A stretch of 35,034 bases of DNA from the NCBI GenBank assembly GCA_023140385.1, contig JAGLLT010000013.1, forward strand, positions 1 through 35,034. The letters run 5' to 3'. Both the position numbers and the translations under genes were made by a program. Under the pieces are notes generated by a model. The model had not been told where the DNA came from. It made no database searches and saw nothing but the letters and a program-made list of their open reading frames with translations. This DNA is from Candidatus Omnitrophota bacterium (lineage in GTDB: Bacteria > Omnitrophota > Gorgyraeia > JAGLLT01). Shown here piece after piece: positions 1-35,034 of the stretch. How positions within the stretch are numbered: position 1 is the first letter of the stretch; every line of letters begins with the position of its first letter.

Positions 1-10
1 GTTCAAAACA

Positions 11-84
11 TGGCTGCCCTGCCTGGATTTGAACCAAGACTAACTGAACCAGAATCAGTCGTGCTGCCGTTACACTACAGGGCA
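11..84 (-). tRNA. tRNA-Gln (anticodon CUG), CCA encoded
   Basis: Reverse complement folds as a cloverleaf: acceptor TGCCCTG/CAGGGCA (U1-A72), D-arm GTGT..GCAC, anticodon arm ACTGA-TTCTGGT-TCAGT, T-arm CTTGG-TTCAAAT-CCAGG, discriminator G, then CCA. Lies downstream of glnS. Confidence 0.97.
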
Positions 85-345
85 AGATTTTATATTATCA
101 AGTGAATCTCTAACAATCAATCTTAAAGATTTTTTGCCTTTTGTGGTTTTAAAATATCTTTCTCGCCTAAGAGCATCTCGCTTAGATAGAAAGCATTCAT
201 AAAATATCAAATTTAAATCTGAGTATCGCACTGTTGTATGCACTAAACCTGCTTTATGCTCTTTTATTCGCCTATTCAGATTTTCTGTATAACCAATATA
301 AAATTTATCGTCCAGTTTACTCAACAGCACATAAACGTAATACAT
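70..345 (-). CDS. Stand-alone GIY-YIG nuclease family protein (SLX1-like/UPF0213 type), 91 aa
   Basis: Motifs YYVYVL..FYIGYTENLNRRIKEH and ALRRERYFK. The last four codons and the stop (TGC CCT GTA GTG TAA) are the first 15 nt of the tRNA. Confidence 0.9.
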   Translation of the reverse strand: MYYVYVLLSKLDDKFYIGYTENLNRRIKEHKAGLVHTTVRYSDLNLIFYECFLSKRDALRRERYFKTTKGKKSLRLIVRDSLDNIKSCPVV

Positions 346-406
346 AACTTTAGGTAACCAAAAGTGTGAATCAAATTTGTTTTAATTTACAGCGGTCATG
401 AACCAG

Positions 407-468
407 CCCTGAACCAGTACAAGTACGATTCAGGGTTGCCGTGAATCAATCTTTGATTTGGTTCACGG
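407..468. repeat. Inverted pair of related REP-like hairpins flanked by a CAG direct repeat
   Basis: 407-435 (+) CCCTGAACCA-GTAC-AA-GTAC-GATTCAGGG and 439-468 (-) CCGTGAACCA-AATC-AAA-GATT-GATTCACGG; CAG at 404-406 and 469-471. Confidence 0.8.
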
Positions 469-498
469 CAGAATCAGTCGTGCTACCAGTTATTTTAA

Positions 499-528
499 CC
501 CCATACCGTGCTCTGCTCTGGTATAGGG
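499..528 (-). repeat. REP-like palindrome inserted in the D-arm of the orphan tRNA half
   Basis: Minus strand CCCTATACC-AGAGCAGAGCAC-GGTATGGGG: 9-bp stem with one G-T pair. Confidence 0.75.
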
Positions 529-575
529 CACTACAGGGCAAACTTTTAAAACTAAAAGCGCAAAATACCGCGCAA

Positions 576-656
576 GCTGTGCCTGTGATTTTTGAAGAGA
601 AATAGCCCCGCAGGGGCGTAGCTTGCTGATTTCGATGAAAAAATTATAGGCACAGC
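576..656 (+). repeat. 81-nt element with an 18-bp terminal inverted repeat and internal hairpins
   Basis: GCTGTGCCTGTGATTTTT (576-593) pairs with AAAAATTATAGGCACAGC (639-656) with two G-T pairs. Inside are GAAAT..ATTTC, GCCCC-GCA-GGGGC and AGC-TT-GCT. Confidence 0.7.
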
Positions 657-749
657 GCTTAATTTTTCTTAACAACTACTAAAATAATACTATAAAATTA
701 AAAAATTATCTATACTTAAATATATAATATTTGCAGGTTATGTTTTTGG

Positions 750-801
750 TTTCAATTTTGAATTTTACGTTTTGCGTTTTGCGCTTTTCGCTTTACGCTT
801 T
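750..801. repeat. Degenerate 7-nt tandem repeat overlapping the glnS stop
   Basis: TTTTACG TTTTGCG TTTTGCG CTTTTCG CTTTACG (763-797), preceded by TTTCAAT TTTGAAT. Confidence 0.7.
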
Positions 802-2460
802 CTTATTAATCTTCGCCCAGGTATCTCTTAAAGAGACAATGCGGTTAAATATTAACTTATCTTTAGCCGCGTCCTTATCTAAGCAGAAATACCCCAGCCT
901 TTCAAACTGATATTTGCTATCAGGTTTTGCGTTTTTTAGGCTGGGTTCTAAATAGCATTTGTTTAATATGATAAGTGACTCTTTATTGAAATTATCTTTA
1001 TAATCTTCTGCTTCATTGGGGTCTCTGGTTAAAAAGAGATGGTCATATATTCTTACTTCCGCCTCTATGGCGGTTTTTTCTGCTACCCAGTGCAGGGTGC
1101 CTTTTACTCTTCTACCGTCAGGCGAGTCTCCGCCTTTAGTTGCCGGATCATAAGTACAGCGTAATTCTTTGATTTCACCTGTTTTTTCATCTTTTATAAC
1201 CTCTTTACAGGTTATAAAGTAAGCATAACGCAGGCGGACTTCCCTATCAGGAGCTAAGCGGAAGAACTTCTTATGAGGAACCTCTTGGAAGTCATCTTTT
1301 TCAATATATAATACCTTTGAAAAGGGAACCTTTCTTGTGCCGCTTGCTTCATCTTCCGGATTATTAATACAATCTAATTCTTCTTCTCTTTCCTCCGGGT
1401 AGTTTTCGATTACCACCTTAAGAGGGTTTATGACAGCCATTACTCTGTTAGATGTCTTATTTAATTCCTCCCTTAAGGAGTTCTCTAATAAATTCATCTC
1501 AATAATAGAGTTTATTTTAGTAACTCCGATTGTCTTACAGAAGTTTCTAATAGACTCCGGCGTATAGCCTCTTCTTCTCAATCCGGATATCGTCGGCATT
1601 CTGGGGTCATCCCAGCCGTTTACATATTTCTTTTCTACAAGTTCTAATAGTTTTCTTTTACTTAAAATAGTATGGCTTAAATTAAGCCTGGCAAACTCTA
1701 TCTGCTGGGGATGATGGACTTCCAGTTTGTCTAATATCCAATCATACAATGGCCTGTTATTCTCAAACTCTAAAGTGCAGATAGAATGAGTAATTCCTTC
1801 AATTGAATCTGAAAGGCAATGGGTAAAATCATACATAGGATAAATGCACCATTTATCAGCTGTCCTGTAATGACTTAGTTTGCGTATTCTATAAAGAGCG
1901 GGGTCGCGCATGGTTAAATTTGGAGATGCCATGTCTATCTTAGCTCTTAGAGTCCTGCTTCCTTCTTCAAACTCGCCCGCTTTCATTTTCTTAAATAAAT
2001 CGAGGCTTTCATCAAACGGACGTTCACGATAGGGGCTGTCTTTTCCGGGTTCGGTTAGGGTGCCGCGGTATTTTCTTACCTCTTCGGGGCTTAAGTCGCA
2101 GACATAGGCTTTACCCTTTTTAATTAATTCAAGAGCATAGCTATATAACTGCTCAAAATAATCAGAAGCATAATATAGGCCATCCCATTTAAAACCCAGC
2201 CAGCTTACGTCTTCTTTAATGGAATTAACATATTCCATCTCTTCTGTCTCAGGATTAGTATCATCCAGCCTTAAGTTGCAGGGGCCGTTGTATTTTTTAG
2301 CCAATCCGAAGTTAAGGCAGATGGATTTGGCGTGTCCTATGTGAAGATAGCCGTTAGGTTCCGGAGGAAAACGGGTATGAACCCTGGAGTCATTTTTATT
2401 ATTTTCCAGATCTTTATTAATTATCTCTTCAATAAAATTAGATGCTTTTTCTTTATCCAT
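793..2460 (-). CDS. glnS: Glutamine--tRNA ligase
   Basis: [33 protein letters not shown] and QFERLGYF motifs; 555 aa, no C-terminal YqeY extension. Confidence 0.97.
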
Positions 2461-2467
2461 TATATTT

Positions 2468-3754
2468 TTATTCCGCGGCTTTTTCCATTCTCTTTAGAAC
2501 TATCTCTTTACCCAGCAACTCCATCACTTCAAATAACCCCGCCCCTTTAGTTTTACCGCTTATGGCCATGCGGGTGGGGTGAATGATATTAGCCGGCTTT
2601 AGATTATTTTTATCAGCTAAAGCTCTATATAGTTCTTCTATCTTCTCATGCGAAAAATTATCTATATGCTTTAGCTCATTTAGAGCTAACTTTAAATTCT
2701 CTTTATTTTCTTCTTTATCTAAGTATTTTCTCTTTCCTTTTTCATCAACTAAATAATCATCTTTGAAAAAATAATCCGTCAATTCAATAAACTCGGTTAA
2801 AGTTTTTATGCGAACCTGATACAAACCGATTATTTTTTTCAGTTTTTCCTCATCCACATTTTCCCGCTCTATGCCGCTATTGTCTAACTGTTCTTTAAGA
2901 AGAAGGTAAATATCTTCAAGGCTTTTCGCTCTTATATATTCTCCGTTCAGCCATTTTAATTTATCTATATCAAATCTCACCTGAACTTTATTTATATTTA
3001 CAACATCAAACTCTTTGACCGCCCCTTTCAGGCTTACTATCTCCCTGCCGTCTTCAGGCTGCCAGCCTAAAAGCAGTAGATAATTACTAAGAGCCTCCGG
3101 CAGGAAGCCCTGGTTTTTATACTCCGACACCGCTACTCCGCAATGCCTTTTAGAAAGCTTAGCGCCGTCTTTTCCCATCATAAGCGGTATGTGGGCAAAT
3201 TTCGGAGGCTCCACCCCAAGGGCTTCATAAAACATTATCTGCTTGGGTGTGTTGGAGATGTGGTCATCTCCTCTTATTATGTGGGTTATCTTCAAATCGG
3301 CATCATCAACTACGCAGGCAAAATTATAGGCCGGTGAACCGTCTGACTTCATCAACACCTGGTCTTTAATTTCATCGGTACTGACTACTATTTCTCCGTG
3401 AACCAAATCATCAACTTTTATTTTTCTTCCCTTTTCTACCCTGAAAATTATGGCCTCGCCTTCTTTGTAGGCCAGGCCTTTAGCCAGAATATCTTCCGCC
3501 ATCTGTTTATATAAGCCAAAGCGCTCAGACTGAAAAAAAGGGCCTTCATCCCAATCAACCCCCATCCACTTAAGGTCATTGAGGATGTCGTCTAAAAACT
3601 CCTTTTTAGAGCGTTGTTTATCGGTATCCTCCACGCGCAAGACAAACTTACCGCCTGTGTGCCTGGCATAAAGCCAGTTAAAAAGAGCCGTTCTGGCGCT
3701 TCCCAGATGCAAAAAACCCGTTGGACTCGGCGCGAATCTAACTCGAACACTCAT
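2468..3754 (-). CDS. gltX: Glutamate--tRNA ligase
   Basis: [37 protein letters not shown] and KLSKRH motifs; helical anticodon-binding C-terminus present. Confidence 0.95.
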
Positions 3755-4286
3755 TGACTAACTCAGCCCCTTTTTTTAATGCTTGTATGTTTATGTCTAT
3801 AAGGCCGTGGCGGTGAAGCGGCAGAACTAATTTAAGAGCATCACATAAACTATTCAGTGACACTAGTCCGCTTACTCCTTGATAGGCGCCAAGGGCCACC
3901 ATATTGGCAACCTTACTGTTACCTAACTCCCCGGCCGTTTCAGTAGCGGGAATTCTTATCACTTTAACATCTTCTCTTTTAAGTTCATCGTTTATCAAGG
4001 AACTGTTAATAATTACAGTGCCGCCTTTTGCCACAAGGTTTTCAAACTTTAAAAATGAAGGGCGGTTCATAATAATGCAGTCATCCGGTTTCAAAAATAA
4101 ACCGGAGGCAATTTGGGTATCTGAGATAACTACCTTTGAGTGAGCGGTACCTCCTCTGACTTCTGCCCCGTACGAAGGCATCCAGACAACCTCTTTTTTC
4201 TCATCCATAGCGGCTCTGGCTAAAAGCTTACCCATTACCATTATTCCCTGGCCGCCAAAACCCGCGCATATTATTTTTTTATACAT
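3738..4286 (-). CDS. 2-oxoacid:ferredoxin oxidoreductase gamma subunit
   Basis: AGFGGQG, PSYGAEVRGGTA and NMVALGA motifs. Confidence 0.93.
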   Translation of the reverse strand: MYKKIICAGFGGQGIMVMGKLLARAAMDEKKEVVWMPSYGAEVRGGTAHSKVVISDTQIASGLFLKPDDCIIMNRPSFLKFENLVAKGGTVIINSSLINDELKREDVKVIRIPATETAGELGNSKVANMVALGAYQGVSGLVSLNSLCDALKLVLPLHRHGLIDINIQALKKGAELVNECSS

Positions 4287-5013
4287 CTTTTATTACACCC
4301 AGAGGTACTTTTTTGATAATATCTTTCTCAATCTTTTCTACCGCTTCAACCGGCGAAAGGCCCCAGTAAGTCGGGCACTGAGAAATCACCTCAACCATTG
4401 AAAAGCCCTTCTTCTCTATCTGATTTTGAAAGGCCTTTTTTATAGCCTTTTTTGTTTTAATAACCGCGCCGGGATTATGAACCGACGTCCTTTCAATATA
4501 ACAAACACCATCTAAAACAGCCAGCATCTCCGACACCTTCAGCGGATAGCCGTCTCTCTTCGCGTTCCGGCCATTAATACAGGTGGCTGTCTTTTGGCTT
4601 AAGAGGGTCGTGGGAGCCATCTGCCCCCCGGTCATTCCATAGACGCCGTTATTGACAAAGATAACCGTAACATTCTCTCCCCTGTTAGCCGCGTGTACAG
4701 TCTCCGCCGTCCCTATAGCCGCCAGATCACCGTCTCCCTGATAGGTAAAGACAATCAGTTCCGGACGCGCCCTCTTTATGCCGGTCGCTACCGCCAACGG
4801 CCTTCCGTGAGCGGCCTCAGTAGTATCAAACTTCCAGTAATCATAGGCTAAAACGGCACAGCCGACGGGAGCTATAGCAATCGTCTTCTCCATAATGCCA
4901 AGCTCTTCTACCACCTCGCAGACAAGGTTATGTATAATGCCGTGCCCGCAGCCCGGACAGTAGTGAGTAATAGCATCTGTTAAAATATTGCTTTTTTTAT
5001 ATATTTCTTTCAT
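4279..5013 (-). CDS. 2-oxoacid:ferredoxin oxidoreductase beta subunit (TPP-binding)
   Basis: YCPGCGHG, GC, HGR, QGDGD..NNGVYGMTGGQ and SQCPT motifs. Confidence 0.94.
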   Translation of the reverse strand: MKEIYKKSNILTDAITHYCPGCGHGIIHNLVCEVVEELGIMEKTIAIAPVGCAVLAYDYWKFDTTEAAHGRPLAVATGIKRARPELIVFTYQGDGDLAAIGTAETVHAANRGENVTVIFVNNGVYGMTGGQMAPTTLLSQKTATCINGRNAKRDGYPLKVSEMLAVLDGVCYIERTSVHNPGAVIKTKKAIKKAFQNQIEKKGFSMVEVISQCPTYWGLSPVEAVEKIEKDIIKKVPLGVIKDV

Positions 5014-6080
5014 TTGATTACTTGTTTTATCTTTTCCATAATATCTTTCTCTTGAGGCATTTCGCCCCCCGTCCTGCCGTAGAAATGAACCTCTGCCTTA
5101 CCGCCTACCGCCAGTTTGACGTCTTCTATCATCTGCCCCATATTCATCTCCACCACTAAAAACTTAACCTTCTTCGCGGCCGCCCGGGAGATAATTTCAT
5201 AAGGATAAGGCCAGAGGGTTATGGGCCTTATCATACCCACCTTAACGCCTTCTTTACGCGCCTCCTGCATTACCTTTTTGCATATACGGCTTGAAATGCC
5301 AAAGGCAACCAATACGACCTCACTATCATCTACGTAAAAACTCTCCGAACGGACATCTTCCTGTTCAATCTTATCATAGAGCTTTTTAAGCTCTAAATTA
5401 TGCTTTTCTAAAACGCCCTGCCCTAAATATAAAGAGCGGATAATTTTGGGCTTACCTGTCTTATTGCCCGTCAAAGCCCACTCCTTTTTTTGATGCGCCG
5501 GCTCATATTTTATACCCGGCTTTAACTTCACCGGCTCTGCCATCTGGCCCAACACCCCGTCTCCTAAGATAAGCACCGGCATCCTGTACTCATCGGCTAA
5601 GTCAAAAGCAAGGCGGGTCAGATCAAAAAACTCCTGTCCGCAGTTGGGAGCCAAAACAATAGTGCGGTAATCCCCGTGGCCTCCTCCGCGCGTTGATTGA
5701 AAGTAATCAGCCTGGCCCGGAGCGATATTGCCCAGGCCGGGGCCTCCCCTTGACATATTAACTATTACTGCCGGCAGCCTACAGCCCGCCAAATAAGAAA
5801 TGCCCTCCTGTTTCAGGCTAATCCCCGGGGAAGAGGAAGAAGTTAAGGCTCTTTCTCCAACACAGGCCGCCCCAAAAACCATACTTATAGCCGCCAGCTC
5901 GCTTTCCGCCTGGATAAAAACACCGCCGGCTTCAGGCATATGCCTTGACATATAGGCGGTAAGTTCGTTCTGGGGAGTTATAGGGTAACCCGCGTAAAAA
6001 CGACAGCCGGCCCTGATGGCCGCTTCAGCGATTACCTCGTTGCCAGTTATTAAAACTTTTTTATCCTTATCACTCATCAA
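5010..6080 (-). CDS. 2-oxoacid:ferredoxin oxidoreductase alpha subunit (VorB/KorA-like)
   Basis: GNE, AGYPITPQ, QAESE, SSSPGISLKQE and RGGPGLG motifs. Confidence 0.94.
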   Translation of the reverse strand: MMSDKDKKVLITGNEVIAEAAIRAGCRFYAGYPITPQNELTAYMSRHMPEAGGVFIQAESELAAISMVFGAACVGERALTSSSSPGISLKQEGISYLAGCRLPAVIVNMSRGGPGLGNIAPGQADYFQSTRGGGHGDYRTIVLAPNCGQEFFDLTRLAFDLADEYRMPVLILGDGVLGQMAEPVKLKPGIKYEPAHQKKEWALTGNKTGKPKIIRSLYLGQGVLEKHNLELKKLYDKIEQEDVRSESFYVDDSEVVLVAFGISSRICKKVMQEARKEGVKVGMIRPITLWPYPYEIISRAAAKKVKFLVVEMNMGQMIEDVKLAVGGKAEVHFYGRTGGEMPQEKDIMEKIKQVIK

Positions 6081-6279
6081 TAATCTCTATCGCGCTTTCC
6101 GGACACATTAAAGCGCAAAACCTGCATCCGATACACGCGCCTTTTGAACTGTCAAATTCAACGGGGCAAATACCCCTTTTATTTAAGATTTTTGACTCTT
6201 TTATCAACCCTTTGGGGCAGTACATCAGGCATAAGTTACAGCCTTTACATTTTTCCGAGTCAATTTTTACTTTTATCAT
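6070..6279 (-). CDS. 2[4Fe-4S] ferredoxin / oxidoreductase delta subunit
   Basis: CKGCNLCLMYCP and CIGCRFCALMCP. Start moved to ATG 6279 (AAGGT upstream) to avoid overlapping nadK. Confidence 0.92.
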   Translation of the reverse strand: MIKVKIDSEKCKGCNLCLMYCPKGLIKESKILNKRGICPVEFDSSKGACIGCRFCALMCPESAIEIIDE

Positions 6280-6287
6280 AAAAACCT

Positions 6288-7118
6288 TTAGCGGGGTTTG
6301 CCCCATTTAAGTTTTTCTTGTAATATCTGAAAATAATCTCTTTTTGATGAGTTCACCAGTCTTGCACTTACAGCGGCCTTTTTCACCTTTATCAGGTCAC
6401 ATGCTTTTAATTTAACCGCCACCTGTCCATCAGCGGTCAGGGTTACATCCTGCGCTTCCTTACCGTCTATCTTAACACTTACCTCTCTGGATGAAGGCAG
6501 AACCAGGGGGCGGTTGCTTAAGGTATGTGGGCATATCGGTGTTAAAATGGAGACATCCAACTCAGGGCTCACAATAGGCCCTCCGGCCGAAAGCGAATGC
6601 GCCGTAGAGCCCGTAGCAGTAGAGATAATCAGTCCGTCGCATAAATAGGTCGCCAAATTTTCTCCCTTCGTCATTACCGATAATGTCAATATGCGCGAAA
6701 GCGAACCTTTATTTATTACCATATCGTTTAGGCAAATTAAACTTTTAATTAACTTGCCGGATCTGTAAACTCCGGCCTTAAGCATGCTTCTTTTACTTAC
6801 AGAATACTTATTTTCAAGAATACTCTTTAAAGCGGAATAAACCTCGGACTTCTTAATATCCGTCAAAAAACCAAAAGCGCCCAGATTAACTCCCAGAATG
6901 ATAACCTTATTGCTAATATATTTGGCAACATTTAAAAGAGTGCCATCTCCTCCCAATGTAATAATCAAATCCACCATCCGGGCGATTTCTTCTCTTGAAG
7001 CCTCTCTATCAGTATAAACCCTGATATTCCTTTCTTCAAGAAACTTCTTGATCTTTTTCTGATACATCAAGGCTGCTTTTTTGTCCGGATTAGCAATGAT
7101 ACCCGCTTTTTTTATCAT
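6288..7118 (-). CDS. nadK: NAD(+) kinase
   Basis: GGDGTLL, GVNLG..GFL, LND and DGLIISTATGSTAHSLSAGGP motifs. Confidence 0.95.
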   Translation of the reverse strand: MIKKAGIIANPDKKAALMYQKKIKKFLEERNIRVYTDREASREEIARMVDLIITLGGDGTLLNVAKYISNKVIILGVNLGAFGFLTDIKKSEVYSALKSILENKYSVSKRSMLKAGVYRSGKLIKSLICLNDMVINKGSLSRILTLSVMTKGENLATYLCDGLIISTATGSTAHSLSAGGPIVSPELDVSILTPICPHTLSNRPLVLPSSREVSVKIDGKEAQDVTLTADGQVAVKLKACDLIKVKKAAVSARLVNSSKRDYFQILQEKLKWGKPR

Positions 7119-9007
7119 TTAAAAAATTCCTTTTTTACAAATTCCGCGATTTTCTCAGCGCCTAAACCATATTTATCAAGCAGCATCCGGCGATTGCCAT
7201 GCTCAATAAATTTGTCAGGTAACCCAAGTATTCGCAGGTGTACGTTATCTTCTTTATTTGCCTGAAGCATCTCAGCCACGGCGCTTCCAAACCCGCCAAG
7301 CATACTGCCTTCTTCTATAGTAATCACCTTACGGCCGCATTTAGCTATATTTTCTATCATTTTCTCATCAAGCGGCTTAACAAATCTCGCGTTTATAACC
7401 TCGGCCCCAATGCCCGCCTTTTCAAGAATTACCGCCGCTTCAACCGCCTCCTTTACCATGGAACCGTACGCCAACAGGCAAACGTCCTCCCCTTTTCTTA
7501 AAACATCCGACCTTCCCAGCGGTAAAATAGGATGCTCTTTGACTTGGGGCGCATCAACTTTATCCTTTGGATATCTTATAGCTACCGGATGTTTTATGTT
7601 GACAGCCGTAGCCAGCATAGAAATCAGCTCATTGGCGTCTTTTGGCGCCATTATAACCAAATTGGGCAGATGACGCAAATATGAAATATCAAATATACCG
7701 TGGTGAGTAGGCCCGTCATCTCCCACCAAACCCGCCCTGTCAAGACACAAGATAATCCGCGAGTCCTGCAGGCAGATATCATGAAATATCTGGTCGTAAC
7801 CTCTCTGTAAAAAGGTAGAATAGATCGCCGCTACCGGAATAAACCCTTTAACAGCAAGGCCCGCGCAAAAAGTAAGCGCGTGCTGTTCGGCAATGCCCAC
7901 GTCAAAAAATCTCTCAGGAAATTCAAGGGCAAATTTATCTAACCCCGTCCCATCGGCCATAGCCGCGCTCACGGCAACAATTCTTTTATTCTCGCGGCTT
8001 AATTCCGTCAAGGCGTTACTAAAGACCTTCGTATAGGTTGTCTGTTCTTCCGTCTCTTTATTATCAGCGGGTACATCAGCCGCCCGGCCGTTTTTTACGC
8101 TAAAGGGCTTAGAGCTGTGAAATATAGCCGGGTTTTTCTCGGCCGGCTTATAACCCTTACCTTTTTTAGTCAGCACGTGAATAATCTTCGGCCCCTTGAT
8201 GCTAACTACACTCTCAAAAGTACTAATCAACTGTTCTATGTTGTGCCCATCTATAGGGCCGAAGTATCTAAGGCCCAGCTCCTCAAAGAACGCGCCGGGG
8301 ACTATCAAATTCTTTAGCCCCTCCTCAAACCTCCTGCCGGCCTCGCTAACCCTGGAGCCCAATTTCGGAATGCGCCCGAGGAAAACTTTTAGTTCGTCTC
8401 TTACTTTATTATATAAAGGATTGGTGATTATCCTGTTTAAATATTTGCTTAAAGCGCCCACGCTAACCGATATTGACATCTCATTAGTATTAAGGATTAT
8501 AATTAAATCTTTCGCGAGTTGGCCGGCATTATTTAAACCCTCAAACGCCTCTCCTCCCGACAGAGCACCGTCCCCGATAACTGCTACAACTTTTTCTTTT
8601 CCTTTTTTAATATCCCTTGCCGCCGCCAATCCCAGAGCAAAAGAGACTGAAGTTGAACTGTGGCCGGAAGTAATAAGATCATACTCGCTCTCATTTTTAT
8701 TGGGAAAACCGCTTATGCCGCCGAACTGGCGCAAGGTATGGAACCTATCTCTCCTGCCGGTCAAAATCTTGTGAGAATAACACTGATGGCCCACGTCCCA
8801 GATAACCTTGTCTTCGGGTATATCAAGAACATAATAGAGGGCAATCGTTAACTCTACAACACCCAGGTTAGAGGCTAAATGCCCGCCTGTTTTAGAAACA
8901 GTGTCTATTATCAGCTTCCTTATCTCCCGCGCGACCTCCGGAAGCTTCTCTTTGGGAATTTCTTTTAAATCCCTGGGACTATTAATCTTTGATAGTAAAT
9001 TATCCAT
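7115..9007 (-). CDS. dxs: 1-deoxy-D-xylulose-5-phosphate synthase
   Basis: GGHLASNLG, WDVGHQ, GHSSTS, GDGA, IAEQH and DRAGLVGDDGPTHHG motifs. Confidence 0.97.
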   Translation of the reverse strand: MDNLLSKINSPRDLKEIPKEKLPEVAREIRKLIIDTVSKTGGHLASNLGVVELTIALYYVLDIPEDKVIWDVGHQCYSHKILTGRRDRFHTLRQFGGISGFPNKNESEYDLITSGHSSTSVSFALGLAAARDIKKGKEKVVAVIGDGALSGGEAFEGLNNAGQLAKDLIIILNTNEMSISVSVGALSKYLNRIITNPLYNKVRDELKVFLGRIPKLGSRVSEAGRRFEEGLKNLIVPGAFFEELGLRYFGPIDGHNIEQLISTFESVVSIKGPKIIHVLTKKGKGYKPAEKNPAIFHSSKPFSVKNGRAADVPADNKETEEQTTYTKVFSNALTELSRENKRIVAVSAAMADGTGLDKFALEFPERFFDVGIAEQHALTFCAGLAVKGFIPVAAIYSTFLQRGYDQIFHDICLQDSRIILCLDRAGLVGDDGPTHHGIFDISYLRHLPNLVIMAPKDANELISMLATAVNIKHPVAIRYPKDKVDAPQVKEHPILPLGRSDVLRKGEDVCLLAYGSMVKEAVEAAVILEKAGIGAEVINARFVKPLDEKMIENIAKCGRKVITIEEGSMLGGFGSAVAEMLQANKEDNVHLRILGLPDKFIEHGNRRMLLDKYGLGAEKIAEFVKKEFFK

Positions 9008-9028
9008 TTCTTTACTCTTGCCTTAAGA

Positions 9029-9256
9029 TTAATCCTCTTCCGCCAAAAAAGGTTTTGTAACGAGTTTACCTTCCTCTTTTGTTAATATTTCAATCTTCTT
9101 CTCCGCTTCATTAAGTTTTTTACTGCACATCTTAACAAGCTTCACGCCTTCTTCATAAGCTTTCAGAGAATCATCTAAACTCAAAGAGCCGCTTTCCAAA
9201 TCATCAACAATCTTTTCCAAACACTCAAGCGCTTTTTCAAACTTTGTCTCAGCCAT
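9029..9256 (-). CDS. xseB: Exodeoxyribonuclease VII small subunit
   Basis: FEKALECLEKIVDDLESG.LSLDDSL..YEEG; adjacent to xseA. ATG 9256 chosen; GTG 9259 is an alternative. Confidence 0.94.
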   Translation of the reverse strand: MAETKFEKALECLEKIVDDLESGSLSLDDSLKAYEEGVKLVKMCSKKLNEAEKKIEILTKEEGKLVTKPFLAEED

Positions 9257-10463
9257 CACATATCTCCTCTACCACACTGCTAAATTTACCGTCTGAAAGC
9301 GTCGTCTCTAATATATCACCTTTAGTTACATCCTTTACGCTTTTTATTACCCTATCCGTTGTCCTGCCTCTAACAATACTATAACCCCTGCCTAAAACAG
9401 CAAGGGGGCTTAACACATCAAGTTTAGCGCAATGAGCCTTAAAATCACTTTTCTTTAGCTGGATGAAATGCAAAAATGCCTTAGCAAAATAATTTGTTAT
9501 TCCATCTAACTGCTGCTGCTTCTGTCGAACTAACTCTCGCGGATCTTTAAAAAAGCGGCTCCTCGCTAAGGAGGAAAAGTCTTTTTCCAGCTTTTGAAGA
9601 CACTGCCTTAGCCCCGTCACCAGCCTTCTGCTGTAATTGAGCAGTTTTTCACTCAACTCACTTTTAGCGCCAATGACCAACTCAGCCGCCTTGGTCGGCG
9701 TCGCCGCTCTTACATCAGCTGTAAAATCACTTATCAGGTAGTCCTTCTGGTGGCCGACCGCGGAGATTACAGGAATCTCCGAAGCGAATATTGCCCGGGC
9801 AACAACCTCCTCATTAAAAGCCCACAAGTCCTCCAGGCTTCCTCCGCCCCGTCCAATAATTAAAACATCTATACCTTTAAGCCGGTTAAACTCCTCCACC
9901 GCCCGGGCTATCTCCAAAGCGGCGCCCTCTCCCTGAACCCTGACCGGATTTAATATTATATGAACATTTGAGAAGCGCCTGTCAATACTATTAAGTATGT
10001 CCTTTATGGCGGCTCCGGAGGAAGAGGTAACCAGGCCAATTTTGCGCGGCAAAAGAGGTATGGGCTTTTTGCGCTCTTCCTTAAAGAGCCCCTCTTTTTC
10101 AAGCTTTTCCTTTAACTGCTCAAAGGCCAGCTGTAGAGCTCCGTAACCCTGGGGCTCAACCTTTTCAATATACAACTGATACTTGCCCTGAACCTGATAA
10201 ACGCCTATCTTTCCGAAACAAAGAACCTTTAATCCGTCTTTGATCTCGAACTTTACGCGTTCACCGGCACCCTTAAAAATCACCGAGCTTAACTGAGCTT
10301 TTTCGTCCTTCAGCGTAAGATAGGTGTGGCCGCTTATGGGGTGTTTTTTGTAATTTGATATTTCACCCTCTATCCAAACACTCATAAACGAATCAGTCAA
10401 AACATCGTTTATCCGTCTATTTATTTCACTAACTGTATAAACTTTCGCGTCTTTATTCGGCAT
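9249..10463 (-). CDS. xseA: Exodeoxyribonuclease VII large subunit
   Basis: VWIEGEISN..SGH.Y, GRGGGSLEDLWAFNEE, SAVGH, RAATPT and LSPLAVLGRGYS motifs. Confidence 0.96.
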   Translation of the reverse strand: MPNKDAKVYTVSEINRRINDVLTDSFMSVWIEGEISNYKKHPISGHTYLTLKDEKAQLSSVIFKGAGERVKFEIKDGLKVLCFGKIGVYQVQGKYQLYIEKVEPQGYGALQLAFEQLKEKLEKEGLFKEERKKPIPLLPRKIGLVTSSSGAAIKDILNSIDRRFSNVHIILNPVRVQGEGAALEIARAVEEFNRLKGIDVLIIGRGGGSLEDLWAFNEEVVARAIFASEIPVISAVGHQKDYLISDFTADVRAATPTKAAELVIGAKSELSEKLLNYSRRLVTGLRQCLQKLEKDFSSLARSRFFKDPRELVRQKQQQLDGITNYFAKAFLHFIQLKKSDFKAHCAKLDVLSPLAVLGRGYSIVRGRTTDRVIKSVKDVTKGDILETTLSDGKFSSVVEEICDG

Positions 10464-10464
10464 C

Positions 10465-11244
10465 TTAGATAATAAGTTTAACTCTTTTTATACCGCGCGC
10501 CCTTCCGCTGTTCTCATCAATATCTAAAATAACTCCCTGAAGCTGAAGGTTTTCCTCCGCTATTTCAAACCTGCCCGGCATACCGTTTAGAAAATGTTCA
10601 AGGACATTATCAACCCTCCTGCCCAGAACGGAATCTATCGGACCGGTCATCCCTAAATCACTTATGTAAGCGGTACCTTGGGGCAGAAGGCGTTCATCAG
10701 CTGTCTGAACGTGGGTGTGTGTGCCTAAAACCGCTGAAACCTTGCCGTCAAGAAACCAACCCATAGCTATCTTCTCACTTGTCGCCTCCGCGTGAAAGTC
10801 AACGATAATTATGGGTGTCTCCTCTTTTATCTTCTCAATGAGCGCGCCGGCTGTTTTAAAAGGACAATCCAGCGCTTTCATAAAAACCCTTCCGACAAGA
10901 TTAACGACAGCTATTTTAAGGCCGTTGTTTAAATCTAAAACAACATAGCCATGGCCTAAAGCGCCATCCGGATAATTCGCGGGCCTTAAAAGCCTGTCTT
11001 CTTTATTAATTATCTCAAGAACGTCTCTTTTCTTAAAAACATGGTCTCCTGAAGTTATAACATCGATGCCAAAAGATAACAGTTCATCGACAACTTTGGG
11101 GGTAAAACCCGAGCCGCCGGCCGAGTTCTCACCGTTAGCGATAACAAAGTCAATCTTTTCTTTGTCTTTCAGCCTCGCGCGCCAAAACTTAACCGCCCTG
11201 CGCCCCGGTTTCCCAACAATATCCCCAATAGCAAGAATCTTCAT
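10465..11244 (-). CDS. ymdB: YmdB-family metallophosphoesterase (TIGR00282 type)
   Basis: GDIVGKPGR, NGEN, RPANYP, DFHAEATSEK and GTHTHVQTAD motifs; follows rny as in many genomes. Confidence 0.92.
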   Translation of the reverse strand: MKILAIGDIVGKPGRRAVKFWRARLKDKEKIDFVIANGENSAGGSGFTPKVVDELLSFGIDVITSGDHVFKKRDVLEIINKEDRLLRPANYPDGALGHGYVVLDLNNGLKIAVVNLVGRVFMKALDCPFKTAGALIEKIKEETPIIIVDFHAEATSEKIAMGWFLDGKVSAVLGTHTHVQTADERLLPQGTAYISDLGMTGPIDSVLGRRVDNVLEHFLNGMPGRFEIAEENLQLQGVILDIDENSGRARGIKRVKLII

Positions 11245-11256
11245 AAATACCTCAAT

Positions 11257-11340
11257 TAGCGGATAGCGGATAGCGGATAGCGTAGAGCGAATAGAAAAAA
11301 CAAAAGAATTTTACTATACGCTATCCGCTAAACGCTATTC
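11257..11340. repeat. Inverted pair of 7-nt tandem arrays forming a long hairpin between rny and ymdB
   Basis: (TAGCGGA)x3 TAGCGTA GAGCGAA TAG at 11257-11294, an A-rich spacer, then CTATACG CTATCCG CTAAACG CTATTC at 11314-11340. Confidence 0.85.
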
Positions 11341-11341
11341 T

Positions 11342-12928
11342 TTATTTAGCATACTCAATAGATCTTGTTTCTCTGATAATAACAACCTTTATCTGGCCCG
11401 GATATTCAAGCTCTTCCTCAATCTTCTTACTTATTTCCCGCGCCAGAGCTACCGTCTCCATATCGGCTACCTTGTCCGGCAAAACCATAACCCGTATTTC
11501 ACGTCCGGCCTGAATGGCATATGACTTTTGAACACCGCCAAAAGCGTTAGCCAGAGATTCAAGCTTGTCCAACCGCTTGATATAAGATTCTAATGTCTCG
11601 CGCCTGGCGCCGGGCCTTGAAGCGCTAACGGCATCTGCCGCCTGGGTTAAAACAGCAAAAAGCGTTTTTGGCTCCGCGCTTTCATGATGAGCTTCAATCG
11701 CGTGTATCACCTGATGTGATTCACCGTATTTTTTTGCCAGGTTGGCTCCAATCTTGTCATGCGAACCTTCAACTTCATGATCAACCGCCTTGCCAATGTC
11801 ATGCAGAAGGCCTATTCTTCTTGCTAAGTTAAAGTCAGCTCCCAGCTCAGAGGCCATCACGCCCATCAAATAGGCCACCTCTTTAGAATGCTGGAGGACG
11901 TTCTGTCCATAACTTGTCCTGAATTTAAGCCTGCCTAAAAGCCTTATAATCTCCGCGTGCAAACCGTGGACACCGGCATCGAAAGCGGCCTTTTCGCCTT
12001 CCTCTCTGATGGTTGCCTCCATCTCTTCTTTAACTTTTTTGACAACATCTTCAATCCTGGCCGGGTGTATTCTTCCATCGGTTATCAGGCGTTGTAACGA
12101 AAGACGCGCTATTTCCCGCCTGACCATATCAAAGCCGGAGAGAGTTACCGCCCCCGGCGTATCGTCGATAACCACATCCACGCCGGTAGCCGTCTCAAAG
12201 GATCTGATGTTCCTGCCTTCCCGTCCTATAATGCGGCCTTTCATTTCGTCATTGGGAAGATTAACCACACTTACCGTCGTCTCCGTAGCGTGATCTGCCG
12301 CGCAGCGTTGGATAGCCAGGCTTATAATATTTTTTGCCTTCTTCTCCGCCGTCTCTTTCGCTTCATCCTCTATCCTCTTAATTATCACACTAGCCTCATG
12401 CCTGACGTCGGTTTCCATTCTTTTTAGCAGTAAATTCTTAGCTTCCTCGGCGCTTAACCTTGAAATCCTCTGCAGATTTTCTTTCTCCTCTTCAAGCAGC
12501 CTCTCCAGCTCAGCATTCTTAGAACCTACTTCCTGCTGCTTGCCTTTAACCATATTTTCCAGATTAACTACTTCCTTTTCTTTCTTATCTAAAATATCAA
12601 CCTTGCGGTCAAGGTTTTCTTCTTTCTGCTCAAGCCGCCTTTCTAAATGGGACAGCTCCTGCCTTCTTTCTTTAGTTTGTTCTTCAAAGTCCGTTCTTAT
12701 ACTGTAAAGCAACTCTTTGCTTTCTAACTCCGCCTCTTTCTTCCTTGCTTCAACACTCCTTTCGGCAGTTTCAAGTATTTCTTTCGCTTTATCTTCTGCC
12801 GCCTTCACCTTCTTTTCGCTAAGAAATCTCCGCAAGAAATATCCCGCGCCAATCAACAGTGCTCCGGCGGAAAATAAAATTACTTTCATCAATATTGGGT
12901 TTGCGTTTAATGTATCTATTTTAGACAC
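11342..12928 (-). CDS. rny: Ribonuclease Y
   Basis: N-terminal TM helix, coiled coil, KH domain ([13 protein letters not shown]) and HD domain (QHSKEV..LLHDIGK). Exact start uncertain (see findings). Confidence 0.96.
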
Positions 12929-13010
12929 CTCCTTAATATAGACTATTAGATTAATATTTTTTGATCTTATAACAGCTAACAGCTGTAGAGGAGGCAGGAA
13001 GTTGATTTGG

Positions 13011-13565
13011 TTAGTTCGAAAGTACTTCTTTTACAGCGACATCATGAGAAAAAGTGGGGAGAAAGTCAATTACCTGAAAGTCGAACGCCAAACCTATCGT
13101 AGGCACATTCTTCGCGATTTTGCTTAGAAATCTGTCAAAATAACCTGTGCCGTGCCCCAGGCGGTTGCCTTTTCTATCAAAGACAATGGCGGGTACAATT
13201 ACTAAATCTATCATCTCCAGTGGAACGGGCCTGACAAAATCGCTCTTAGGCTCTAAAATCCCGTAAGGCCCCCTTGTCAGCTCCTTATCATAATCCACCA
13301 GCAGTGAAGCTATTAACTCATTTCGACTTACTACAGTAATAGGAACAGCTACCTTTTTCCCGCTTTCTAATGATTCTCTAATCATACTTTCAGTATCAAC
13401 TTCAATATCCTCTGCAATGTAAAACATAACCATCTCGGCTGTTTTATACTCAGGGTGCAAAAAAAGCTTATCCTTGATTTCCCGGCTCTTAATTCTCCTC
13501 TGTTCTATATCCTGGTTCTTCAACCTGGAAAGAAACTCTTTTCTTATGTCCTTTTTATTCATCAT
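13011..13565 (-). CDS. 5-formyltetrahydrofolate cyclo-ligase (YgfA family)
   Basis: [18 protein letters not shown] and [26 protein letters not shown] motifs. Confidence 0.94.
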
Positions 13566-13573
13566 TTATAAAC

Positions 13574-13602
13574 ATTATAATAAACATCTCTAATAGTGTC
13601 AA
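13574..13602 (-). promoter_or_regulatory. Consensus sigma70 promoter for the cyclo-ligase/rny unit
   Basis: TTGACA (13602-13597), 17 nt, TATAAT (13579-13574). Confidence 0.85.
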
Positions 13603-13686
13603 GGAAATAAAAAAATCCCGCCGTAATTTCAAGACATTTTGCCACTTTCAGCCGATTTTCAAATTTAACCTCAGCTAATCTTTATT

Positions 13687-16600
13687 TCAATAAACCCCAA
13701 ATTCCCATAATGAATAACCCCATGGTGTATCGCGTTGAGTTCCATACACTCTTATATATCTGGAGGTTTGAGCTCCTACTTCAATCTCATCTACGCCGCC
13801 ATCCCCATTCATTTCTTTATAAATGGATGTCCAGTGATGGGTATCATTTGAGATTTGTATTTCATATTGCCTGGCAAATGCATTTTCCCAGTTCAATTTG
13901 ACAACACTAAATGTCTTCGGTTCCGCGAATTCAATATAAACCCACTGGGGATCACCCACCTCAGATGCCCAGCGCGTTTCAACATCACCATCAACAGCTT
14001 TATCTGCCTCAAACCCGTCCCCCTGTATTGAAGAAGCAACGGCATTCTCAGGTAATTTTCCTAAAATTTCATACATTCTTTGCCGGTTACCGACCGTATC
14101 CAGATAATTGGAAAGGAGATTCAGCAAATATTGCTGTGCTGCAGGATCTTCTCTTCTTGAATATAAACCAGTACCTGGATCAGACACCTCGGTCAGCCTG
14201 CCTCTTATCTGAATTCTCGAAACAACAATCACCCCGCCCTTCCAAATAGTTTCCAATACATTGGGATGTTGAAGCCTAAGCCCGCTTTTTGCTAAAACTA
14301 ATCTTTTCGAACCAATCTCAACATTACTTTGCGAAATCATTTCACCGCCTAAACCGCCGTTAAACATCTTCAAATGTTCTTTATCAATATTATTCCATAG
14401 AGGGGAATTCGGATTTTCCGCGAAACAATAAGAATCATAGCCGCCTACCCACTCATCCTTACGTTTATTCATTACTATTGATAAGTCAGAAAATAGAGAA
14501 TATTTCGCGCTTTCGTAATTAGTAATTCCATAACTGGGCTCAATAACTATCAGGGTGTGCCCTTCTTTAACAAAACTGTTAATCTCTTCCATCCGAGAAT
14601 TATAGCTATCGTCCAACAGCACTCCTTCTCCCAAAATTAAGATGTCCTGCCTGGATAACTGGCTGCTGTTATAATTACTGACATTTTTTAAGCCTATTGA
14701 AGTAAGATAGTCCAAGATTTCATTGTCAGGATCATAGACCATAATCCTGGCAGAGGATAGATTATCGGGAATAATCGGCTTAATGATATGGGCTATCTTC
14801 CTGCTTACCGCAACTACTTTTGAATTCTCAATCAACTCTGCTTTAAGATAGTAGCTGCCTGTTTCAGTGGGTATTGTCCAAGTCACACTTTCAATATGTT
14901 TATCAACGGCGGGAACACTTATATCTAAGCTTTTTTCAAAAAGCACATGGGAACCATCTTCGCTTGTTATTTTACAATTCAATACACCGGATTTGTTTTG
15001 ATGGGTGTCATTAAAAATATAAACATTTATCGCTCTTTTTTCTCCCGGGAAAAAATGCCTGTCCCACAGCTCAATGCTTACGCCAAAAGGAGCAAAGGCA
15101 TCTTTTAAAGCTGTCATTACAGGCTTAAGTCCCGGATCGGCAATATCGCCGGTAAACCAGTTGGAAGTACAACCGCCTTCCTTGCTTAAATAAACGAAAG
15201 GAGCAATACCATCTATATCCAACCTTCTCCATAATTCACACAGGTCAGAAGCAAGTTGTGCCTGATGGGCAAAACGTTGTTGAGGAGTGCTGTTCTTTCC
15301 AAGCCAGCGCGGAAGAACTTCTCTCAGAAGGGAAGCAGGGTTTCCATCTTTATCCAGCCAGAACCATATGAATTCATTTAACAAAGTTGGAGTGGAGTTG
15401 TTTTTCAAATCATCTATAGACTGTGAAAATCCGAATTTCCGATCATTTAACACCATTCCAAGAGAGTAAATATATGGATGGTCTTCAAAAAAATCCACAC
15501 ACTCCCAGGGTCGAGTCGGGTCCAGGGCTTTCATCTCCGGTATAATCACCCGCGTAATTTTATCGCTTCGCGGATCTGAATGAGATTCGTTTAGAGCGTC
15601 CCAGATAATAATGCTGGGATGATTCCAGTTGTCATAAAGCCATTGAGTAAATTCTTTTCTTATCTGTTTTTCCGTACCTGTAATAACCCAAAATAACCAT
15701 TCGTTTTGAATCAGCATCCCGTATTCATCCGCGATATCATACCATCTGCTATACATCTGGCCTAAATGATTGCGGAAAAAATTGAAATTGTGCTCTTTTG
15801 GAATATCAATTAAGATCTTCTTTATCCAGGTCTCATCCCACGGAAGTTCTTTCCTGTCAGGATCAGACAAAAATCTATGAAAAGCTATATTGCTTCCCTT
15901 TAAAAAAACGCGCTTGTCATTTAGATAAAAGTCAGAACCAACTATTTTAAATTCTCTCATTCCAAAAGTTGTGAACTCAATATCTGTTTCTTTATTACCA
16001 ACCTTAACTTTTGTAATCAGTTGATAAAGAAAAGGGTTGTCCGGCGACCATAACCGCGTTTTCGGTATAGGTATGGCTAGCGTAAAAGTCTTCTCTTCTT
16101 TCGCCTTTAAAACGCGCTTTATGTTTACTTTCTTTGAAGCAGGCAGATTCAGAGCTTTTTCAAATACTTTTGAAGAAAGAGTAAGATTTTTATCCGCCTC
16201 CTCCAGGTTTTTAAGAGTTATCCTTGCTTCAGCAATACCGGTATCAATATGGGGGATAATCTGAACTCTTTCTACAATCGGACCTCCGCTAAGAATTAAA
16301 GAAACATCGCCCCAGATTCCCGGAATATACAATTTTTTTTCGTGATCTCCGCCTACAGCGCAAATCTTCGGAAGCGCTTCCTTGATGCCAACCTTAACTA
16401 CAAGAACGTTTTCGCCGTTATAGTTTATAGCTTTTGTGGCTTTATATTTATGAGAGGTGTAACAGCCAAGATAACTGCCGAGGTATTTTCCGTTAAGCCA
16501 TACTTCAGTGCCATACTTGGACTGACCTATTTTTAAAAACGCGTGGCCGCGGGTTTGAGAAGGAGTTAGAGTAAATGTTTTTTTGTACCAGAACCATTTT

Positions 16601-16833
16601 TGAGCTTCCCAATTAATAGGAGGACTAGCCATGTCTACCAGACTTGGAACAAGAATTGAATGATGCCAGGCTTCCGGCCGTTTATCAGAAGCCTCTAATT
16701 GCCAGGTACCATTAAGACTAATTGTTTCCCTGGCCGAAAAAGAAGGCTGGATAATTATTCGAACCAGGAAAAATGATAAAGAAATAAGTATTGCCGTAAC
16801 AAACATTATAATTGCCAGATATGCCTTCTTCAT
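13687..16833 (-). CDS. Secreted or membrane-anchored glycoside hydrolase family 2 protein with C-terminal discoidin (F5/8, CBM32-like) domain
   Basis: N-terminal hydrophobic helix, ISLNGTW, WSPDNPFLY, FGMREF, acid/base-like WDALNES, nucleophile-like LLNEF, and C-terminal AVDGD..TRWAS..QWVYIEF..YIRVYG..YSLWE. ATG 16833 has AGGAG; TTG 16851 is an alternative start. Confidence 0.87.
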   Translation of the reverse strand: MKKAYLAIIMFVTAILISLSFFLVRIIIQPSFSARETISLNGTWQLEASDKRPEAWHHSILVPSLVDMASPPINWEAQKWFWYKKTFTLTPSQTRGHAFLKIGQSKYGTEVWLNGKYLGSYLGCYTSHKYKATKAINYNGENVLVVKVGIKEALPKICAVGGDHEKKLYIPGIWGDVSLILSGGPIVERVQIIPHIDTGIAEARITLKNLEEADKNLTLSSKVFEKALNLPASKKVNIKRVLKAKEEKTFTLAIPIPKTRLWSPDNPFLYQLITKVKVGNKETDIEFTTFGMREFKIVGSDFYLNDKRVFLKGSNIAFHRFLSDPDRKELPWDETWIKKILIDIPKEHNFNFFRNHLGQMYSRWYDIADEYGMLIQNEWLFWVITGTEKQIRKEFTQWLYDNWNHPSIIIWDALNESHSDPRSDKITRVIIPEMKALDPTRPWECVDFFEDHPYIYSLGMVLNDRKFGFSQSIDDLKNNSTPTLLNEFIWFWLDKDGNPASLLREVLPRWLGKNSTPQQRFAHQAQLASDLCELWRRLDIDGIAPFVYLSKEGGCTSNWFTGDIADPGLKPVMTALKDAFAPFGVSIELWDRHFFPGEKRAINVYIFNDTHQNKSGVLNCKITSEDGSHVLFEKSLDISVPAVDKHIESVTWTIPTETGSYYLKAELIENSKVVAVSRKIAHIIKPIIPDNLSSARIMVYDPDNEILDYLTSIGLKNVSNYNSSQLSRQDILILGEGVLLDDSYNSRMEEINSFVKEGHTLIVIEPSYGITNYESAKYSLFSDLSIVMNKRKDEWVGGYDSYCFAENPNSPLWNNIDKEHLKMFNGGLGGEMISQSNVEIGSKRLVLAKSGLRLQHPNVLETIWKGGVIVVSRIQIRGRLTEVSDPGTGLYSRREDPAAQQYLLNLLSNYLDTVGNRQRMYEILGKLPENAVASSIQGDGFEADKAVDGDVETRWASEVGDPQWVYIEFAEPKTFSVVKLNWENAFARQYEIQISNDTHHWTSIYKEMNGDGGVDEIEVGAQTSRYIRVYGTQRDTPWGYSLWEFGVY

Positions 16834-16873
16834 AGTCTCTCTCCTGAACAAGTTAAACTCCTTTTATTCGCTA

Positions 16874-19537
16874 TCATTTTATTCCCGGATAATTGACATA
16901 AATCGGTACATACTTGCCGCAAAAATCACCAATTTTTACAGGGCCGCCTACAATTCCTCCTCCACCTCCATTATCAAAAACCCGGAGAGCAATAACATTA
17001 TCGTCATCAGCTTTAATTAACTCTTTTGGTATCGGATATGATCTATTCCGGCCAAAAGCCGTTTCATAGTCCGGAGGCAATGTTCCGGAACTATTAACCT
17101 TTTGCCCGTTAAAGTATAATTCATCGCAGTCATCAACGTTTTCTATATATAAAGTAATCTTCTTTTTAATCCATTCCCCGGGAATAGAAACATGCTTGCG
17201 ATACCACGCAAAACCATCATATTCTCCATGTCCCTGCTCCTCCCAATTTCCAGGAACCCTGATCTTCCCCCAATCCTTTTCGCTTATATCAACCTTGCAG
17301 TATGAAGGATCGTCCCCTTTTTTAAAAAGCCAATCGCCTGATAAATCTTTCACAAATTTATCTTTCTTCCCTACTCTATAAACAAATCTATTGGTTGAAA
17401 GAATTTTTCCATCAGCGTTTTTTAACTGCGCGGATAACTTAAAAATATCCTCCGGTTTTGAATCGGAAGGAATAATAAAAAAAAGATCTTTTATTTTTTT
17501 TGAGGAATCCTCTTCCAGGTTTATTTTCATCTCATCATCTAAATAAGATATTTTATCTTTACCATCCTTTATTTTATAAGAAAGAGTGCAATCATTGATT
17601 GGGTACATATAATCATTAACGCACCAAAGAGAAATTTCAGCTTTATCCCCCGGTTCAAAAAAACGCTCCTCCCACCTAATGCTCAATAATACAGGCGACA
17701 TAGCTTCTTTCAAAGCATAATAAGCGGGTTTTGGTTGACGGTAATAATCTACTATCGCCCATGTAATTGACGGCCAGCAATCTACAAACATAAACTGATA
17801 TAATCCTCCGCATGGATTATATTTCGTTCGCCTGAAGTGTTCCGTCGCGAATTTAAGTAAATCATATTGATATATAAGGCTTGTTTTCGCGAATTCTTCG
17901 GCGGAATCATACAATAAGTAACTGCCAATCCATTTTTCCTGATTACTTAACTGAAAATTGTGATACTTCCATATATCTTTTTTTAGGGGCCACTGCGCGG
18001 ACTGCGGAATAAATCTTTTATACGACAGCGGTACTCCCTGCGCGCCATATTCGCCCACAAATTTTTTACTGCTGCTTAAATAATCTTTAAGTTTTTCTCC
18101 GTACCATCCATGGTATATATGGCTGTCCCAACTGGAAGAATTTTTATTAAAAGCCCTCTGCTTGTCTATATTACGGCCTGCGAGATAAATAAAATCATTT
18201 AATCTTTTGTTACTGTCCCCTTCATTGCTGATACACCATAACCAGATACTCGGATGGTTATAATACTTCCTGATGTACTCTTTAAACTGTCTGCGGGCCT
18301 CTTTTATAAAATCACCATCTTTCACATAACCCCATATAAGCGGGAAGTCCGCCCAAACCAGCATCCCTTTTTCATCACAAACCGTGTAAAATTCCTGAGG
18401 CAAAACGTGGGCATGAACTCTAACAGAATTTAGATTGGCATCCATCATCATTTGAACGTCTTTTTCAAACTTTCTCTTATTAAAGGTGGATAGCCACTGA
18501 GTCGCGATATAATTTGTACCTCGTTGAAACATGCGCTTGCCATTTAAATAAAAAAATCTCTTATCGGTGTCGAATTTTATTTTCCTGACTCCAAAAGTAA
18601 TATCTCTGGTATCACTTACAGAGTTATCCAACGCGACAGATATCGAGGCGTTATACAGATTGGGTTTACCATGATCCCACGTCCACCAGAGTTTAGGATT
18701 TTTTATAGAAATGGAGAAATCTACTTTAGACTCGCCCGGTTGGATAAGAAATGATTTATTAACATTTATTGCATCTATCAAAAAATTCTTTCCACCGATA
18801 CGGATTTTAAAATTTACTTCCTTTTCTAAGGGCGTGTAATTCTCAACTTCAAAGTCAAAACAAACTTCCGCGTCCGAAAAATTCTCGTTAAGTTTAGTTT
18901 CGACAAGTACATTTTGGAAACAAATCCAGCCGGTATTTACTAATTTAACATTATTCCATATGCCGCCGGTATTTCCATCCTGTTCGGGAGGCCGGCAATC
19001 ATGATGGACAAAAATACCTTTAACCAGTTTTTTTGTCCAGAACCCGTCCTCTTTTGGACTATCTACACAAACTACCAGAACATTAGTTGAATCCGGATTT
19101 AAATACTGTTTAACATTAAAATCAAAGGGGATAAAATAGCCCTCATGTTTTCCCAGATAATGGCCGTTTAGCCATACACTGGCAAAGTAATCTACTCCTT
19201 CAAATTCAAGATGGATTACTCTGGCATTAAAAAAATCTTTATCCACCTCGAACTCACAGCTAAACCAAACCTTACCCGCGTAAGAAAACATTTCCGGATT
19301 TTCCACTGCCCAATTACCGGGAATTTTCATCTTTTCCCAATTAGAATAATCCATTCCATGCTTAAAATACCCATTCTCTACACCAATATCTTCCGGATCC
19401 GAAATGTATGCCCAGATTCCATTCAGAGATATCTCTTTTGCACTCTCTGCTCCTGCTGGTACAAAAAAACAGCAAAGTGAAAGAAATACAAGCACTGACA
19501 TCAAAAAAGATTTACTTATTTTTGTCTTTATTGCCAT
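16874..19537 (-). CDS. Secreted glycoside hydrolase family 2 (beta-mannosidase-like) with an extra C-terminal galactose-binding-like domain
   Basis: Signal peptide (..VPAGA), FEGVDYFASVWLNG, LWWTWDHGKPNLY, RGTNY, RVHAHV, HPSI..WCISNE, GEYG, and C-terminal DLSGDW..YDGFAWYRK..VDDCDELYFNG. ATG 19537 is preceded by GGAGG. Confidence 0.88.
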   Translation of the reverse strand: MAIKTKISKSFLMSVLVFLSLCCFFVPAGAESAKEISLNGIWAYISDPEDIGVENGYFKHGMDYSNWEKMKIPGNWAVENPEMFSYAGKVWFSCEFEVDKDFFNARVIHLEFEGVDYFASVWLNGHYLGKHEGYFIPFDFNVKQYLNPDSTNVLVVCVDSPKEDGFWTKKLVKGIFVHHDCRPPEQDGNTGGIWNNVKLVNTGWICFQNVLVETKLNENFSDAEVCFDFEVENYTPLEKEVNFKIRIGGKNFLIDAINVNKSFLIQPGESKVDFSISIKNPKLWWTWDHGKPNLYNASISVALDNSVSDTRDITFGVRKIKFDTDKRFFYLNGKRMFQRGTNYIATQWLSTFNKRKFEKDVQMMMDANLNSVRVHAHVLPQEFYTVCDEKGMLVWADFPLIWGYVKDGDFIKEARRQFKEYIRKYYNHPSIWLWCISNEGDSNKRLNDFIYLAGRNIDKQRAFNKNSSSWDSHIYHGWYGEKLKDYLSSSKKFVGEYGAQGVPLSYKRFIPQSAQWPLKKDIWKYHNFQLSNQEKWIGSYLLYDSAEEFAKTSLIYQYDLLKFATEHFRRTKYNPCGGLYQFMFVDCWPSITWAIVDYYRQPKPAYYALKEAMSPVLLSIRWEERFFEPGDKAEISLWCVNDYMYPINDCTLSYKIKDGKDKISYLDDEMKINLEEDSSKKIKDLFFIIPSDSKPEDIFKLSAQLKNADGKILSTNRFVYRVGKKDKFVKDLSGDWLFKKGDDPSYCKVDISEKDWGKIRVPGNWEEQGHGEYDGFAWYRKHVSIPGEWIKKKITLYIENVDDCDELYFNGQKVNSSGTLPPDYETAFGRNRSYPIPKELIKADDDNVIALRVFDNGGGGGIVGGPVKIGDFCGKYVPIYVNYPGIK

Positions 19538-19616
19538 TTTAACCTCCACGTTATATTTAACAAAGTAAGGGGTCAAGTCTTAACTTTTAACTTAAGCATC
19601 TCTTCCAGTTCAGTTG

Positions 19617-20942
19617 TCAATCCCCAAAGTCGCGGTTAATGCCTTGCTTTGACTTACAGAAGACCTCAATTAAATCAATGGTTTTCTTAGCCGCTCCCCT
19701 TGACTGCTCTAAAAACGCCAGGGCGTTTTTACCTAACTCTTCTCTTTTTTTCGGGTGAGAGAGTAGAAAAAACGACTTATCAAATAGATCCTCTTCATCT
19801 TTTACCATCAAAGCCGCCTCTTTTTGCAATAAACCCTCCGCTAAATTATGAAAATTATCGGTATGGGGTCCAAACATAAGCGCTTTTGAAAATGAGGCCG
19901 GCTCTATCATATTTTGCCCGCCCCTTTTGGCAAGGCTGCCTCCGACAAATACTATATCAGCCCGGCTATAGGCCGCCTTTAATCTACCCATAAGATTAAG
20001 AATGATTACCTCCCGCCCTGCCTGCCGGGATAAAACCTTTTTTCCTTCAATTAAATCAGAATATCTAACAGGCTTTAAATTCATCCCGCGCGCCTCATTT
20101 TCTATTTTGTCCACTCTTCTGATATGCCTGGGCACCACCACCATCTTTAAATCAGGGTAATGCTTTAAAAGCCTGCCGTAAACCGAAAAGAGCGCCTTTT
20201 CTTCAGGATAATGGGTGCTTCCGGCAATAAAAACTTTGTCTTTTTCACTTAGTTTTATTATAGAAGCAAACTCATCAGCCTGTTTATACAGGGCTTCTTT
20301 CTCCTGCCCGATATCAAACTTTAAATTACCGGTAACTTTGACCGTTTCTTCGCGGGCTCCCAAAGATTTAATTTTTGAGGCATCACTTTTTGTCTGCATA
20401 CAGAATAAGCCTACATTCTTCAAAAGAGGTTCGATAAAAGGCTTGAGCAGATTGTAACCTCTAAAGGACGAGGCTGATATCCGGCCGTTTACCAGCGCGA
20501 CCGGTATCCCTTCTTTATGAAACCGTAAAATTAAATTGGGCCAGATTTCCGTTTCAATTATGATAAAAAGGGAAGGGTTTAGGCGGCGGATAACCTTTTT
20601 AACTATAGAGCTGACATCGAAGGGCAGATAAATAACTGTACAATCATCACCGGCTATCCTTTTAGCCGCTTGATTACCCGTCTCGGTAATGGTAGATATG
20701 ACAAAATGTTTCCGCGGATACTTTTGCCTTAAAACCTCTATTAAGGGCTGAGCGCTGTTTGCTTCTCCAACGCTGACGGCGTGAATCCAGATAATGTCCC
20801 TGCCTTTAAGACGGTTGAAGATCTCTTTAGGCATAATGCCCAGGCGCATACAAAAACCTTTATGATACTTCCCGCTGAAGAAAAAAACCGGCAGGTAGTA
20901 CAGGAGGCAAATTACAAAAAAAATATCATATATAAATAACAT
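19617..20942 (-). CDS. waaA: 3-deoxy-D-manno-octulosonic acid (Kdo) transferase
   Basis: IWIHAVSVGE, LPFD, ETEIWPN, NGRIS, TGNLKFD, AGSTH, VPRH and FVGGSL..GGQN.IEP motifs. Confidence 0.95.
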   Translation of the reverse strand: MLFIYDIFFVICLLYYLPVFFFSGKYHKGFCMRLGIMPKEIFNRLKGRDIIWIHAVSVGEANSAQPLIEVLRQKYPRKHFVISTITETGNQAAKRIAGDDCTVIYLPFDVSSIVKKVIRRLNPSLFIIIETEIWPNLILRFHKEGIPVALVNGRISASSFRGYNLLKPFIEPLLKNVGLFCMQTKSDASKIKSLGAREETVKVTGNLKFDIGQEKEALYKQADEFASIIKLSEKDKVFIAGSTHYPEEKALFSVYGRLLKHYPDLKMVVVPRHIRRVDKIENEARGMNLKPVRYSDLIEGKKVLSRQAGREVIILNLMGRLKAAYSRADIVFVGGSLAKRGGQNMIEPASFSKALMFGPHTDNFHNLAEGLLQKEAALMVKDEEDLFDKSFFLLSHPKKREELGKNALAFLEQSRGAAKKTIDLIEVFCKSKQGINRDFGD

Positions 20943-20958
20943 ATTTTCTTCACCAATG

Positions 20959-21831
20959 TCAGGCCCGGGGGTGAGCTTTGTCGTAAACCTCTTTTAGCCT
21001 CTGGGGTGTAATGTGCGTATAAATCTGGGTAGTAGCTAAATTGGCGTGCCCCAGCAGTTCCTGGACGGCCCGCAAATCCGCTCCCCGGTCTAAAAGGTGT
21101 GTGGCAAATGAATGCCTCAGCGTATGAGGCGAAATACCCCTTTTATCACTGGTAATTTTGATATACTTTTCAACTATCCGCCGGATAGTCCTGGGGTTTA
21201 TTCGTTTTTTTCTTTTATTTAAAAACACAACCCTTGCCGACTCCTCGGGAGATAACTTTCTTTTATCAAGGTAGTTTCTGATTGACTTAAGCGCCTTATC
21301 TCCTATGGGCACAAGCCTCTCTTTTTTTCCTTTGCCCCTGACCTTCACTACACCGCTGATAAAATCTATGTTTTCCGCGTTCAAAGAGGTTAATTCACTC
21401 ACGCGTATTCCTGTAGAGTAAAGGGTCTCAAGTATGGCTCTATCTCTCAGTCCCGTTTCACTATTAACCGGAGGAGATTCTATAAGTTTTACAACTTCCT
21501 GAATGGTTAAAAATAAGGGTAATTTTTTTTCCTGTCTCGGCGTTGACAGGCTGAGGGCCGGATTTGTTTCCAGATAACCTTCGCGTACGCAAAATCTGAA
21601 AAAGGAACGAAGGGTAGCCAACTTTCTGGCAACTGAGGATTTAGCATACTCCTTCTTCTTTAAATAGGCCAGCCAGGTTCTCAGCTTAAGGTGAGTAATT
21701 TTGTCTATTTGAATATCGCCGATAAATCCGAAAAACTCCTTCAGGTCAACCTCATAATTTATCAGCGTATGTATAGACGCGTTTTTCTCAATTCTTAAGT
21801 AATTGATAAATTTACTGGCAAATCTTCGCAT
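20959..21831 (-). CDS. xerC: Tyrosine recombinase XerC
   Basis: RDRAILETLYSTGIRVSEL, GKGKKER, SPHTLRHSFATHLL and LGHANLATTQIYTH motifs; dprA-topA-xerC synteny. ATG 21831 chosen over TTG 21840. Confidence 0.88.
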   Translation of the reverse strand: MRRFASKFINYLRIEKNASIHTLINYEVDLKEFFGFIGDIQIDKITHLKLRTWLAYLKKKEYAKSSVARKLATLRSFFRFCVREGYLETNPALSLSTPRQEKKLPLFLTIQEVVKLIESPPVNSETGLRDRAILETLYSTGIRVSELTSLNAENIDFISGVVKVRGKGKKERLVPIGDKALKSIRNYLDKRKLSPEESARVVFLNKRKKRINPRTIRRIVEKYIKITSDKRGISPHTLRHSFATHLLDRGADLRAVQELLGHANLATTQIYTHITPQRLKEVYDKAHPRA

Positions 21832-21840
21832 TATAAACAA

Positions 21841-23805
21841 TTACTCTTCAGGCAGTTTATTGGTAATAAATTTACACTCGGGATATTTGATACAGCCGTA
21901 AAAAACTCTGCCTCTTTTAGAACGCCTCATAACCAACATCCCGTCACAGCCTTCATTGGGGCACTTTATTCCGGTATCAATAGACTTCGCGTTCTTACAC
22001 TCCGGAAAACCCGAACAGCTTAAAAACTTTCCGTATCTTGACCATTTTATAACCATCGGCTTGCCGCACTTTTCGCAAACCTTATCAGTCATAATGACCT
22101 CTTTCTTGACATCGCGCATCTTAATCTTTGCCGCTTCCAGTTCTTTGACAAAGGGCTCATAAAATCCCTTCAAAAGCTCCTGCCAGCCAAGCGCCCCCTG
22201 CTCTACTTTATCAAGCTCCTCTTCCATTTTAGCTGTAAACTTGATATCCAGAACGTCGGGGAAGCTGTCTATCAGCAGGTCATTGACTACTATTCCCAAC
22301 TCGGATGGTACAAGAGAGCGGTTTTCTCTCCTGATGTAGTCTCTAAAGATTATCGTGCGAATCGTCGGAGCGTAAGTCGAAGGCCGGCCAATACCCTCCT
22401 CCTCCAAAATCTTAATCAGGCTGGCATCGGTAAAGCGGGGAGGCGGTTGAGTAAAGTGCTGTGACGGCATAAGCTTTAAAAGAACCAGCTCCTCTCCTTT
22501 TATAAATGCCGGAAGCTCAACCTTTTTTTCATCCCCCTCTTCTTCAAATACTATTGTAAAACCCTTAAAAATAACCTTTGAACCGGAGGCCTTAAATAAA
22601 CAGTCTCCCGCCGTTATTGAAATACTGGTCACGGAAACTTCCGCTTCCTTCATGCAGGAGGCCGTAAACTGCTGCCAGATTATCTTGTATAGTTCGTACT
22701 GCTCCTTACTCAGGTAGTCCTTTACGCTCTCGGGGGTACGCTTTACAGAAGTGGGCCTGATAGCCTCATGGCCCCCCTGAGCCGACTTTTTTGACTTATA
22801 TCTTCTCATCTCAGCCGGTAAATACTCCCCGCCGAATTTATCAAGGATAAAATCACGGGCCTCTTTTTGAGCTACATCCGCGACAGAAACGGAATCGGTT
22901 CTCATATAAGTAATCAATCCTACGCTGCCCTCCCCCGCTATGTCAAGGCCTTCATAAAGCTGTTGAGCTATAATCATCGTCCTGGAAGCGGTAAATCTTA
23001 ACTTATTAAAGGCGGCCTGCTGAAGGGAGCTGGTAATAAAGGGCGGCTTGGGGTGTCTTTTTTGAGCCCTCTTTTTTACATCACTAACAGAAAAGGTTTT
23101 TTCTTCAAGGTTTGAACAAATTTCTTTTGCTTCTTCTTCAGTCTTAATTTCCGCCTTCTCACCTTTTATTTTCTCAAGTTTAGCCTTAAATTCAGAAGCC
23201 TCAGATTCCCGCTTTTTTAAATCCGCCTCAATTTCCCAGTATTCTTTTTTAGTAAACGCCTGAATTTCTCTTTCTCTTTTTACAATAATTCTTAAAGCTA
23301 CCGACTGCACCCGCCCCGCGCTCAAACCTCTTCCAACCTTTTTCCAGAGGAGAGGGCTTAATTCATAGCCGACAAGGCGGTCTAATATTCTTCTTGCCTG
23401 CTGGGCGTTTACCTTATTCATATCTATCTCGCGGGAATTCTTAAAGGCGCGGACAATTACATCCTTGGTTAACTCATTAAAAACAACTCTTTTAACAACG
23501 GCCTTCTTTTGCATTATCTCCGCGATATGCCAGGCAATAGCTTCCCCTTCTCTATCCGGGTCACAGGCAAGATATAGAACCTCTTTGCCCTTAACCGCCT
23601 TTTTTAAAGAAGAAACAACCTTCTTTTTTCTGGTAATTATTATATACTGCGGTTCAAAGTTTTTTTCAGTGTCAACGCCCATTTTGCTTTTAGGAAGATC
23701 CCGTATGTGCCCCCCGCAAGCATCAACCTCATAATCTCCGCTTAAAAATTTACTGATGGTCTTTACTTTAGTGGGTGACTCCACTATAACCAAATATTTA
23801 CTCAA
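21841..23805 (-). CDS. topA: DNA topoisomerase I
   Basis: LVIVESP, DPDREGEAI, SAGRVQS, ITYMRTDS, HEAIRPT, GIGRPSTY and two C-terminal Zn ribbons. TTG 23805 is preceded by AAGGAG at 6 nt. Confidence 0.96.
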   Translation of the reverse strand: MSKYLVIVESPTKVKTISKFLSGDYEVDACGGHIRDLPKSKMGVDTEKNFEPQYIIITRKKKVVSSLKKAVKGKEVLYLACDPDREGEAIAWHIAEIMQKKAVVKRVVFNELTKDVIVRAFKNSREIDMNKVNAQQARRILDRLVGYELSPLLWKKVGRGLSAGRVQSVALRIIVKREREIQAFTKKEYWEIEADLKKRESEASEFKAKLEKIKGEKAEIKTEEEAKEICSNLEEKTFSVSDVKKRAQKRHPKPPFITSSLQQAAFNKLRFTASRTMIIAQQLYEGLDIAGEGSVGLITYMRTDSVSVADVAQKEARDFILDKFGGEYLPAEMRRYKSKKSAQGGHEAIRPTSVKRTPESVKDYLSKEQYELYKIIWQQFTASCMKEAEVSVTSISITAGDCLFKASGSKVIFKGFTIVFEEEGDEKKVELPAFIKGEELVLLKLMPSQHFTQPPPRFTDASLIKILEEEGIGRPSTYAPTIRTIIFRDYIRRENRSLVPSELGIVVNDLLIDSFPDVLDIKFTAKMEEELDKVEQGALGWQELLKGFYEPFVKELEAAKIKMRDVKKEVIMTDKVCEKCGKPMVIKWSRYGKFLSCSGFPECKNAKSIDTGIKCPNEGCDGMLVMRRSKRGRVFYGCIKYPECKFITNKLPEE

Positions 23806-23834
23806 CTTATTCTCCTTCAATAAATGTATATCCC

Positions 23835-24767
23835 CTAATTACCGCTTTCTTTTGAGGCCGTCTCTCTTTGAACGGAACACTCAAGATACTCCTTAAGCAA
23901 AGGTTTGAATTCATTAATAATATCTTCCGCGTTCTCAACCAATGCCGCTCCCTGCCTGATTAAATGATTTGTGCCTTCGGAATTCAAATAACCGGCGTTG
24001 CCGGGAATAGCAAAAACTTCCCGCCCCTGCTCCAGGGCGCAGTCTGCCGTAATTAAAGAACCGCTGCGTTTTCTTGCCTCAACAACAACCACACCTAAAG
24101 AAAGTCCGCTGATTATCCTGTTTCTTTTGGGAAAGTTCTGAGGATAGGGCGGCGCGAATAACGGAAGTTCGGAAATAACCGCTCCGCTGGCGGCAATCTC
24201 TTCGCAAAGAGAGAGATTTTCGGGCGGATACATCCTAGCTAAACCGCTGCCTAAAACTCCGATGGTGCGGCCCCCTGCCTTTAACGCCCCTCTATGAGAA
24301 GCTGTATCAATACCTCTTGCCAGGCCCGATACCACGCTTATTTTATACCGCGCCAAATCCGCGCTGAGCCTTTCTGTAATTTGCCGGCCGTAAGCCGAAG
24401 ACTTCCTTGAGCCTACCACGGCAATGGAAACGGCGTCACTTTTTATTATACCGCCTTTTATATAGAGTAAAGCCGGCGGGTCGTATATCTTCTTAAGATT
24501 AAGCGGGTACTCTTCATCCCCAATGACTAAAAGGCGAATCTTTTCTTTTTCTATACAGGCCAACTCTTTTTTGAGCTCTTTTGAGGCGATAATCCGCCTT
24601 ATCGCGAAGCAATGTTTGTCGTTGATACCGGCCCTGTGTTTTAATTCTGAGGCCGGCGCCTTAAAAATTTTAGCCGGGTCAGAAAACACTTCAAGCAGCC
24701 TCTTTATCTGGAGGCTGCCTAAACCGTCAACCATATTAAGCGCTACTATATACTCTTTGTCCGGCAT
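23835..24767 (-). CDS. dprA: DNA-processing protein DprA
   Basis: YP..LK.IYDPP.LLY, AVVGSR, VSGLARGID, FPKRNRIISGLS and SGSLITA motifs. Confidence 0.95.
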   Translation of the reverse strand: MPDKEYIVALNMVDGLGSLQIKRLLEVFSDPAKIFKAPASELKHRAGINDKHCFAIRRIIASKELKKELACIEKEKIRLLVIGDEEYPLNLKKIYDPPALLYIKGGIIKSDAVSIAVVGSRKSSAYGRQITERLSADLARYKISVVSGLARGIDTASHRGALKAGGRTIGVLGSGLARMYPPENLSLCEEIAASGAVISELPLFAPPYPQNFPKRNRIISGLSLGVVVVEARKRSGSLITADCALEQGREVFAIPGNAGYLNSEGTNHLIRQGAALVENAEDIINEFKPLLKEYLECSVQRETASKESGN

Positions 24768-25285
24768 TAGCCCCCTGTTGATACTTTATTTTTTGTCAAA
24801 CTTACAATCTTTTCCGCGGCTTCTTCAATACTCAAAGAAGAGGTGTTAATGCTAAAATCAGCCTTTTGATAAAAGGGGCGCCTCAAAGCAAGCAGTTCTC
24901 TAATTCTCCCTTCGGGATTCTCTACCCTTAAAAGCGGCCTGTGCGTCTGACGCCTGACGCGTTCATAAATAACCTCAGGTGAAGCATTGAGACAGATAAC
25001 TATCCCTGAGCTCTTTAAGCGGCTGATATTTTCCTCATCCAAAACTACACCGCCTCCGCAGGAAACAACCTGGTTATTCCCGCCGGAAACCTCCAGGACT
25101 ACACCCTTCTCAACTTTTCTAAAATAAGCCTCTCCTTTTTCTTTAAATATTTCATTAATAGTTTTGTTTTCTTTCTTTTCGATGACTTCATCCATCTCAA
25201 CAAAGGCCATACTGAATTTTCGCGCGACTTTTTTAGCGGCGGCTGTCTTGCCCGTTCCCATAAATCCAACTAAATATATATTCAT
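24767..25285 (-). CDS. aroK: Shikimate kinase
   Basis: GFMGTGKT P-loop, GEAYFR, SCGGG and RPLL motifs. Confidence 0.95.
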   Translation of the reverse strand: MNIYLVGFMGTGKTAAAKKVARKFSMAFVEMDEVIEKKENKTINEIFKEKGEAYFRKVEKGVVLEVSGGNNQVVSCGGGVVLDEENISRLKSSGIVICLNASPEVIYERVRRQTHRPLLRVENPEGRIRELLALRRPFYQKADFSINTSSLSIEEAAEKIVSLTKNKVSTGG

Positions 25286-25320
25286 CCCACCCTCTCTAAG
25301 TCATTTTCAACGGGATTCAT

Positions 25321-26448
25321 CTAAAACTTTTTAATCTGCCCGATATAGCCCTTAAAGTTTCTTTTTAACTCATCCATTGAGTCCCCGCCAAACTTATCGA
25401 GATAGCCCTTTACCAGTTCAAAGCTAACGGCTGATTCAGCTACAATTGCCGCCGCGGGTACAGCTGTAGTATCAGAGCGTTCCACCTGCGCCCTAAAAGG
25501 CTTCTTGCTGTTTATATCAACAGAAGCCAGCGGCTCCATTAAAGTAGGTATGGGTTTCATAGCGCACCTGACAACAATAGGTTCACCGTTACTCATCCCC
25601 CCTTCAATGCCGCCCGCGTTATTTGTCTTATGATAAAAGCCCTTAGTCTTTTGGTAGTAAATTTCGTCATGGACATCAGAACCTGCTCTTTGGGCCGCGT
25701 CAAAACCCAGGCCAATTTCAACTCCCTTAATCGCCTGAATTGACATAAGGGCCAGCGCCAGCCGTCCATCTAACTTTCTGTCATAATGAACATGTGAACC
25801 TATGCCGGCCGGAACGCCCTTTGCCATTATCTCAAAAGTGCCCCCCAGCGTATCTTTTTCCCCTTTAATTTTGTCTATTTCCCGCCTCATTAATTTTTCA
25901 GCCGTTTTATCGGCGCACCGCAAGGATGATTTATCCGCTCTTTTCTTTATCTCGCTAAAAGCTAAGTCTTTTGTATCGGCTTCAACCCCCCCGATACTTA
26001 CCACATGAGATAAAATATCAACACCGAATTCATTAAGAAAGAGTTTACAAACAGCTCCAACCGCCACTCTAACAGCCGTCTCTCTGGCTGACGACCTTTC
26101 CAGTATATTTCTTATATCCTTCTGATTATACTTTAACGCCCCGGCCAGATCAGCGTGCCCCGGACGCGGCTTACTAATCTCTCCCAGGACATCAATCTTA
26201 TAGTCCCTATTTTTTATCCTCATCGCTATGGGGCTGCCCAGAGTTACATTCTTCCTTACGCCCGATAAAAACTCTATCTTGTCATCTTCAATCCCTTTTG
26301 ACCTTGGGCCTCTGCCATAACCGGAAAGCCTTTTTTTTAACTCTTGATTAATAAATTCAATACTTAAGGGCAAGCCCGCGGGCATCGCCTCCAGTATAAC
26401 TATCAAACACTTGCCGTGCGATTCACCGGCGCTTAAATATCTCAACAT
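25321..26448 (-). CDS. aroC: Chorismate synthase
   Basis: AGESHG, PRPGHAD, ERSSARETA, NNAGGIEGGMSNG, KPIPT and ERSD motifs. Confidence 0.97.
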   Translation of the reverse strand: MLRYLSAGESHGKCLIVILEAMPAGLPLSIEFINQELKKRLSGYGRGPRSKGIEDDKIEFLSGVRKNVTLGSPIAMRIKNRDYKIDVLGEISKPRPGHADLAGALKYNQKDIRNILERSSARETAVRVAVGAVCKLFLNEFGVDILSHVVSIGGVEADTKDLAFSEIKKRADKSSLRCADKTAEKLMRREIDKIKGEKDTLGGTFEIMAKGVPAGIGSHVHYDRKLDGRLALALMSIQAIKGVEIGLGFDAAQRAGSDVHDEIYYQKTKGFYHKTNNAGGIEGGMSNGEPIVVRCAMKPIPTLMEPLASVDINSKKPFRAQVERSDTTAVPAAAIVAESAVSFELVKGYLDKFGGDSMDELKRNFKGYIGQIKKF

Positions 26449-26460
26449 AATATAACCTCC

Positions 26461-27309
26461 TTAAAAACTGAACCAATCAATAATATATCCGCCCCAGAAA
26501 ATAACGATGAAAGCGGCCAATGATAGAAAGGGCCCGTAAGGAATAATATCTTCCTTGGTTTTGATTTTTACTATTATACCCACAATAGCGCCAAATACGG
26601 GAGCAATAAAAAAAATAAAAAGCATGGGAATAAAGCCCAAAAAAGCTCCCATCATAGCCATCAGCTTTACGTCTCCCCCCCCCATACTCTCTTTTCGAAA
26701 AACGATATTTCCCAGCACCCCTATCAAATATATACTGCCTCCTCCAGCTAAAATACCCAGCAAAGAACTAACTCCCGAATAAAAGCGGGGAGAAGCCAAA
26801 AAATCATTAGGCCATAAACGAAATAAGGCCTCCAATGAAATAGTCGCCAGGGAAGGAAGGCCGGAGATCGCAGACTGCAGCGGCGGATATAGAAGACTCA
26901 AAATAAAACCGATAATGAGGCCGTAGACACTAATCTCATCCGGAATAATCTTATATTTTAGGTCAATAAAGCTGGCGGCTAAAAGCCCCGAGCCAAGCAA
27001 ACAATAAATCGCGGCTACTGCTATATCCTTGATAAAAAACGTATAAAAGGACAAAAACATAACAGCTGTAATAAGCTCAACCAGAAAATACTGAAAGGGT
27101 ATTCTCCCTTTGCAAAACCGGCACCGGCCCCTTAACATAAGATAGCTTAAAAGCGGGATATTGTCATACCAGAAGATCGGTTTTGCGCATTGGGGGCAAT
27201 GAGAGGAGGGTTCAATAAGAGACTTCTCTATCGGAAGACGATAGATGCAGACATTTAAAAAACTACCGATAAGTGAACCTAAGGTGAATACGAAAATTTT
27301 TATAATCAT
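26461..27309 (-). CDS. pilD: Prepilin peptidase / N-methyltransferase (A24A)
   Basis: GSFLNVCIYRLP, SHCPQC..WYDNIP..GRCRFC, FID..IIPD, MGGGDVKL and IPYGPFL motifs. Confidence 0.93.
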   Translation of the reverse strand: MIIKIFVFTLGSLIGSFLNVCIYRLPIEKSLIEPSSHCPQCAKPIFWYDNIPLLSYLMLRGRCRFCKGRIPFQYFLVELITAVMFLSFYTFFIKDIAVAAIYCLLGSGLLAASFIDLKYKIIPDEISVYGLIIGFILSLLYPPLQSAISGLPSLATISLEALFRLWPNDFLASPRFYSGVSSLLGILAGGGSIYLIGVLGNIVFRKESMGGGDVKLMAMMGAFLGFIPMLFIFFIAPVFGAIVGIIVKIKTKEDIIPYGPFLSLAAFIVIFWGGYIIDWFSF

Positions 27310-28172
27310 TTTTGTTTTTGCCGCAGGGCTTCGCGCATAATTCTTTCGGAAGGATTAATACCCGTCCAAATTTTGAAAGCCCTCATGCCTTGATAAAGCA
27401 AAAGCCCTTCTCCGTTGAGGACTTTAAGGCCGCGTAGTTCGGCCGTTTTTAATAGTTTTGTCCGGGGAGGATTATAGATTAGATCGCAGACAAGAAGTTT
27501 GCTGTGCAAAAATTTCGCCTCTATTACCGGGGGGTCGGTTTTTTTAAGCCCCACACCGGTCGCGTTTATAAACAACCCGGACGACATAACAGCCTCTTCG
27601 ATTCGCTTTTTACCCGCGAAAGGGATGGCGGAAATCCGGCATTTGGAAAATTCCGGCTTTAGCGACAATTTTAATTTTTTTGCTTTGCCGTCTTCTATAT
27701 CAACTAAAGTTATCGATTCCGCTTTGTTATCAGCCAGTGCGAAAGCCGCCGCGCGGGAAGCTCCTCCGGCTCCTAAGATAAAAATATTTTTACCCTTAGG
27801 CTCAAATTTCGCGTCCAGCCTTAAGGAGTCAATAAAACCATCAGCATCTGAATTATAACCCTTAAGCCTGCCGTTACAATTTACTACAGTATTGACCGCG
27901 CCTATCGCTTTTGCCTGGGGATCAACATAATCAAGATATCTGATGCATTTTTCTTTGTGGGGTATAGTAACGTTTATGCCTCTGATGCCTAAGGCTCTGA
28001 CAGCTTCTATGGCATACTTTAAACTTTTTGGCGGAACCTTAAAAGCAACATATTTGGCATTCATTTTAAGGGCGGCAAAGGCGGCATTATGCATCAGGCA
28101 GGAAGCGGTATGTTCAACCGGATATCCTATTAAGGCATAAATTTCTGTCAGGCCGTTTATTTCCGCTTTCAT
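27306..28172 (-). CDS. aroE: Shikimate dehydrogenase
   Basis: GINVTIPHK, IGAVNT, GYNSD, GAGGA, NAT, DLIYNP and LLYQG motifs. Confidence 0.94.
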   Translation of the reverse strand: MKAEINGLTEIYALIGYPVEHTASCLMHNAAFAALKMNAKYVAFKVPPKSLKYAIEAVRALGIRGINVTIPHKEKCIRYLDYVDPQAKAIGAVNTVVNCNGRLKGYNSDADGFIDSLRLDAKFEPKGKNIFILGAGGASRAAAFALADNKAESITLVDIEDGKAKKLKLSLKPEFSKCRISAIPFAGKKRIEEAVMSSGLFINATGVGLKKTDPPVIEAKFLHSKLLVCDLIYNPPRTKLLKTAELRGLKVLNGEGLLLYQGMRAFKIWTGINPSERIMREALRQKQK

Positions 28173-28191
28173 TAAAGTAATCCGCTAAAGT

Positions 28192-29706
28192 TTATTTTCG
28201 CTTAGATATGTAAATCAACTTATTAATAGCGTTAATGTACGCTTTGGCGCTTGCTTCAAGGATATCAGTGCTTGAACCTTTACCTATTATCTCTCTTTCC
28301 TTAAATTTAACCTTTACCGTAACCTCGCCCAGGGCGTCTTTTCCTCTGCTAACAGACTGCAAAGAGTAGTCTATTAACCTTCCTTTAATGCGGGCAATTT
28401 TATCAATAGCCTTGTAACAGGCATCAACCGGGCCGTCTCCCGAGGCCTTTTTCTTTAAGCTCTCGCCTTTAGACTCAAGCTCCACCTCTGCTACAGGAAA
28501 AGAGCCGGTCTCACTTGTAATATGCATACTTCTAAACTTCCAGACCCGCGGTATCTCGGAAATCTGCCCCTCAACAATTGTCTCCAGATCTTCGTCATAT
28601 ATTTCTTTTTTCTTATTAGCCAGCCGCATAAAATTACCAAAGGCCGTCTCCGCGTCCTTTTTACCCAAGTTAAAACCCAACTCCTTCAGGCGCACCTTAA
28701 AAGCGTGCCGGCCCGAGTGCCTGCCTAAAACCAGCCGGCTTTTGGAAAAACCTACATCTTCCGGCCTCATTATTTCATAGGTGCTTCTTTCTTTAATAAG
28801 TCCGTCCTGATGTATCCCGGACTCATGGCTAAAGGCATTTTTACCGATAATAGCCTTATTGGGCTGTACCTTAATCCCCATAAGATGACTTACAAGCCTG
28901 GACGTCTTATAGAGTTCCTTTATCTTAACCGACGTAGACACTTCATAAAAATCGCTTCTGGTCTTAATGGCCATAACCACTTCTTCTAAAGGAGCGCTGC
29001 CCGCTCTTTCTCCAATTCCGTTTATGGTACACTCCACCTGGCGGGCGCCATTTTTTACCGCCGACAGAGAATTAGCCGTGGCCATACCCAGATCATCATG
29101 GCAGTGAGCGCTTATAACAGCCTTATCTATATTATCTACTTCCTTCATCAGGTAAGCTATGAGCCGGCCAAAGTTTTCCGGTGTGGCATAGCCAACAGTA
29201 TCCGGAATATTTACCGTCGTGGCTCCGGCATCAATAACCGCCTCAACAACCTGAACTAAAAAATCAACCTCTGTACGGGAGGCATCTTCCGGCGAAAACT
29301 CTACGTCTTCAACCTTGCGCCTGGCGTACTTAACCGCCTCAACCGCCTGCTTCAAAATCTCTTCCTTCGCCTTCCTCAACTTATACTTCATATGTATCTT
29401 GGAAGTTGCCAAAAAAACATGTATCCTTTTCTTTTTGGCCGCTTTTATAGATTTATAAGCAGCGTCAATATCTTCCTTCTTGGCCCTGGCCAGCGCGCAA
29501 ATAACCGGTTTCTTGATGTCTCCGGCAATCAACTTTACCGCCTCAAAGTCCGCCTTAGAGGCTATAGGAAAACCGGCCTCAATCACGTCTACGTTCAGAC
29601 GCTCCAGCTGATGAGCAACTTCAACCTTCTGCCTGATATCCAGGCTCGCCCCCGGAGACTGCTCTCCATCTCTTAAAGTAGTATCAAAGATTATTATTTT
29701 TTTCAT
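28192..29706 (-). CDS. leuA: 2-isopropylmalate synthase
   Basis: FDTTLRDGEQSPG, HCHDDLG, GIGERAG and HESGIHQDG motifs, plus the C-terminal regulatory domain (GDGPVDA). Confidence 0.95.
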   Translation of the reverse strand: MKKIIIFDTTLRDGEQSPGASLDIRQKVEVAHQLERLNVDVIEAGFPIASKADFEAVKLIAGDIKKPVICALARAKKEDIDAAYKSIKAAKKKRIHVFLATSKIHMKYKLRKAKEEILKQAVEAVKYARRKVEDVEFSPEDASRTEVDFLVQVVEAVIDAGATTVNIPDTVGYATPENFGRLIAYLMKEVDNIDKAVISAHCHDDLGMATANSLSAVKNGARQVECTINGIGERAGSAPLEEVVMAIKTRSDFYEVSTSVKIKELYKTSRLVSHLMGIKVQPNKAIIGKNAFSHESGIHQDGLIKERSTYEIMRPEDVGFSKSRLVLGRHSGRHAFKVRLKELGFNLGKKDAETAFGNFMRLANKKKEIYDEDLETIVEGQISEIPRVWKFRSMHITSETGSFPVAEVELESKGESLKKKASGDGPVDACYKAIDKIARIKGRLIDYSLQSVSRGKDALGEVTVKVKFKEREIIGKGSSTDILEASAKAYINAINKLIYISKRK

Positions 29707-29726
29707 GTTAAATTACAGATTAATTT

Positions 29727-29774
29727 AGAATCCAGAATATAAATTTCTGGTATCTGGCAACTGGTATCTGGTTT
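29727..29774. repeat. 7-nt tandem repeat with a short inverted partner between ilvC and leuA
   Basis: CTGGTAT CTGGCAA CTGGTAT CTGGTTT (29747-29774) and TAGAATC CAGAATA (29727-29740). Confidence 0.65.
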
Positions 29775-29779
29775 CTTCT

Positions 29780-30775
29780 TTAACTTTTCCCTATCCAACT
29801 CATCATACCTCTGAGTTTTTTACCGATAATCTCAAGGCGATGTTTGGTATCACGTTTTCTCAGCTTGTTAAAAACAGTTCTTCTTGTTCTGTTTTCTTCC
29901 ATCCACTCTTTCGCGAATTTACCTGACTGAATATCCTTAAGAATCTTTTTCATTCTGCTTCTTACGCTTTTGTTTATAATTACCGGCCCGCGGCTCAAAT
30001 CACCGTACTCGGCGGTATCAGAAATAACCTCCCGCATACCCTGCAGGCCTGACTTATATATCAAATCGGTAATTAGCTTAAGTTCGTGACAGCATTCAAA
30101 GTAGGCAATTTCAGGCTGATAGCCGGCATCAACCAGAGTATCAAAGCCGGCCTTGATAAGTTCGGTAACGCCTCCGCAAAGAACCGCCTGCTCACCGAAG
30201 AGATCGGTTTCGGTTTCTTCTTTAAAAGTAGTTTCTATAACACCCGCTCTCGTGCCCCCAATTCCCTTCGCGTAAGCTAACGCCCTATCGAGCGCGTTAC
30301 CGCTATGCTCCTGAAATATCGCCACCAGGCAGGGAACCCCCATACCTTTTTCATACATTTCTCTTACCAGAGTGCCCGGCCCCTTAGGAGCAATCATAAA
30401 GACATCAACATAATTAGGAGGTGTTATCTGTTTAAAATGAATATTAAAACCGTGAGAAAAAACAAGAGCGTTACCCTCTATAAGATTCGGTTCAACACAA
30501 TCACAGTATACTTTAGCCTGAACGTGATCCTGAGTAAGTATCTGGATTATATCGGCTTTTTTAGCGGCTTCCGCGGCTGAAACCGGTTTAAATTTATCCT
30601 TAACCGCCTGTTTCCAGTTAGCGCTGCCTTTGAGATCGCTTACTATAACATCAAGGCCGCTGTCTCTTAAATTTAAACTCTGAGCGCGGCCCTGGGCGCC
30701 ATATCCAATAACCGCGATTTTTTTTCCTTTTAATACTTTTAAATCAGCATCCTTGTCAGTGTAAACCCTGGGCAT
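29780..30775 (-). CDS. ilvC: Ketol-acid reductoisomerase
   Basis: [35 protein letters not shown] and SDTAEYG motifs. Confidence 0.97.
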
Positions 30776-30799
30776 CTTTTAACCTCCTCGTATAATTTG

Positions 30800-31282
30800 T
30801 TATTCTTTATCTTTGGCAATAGCTATCTTGCCGGTTCTTACCATCTCTTTAATTTCATATCCCTTCAGGCCATTAAATAACTCTTCCGTTTCCTTTTTAC
30901 TGCCGCAAAACTGAACCAGCATCATTCCCCGGTTTTCATTGAGGATTTCGGCCTTGAATTTACCTAAGGCGGCTTTTAAGTTACTATCGCCTTCAATTTT
31001 AAAAAGAAGTAGCTCTCTGTCAACAAAGCCCCTTTTCGTCAAATCGTCAACTCTAATCACGTCAATTAACTTATTTAACTGCTTATCTACCTGCTCCAAT
31101 GTCCTGTCGTCTCCCGTGACGACAATGGTCATACGCGAGATAGTCGGATCCTCTGTTTCTCCTACGGCAAGAGAGTCAATGTTAAAACCTCTTGCCGAAA
31201 AAAGGCTGGAGATATGAGCCAAAACCCCGAACTTATTTTCAACTAAAACAGAAACAATATGTTTTTTAAGCTTATTAGACAT
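30800..31282 (-). CDS. ilvN: Acetolactate synthase small (regulatory) subunit
   Basis: ACT domain VLVENKFGVL..LFSARGFNIDSL.V, KQLNKLIDV and EMVRTG. Confidence 0.94.
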   Translation of the reverse strand: MSNKLKKHIVSVLVENKFGVLAHISSLFSARGFNIDSLAVGETEDPTISRMTIVVTGDDRTLEQVDKQLNKLIDVIRVDDLTKRGFVDRELLLFKIEGDSNLKAALGKFKAEILNENRGMMLVQFCGSKKETEELFNGLKGYEIKEMVRTGKIAIAKDKE

Positions 31283-31286
31283 AATT

Positions 31287-32960
31287 CTACGCTAAGCCTC
31301 CCATCATCTTATTAATCGCGTTACCCGGCGCAACCATGGGAAAAACATTTTCCTCACCTTCAACATGAAAATCAATCAAAACCGGCCCGGCAGTCTTAAT
31401 GGCTTCTTTAAGCGCCTTGGTAACATCTTGTTTTTTGGTAACCTTAATACCCTTAACTCCATAACCTTCCGCTATTTTTACAAAATCAGGATTCTTTAAA
31501 GGTGTAGATTGATAACGCTTATCATAAAACAATTCCTGCCACTGCCTAACCATCCCCAGGCATGAGTTATTTAGTATTAATATTTTAACCGGGATCTTGT
31601 ACTCAGCTACCGTAGCTAATTCCTGAATGTTCATCTGAATACTACCGTCACCGGCAATATCAAAAACCAATTTATCCGGATTGCCCACTTGAGCCCCCAT
31701 GGCCGCCGGAAAACCATAACCCATAGTTCCCAGACCGCCGCTGGTTAAAAAAGTGCGCGGCTTAATATGCTGATAAAATAAAGCCGCCCACATCTGATGC
31801 TGGCCAACCTCAGTGGCAATAATAGCTTTACCCTCGGTAAGCTTGTTAAGCTCTTCAATAATATACTGAGGGCGCAGCTTATTATCATCCCTATAAGTCA
31901 GGGGATGTGTCTTCTTCCAACCGTCTATCTGCTTAAGCCAGGCATTAGTATTTGGTTTTTTATTCATTTTCTTATTTAAATCACTTAAAACACTCCTGCA
32001 ATCACCTACAATGGGGATATCAACTTTAACATTCTTACTTATACTTGATGGGTCAATATCAATATGGATTACTTTAGCATCCGGAGCAAACTCATCGATC
32101 TTACCCGTAACTCTATCATCAAATCTGGAACCAACGGCAATAATTAAGTCCGAATCCATTATGGCAAAATTAGCATAGGCTGAACCATGCATACCCAGCA
32201 TCTTTAAGGACAAGGGATGCGTTTCAGGAAAACCGCCGAGGCCGGTTAAGGTTGTAGTAACCGGAATACCGTTTTTTTCGGCCAGTTCTTTTAATTCCTT
32301 CTCAGCTCCGGAAATAATGACGCCGCCGCCGGCATAAATAACAGGCCGCCTGCTTTCAGATATCAGGGCGGCCGCCCTTTTTATTTGGCCCGGATGCCCC
32401 GTATATGTCGGATTATAACTCCTTAGGTTAACCTTCTTAGGATAATTAAAATCCATTTCCTGCAAAGTAACATCTTTAGGTAAATCAATTAAAACCGGGC
32501 CCGGCCTGCCGGTTGAAGCAATATAAAAAGCCTCTTTTATTATGCGGGCTAAATCTTTAACATCTTTAACTAAATAATTATGTTTAGTAATCGAACGTGA
32601 AATACCTGTTAAATCAGCTTCCTGAAAAGCATCATTTCCAATCATATTGGTATTAACCTGGCCGGTTATGGCTACAATGGGAATAGAATCAAAATTAGCG
32701 GTTGCCAGGCCGGTAACTATATTAGTAGCTCCCGGGCCTGAAGTCACCATGCAAACTCCAACTTTGCCTGTAGCTCTGGCATAGCCGTCAGCCGCGTGAG
32801 CCGCTCCCTGCTCATGACGCGTCAGAAGAAATTGTATCTCCTTGCAATCATAGAGCTTGTCTAAAACAGGCAACAGATATCCACCCGGTATACCGAAGAT
32901 AACATCAACATTCTCTTTAATAAGCGAATTAATTAAAATCTGCGCGCCACTTAGTTTCAT
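31287..32960 (-). CDS. ilvB: Acetolactate synthase large subunit
   Basis: [33 protein letters not shown] and [14 protein letters not shown] motifs. ATG 32960 is preceded by AGGAG. Confidence 0.96.
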
Positions 32961-32990
32961 AATCACTCACTCCTATTTAACTTAAAGCTA

Positions 32991-33018
32991 ATTATAACAC
33001 AAGGATATTTCATGTCAA
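32991..33018 (-). promoter_or_regulatory. Consensus sigma70 promoter with extended -10 for the ilv/aro operon
   Basis: TTGACA (33018-33013), 16 nt ending TGT, TATAAT (32996-32991). Confidence 0.8.
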
Positions 33019-33107
33019 GAATCTAAATTTTACTGGGGGTAACTCAAGGTGATCTCTTGTTACTGAGAGAGCTATAAATGCAGATGCAACAAATTATTTT
33101 TTTACTT

Positions 33108-34385
33108 CTATTTTAACAATTCTTTAAATACAGTACTATTTTTTATCTCTTGATAATCTTTATTTTTGTTGATTTCATCTATCATCTTTTCATCTAATTC
33201 AATAGCTTTTTTAGTCTCTTCAAAGGCTTCATTGGCTTGATTATACTTAAAATAAGCCAGGGCTAAATGGAGGTGAATTTCGCCTATGGAGTTATCTAAT
33301 TTTAAGGCTTCTTGGTATAAAGATATAGCTTTATTGTAATTGCCTTTTCTGTAATAGGCGTAAGCTAATGTATCTACAATATCGCAATCATTTGACTTTA
33401 AATCGTAAGCTTTTTGAGCTAAGGAGAAGGCTTTGTTTAGATTGATGTTTTGTTTTAGATAAAAGTAGGATAACCCATTAAGCGCCGAAGGATTATTTGC
33501 GTCTATATTTATCGCCTTCTTGTAGCTCTTTTCTGCTTCGGTAAATATTTTCATTTCATTATATAAAAAAGCTAATTTATTATAATCACTGGAATTAGAA
33601 CTTAAATTTGCACTTTTTTTAAAAACCTCAGCTGCTTTAGCCGTATTTCCATTATAATAATAAACATTACCTAGTCGTCTGTGTGCATCATATAGACGGG
33701 GGTCATATTTGACAGCCTTTTTGTAATTAGATATAGCCACATTGTACTTATTTTGCACTTCGTATACTAATCCTATATGGTAATATGCTTCAGCAAAATT
33801 AGGATTGTATTTGATAGCTATTTTATAAAAATGAATAGCTGAATTATACTCATTTTTATCACAATAAATACGCCCCAATCCATAATAACTTAAGGCAAAT
33901 TTTGGTGCAATCTCTATGGCTTTTTTATAATAAACTACAGCTTTGTCATATTCTTTCTGTTCCACATAGACATTTCCTATGTTATGTAATGCGTTAGGAA
34001 AATTAGGCTCAAGGTTGGTGGCTTTTTTATATAAAGATAAAGCTTTATCATAATCTTCTTTATCTTGATAAATAACAGCAAGCCCATTGTATGCTAAGGC
34101 AGTAGGTTTAATAGATATAGACTTTTCAAAACATTCTTTAGCTTCATTATACAGTTCTATGTTGTAATAACAAATACCCATGTTATAATACGAATTTGAG
34201 TGTTCTGGATTAAGTTTAAGTGCTTTTTTGTATAGTTTTATTGCTTTCTCATATTGGTTGTGTCTAAAGCAATATCCCGCTCTACTATAGGGATTTAGTT
34301 TAAATATAGCATATATCAGTAGAGAAGATAAAACAATAAATCCAACCGCAATAAACAATACTACAACTTTTTTATTCCTTTTCAT
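33108..34385 (-). CDS. Membrane-anchored tetratricopeptide repeat protein
   Basis: Basic N-terminus plus hydrophobic helix, then about 10 34-aa repeats (AY..LG..Y....Y..A...YKKA...P). Visibly more AT-rich than the housekeeping genes. Confidence 0.9.
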   Translation of the reverse strand: MKRNKKVVVLFIAVGFIVLSSLLIYAIFKLNPYSRAGYCFRHNQYEKAIKLYKKALKLNPEHSNSYYNMGICYYNIELYNEAKECFEKSISIKPTALAYNGLAVIYQDKEDYDKALSLYKKATNLEPNFPNALHNIGNVYVEQKEYDKAVVYYKKAIEIAPKFALSYYGLGRIYCDKNEYNSAIHFYKIAIKYNPNFAEAYYHIGLVYEVQNKYNVAISNYKKAVKYDPRLYDAHRRLGNVYYYNGNTAKAAEVFKKSANLSSNSSDYNKLAFLYNEMKIFTEAEKSYKKAINIDANNPSALNGLSYFYLKQNINLNKAFSLAQKAYDLKSNDCDIVDTLAYAYYRKGNYNKAISLYQEALKLDNSIGEIHLHLALAYFKYNQANEAFEETKKAIELDEKMIDEINKNKDYQEIKNSTVFKELLK

Positions 34386-34451
34386 TACTTTTTTTTACCT
34401 TATAGTTAATTTATTCTATAGTGTGGCAGTATACCTCCGCGTATACGGTAC

Positions 34452-34470
34452 GGAGTCAGGCACTGACCCC
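34452..34470 (-). repeat. REP-like hairpin at the 3' truncation point of the RAYT remnant
   Basis: GGGGTCAG-TGC-CTGACTCC: 8-bp stem with one G-T pair. Confidence 0.65.
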
Positions 34471-34688
34471 GTTGTTTGCTTTGTGGAAATGATTACTCAT
34501 TATGCTCCATGCGTATATTTGCACGTTACTTTTTTCGAGTAATTCCTTTAGGCGGGTATATAACTCTTTCTTATCATACTCTTCTTTAAATATATATTTA
34601 CCTTCCATTCCCCGGGCTATTACCTGCCTACCGTCAGGCAGGCATGATGTAACGCCCCCGGATAATCTATTCTTGCTTGTCTTGGCAT
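34456..34688 (-). pseudogene. REP-associated tyrosine transposase (RAYT, IS200-like Y1 HUH) remnant, frameshifted and truncated
   Basis: From ATG 34688, deleting 34623-34642 gives MPRQARIDYPGALHHVIARGMEGKYIF...IYAWSIMSNHFH. Similarity stops right after the HUH motif; the catalytic Tyr region is absent. Confidence 0.9.
34623..34642. mobile_element. 20-nt palindromic REP-like insertion
   Basis: CCTGCCT-GACGGT-AGGCAGG (minus strand) with perfect 7-bp arms, splitting a GTA codon. Confidence 0.85.
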
Positions 34689-34694
34689 GCATTA

Positions 34695-34722
34695 ATATTA
34701 GCATCTTTTTATTTCTAGTCAA
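34695..34722 (-). promoter_or_regulatory. Putative sigma70 promoter of the RAYT gene (leaderless)
   Basis: TTGACT (34722-34717), 16 nt ending TGC, TAATAT (34700-34695); ATG begins after 6 further nt. Confidence 0.6.
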
Positions 34723-34982
34723 CAATAAAAATGCATGAATGCATCAACGTCCCTTAAAATTCGCTCTGCGTTTAGGGTAGCTTCATAGACTTGATTAGCG
34801 GGGAGTCGCTTCCGATATTATCATGCTGGCCGTAATAATCGGCGTAGCCAATAGGTGACTGAAGTTCGGTAAGTTCCGAAGCTTCTTAAGATAATAAGTT
34901 GTGTCTTGTTTTTATACTGCGGCTTTGACAGTGATAAAGATGTTTGAAGGGGAACGCGTGCTTTTACTTGACTTTTATATCA

Positions 34983-34998
34983 ATAGGTGACCCCCTAT
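34983..34998 (-). repeat. REP-like mini-hairpin upstream of the RAYT remnant
   Basis: ATAGG-GGGTCA-CCTAT; shares GGGGTCA with the hairpin at 34452-34470. Confidence 0.45.
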
Positions 34999-35034
34999 GC
35001 TACATGCTTAATAAACTTCAAATTCATACAAGGA

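Follow-up and report, generated by a model that had tools for sequence, protein, structure and literature searches.

A miniature GIY-YIG nuclease and hairpin cassette at a tRNA-Gln gene of Candidatus Omnitrophota, with relatives at tRNA genes across distant bacterial phyla

The window, by which we mean the whole stretch of 35,034 nucleotides analysed here from a Candidatus Omnitrophota contig (JAGLLT010000013.1), carries on its minus strand the order glnS, tRNA-Gln(CUG) relic, nuclease gene and intact tRNA-Gln(CUG). The intact tRNA-Gln(CUG) at 11..84 (minus strand; Rfam RF00005, 59.1 bits, E 5e-12) is the sole tRNA detected by ARAGORN in the window, and the same program found it to be the single gene for the CUG isoacceptor in the 1.50-Mb assembly; the contig ends 10 nt past it, where the window starts. 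At the other side, glnS (glutaminyl-tRNA synthetase; 793..2460, minus strand) served as the upstream anchor for locating empty sites. The intergenic stretch from glnS to the relic (541..792, minus strand), described by folding, promoter matching and empty-site comparison, holds two terminator-like hairpins (617-605 and 573-558), a promoter-like site (672-643) and a 28-nt inverted repeat (576-603/629-656), and is missing from empty-site relatives, whose spacer measures 38-53 nt. Upstream of the relic, terminator-like hairpins were seen and not an obvious promoter.

The nuclease gene (70..345, minus strand) encodes a protein of 91 aa, which matches the GIY-YIG family PF01541 over residues 1-71 (63.1 bits against a cut-off of 22.6, E 3e-17) and is followed by the complete tRNA-Gln(CUG), as the initial annotation had proposed. 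Its stop codon TAA (70-72) falls within the D-loop of the intact tRNA-Gln: the family-conserved part ends near window position 100, and the last nine codons and the stop are made of the tRNA-Gln upstream flank and then of tRNA nt 1-15. Promoter-like hexamers (TTGTTA, 18 nt, TAAAAT; 87..116, minus strand), a 9/12 match to consensus only, are located inside the 3' end of the nuclease ORF, directly upstream of the intact tRNA-Gln. Between the relic end and the nuclease ATG, the spacer, which had been put at about 50 nt, measures 53 nt (346..398, minus strand), and no clear ribosome-binding site was read in it.

The protein is a single catalytic GIY-YIG domain; no other family fits better, and neither a domain search nor an alignment of 61 sequences revealed a DNA-binding domain. 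Across this alignment, Y16, G18, H30 and E62 are invariant and Y5 and R26 nearly so (at least 90%), all six being present in the window protein; we take Y5, Y16, R26, H30 and E62 to be the catalytic GIY-YIG Tyr, Tyr, Arg, His/Tyr and Glu, respectively. The closest solved sequences are the UPF0213 proteins BH0048 and EF2693 (PDB 1zg2 and 1ywl), reached at E 2.8e-6 with the single protein as query and at E 8e-11 and 1.1e-10 with the family profile. A tblastn search of the phage collection (E 1e-5) yielded no relative of the protein, and neither did viral contigs, which were searched with two peptide patterns only.

The 5' half of tRNA-Gln that had been noted at 540-399, ending at nt 40, is borne out by exact repeats and by reading of the sequence. 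On the minus strand, relic tRNA nt 1-12 (529..540) are the same as in the intact copy and are followed by a 36-nt insert in the D-loop (493..528; hairpin 528-499 and a TTAAAA tail), by nt 13-35 (469..492), by a two-hairpin module in the anticodon loop (407..468; hairpin 1 at 468-439, a CAA linker and hairpin 2 at 435-407) and by the relic end (399..406), in which CTG (406-404), a second copy of the tRNA-Gln anticodon, precedes GTTCA (403-399, tRNA nt 36-40). Two exact repeats tie the copies together, one of 13 nt (541-529 and 85-73; one flank base and tRNA nt 1-12) and one of 16 nt (484-469 and 65-50; tRNA nt 20-35). Both patterns occur twice in the window, against an expectation of 0.00-0.01, and none of 100 shuffles reached two matches. 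The two 5' halves differ in the D-loop, as had been noticed, with TAACTGGTA in the relic (469..492) versus TAACGGCA in the intact tRNA-Gln. After nt 40 the relic diverges from tRNA-Gln; the sequence beyond, GGTTCATGACC, bears a faint resemblance to a T-arm.

The two inserts that had been taken out of the relic cannot be dismissed as noise; they are conserved, covarying hairpins of the element. As folded DNA, the anticodon-loop module reaches -17.9 kcal/mol (z -5.2; 0/200 shuffles as good), with a motif shared by homologue loci, and the D-loop insert -6.6 kcal/mol (z -2.7; 3/200 shuffles as good). Elsewhere, the relic of locus L016 has a similar D-loop insert, with one hairpin and a TTAAAA-type tail, placed after nt 13 and so one base further on, and the relic of locus L008 a 54-nt insert after nt 12.

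A contig of run X1 covers window positions 1-1200 and one of run X3 positions 10-1200, neither with any difference; within the same study, the region is also covered piecewise by X2 and X4. The agreement of contigs from four runs is evidence against a chimeric join and supports the assembly, although X1, X2 and X3 are possibly the source of the window DNA, and their agreement is to that extent not independent. A loose end in X2 at window position 484 was considered as a variant or circle junction and rejected: its 14 letters equal window 66-79, and it is most likely a second placement of the intact-tRNA contig, judging by this sequence identity.

Agreement among the runs also bears on the idea that the locus is an assembly artefact or the scar of an integrase-driven island or prophage (att duplication), which we regard as scarcely credible. 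tRNA genes are common integration sites at which partial tRNA copies are left, according to the available part of PMC9897764, and the tRNA-His of the window genome does show a classical 3'-half duplicate. At the present locus, however, the copied part is the 5' part and the interval spans 455 nt, not kilobases. Besides the nuclease gene, the only ORFs of at least 40 aa between glnS and the tRNA are two short frames over the relic, in line with the earlier proposal of a small unit tied to a tRNA gene and devoid of an integrase, a proposal that recurrence at homologues also supports. Moreover, when window 1-1000 was scanned with Rfam models at E up to 10, nothing but tRNA was returned apart from three chance-level rows (E 7-8), and the group I intron (RF00028) had no match.

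The single uninterrupted tRNA-Gln after glnS that had been sought in relatives was found in G003, a genome of the same family with a 92% identical glnS, in which 53 nt separate glnS from one tRNA-Gln(CUG); genomes G001 and G005 fall outside this comparison, as their contigs stop inside glnS. A minor X4 contig likewise joins the tRNA 5' end to the end of glnS via 38 nt resembling the G003 spacer. The first 29 nt of the intact tRNA fit this empty-site contig (33/34 positions compared match), and the relic D-loop does not, resembling instead another natural tRNA-Gln from the same habitat, as seen in run contigs. Because of these two matches, the sequence comparison favours the intact tRNA-Gln as the native gene at the window locus and the relic as a foreign or older copy; it does not support the initial suggestion that the tRNA was rebuilt with a 5' half carried by the cassette. 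The cassette boundaries given there (45-398) are not confirmed either: the difference from the empty-site contig spans 90-789 (700 nt versus 38 nt), so that the entire glnS-tRNA spacer differs from the empty allele and the boundaries are not clean at this locus.

At the tRNA-Arg/tadA locus, relatives were found in three states, namely empty (G001), with hairpins only (G003) and with hairpins and ORF (G000 and G006). The comparison of the tRNA-Ser(GGA)/tadA locus with G001 gave no clean boundary, the spacers being unrelated. As a separate observation, the relic units at tRNA-Ser(GGA) in the window genome contain upstream flank as well, and each may be a complete copy that has decayed. Across 41 relatives, the number of cassette copies per genome ranges from 0 to 10, some copies having stops; 35 of the 41 have at least one, and four of five same-family genomes are without any. 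The cassette has been gained or lost between close relatives.

Homologues extend this picture well beyond the window genome. From 388 tblastn-confirmed relatives in genome contigs, the best 79 loci were analysed, which, as the closest relatives of one protein, are not independent of each other. The initial annotation had looked to homologues for a tRNA association, a 5'-half duplicate and the recurring order of 5' half, GIY-YIG gene and full tRNA, and all are found there. ARAGORN placed a same-strand tRNA beside the nuclease gene in 64/79 loci and none in 15/79. Four of these 15 are nonetheless associated: one has a tRNA 347 nt away, one a tmRNA and two a tRNA-Asn interrupted by a group I intron, which brings the total to 68/79. 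Two layouts prevail: the upstream layout (31/79), in which a same-strand tRNA starts -24 to +48 nt from the ORF stop, and the downstream layout (32/79), in which a same-strand tRNA ends 65-229 nt ahead of the ORF start; one locus of the 79 has both. Furthermore, in an independent sample picked by protein score, a same-strand tRNA adjoins 24 of 44 matches, and the typical hairpin is rare in that sample.

Partial tRNA copies are frequent in the upstream layout. Colinear exact blocks of at least 12 nt of the same tRNA lie ahead of the ORF in 25 of 33 rows (window included), representing the 5' or middle part of the tRNA from a start at nt 1-13; in 14 rows tRNA nt 1 to 36-42 are copied almost in full. 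The partner tRNAs are at least Gln, Leu, Glu, Tyr and Ile, each half matching the local tRNA. At 14 loci besides the window the two copies differ little or not at all (13 are exact), and these loci therefore favour neither copy as the native one. In 13 rows (the window and 12 loci) the hairpin module is flanked by tRNA blocks that share 2-3 nt. For the nine tRNA-Gln rows this repeat is the anticodon triplet itself, CTG or TTG as the tRNA has it, and is thus derived from the target. On the protein tree, the two layouts need five changes (shuffled minimum 15) and follow two protein clades, tRNA identity needs 23 changes (shuffled minimum 34), and hosts from different phyla are mixed together. 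The miniature nuclease/tRNA layout, with its fixed same-strand order, is recurrent at many tRNA genes across distant bacterial phyla.

This recurrence makes the decay of a tandem tRNA-Gln duplicate beside an unrelated small gene a very remote prospect. The faintly T-arm-like GGTTCATGACC after relic nt 40 would suit such decay, as would the tRNA-Ser(GGA) relic units with upstream flank if these are entire decayed copies; but the order of truncated copy, hairpin, ORF and tRNA and the break point are shared by at least 14 loci of several phyla and tRNA types, G003 has one tRNA-Gln and not two, and the hairpins are conserved across phyla.

The hairpin motif (CCNTGAACC...GGTTCANGG) occurs in 62/79 homologue loci, most commonly with the arms GGTTCA/TGAACC. 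Hairpins sit either in the relic anticodon loop, with the repeated anticodon triplet on either side, or begin exactly at the tRNA CCA end. Among 33 downstream-layout loci, picked by position alone, about 30 have a hairpin that begins at or within 2 bases of the tRNA 3' end; its 9-bp stem is 92.6% paired, and all nine pairs vary on both sides. None of 500 shuffles reached this pairing, and slid controls gave at most 39%. Agreement between hairpin cores within a locus (14/34) was not clearly above chance (shuffled mean 10.1, maximum 20). We also considered the motif as a dispersed repeat, which is ruled out in this genome: over 1.5 Mb it was present in two places only, both at the window locus, and a loose pattern added one unrelated match. 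The published SRM motif, as given in the available part of PMC11893778, had no match at the window locus and one in 80 loci (245 kb), and 20 shuffles gave 0-2; being at shuffle level, it indicates that the cassette hairpins are not SRMs as defined.

Taken together, window 70-540 is probably one copy of a recurrent, very small selfish cassette living at tRNA genes. The cassette would pair a gene for a single-domain GIY-YIG nuclease with one to three conserved DNA hairpins ahead of it. In the upstream layout, these hairpins would fill the anticodon loop of a tRNA copy truncated to nt 1-40. As the intact tRNA starts a few bases from the ORF end, the cell would thereby retain its sole tRNA-Gln(CUG). 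We infer each step of the mechanism as follows. The nuclease may recognise its own hairpins as folded single-stranded DNA and cut beside them, by analogy with the similar-sized SsnA, and repair of the break by recombination or template switching could copy or rearrange the cassette. The nuclease gene might be transcribed together with the tRNA, from tRNA promoters, which we propose because the gene is always on the tRNA strand and abuts the tRNA. Nesting in an essential single-copy tRNA locus, with hairpins splitting the repeat, would hinder loss of the cassette.

We give this hairpin-directed single-stranded cut, with copying or rearrangement driven by repair, close to an even chance. Cutting beside the element's own hairpins would break filled and not empty alleles, and spread is not explained by that alone. 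Classical intron-less homing, the model originally put forward, is in our view unlikely: a double-strand cut in the anticodon region of an empty tRNA-Gln would be repaired from a filled allele by copying in the cassette together with a replacement 5' half that rebuilds the tRNA. In its favour, filled and empty alleles do occur among relatives, and the hairpin module is bordered by a repeat of 2-3 nt at the anticodon. SegB-type GIY-YIG enzymes leave mostly 2-nt 3' ends, and SegB itself is located in a tRNA gene cluster, as described in the available part of PMC2330249. Against homing, the 91-aa protein is a bare domain lacking a DNA-binding domain, unlike known homing endonucleases. Moreover, the filled allele retains an intact identical tRNA gene that would itself be a target, the intact tRNA of the window fits the empty allele and the relic is the foreign-looking copy, and the 5' halves follow the local tRNA for at least five identities, which leaves no single travelling 5' half. 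Homing would also leave the conserved hairpins without a role.

A domesticated host function, in which the nuclease and its hairpin binding sites modulate recombination or DNA uptake at tRNA loci and are not actively mobile, is in our judgement improbable. It would agree with the conservation of the hairpins, with the presence of at least one copy in 35/41 relatives and with the precedent of SsnA and its NTS, which modulates transformation in Neisseria (PMC11893778, available part). It sits badly, however, with copy numbers of 0-10 that include copies with stops, with the lack of copies in 4/5 same-family genomes, with a locus that is occupied or empty in close relatives and with a partner tRNA that changes from locus to locus; the truncated tRNA relics would be hard to account for.

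Returning to the selfish cassette, we tentatively suggest, at somewhat less than even odds, that such cassettes form a separate class of ultra-small DNA parasites, each about 0.35-0.45 kb in size. With nothing more than a GIY-YIG domain and the hairpins cognate to it, they would invade tRNA and tmRNA genes of many bacterial phyla, at the single-stranded loops and at the CCA end. Such a parasite would ride tRNA promoters and be kept by nesting in essential single-copy loci with one working tRNA kept or regenerated, and its hairpin arms would mimic the universal T-arm box, giving affinity to tRNA genes. If this holds, the cassette would be one of the smallest autonomous mobile units so far known from bacteria, specialised on the most conserved genes of the cell, and it would provide a selfish context and a target class, tRNA genes, for the newly described hairpin-directed single-domain GIY-YIG nucleases. 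It would also account for many of the odd partial tRNA genes and hairpin-interrupted relics that confuse tRNA annotation in genomes of Omnitrophota, CPR bacteria and Planctomycetota. The 4,420 protein clusters that the family profile gathers at E 1e-10 would then offer many natural nuclease/hairpin pairs, and gain or loss at fixed loci could be a strain marker. The question is raised of the route by which a hydrolase without joining activity leads to a 40-nt duplication and a 3-nt repeat.

In the literature searched, including word searches of PMC11893778, PMC1564403, PMC9897764 and a 2026 preprint as far as their text was available, we met no account of tRNA genes carrying a cassette of GIY-YIG gene and hairpins, although such loci may be listed in supplementary files. 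The UPF0213 proteins BH0048 and EF2693 are of the same size as the window protein and the nearest solved sequences, but they were called hypothetical proteins by their depositors, and the literature searched yielded neither a function nor a tRNA link for them. A group I intron with a GIY-YIG ORF differs in that the cassette has no ribozyme core and its downstream 'exon' is a complete tRNA.

RAYT and IS200/IS605 enzymes are HUH/Y1 transposases that form covalent intermediates, and a GIY-YIG hydrolase cannot join strands; spread of the cassette would therefore need host repair. The cassette resembles REP/BIME with RAYT, and IS200/IS605, in combining a small protein with hairpin repeats, which in those systems are recognised as single-stranded DNA (PMC11893778, available part).

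Compared with integrase islands and prophages, the cassette is small (about 0.35-0.45 kb), encodes a nuclease only, has no recombinase gene and, in the upstream layout, duplicates the 5' part of the tRNA (nt 1-40). Integrase islands carry a tyrosine recombinase and usually duplicate the tRNA 3' part; Williams 2002 reportedly treats integrase-borne elements in tRNA genes. Likenesses are the targeting of tRNA genes, the partial tRNA copy and the one working gene kept (PMC9897764). In the available part of that paper, the islands measure 9-23 kb and are regarded as viral DNA or mobile elements that have integrated, with the anticodon loop and the 3' end as favoured sublocations.

Seg-like homing genes share with the cassette the occurrence of filled and empty alleles at the same locus (glnS/tRNA-Gln and tRNA-Arg/tadA), and differ in that the window protein has the catalytic domain only, with no DNA-binding domain for a long site. 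Seg proteins are about twice as long and have DNA-binding domains, and to our knowledge no hairpin module or tRNA half-copy has been described for them. SegB and other free-standing GIY-YIG homing genes are likewise lodged among tRNA genes with no intron and no integrase, and the SegB gene shows preferential inheritance (PMC2330249, available part).

Together with SegB of phage T4, the single-domain Ssn nucleases with hairpin repeats are the closest studied systems. Ssn nucleases are site-specific enzymes acting on single-stranded DNA at NTS/SRM hairpin repeats (Chenal et al., 2025; PMC11893778), defined in the available text by cleavage of single-stranded DNA only, a few bases 5' of the hairpin; the word tRNA is absent from the main text of that paper. 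Unlike Ssn repeats, which are dispersed in hundreds of copies, the hairpin pattern is matched at only two places in the window genome, both at this locus; the hairpins fail the degenerate SRM motif, other hairpins being there instead, and cassette hairpins lie in or at the end of tRNA sequence with partial tRNA duplication. The likenesses, on the same available text, are a single-domain GIY-YIG protein of about 90-94 aa (91 aa in the window) and a gene flanked by short hairpin-forming inverted repeats, a repeat-gene-repeat layout that the authors likened to an insertion sequence. Mutation of SsnA Y6, Y17 or E64 abolishes cleavage (PMC11893778), and the catalytic Tyr, Tyr and Glu positions of the window protein correspond to these residues. 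By its description, SsnA, a hairpin-directed single-stranded DNA nuclease, is the nearest studied analogue of the 91-aa protein.

The genome assembly comprises 1.50 Mb in 57 contigs (41% G+C, 92.7% complete), and the window forms the start of contig C5. Its DNA is contained in cold-seep metagenome runs; four runs belonging to a single study (X1 to X4), three of which may be its source, gave contigs that agree with it. On the minus strand, gltX is followed by glnS (793-2460), an intergenic stretch of 252 nt, a tRNA-Gln(CUG) relic (540-399), a 53-nt spacer, a GIY-YIG gene of 91 aa (345-70) and an intact tRNA-Gln(CUG) (84-11), the sole CUG isoacceptor among the 39 tRNA genes found in the assembly. 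The first 15 bases of the intact tRNA encode the final codons and the stop of the GIY-YIG frame, and promoter-like hexamers lie within the end of this frame, directly upstream of the tRNA. The contig ends 10 nt further on; there (window 1-10) three continuations exist in the runs: besides that of the window, one includes a terminator-like hairpin and another resembles the flank found in the related genome G003. This variety is probably why the contig ends at this point.

The initial annotation had the truncated copy stopping at nt 40, and this is borne out by its pieces: nt 1-12, nt 13-35 and, after a repeated anticodon CTG, nt 36-40. The D-loop of the relic is interrupted by a 36-nt insert (one hairpin plus TTAAAA), and its anticodon loop by a 62-nt two-hairpin module (DNA fold, z -5.2). 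A 13-mer and a 16-mer common to relic and intact tRNA each occur twice in the window, where none would be expected.

G003, of the same family and with glnS 92% identical, carries glnS, 53 nt and a single uninterrupted tRNA-Gln(CUG), with no nuclease gene at this locus. A minor contig of run X4 likewise links the first 29 nt of the tRNA to the glnS end through 38 nt resembling the G003 spacer; its depth is 2.9 versus about 6-7 for the window-agreeing contigs of that run, and with only 102 nt in total and 30 nt in the shorter arm at the joint, it is weak evidence alone. Across the D-loop, the intact tRNA matches this empty-type contig at 33/34 positions. The D-loop difference reported between the two copies was confirmed, and that of the relic, TAACTGGT, equals the D-loop of another natural tRNA-Gln in run X3, seen in a single 161-nt contig of depth 2.3. 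Both matches, drawn from two short contigs, and the hexamers upstream of the intact tRNA lean away from the initial proposal, in which the working tRNA received its 5' half from the cassette; they favour an intact tRNA that is native and a relic that would be older or have arrived with the cassette. At other loci the two copies are identical and do not separate these alternatives.

Between glnS and the relic, we also observed two terminator-like hairpins and a 28-nt inverted repeat (576-656; 79% complementary, 25 nt apart). Nothing corresponds to this stretch of about 250 nt in relatives with an empty site, whose spacer measures 38-53 nt, and the stretch may represent additional inserted DNA. 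In runs X2 and X4, the depth summed over contigs was five- to ten-fold higher at 761-800 and 881-920; both stretches, at the end of glnS, contain TTTTGCG-type repeats, and a short repeat occurs in other DNA of the samples as well.

The design is not restricted to the window. Among six small GIY-YIG genes of the same genome, the one at C56:28276-28515 shows this layout again, at tRNA-Ser(GGA), with copies of tRNA nt 1-36 on both sides of the frame, the break in the anticodon and the stop within the tRNA-Ser copy, and two further genes lie 3' of tRNA-Arg(ACG) and tRNA-Ser(CGA). At the tRNA-Ser(GGA) locus (G000:C56:28133-28712), the intact tRNA is preceded by two copies of a unit that joins some 26 nt of upstream flank to tRNA nt 1-36 and 52 nt of filler; the second copy contains the GIY-YIG gene. 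The filler, in which no family hairpin was found, may be a decayed 3' half. Elsewhere in the genome (G000:C9:1483-2147), an exact 36-nt copy of the tRNA-His 3' half lies about 550 nt downstream of its gene, beyond a response-regulator-like gene, in a classical 3'-duplicate layout without a nuclease gene.

The family profile finds 21,843 clusters at E 0.001, a number that falls to 4,420 at E 1e-10. Of 388 confirmed relatives in the genome collection, the best 79 were analysed, the nearest being from Candidatus Omnitrophota bins. Among these 79, ARAGORN placed a tRNA starting -24 to +48 nt from the ORF stop at 31 loci, one ending 65-229 nt ahead of the ORF start at 32, and tRNAs on both sides at one, all on the strand of the ORF. 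No neighbouring tRNA was called at 15 loci, of which four are still associated, with a tRNA 347 nt upstream (one), a tmRNA (one) or an intron-split tRNA-Asn (two). In a sample picked by protein score only (44 matches in 40 regions, relatives of the same class), a same-strand tRNA adjoined 24, for which a rough arithmetic estimate from about 40 tRNA genes per 1.5 Mb gives a chance level below 1%. In the first layout, where the tRNA follows the ORF, 25 of 33 rows (window included) hold exact colinear blocks of the same tRNA of at least 12 nt ahead of the ORF, from its 5' or middle part and starting at nt 1-13; in 14 rows the copy is near-complete, from nt 1 to 36-42, and 13 of these are 100% identical. 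The ORF stop falls inside the tRNA in the window and in 7/32 other such loci. Some loci (L016, L018, L020, L007 and L030) carry a 3' relic with the same hairpin module downstream of the intact tRNA.

In two Planctomycetota loci (L040:1030-1440 and L024:860-1440), the tRNA-Asn(GUU) anticodon loop holds a group I intron (RF00028; 81.2 and 79.6 bits, respectively). In L040, the family hairpins and then the GIY-YIG gene come directly after the 3' exon. In L024, an open frame with a terminal HNH-like motif extends into the 5' end of the intron, and a separate tRNA-Asn 3' relic precedes the hairpins. At L068:917-1349, a tmRNA gene (RF00023, 77.7 bits) has a family hairpin beginning at its CCA end; genes of this type thus serve as sites, too.

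The hairpins belong to the element itself. At 62/79 loci there is a stem of the form CC-N-T-R-N-ACC...GGT-N-Y-A-N-GG, nearly always within the 200-300 nt ahead of the ORF; in the window's own genome it is confined to the window locus, and a looser pattern added a third, unrelated match. In the second layout, where the ORF follows the tRNA, the hairpin starts at the tRNA 3' end, or at most 2 bases from it, in about 30 of 33 loci, and wherever CCA is gene-encoded it forms the first three stem bases (CCA|TGAACC...GGTTCATGG). Across 33 second-layout stretches, picked by position and not by pairing, the 9-bp stem pairs at 92.6%, with both-sided changes in all nine pairs (39 cells), a covariation matched by none of 500 shuffles, while slid partners paired at 39% at most. 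G-T pairs are few, which is consistent with a DNA-level palindrome, without proving it. In the first layout, the module lies within the anticodon arm of the relic, and 13 rows show a 2-3-nt repeat on both sides of it; in the nine tRNA-Gln rows this is CTG or TTG, as in the local anticodon, and is thus target-derived, in the manner of a short target-site duplication. The tRNA sequence continues about 5 bases past this repeat, and the ATG then comes after 1-20 nt in 12 of these 13 rows and after 63 nt in the window (block chaining).

The cassette comes and goes between relatives. Three states, cleaner than at tRNA-Gln, are seen in the tRNA-Arg(ACG)/tadA spacer (G000:C56:27173-27662; homologue loci L099, L100 and L101), where gene and substrate gene adjoin, as the tadA product is the deaminase that edits tRNA-Arg(ACG). 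G001, of the same genus, has an unrelated 114-nt spacer (empty state); G003 has hairpins only, the ORF being gone from inside the second hairpin to the tadA ATG; and the window's genome and G006 have hairpins and a GIY-YIG ORF. In all hairpin-bearing genomes, the foreign DNA begins directly past the CCA. Moreover, copy number ranges from 0 to 10 among 41 relatives, and several copies contain stop codons. A tree of 80 proteins, built on 86 columns and with good support at only 8/77 inner branches, interleaves the host phyla; on it, layout requires 5 changes (shuffled minimum 15) and tRNA identity 23 (shuffled minimum 34).

The GIY-YIG protein has the conserved catalytic set and nothing besides, and its closest solved relatives are uncharacterised UPF0213 proteins. 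In Ssn, the one studied group of bare GIY-YIG domains, SsnA (94 aa) binds its hairpin repeat in single-stranded DNA alone, with cleavage a few bases to the 5' side, and its gene is typically repeat-flanked (PMC11893778). By analogy, the window nuclease may recognise the hairpins of its cassette when these are single-stranded, whether on incoming DNA or at replication forks, and nick beside them, within tRNA-derived sequence, after which host repair would copy or rearrange the cassette. Expression from tRNA promoters is suggested by the fixed strand and by the way the ORF abuts the tRNA; with the stop inside the tRNA, RNase P processing would give a stop-less message, so the nuclease could stay scarce. 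Furthermore, the hairpins divide a 35-nt repeat into 12 and 23 nt, which should hinder deletion through relic-tRNA recombination. All these steps, from recognition, nicking and repair to expression and processing, are proposals, and cutting at its own hairpins alone leaves spread to empty sites unexplained. The 40-nt duplication possibly arose by template switching during repair or from a prior tandem duplication.

Full-text and word searches of main texts retrieved no description of a GIY-YIG/hairpin cassette at tRNA genes, and the word tRNA is not mentioned in the main text on Ssn (PMC11893778). In its inferred way of working, the window cassette most resembles the Ssn/hairpin pair, and in placement it resembles phage T4 SegB. 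However, the published Ssn repeat motif (SRM) was not recovered by its test in the window cassette, homing enzymes have their own DNA-binding domain, absent from the window protein, and neither a recombinase nor a group I ribozyme was found at the window locus, all of which counts against filing it with Ssn or SegB. In brief, the cassette can be classed with a known kind, either single-domain GIY-YIG elements that have associated hairpins or free-standing homing genes, and its new feature is the nesting in tRNA genes.

What the first reader, a model, noticed from the sequence alone, without database searches (positions are those of the whole stretch)
34623..34642. RAYT transposase knocked out by a precise 20-nt palindrome insertion
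Seen: ATG CCA AGA CAA GCA AGA ATA GAT TAT CCG GGG GCG TTA CAT CAT G[CCTGCCTGACGGTAGGCAGG]TA ATA GCC CGG GGA. With the insert the frame ends HHACLTVGR-stop; without it the frame reads HHVIARG, the typical RAYT N-terminal strand. There is no target duplication beyond a 1-nt G ambiguity. Known: Y1 HUH enzymes move ssDNA hairpins without target duplication. Inference: a single 20-nt hairpin is itself the mobile unit, smaller than REPIN doublets, and here it inactivated a gene of the class thought to spread REPs.
Basis: partly seen in the sequence, partly recalled or inferred. Interest (0 to 1): 0.72.

Follow-up and report, generated by a model that had tools for sequence, protein, structure and literature searches.

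The report
Strand-polar 20-base mobile DNA hairpin
A 20-base DNA hairpin found letter for letter in many bacterial phyla has inserted cleanly, always the same way round relative to its target, into an already truncated transposase gene that is probably a bystander, so the enzyme that moves this tiny element is still unidentified.

Summary
The insertion is real: exactly 20 nt at 34623-34642, frameshifting a Y1 gene; related contigs hold the empty site. 'RAYT knocked out' is only half right: the gene also breaks off after codon 62 (relatives 325-333 aa), and it is the terminal-inverted-repeat TIRYT class, which is not REP-associated. The 20-mer is a mobile family: 12 copies here, filled/empty pairs at 98-99% identity, tandem dimers, self-nested copies, 24 of 61 relatives, many phyla, viral contigs. 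Although nearly palindromic it inserts with fixed polarity: the strand forming a G·T-wobble hairpin follows a purine, mostly G (111 of 122 sites; replicated in two held-out sets), pointing to one-strand insertion. No Y1 link: copy number does not track Y1 genes, and a cultured Olivibacter with 33 copies gave no Y1 or small GIY-YIG match. The mover is unidentified. The scan noted this or sister micro-palindromes before on other DNA; my searches found none in print.

The parts
34623..34642 (-). 20-nt near-palindromic mobile element; the minus strand is the G·T-wobble strand (8-bp stem, 4-nt loop), inserted at a G|T junction
   Evidence: fold -6.6 kcal/mol on the minus strand vs -6.1 with a 7-bp stem on the plus strand; family and polarity
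34643..34688 (-). 5' part of the Y1 (TIRYT-class) transposase remnant, codons 1-15 plus the target G
   Evidence: 68% DNA identity over 200 nt to intact G029 gene after removing the insert
34483..34622 (-). rest of the remnant up to the HUH motif (NHFH); the first three bases form the TAA that ends the shifted frame; homology ends at 34483
   Evidence: Pfam Y1_Tnp E 1.6e-4; 51-52% identity to 325-330-aa intact homologs
34450..34478 (-). TIR-like end abutting the truncation, with the GGGGWSAS motif, folding head-to-head into a 10-bp hairpin; the same 14-mer occurs 3 more times exactly in the genome, once upstream of an intact 315-aa Y1
   Evidence: motif as given in PMC3733652 and PMC6006769
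34740..34753 (-). probable upstream TIR-like motif of the same remnant
   Evidence: a similar motif stands twice upstream of the intact G029 homolog and once on C37; assignment as a TIR is inference

Best explanation
The 20-mer is a non-autonomous micro-element that spreads as one folded DNA strand and is put into one strand of its target. SHOWN: the unit is exactly 20 nt; it is added without duplication or loss of target bases; its two 7-nt arms are the conserved part while positions 8-13 vary; it lands behind a purine (mostly G) on the strand on which the hairpin can form a G·T wobble; it re-inserts beside and inside its own copies by the same rule; surviving copies lie mostly in dispensable DNA (spare tRNA fragments, short tandem-repeat arrays, hairpin repeats, small mobile genes). 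INFERRED: a trans-acting activity cuts one target strand 3' of the purine and the hairpin strand is joined there or copied in from a donor copy (the target G equals the element's last base, a 1-nt microhomology that could prime copying), and replication makes the second strand. The mover is most likely not a Y1 transposase; the best leads are the small selfish cassettes that share its habitats (GIY-YIG, four-helix-bundle) or a host nicking/repair activity. The window's gene is a TIRYT remnant, a neutral landing place; whether the insertion or the deletion came first cannot be told.
For: Copies: 12 at <=2 mismatches vs 0-1 in 5 Markov-4 simulated genomes. Filled C14:14913 and C16:17497 against 8 empty paralogs at 94-99% identity in the part of the output shown (output was cut). 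Filled and empty tRNA copies within one locus in L079, L112, L245, L255, L263. Tandem dimers in 4 fetched loci, two of them one duplicated locus; nested copies in 4 of 219 sites. Junction classes at 208 sites: R|Y 91, Y|R 11 against equal background (chi2 69). Polarity: G|not-C vs not-G|C on the wobble strand 42:4 (discovery, 69 sites), 18:2 (held-out, 26 sites), 21:0 (Bacteroidota, 28 sites in 9 flank clusters); pooled 81:6 of 122, 43:4 of 77 after strict de-duplication. Not explained by gene direction (32:32) or local GC skew (51 of 97 positive).
Against: No movement seen in the act: runs X2, X3, X4 each hold the filled allele in one contig with no differences, and no joint skipping it was listed (contigs drop rare variants). 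No enzyme is tied to it. In this genome the polarity is weak (3:1 of 6 wobble sites, p 0.6). My first wording of the rule (+1 = G or T) failed in Olivibacter, where +1 is often A (15 of 28), and my guessed orientation of the loop-only variants was the wrong way round (4:14). Sites in related repeats are not independent. A wobble also fits an RNA intermediate, and strand-biased mutation after insertion is made unlikely but not excluded, as local skew is a poor stand-in for replication direction.
Confidence: 0.66

Rival explanations
1. A Y1 HUH transposase (RAYT, TIRYT or IS200 TnpA) moves the hairpin by peel-and-paste, and here hit its own kind.
For: No target duplication and strand discrimination of an imperfect hairpin are HUH hallmarks (PMC8266576 passages). 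A second Y1 gene, otherwise open over the matched length, is frameshifted by the element near the same beta-strand in G052. 21 of 24 element-bearing relatives have a Y1.
Against: 30 of 37 element-free relatives have one too (Fisher p 0.73; count rho 0.13, p 0.33). 4 of 226 other element loci have a Y1 within 1.5 kb; none of the 19 Y1 loci fetched holds the element. No conserved flanking tetranucleotide (commonest 4-mer 8 of 208; CT not among the six commonest 5' dinucleotides). G416 has 33 copies and no PF01797 match. No further hit at this site: 0 of 15 metagenome stretches, 0 of 400 phylum genomes, none beyond G052 in 400 class genomes.
Confidence: 0.12
2. The small stand-alone GIY-YIG nuclease of tRNA-linked cassettes nicks the target and the element is copied in at the nick.
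For: 9 of 227 element loci carry such a gene close by. In 61 relatives the four best matches to a profile of these genes (three distinct loci) all have the element 23-39 nt upstream, in the spare tRNA fragment. Counts correlate (rho 0.40, p 0.0015). Other cassettes hold sister micro-palindromes at the same spot.
Against: Four-helix-bundle gene counts correlate as well (rho 0.43; partial rho for GIY-YIG falls to 0.25, p 0.05), and in this genome the element sits in a spare tRNA-Arg fragment of a four-helix-bundle cassette, so the spare tRNA piece may be the attraction. Only 1 of 150 flanking ORFs scanned is GIY-YIG. G416 (33 copies) gave no match to the profile, and Pfam GIY-YIG only in 606- and 480-aa frames. 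The profile was built from genes chosen for lying beside the element.
Confidence: 0.13
3. The element travels as a short RNA hairpin (G·U wobble) and is written into DNA by a reverse transcriptase or another activity linked to the four-helix-bundle cassettes.
For: Wobble-strand polarity suits RNA as well as DNA. Four-helix-bundle genes are in 21 of 24 element-bearing relatives and all 5 Bacteroidota tested, G416 included; many copies lie in short tandem-repeat arrays. That this protein family includes the Avd partner of DGR reverse transcriptases is recalled, not tested.
Against: Polarity is unrelated to neighbouring gene direction; 25 of 37 element-free relatives have these genes too and 3 element-bearing ones gave no match; no reverse transcriptase among 150 flanking ORFs; I did not search genomes for one.
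Confidence: 0.06
4. Not mobile: the 20-mer arises in place by slippage or snap-back synthesis, or is an assembly or adapter artefact.
For: It is built of repeated 4-mers; tandem-like sequence is about twice as common at junctions (11% vs 4-6%).
Against: Same 20 letters in unrelated flanks with no template nearby; genome-specific variants; in cultured isolates and three runs; filled and empty paralogs side by side; junction polarity; reversed-pattern controls 0 in all 61 genomes.
Confidence: 0.03

Closest known systems
SDR5 and other very small mobile repeats of cyanobacteria (Elhai et al. 2008, doi 10.1101/gr.074336.107; not held; seen only through one passage of PMC4390886)
   Same: Very small repeat inserted precisely, with no known enzyme.
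   Different: SDR5 enters one fixed site, HIP1, between bases 3 and 4; this element needs only a purine on one strand and spans many phyla. I could not compare sequences or read the paper or its supplements.
REP / REPIN elements with RAYT (TnpA-REP groups 2 and 3) (PMC3116915, PMC8266576, bioRxiv 10.1101/2021.07.10.451892: passages read)
   Same: Short GC-rich hairpin, many dispersed non-coding copies, strand discrimination.
   Different: No GTAG foot, no CT cleavage site, singlets rather than inverted doublets as the unit (REP singlets were held to be immobile remnants), no flanking RAYT, same sequence across phyla.
TIRtron / TIRYT = TnpA-Y1 subclass 2.1(.2) = RAYT group 1 (PMC3733652, PMC6006769: passages read)
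   Same: This is what the interrupted gene is: MPRQAR...HHVIARG start, relatives 325-333 aa with a Bac_DnaA_C-like tail, GGGGWSAS ends.
   Different: Only 62 codons survive; the class is reported not to be REP-associated, and the 20-mer is not its TIR.
REP insertions inside subclass 2.4 tnpA-REP genes (PMC6006769, passage)
   Same: A palindrome inserted in a Y1 gene.
   Different: Those are the cognate REPs, in frame, between HUH and Y; this one frameshifts, lies before HUH and is not cognate.
IS200/IS605 single-strand transposons (general knowledge plus passages of PMC8266576)
   Same: No target duplication; one strand active.
   Different: No guide tetranucleotide, no 4-5-nt target, no transposase, one hairpin instead of two ends.

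Membership tests
REP/REPIN-RAYT system | GTAG-type tetranucleotide at the hairpin foot | tested here: not met
   Flanks flat beyond +-1; commonest flanking 4-mer 8 of 208
REP/REPIN-RAYT system | Inverted doublet (REPIN) as the replicative unit | tested here: not met
   Single 20-mers in filled/empty pairs; abutting dimers only
REP/REPIN-RAYT system | Cognate RAYT gene flanked by the repeat | tested here: not met
   0 of 19 Y1 loci hold it; 4 of 226 element loci have a Y1 within 1.5 kb; G416 no Y1 match
REP/REPIN-RAYT system | Cleavage of the hairpin substrate by the RAYT | not testable with these tools
   Needs protein and oligonucleotides
IS200/IS605-type HUH element | No target duplication; one strand active | tested here: met
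IS200/IS605-type HUH element | Conserved 4-5-nt target 5' of the insertion point | tested here: not met
   Only position -1 is constrained in oriented sites
TIRYT / TnpA-Y1 subclass 2.1.2 (the interrupted gene) | Long Y1 protein with C-terminal Bac_DnaA_C/HTH domain | tested here: met
   Met by the three closest intact homologs, 325-333 aa, Bac_DnaA_C E 3e-6 to 5e-4, below Pfam's cut-off; the remnant lacks this part
TIRYT / TnpA-Y1 subclass 2.1.2 (the interrupted gene) | Ends with GGGGWSAS | tested here: met
   Motif at 34463-34470; looser motif upstream
TIRYT / TnpA-Y1 subclass 2.1.2 (the interrupted gene) | Placement in the published subclass tree | not tested
   No reference sequences of the subclasses in hand
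NCBIfam NF047646 REP-associated tyrosine transposase | Score above the 80-bit cut-off | tested here: inconclusive
   Closest homologs 67.9 and 58.9, third 81.3; fragment 19
SDR5-type very small mobile repeats | About 20 nt, precise insertion, no encoded enzyme | tested here: met
   size of SDR5 recalled and from scan note e1-6900929
SDR5-type very small mobile repeats | Insertion into a fixed palindromic site (HIP1) | tested here: not met
   No fixed site; hairpin centres near the junction 28 of 219 vs 13-27 in shifted controls
MITE | Terminal inverted repeats around a spacer plus target-site duplication | tested here: not met
   No duplication in any filled/empty pair examined

The most novel reading that the evidence does not exclude
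A 20-nt single-stranded hairpin is a complete replicator that crosses phyla unchanged and is inserted behind a G on one strand by an enzyme class not yet known to mobilise DNA (neither HUH nor DDE), or by ordinary host nicking and repair alone; it would be one of a guild of micro-palindromes that also disable other mobile genes.
Probability: 0.35. Interest if true: 0.88.

Novelty: new variant of a known kind. Interest (0 to 1): 0.64.

Why it matters
How short palindromic repeats spread is a long-standing open question, and single REPs are held to be immobile remnants. Here one 20-nt hairpin is the unit, keeps its sequence across phyla, and shows a target polarity that restricts the mechanism. 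A cultured strain with 33 mostly asymmetric copies and no detected Y1 makes the question testable by deep sequencing. An activity that writes a defined 20-mer into DNA without a scar would also be of use as a tool. The headline as first written, a REP-spreading transposase killed by its own kind of cargo, does not hold.

Tried and rejected
Hot spot in Y1 genes: suggested by G052, not supported; these patterns see only narrow windows of two Y1 classes. Hairpin-tip targeting: the empty site here folds into a hairpin with the junction 2 nt from the loop, but 28 of 219 sites vs 13-27 in 12 shifted controls. One-base target duplication: the excess of G|G junctions is target preference, as L079 shows G|G in the empty copy. 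Leading-strand or transcription bias as cause of polarity: 32:32 and 51 of 97. DUF559 and GxxExxY (PF13366) as movers: rho -0.07 and 0.18. Rfam: no match in 33000-35034. Polymorphism in the population: none listed in contigs of 4 of the 7 runs, which cannot show absence; no RNA holder listed. The locus itself was not found in the one same-genus genome (85% complete). 31 of 181 flanking ORFs were not scanned; 33 of 183 Y1 and 21 of 171 GIY-YIG matches were not listed. The N-terminal query was in the wrong frame and is disregarded. Print: no paper holds the two commonest 20-mers or two derived peptides; searches listed nothing on this element (listings and abstract starts only). Supplements of PMC3733652 and PMC6006769 were not opened and Elhai 2008 was not held, so a listing there is not excluded.

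Full report
Observation. The 20-mer at 34623-34642 is there and unique in the window. It interrupts a minus-strand Y1 gene starting at 34688: with it the frame ends HHACLTVGR-stop, without it the frame reads HHVIARG to the HUH motif NHFH. Intact homologs have no extra bases here, and contigs from another study show the empty junction.

The gene is broken twice. Without the insert the frame has 70 codons and homology stops at codon 62; the closest intact relatives have 325-333 aa. Related contigs run on where the window switches to a TIR-like end. That end carries GGGGWSAS, folds into a 10-bp hairpin and recurs in the genome, once upstream of an intact Y1. The relatives carry a weak Bac_DnaA_C tail and the two closest score below the NCBIfam RAYT cut-off. 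By the passages read, this is subclass 2.1.2, the TIRYT class, where no REP-like sequences were found (PMC6006769; PMC3733652); it equals RAYT group 1, and only groups 2 and 3 go with REPINs (bioRxiv 10.1101/2021.07.10.451892). So the gene is neither shown to have been killed by the insert nor of the REP-spreading class. The TIRYT lead came from scan note e1-806664; the taxon label Omnitrophota from e1-1297782.

The element is real and mobile. This genome has 12 copies within two mismatches against 0-1 in five simulated genomes. Two filled copies of a repeat stand against eight shown empty paralogs at 94-99% identity, differing by exactly 20 nt. Spare tRNA fragments beside intact tRNA genes give filled and empty sites in one locus, including unambiguous A|G junctions. 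Abutting dimers and copies nested in the centre of another copy occur. It is in 24 of 61 relatives with up to 28 copies, in records titled Bacteroidota, Patescibacteria, Nitrospiraceae, Planctomycetes, Chloroflexi, Ignavibacteria, delta- and gammaproteobacteria, cultured isolates among them, and in 64 viral stretches. The exact pattern fixes the arms, so arm conservation rests on the mismatch search in this genome, where 7 of 12 copies have perfect arms and 5 differ by one base.

Target rule. There is no consensus beyond the two junction bases. Purine|pyrimidine junctions are enriched and pyrimidine|purine depleted (91 and 11 of 208). About a third of copies are imperfect, G at position 8 facing T at 13 on one strand, which lets sites be oriented. 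On that wobble strand the base before the element is G in 87 and A in 24 of 122 sites; G|not-C outnumbers its mirror 81 to 6, and 43 to 4 after strict de-duplication. The rule was found on 69 sites and held in 26 newly fetched Omnitrophota-class sites (18:2) and 28 Bacteroidota sites (21:0, nine flank clusters). It does not follow gene direction or GC skew. The window site (G|T on the wobble strand) fits, as do the dimers and nested copies. Against: the own genome alone is not significant (3:1), the +1 position is looser than I first wrote, and related repeats inflate raw counts. A symmetric blunt double-strand insertion would give no polarity, so I infer one-strand insertion of a folded hairpin.

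The mover. Y1: no co-occurrence (21 of 24 vs 30 of 37; rho 0.13), little linkage, no GTAG or CT signature of the kind described in PMC8266576 (passages). One more Y1 gene is frameshifted by the element in G052, but three directed searches found no hot spot. Small GIY-YIG genes are physically close in a minority of loci and correlate in number, as scan note e1-3693300 reported, but four-helix-bundle genes correlate equally and this genome has the element in a spare tRNA piece of a four-helix-bundle cassette. Olivibacter oleidegradans (record of L084, G416) has 33 copies, no Y1 match, no small GIY-YIG match and six four-helix-bundle genes; the mover may have been lost there or be too divergent to detect. 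The enzyme is therefore unidentified; the links found may only mark dispensable DNA.

Comparison and novelty. It works like the cyanobacterial SDR5 repeat (one passage seen; the paper not held) and shares the no-duplication, one-strand logic of HUH elements, but fails the defining tests for REP/REPIN, IS200/IS605 and MITE membership. In PMC3116915 (passages) the doublet is the replicative unit and no singlet excision was found, which is the contrast that makes this unit notable. Searches for the sequence or a description found nothing; subscription papers and supplements were not covered. The scan has noted 19-22-nt mobile palindromes on other DNA; their letters are withheld, so identity with this family is likely for e1-3693300 but unconfirmed. 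The polarity rule and the Y1-free, GIY-YIG-free isolate were not in the notes I saw.

Verdict. Real, mobile, widespread and mechanistically open; the RAYT story is incidental. Interest 0.64, new variant of a known kind.

Noticed in passing
L253:834-853 (G052:C67:21433): The same element frameshifts a second, otherwise open Y1 gene of another subclass (YFVT type), within about 5 nt of the position homologous to the window site.
   Followed up: yes
window 70-345 and the contig start: Small GIY-YIG gene followed by a tRNA gene cut by the contig end; same guild of nuclease-tRNA cassettes.
   Followed up: partly
G000:C9:2286-2510: Element inside a duplicated tRNA-Arg 5' fragment overlapping the end of a four-helix-bundle gene between tRNA genes; the same D-arm position is hit in L245, L263, L264 and L294.
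   Followed up: partly
L266, L267, L270, L276, L277, L278, L279: Spare tRNA fragments before GIY-YIG genes hold other GC-rich micro-palindromes, one with a 19-nt sister of this element nested inside another.
   Followed up: no
G000:C14:47297-47456: A different 41-nt hairpin-like insertion in the same repeat family, 6 nt from the site used by the 20-mer.
   Followed up: no
window 34771-34990: Many short, deeper contigs pile on this stretch in all four runs; it may be the attI-like module of scan note e1-7470708.
   Followed up: no
G000:C14:6228, C16:19932, C47:7293: Longer 23-26-nt palindromes with the same six-base arms.
   Followed up: no
L004 (G000:C10:83597): Another truncated TIRYT-like Y1 gene (113 aa) in this genome, beside three full-length ones on C13, C22 and C45.
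   Followed up: no
L071, L087, L120: Element lies inside long open frames of conserved genes (FtsK, sugar epimerase) that stay open, suggesting compensated or 21-nt forms.
   Followed up: no
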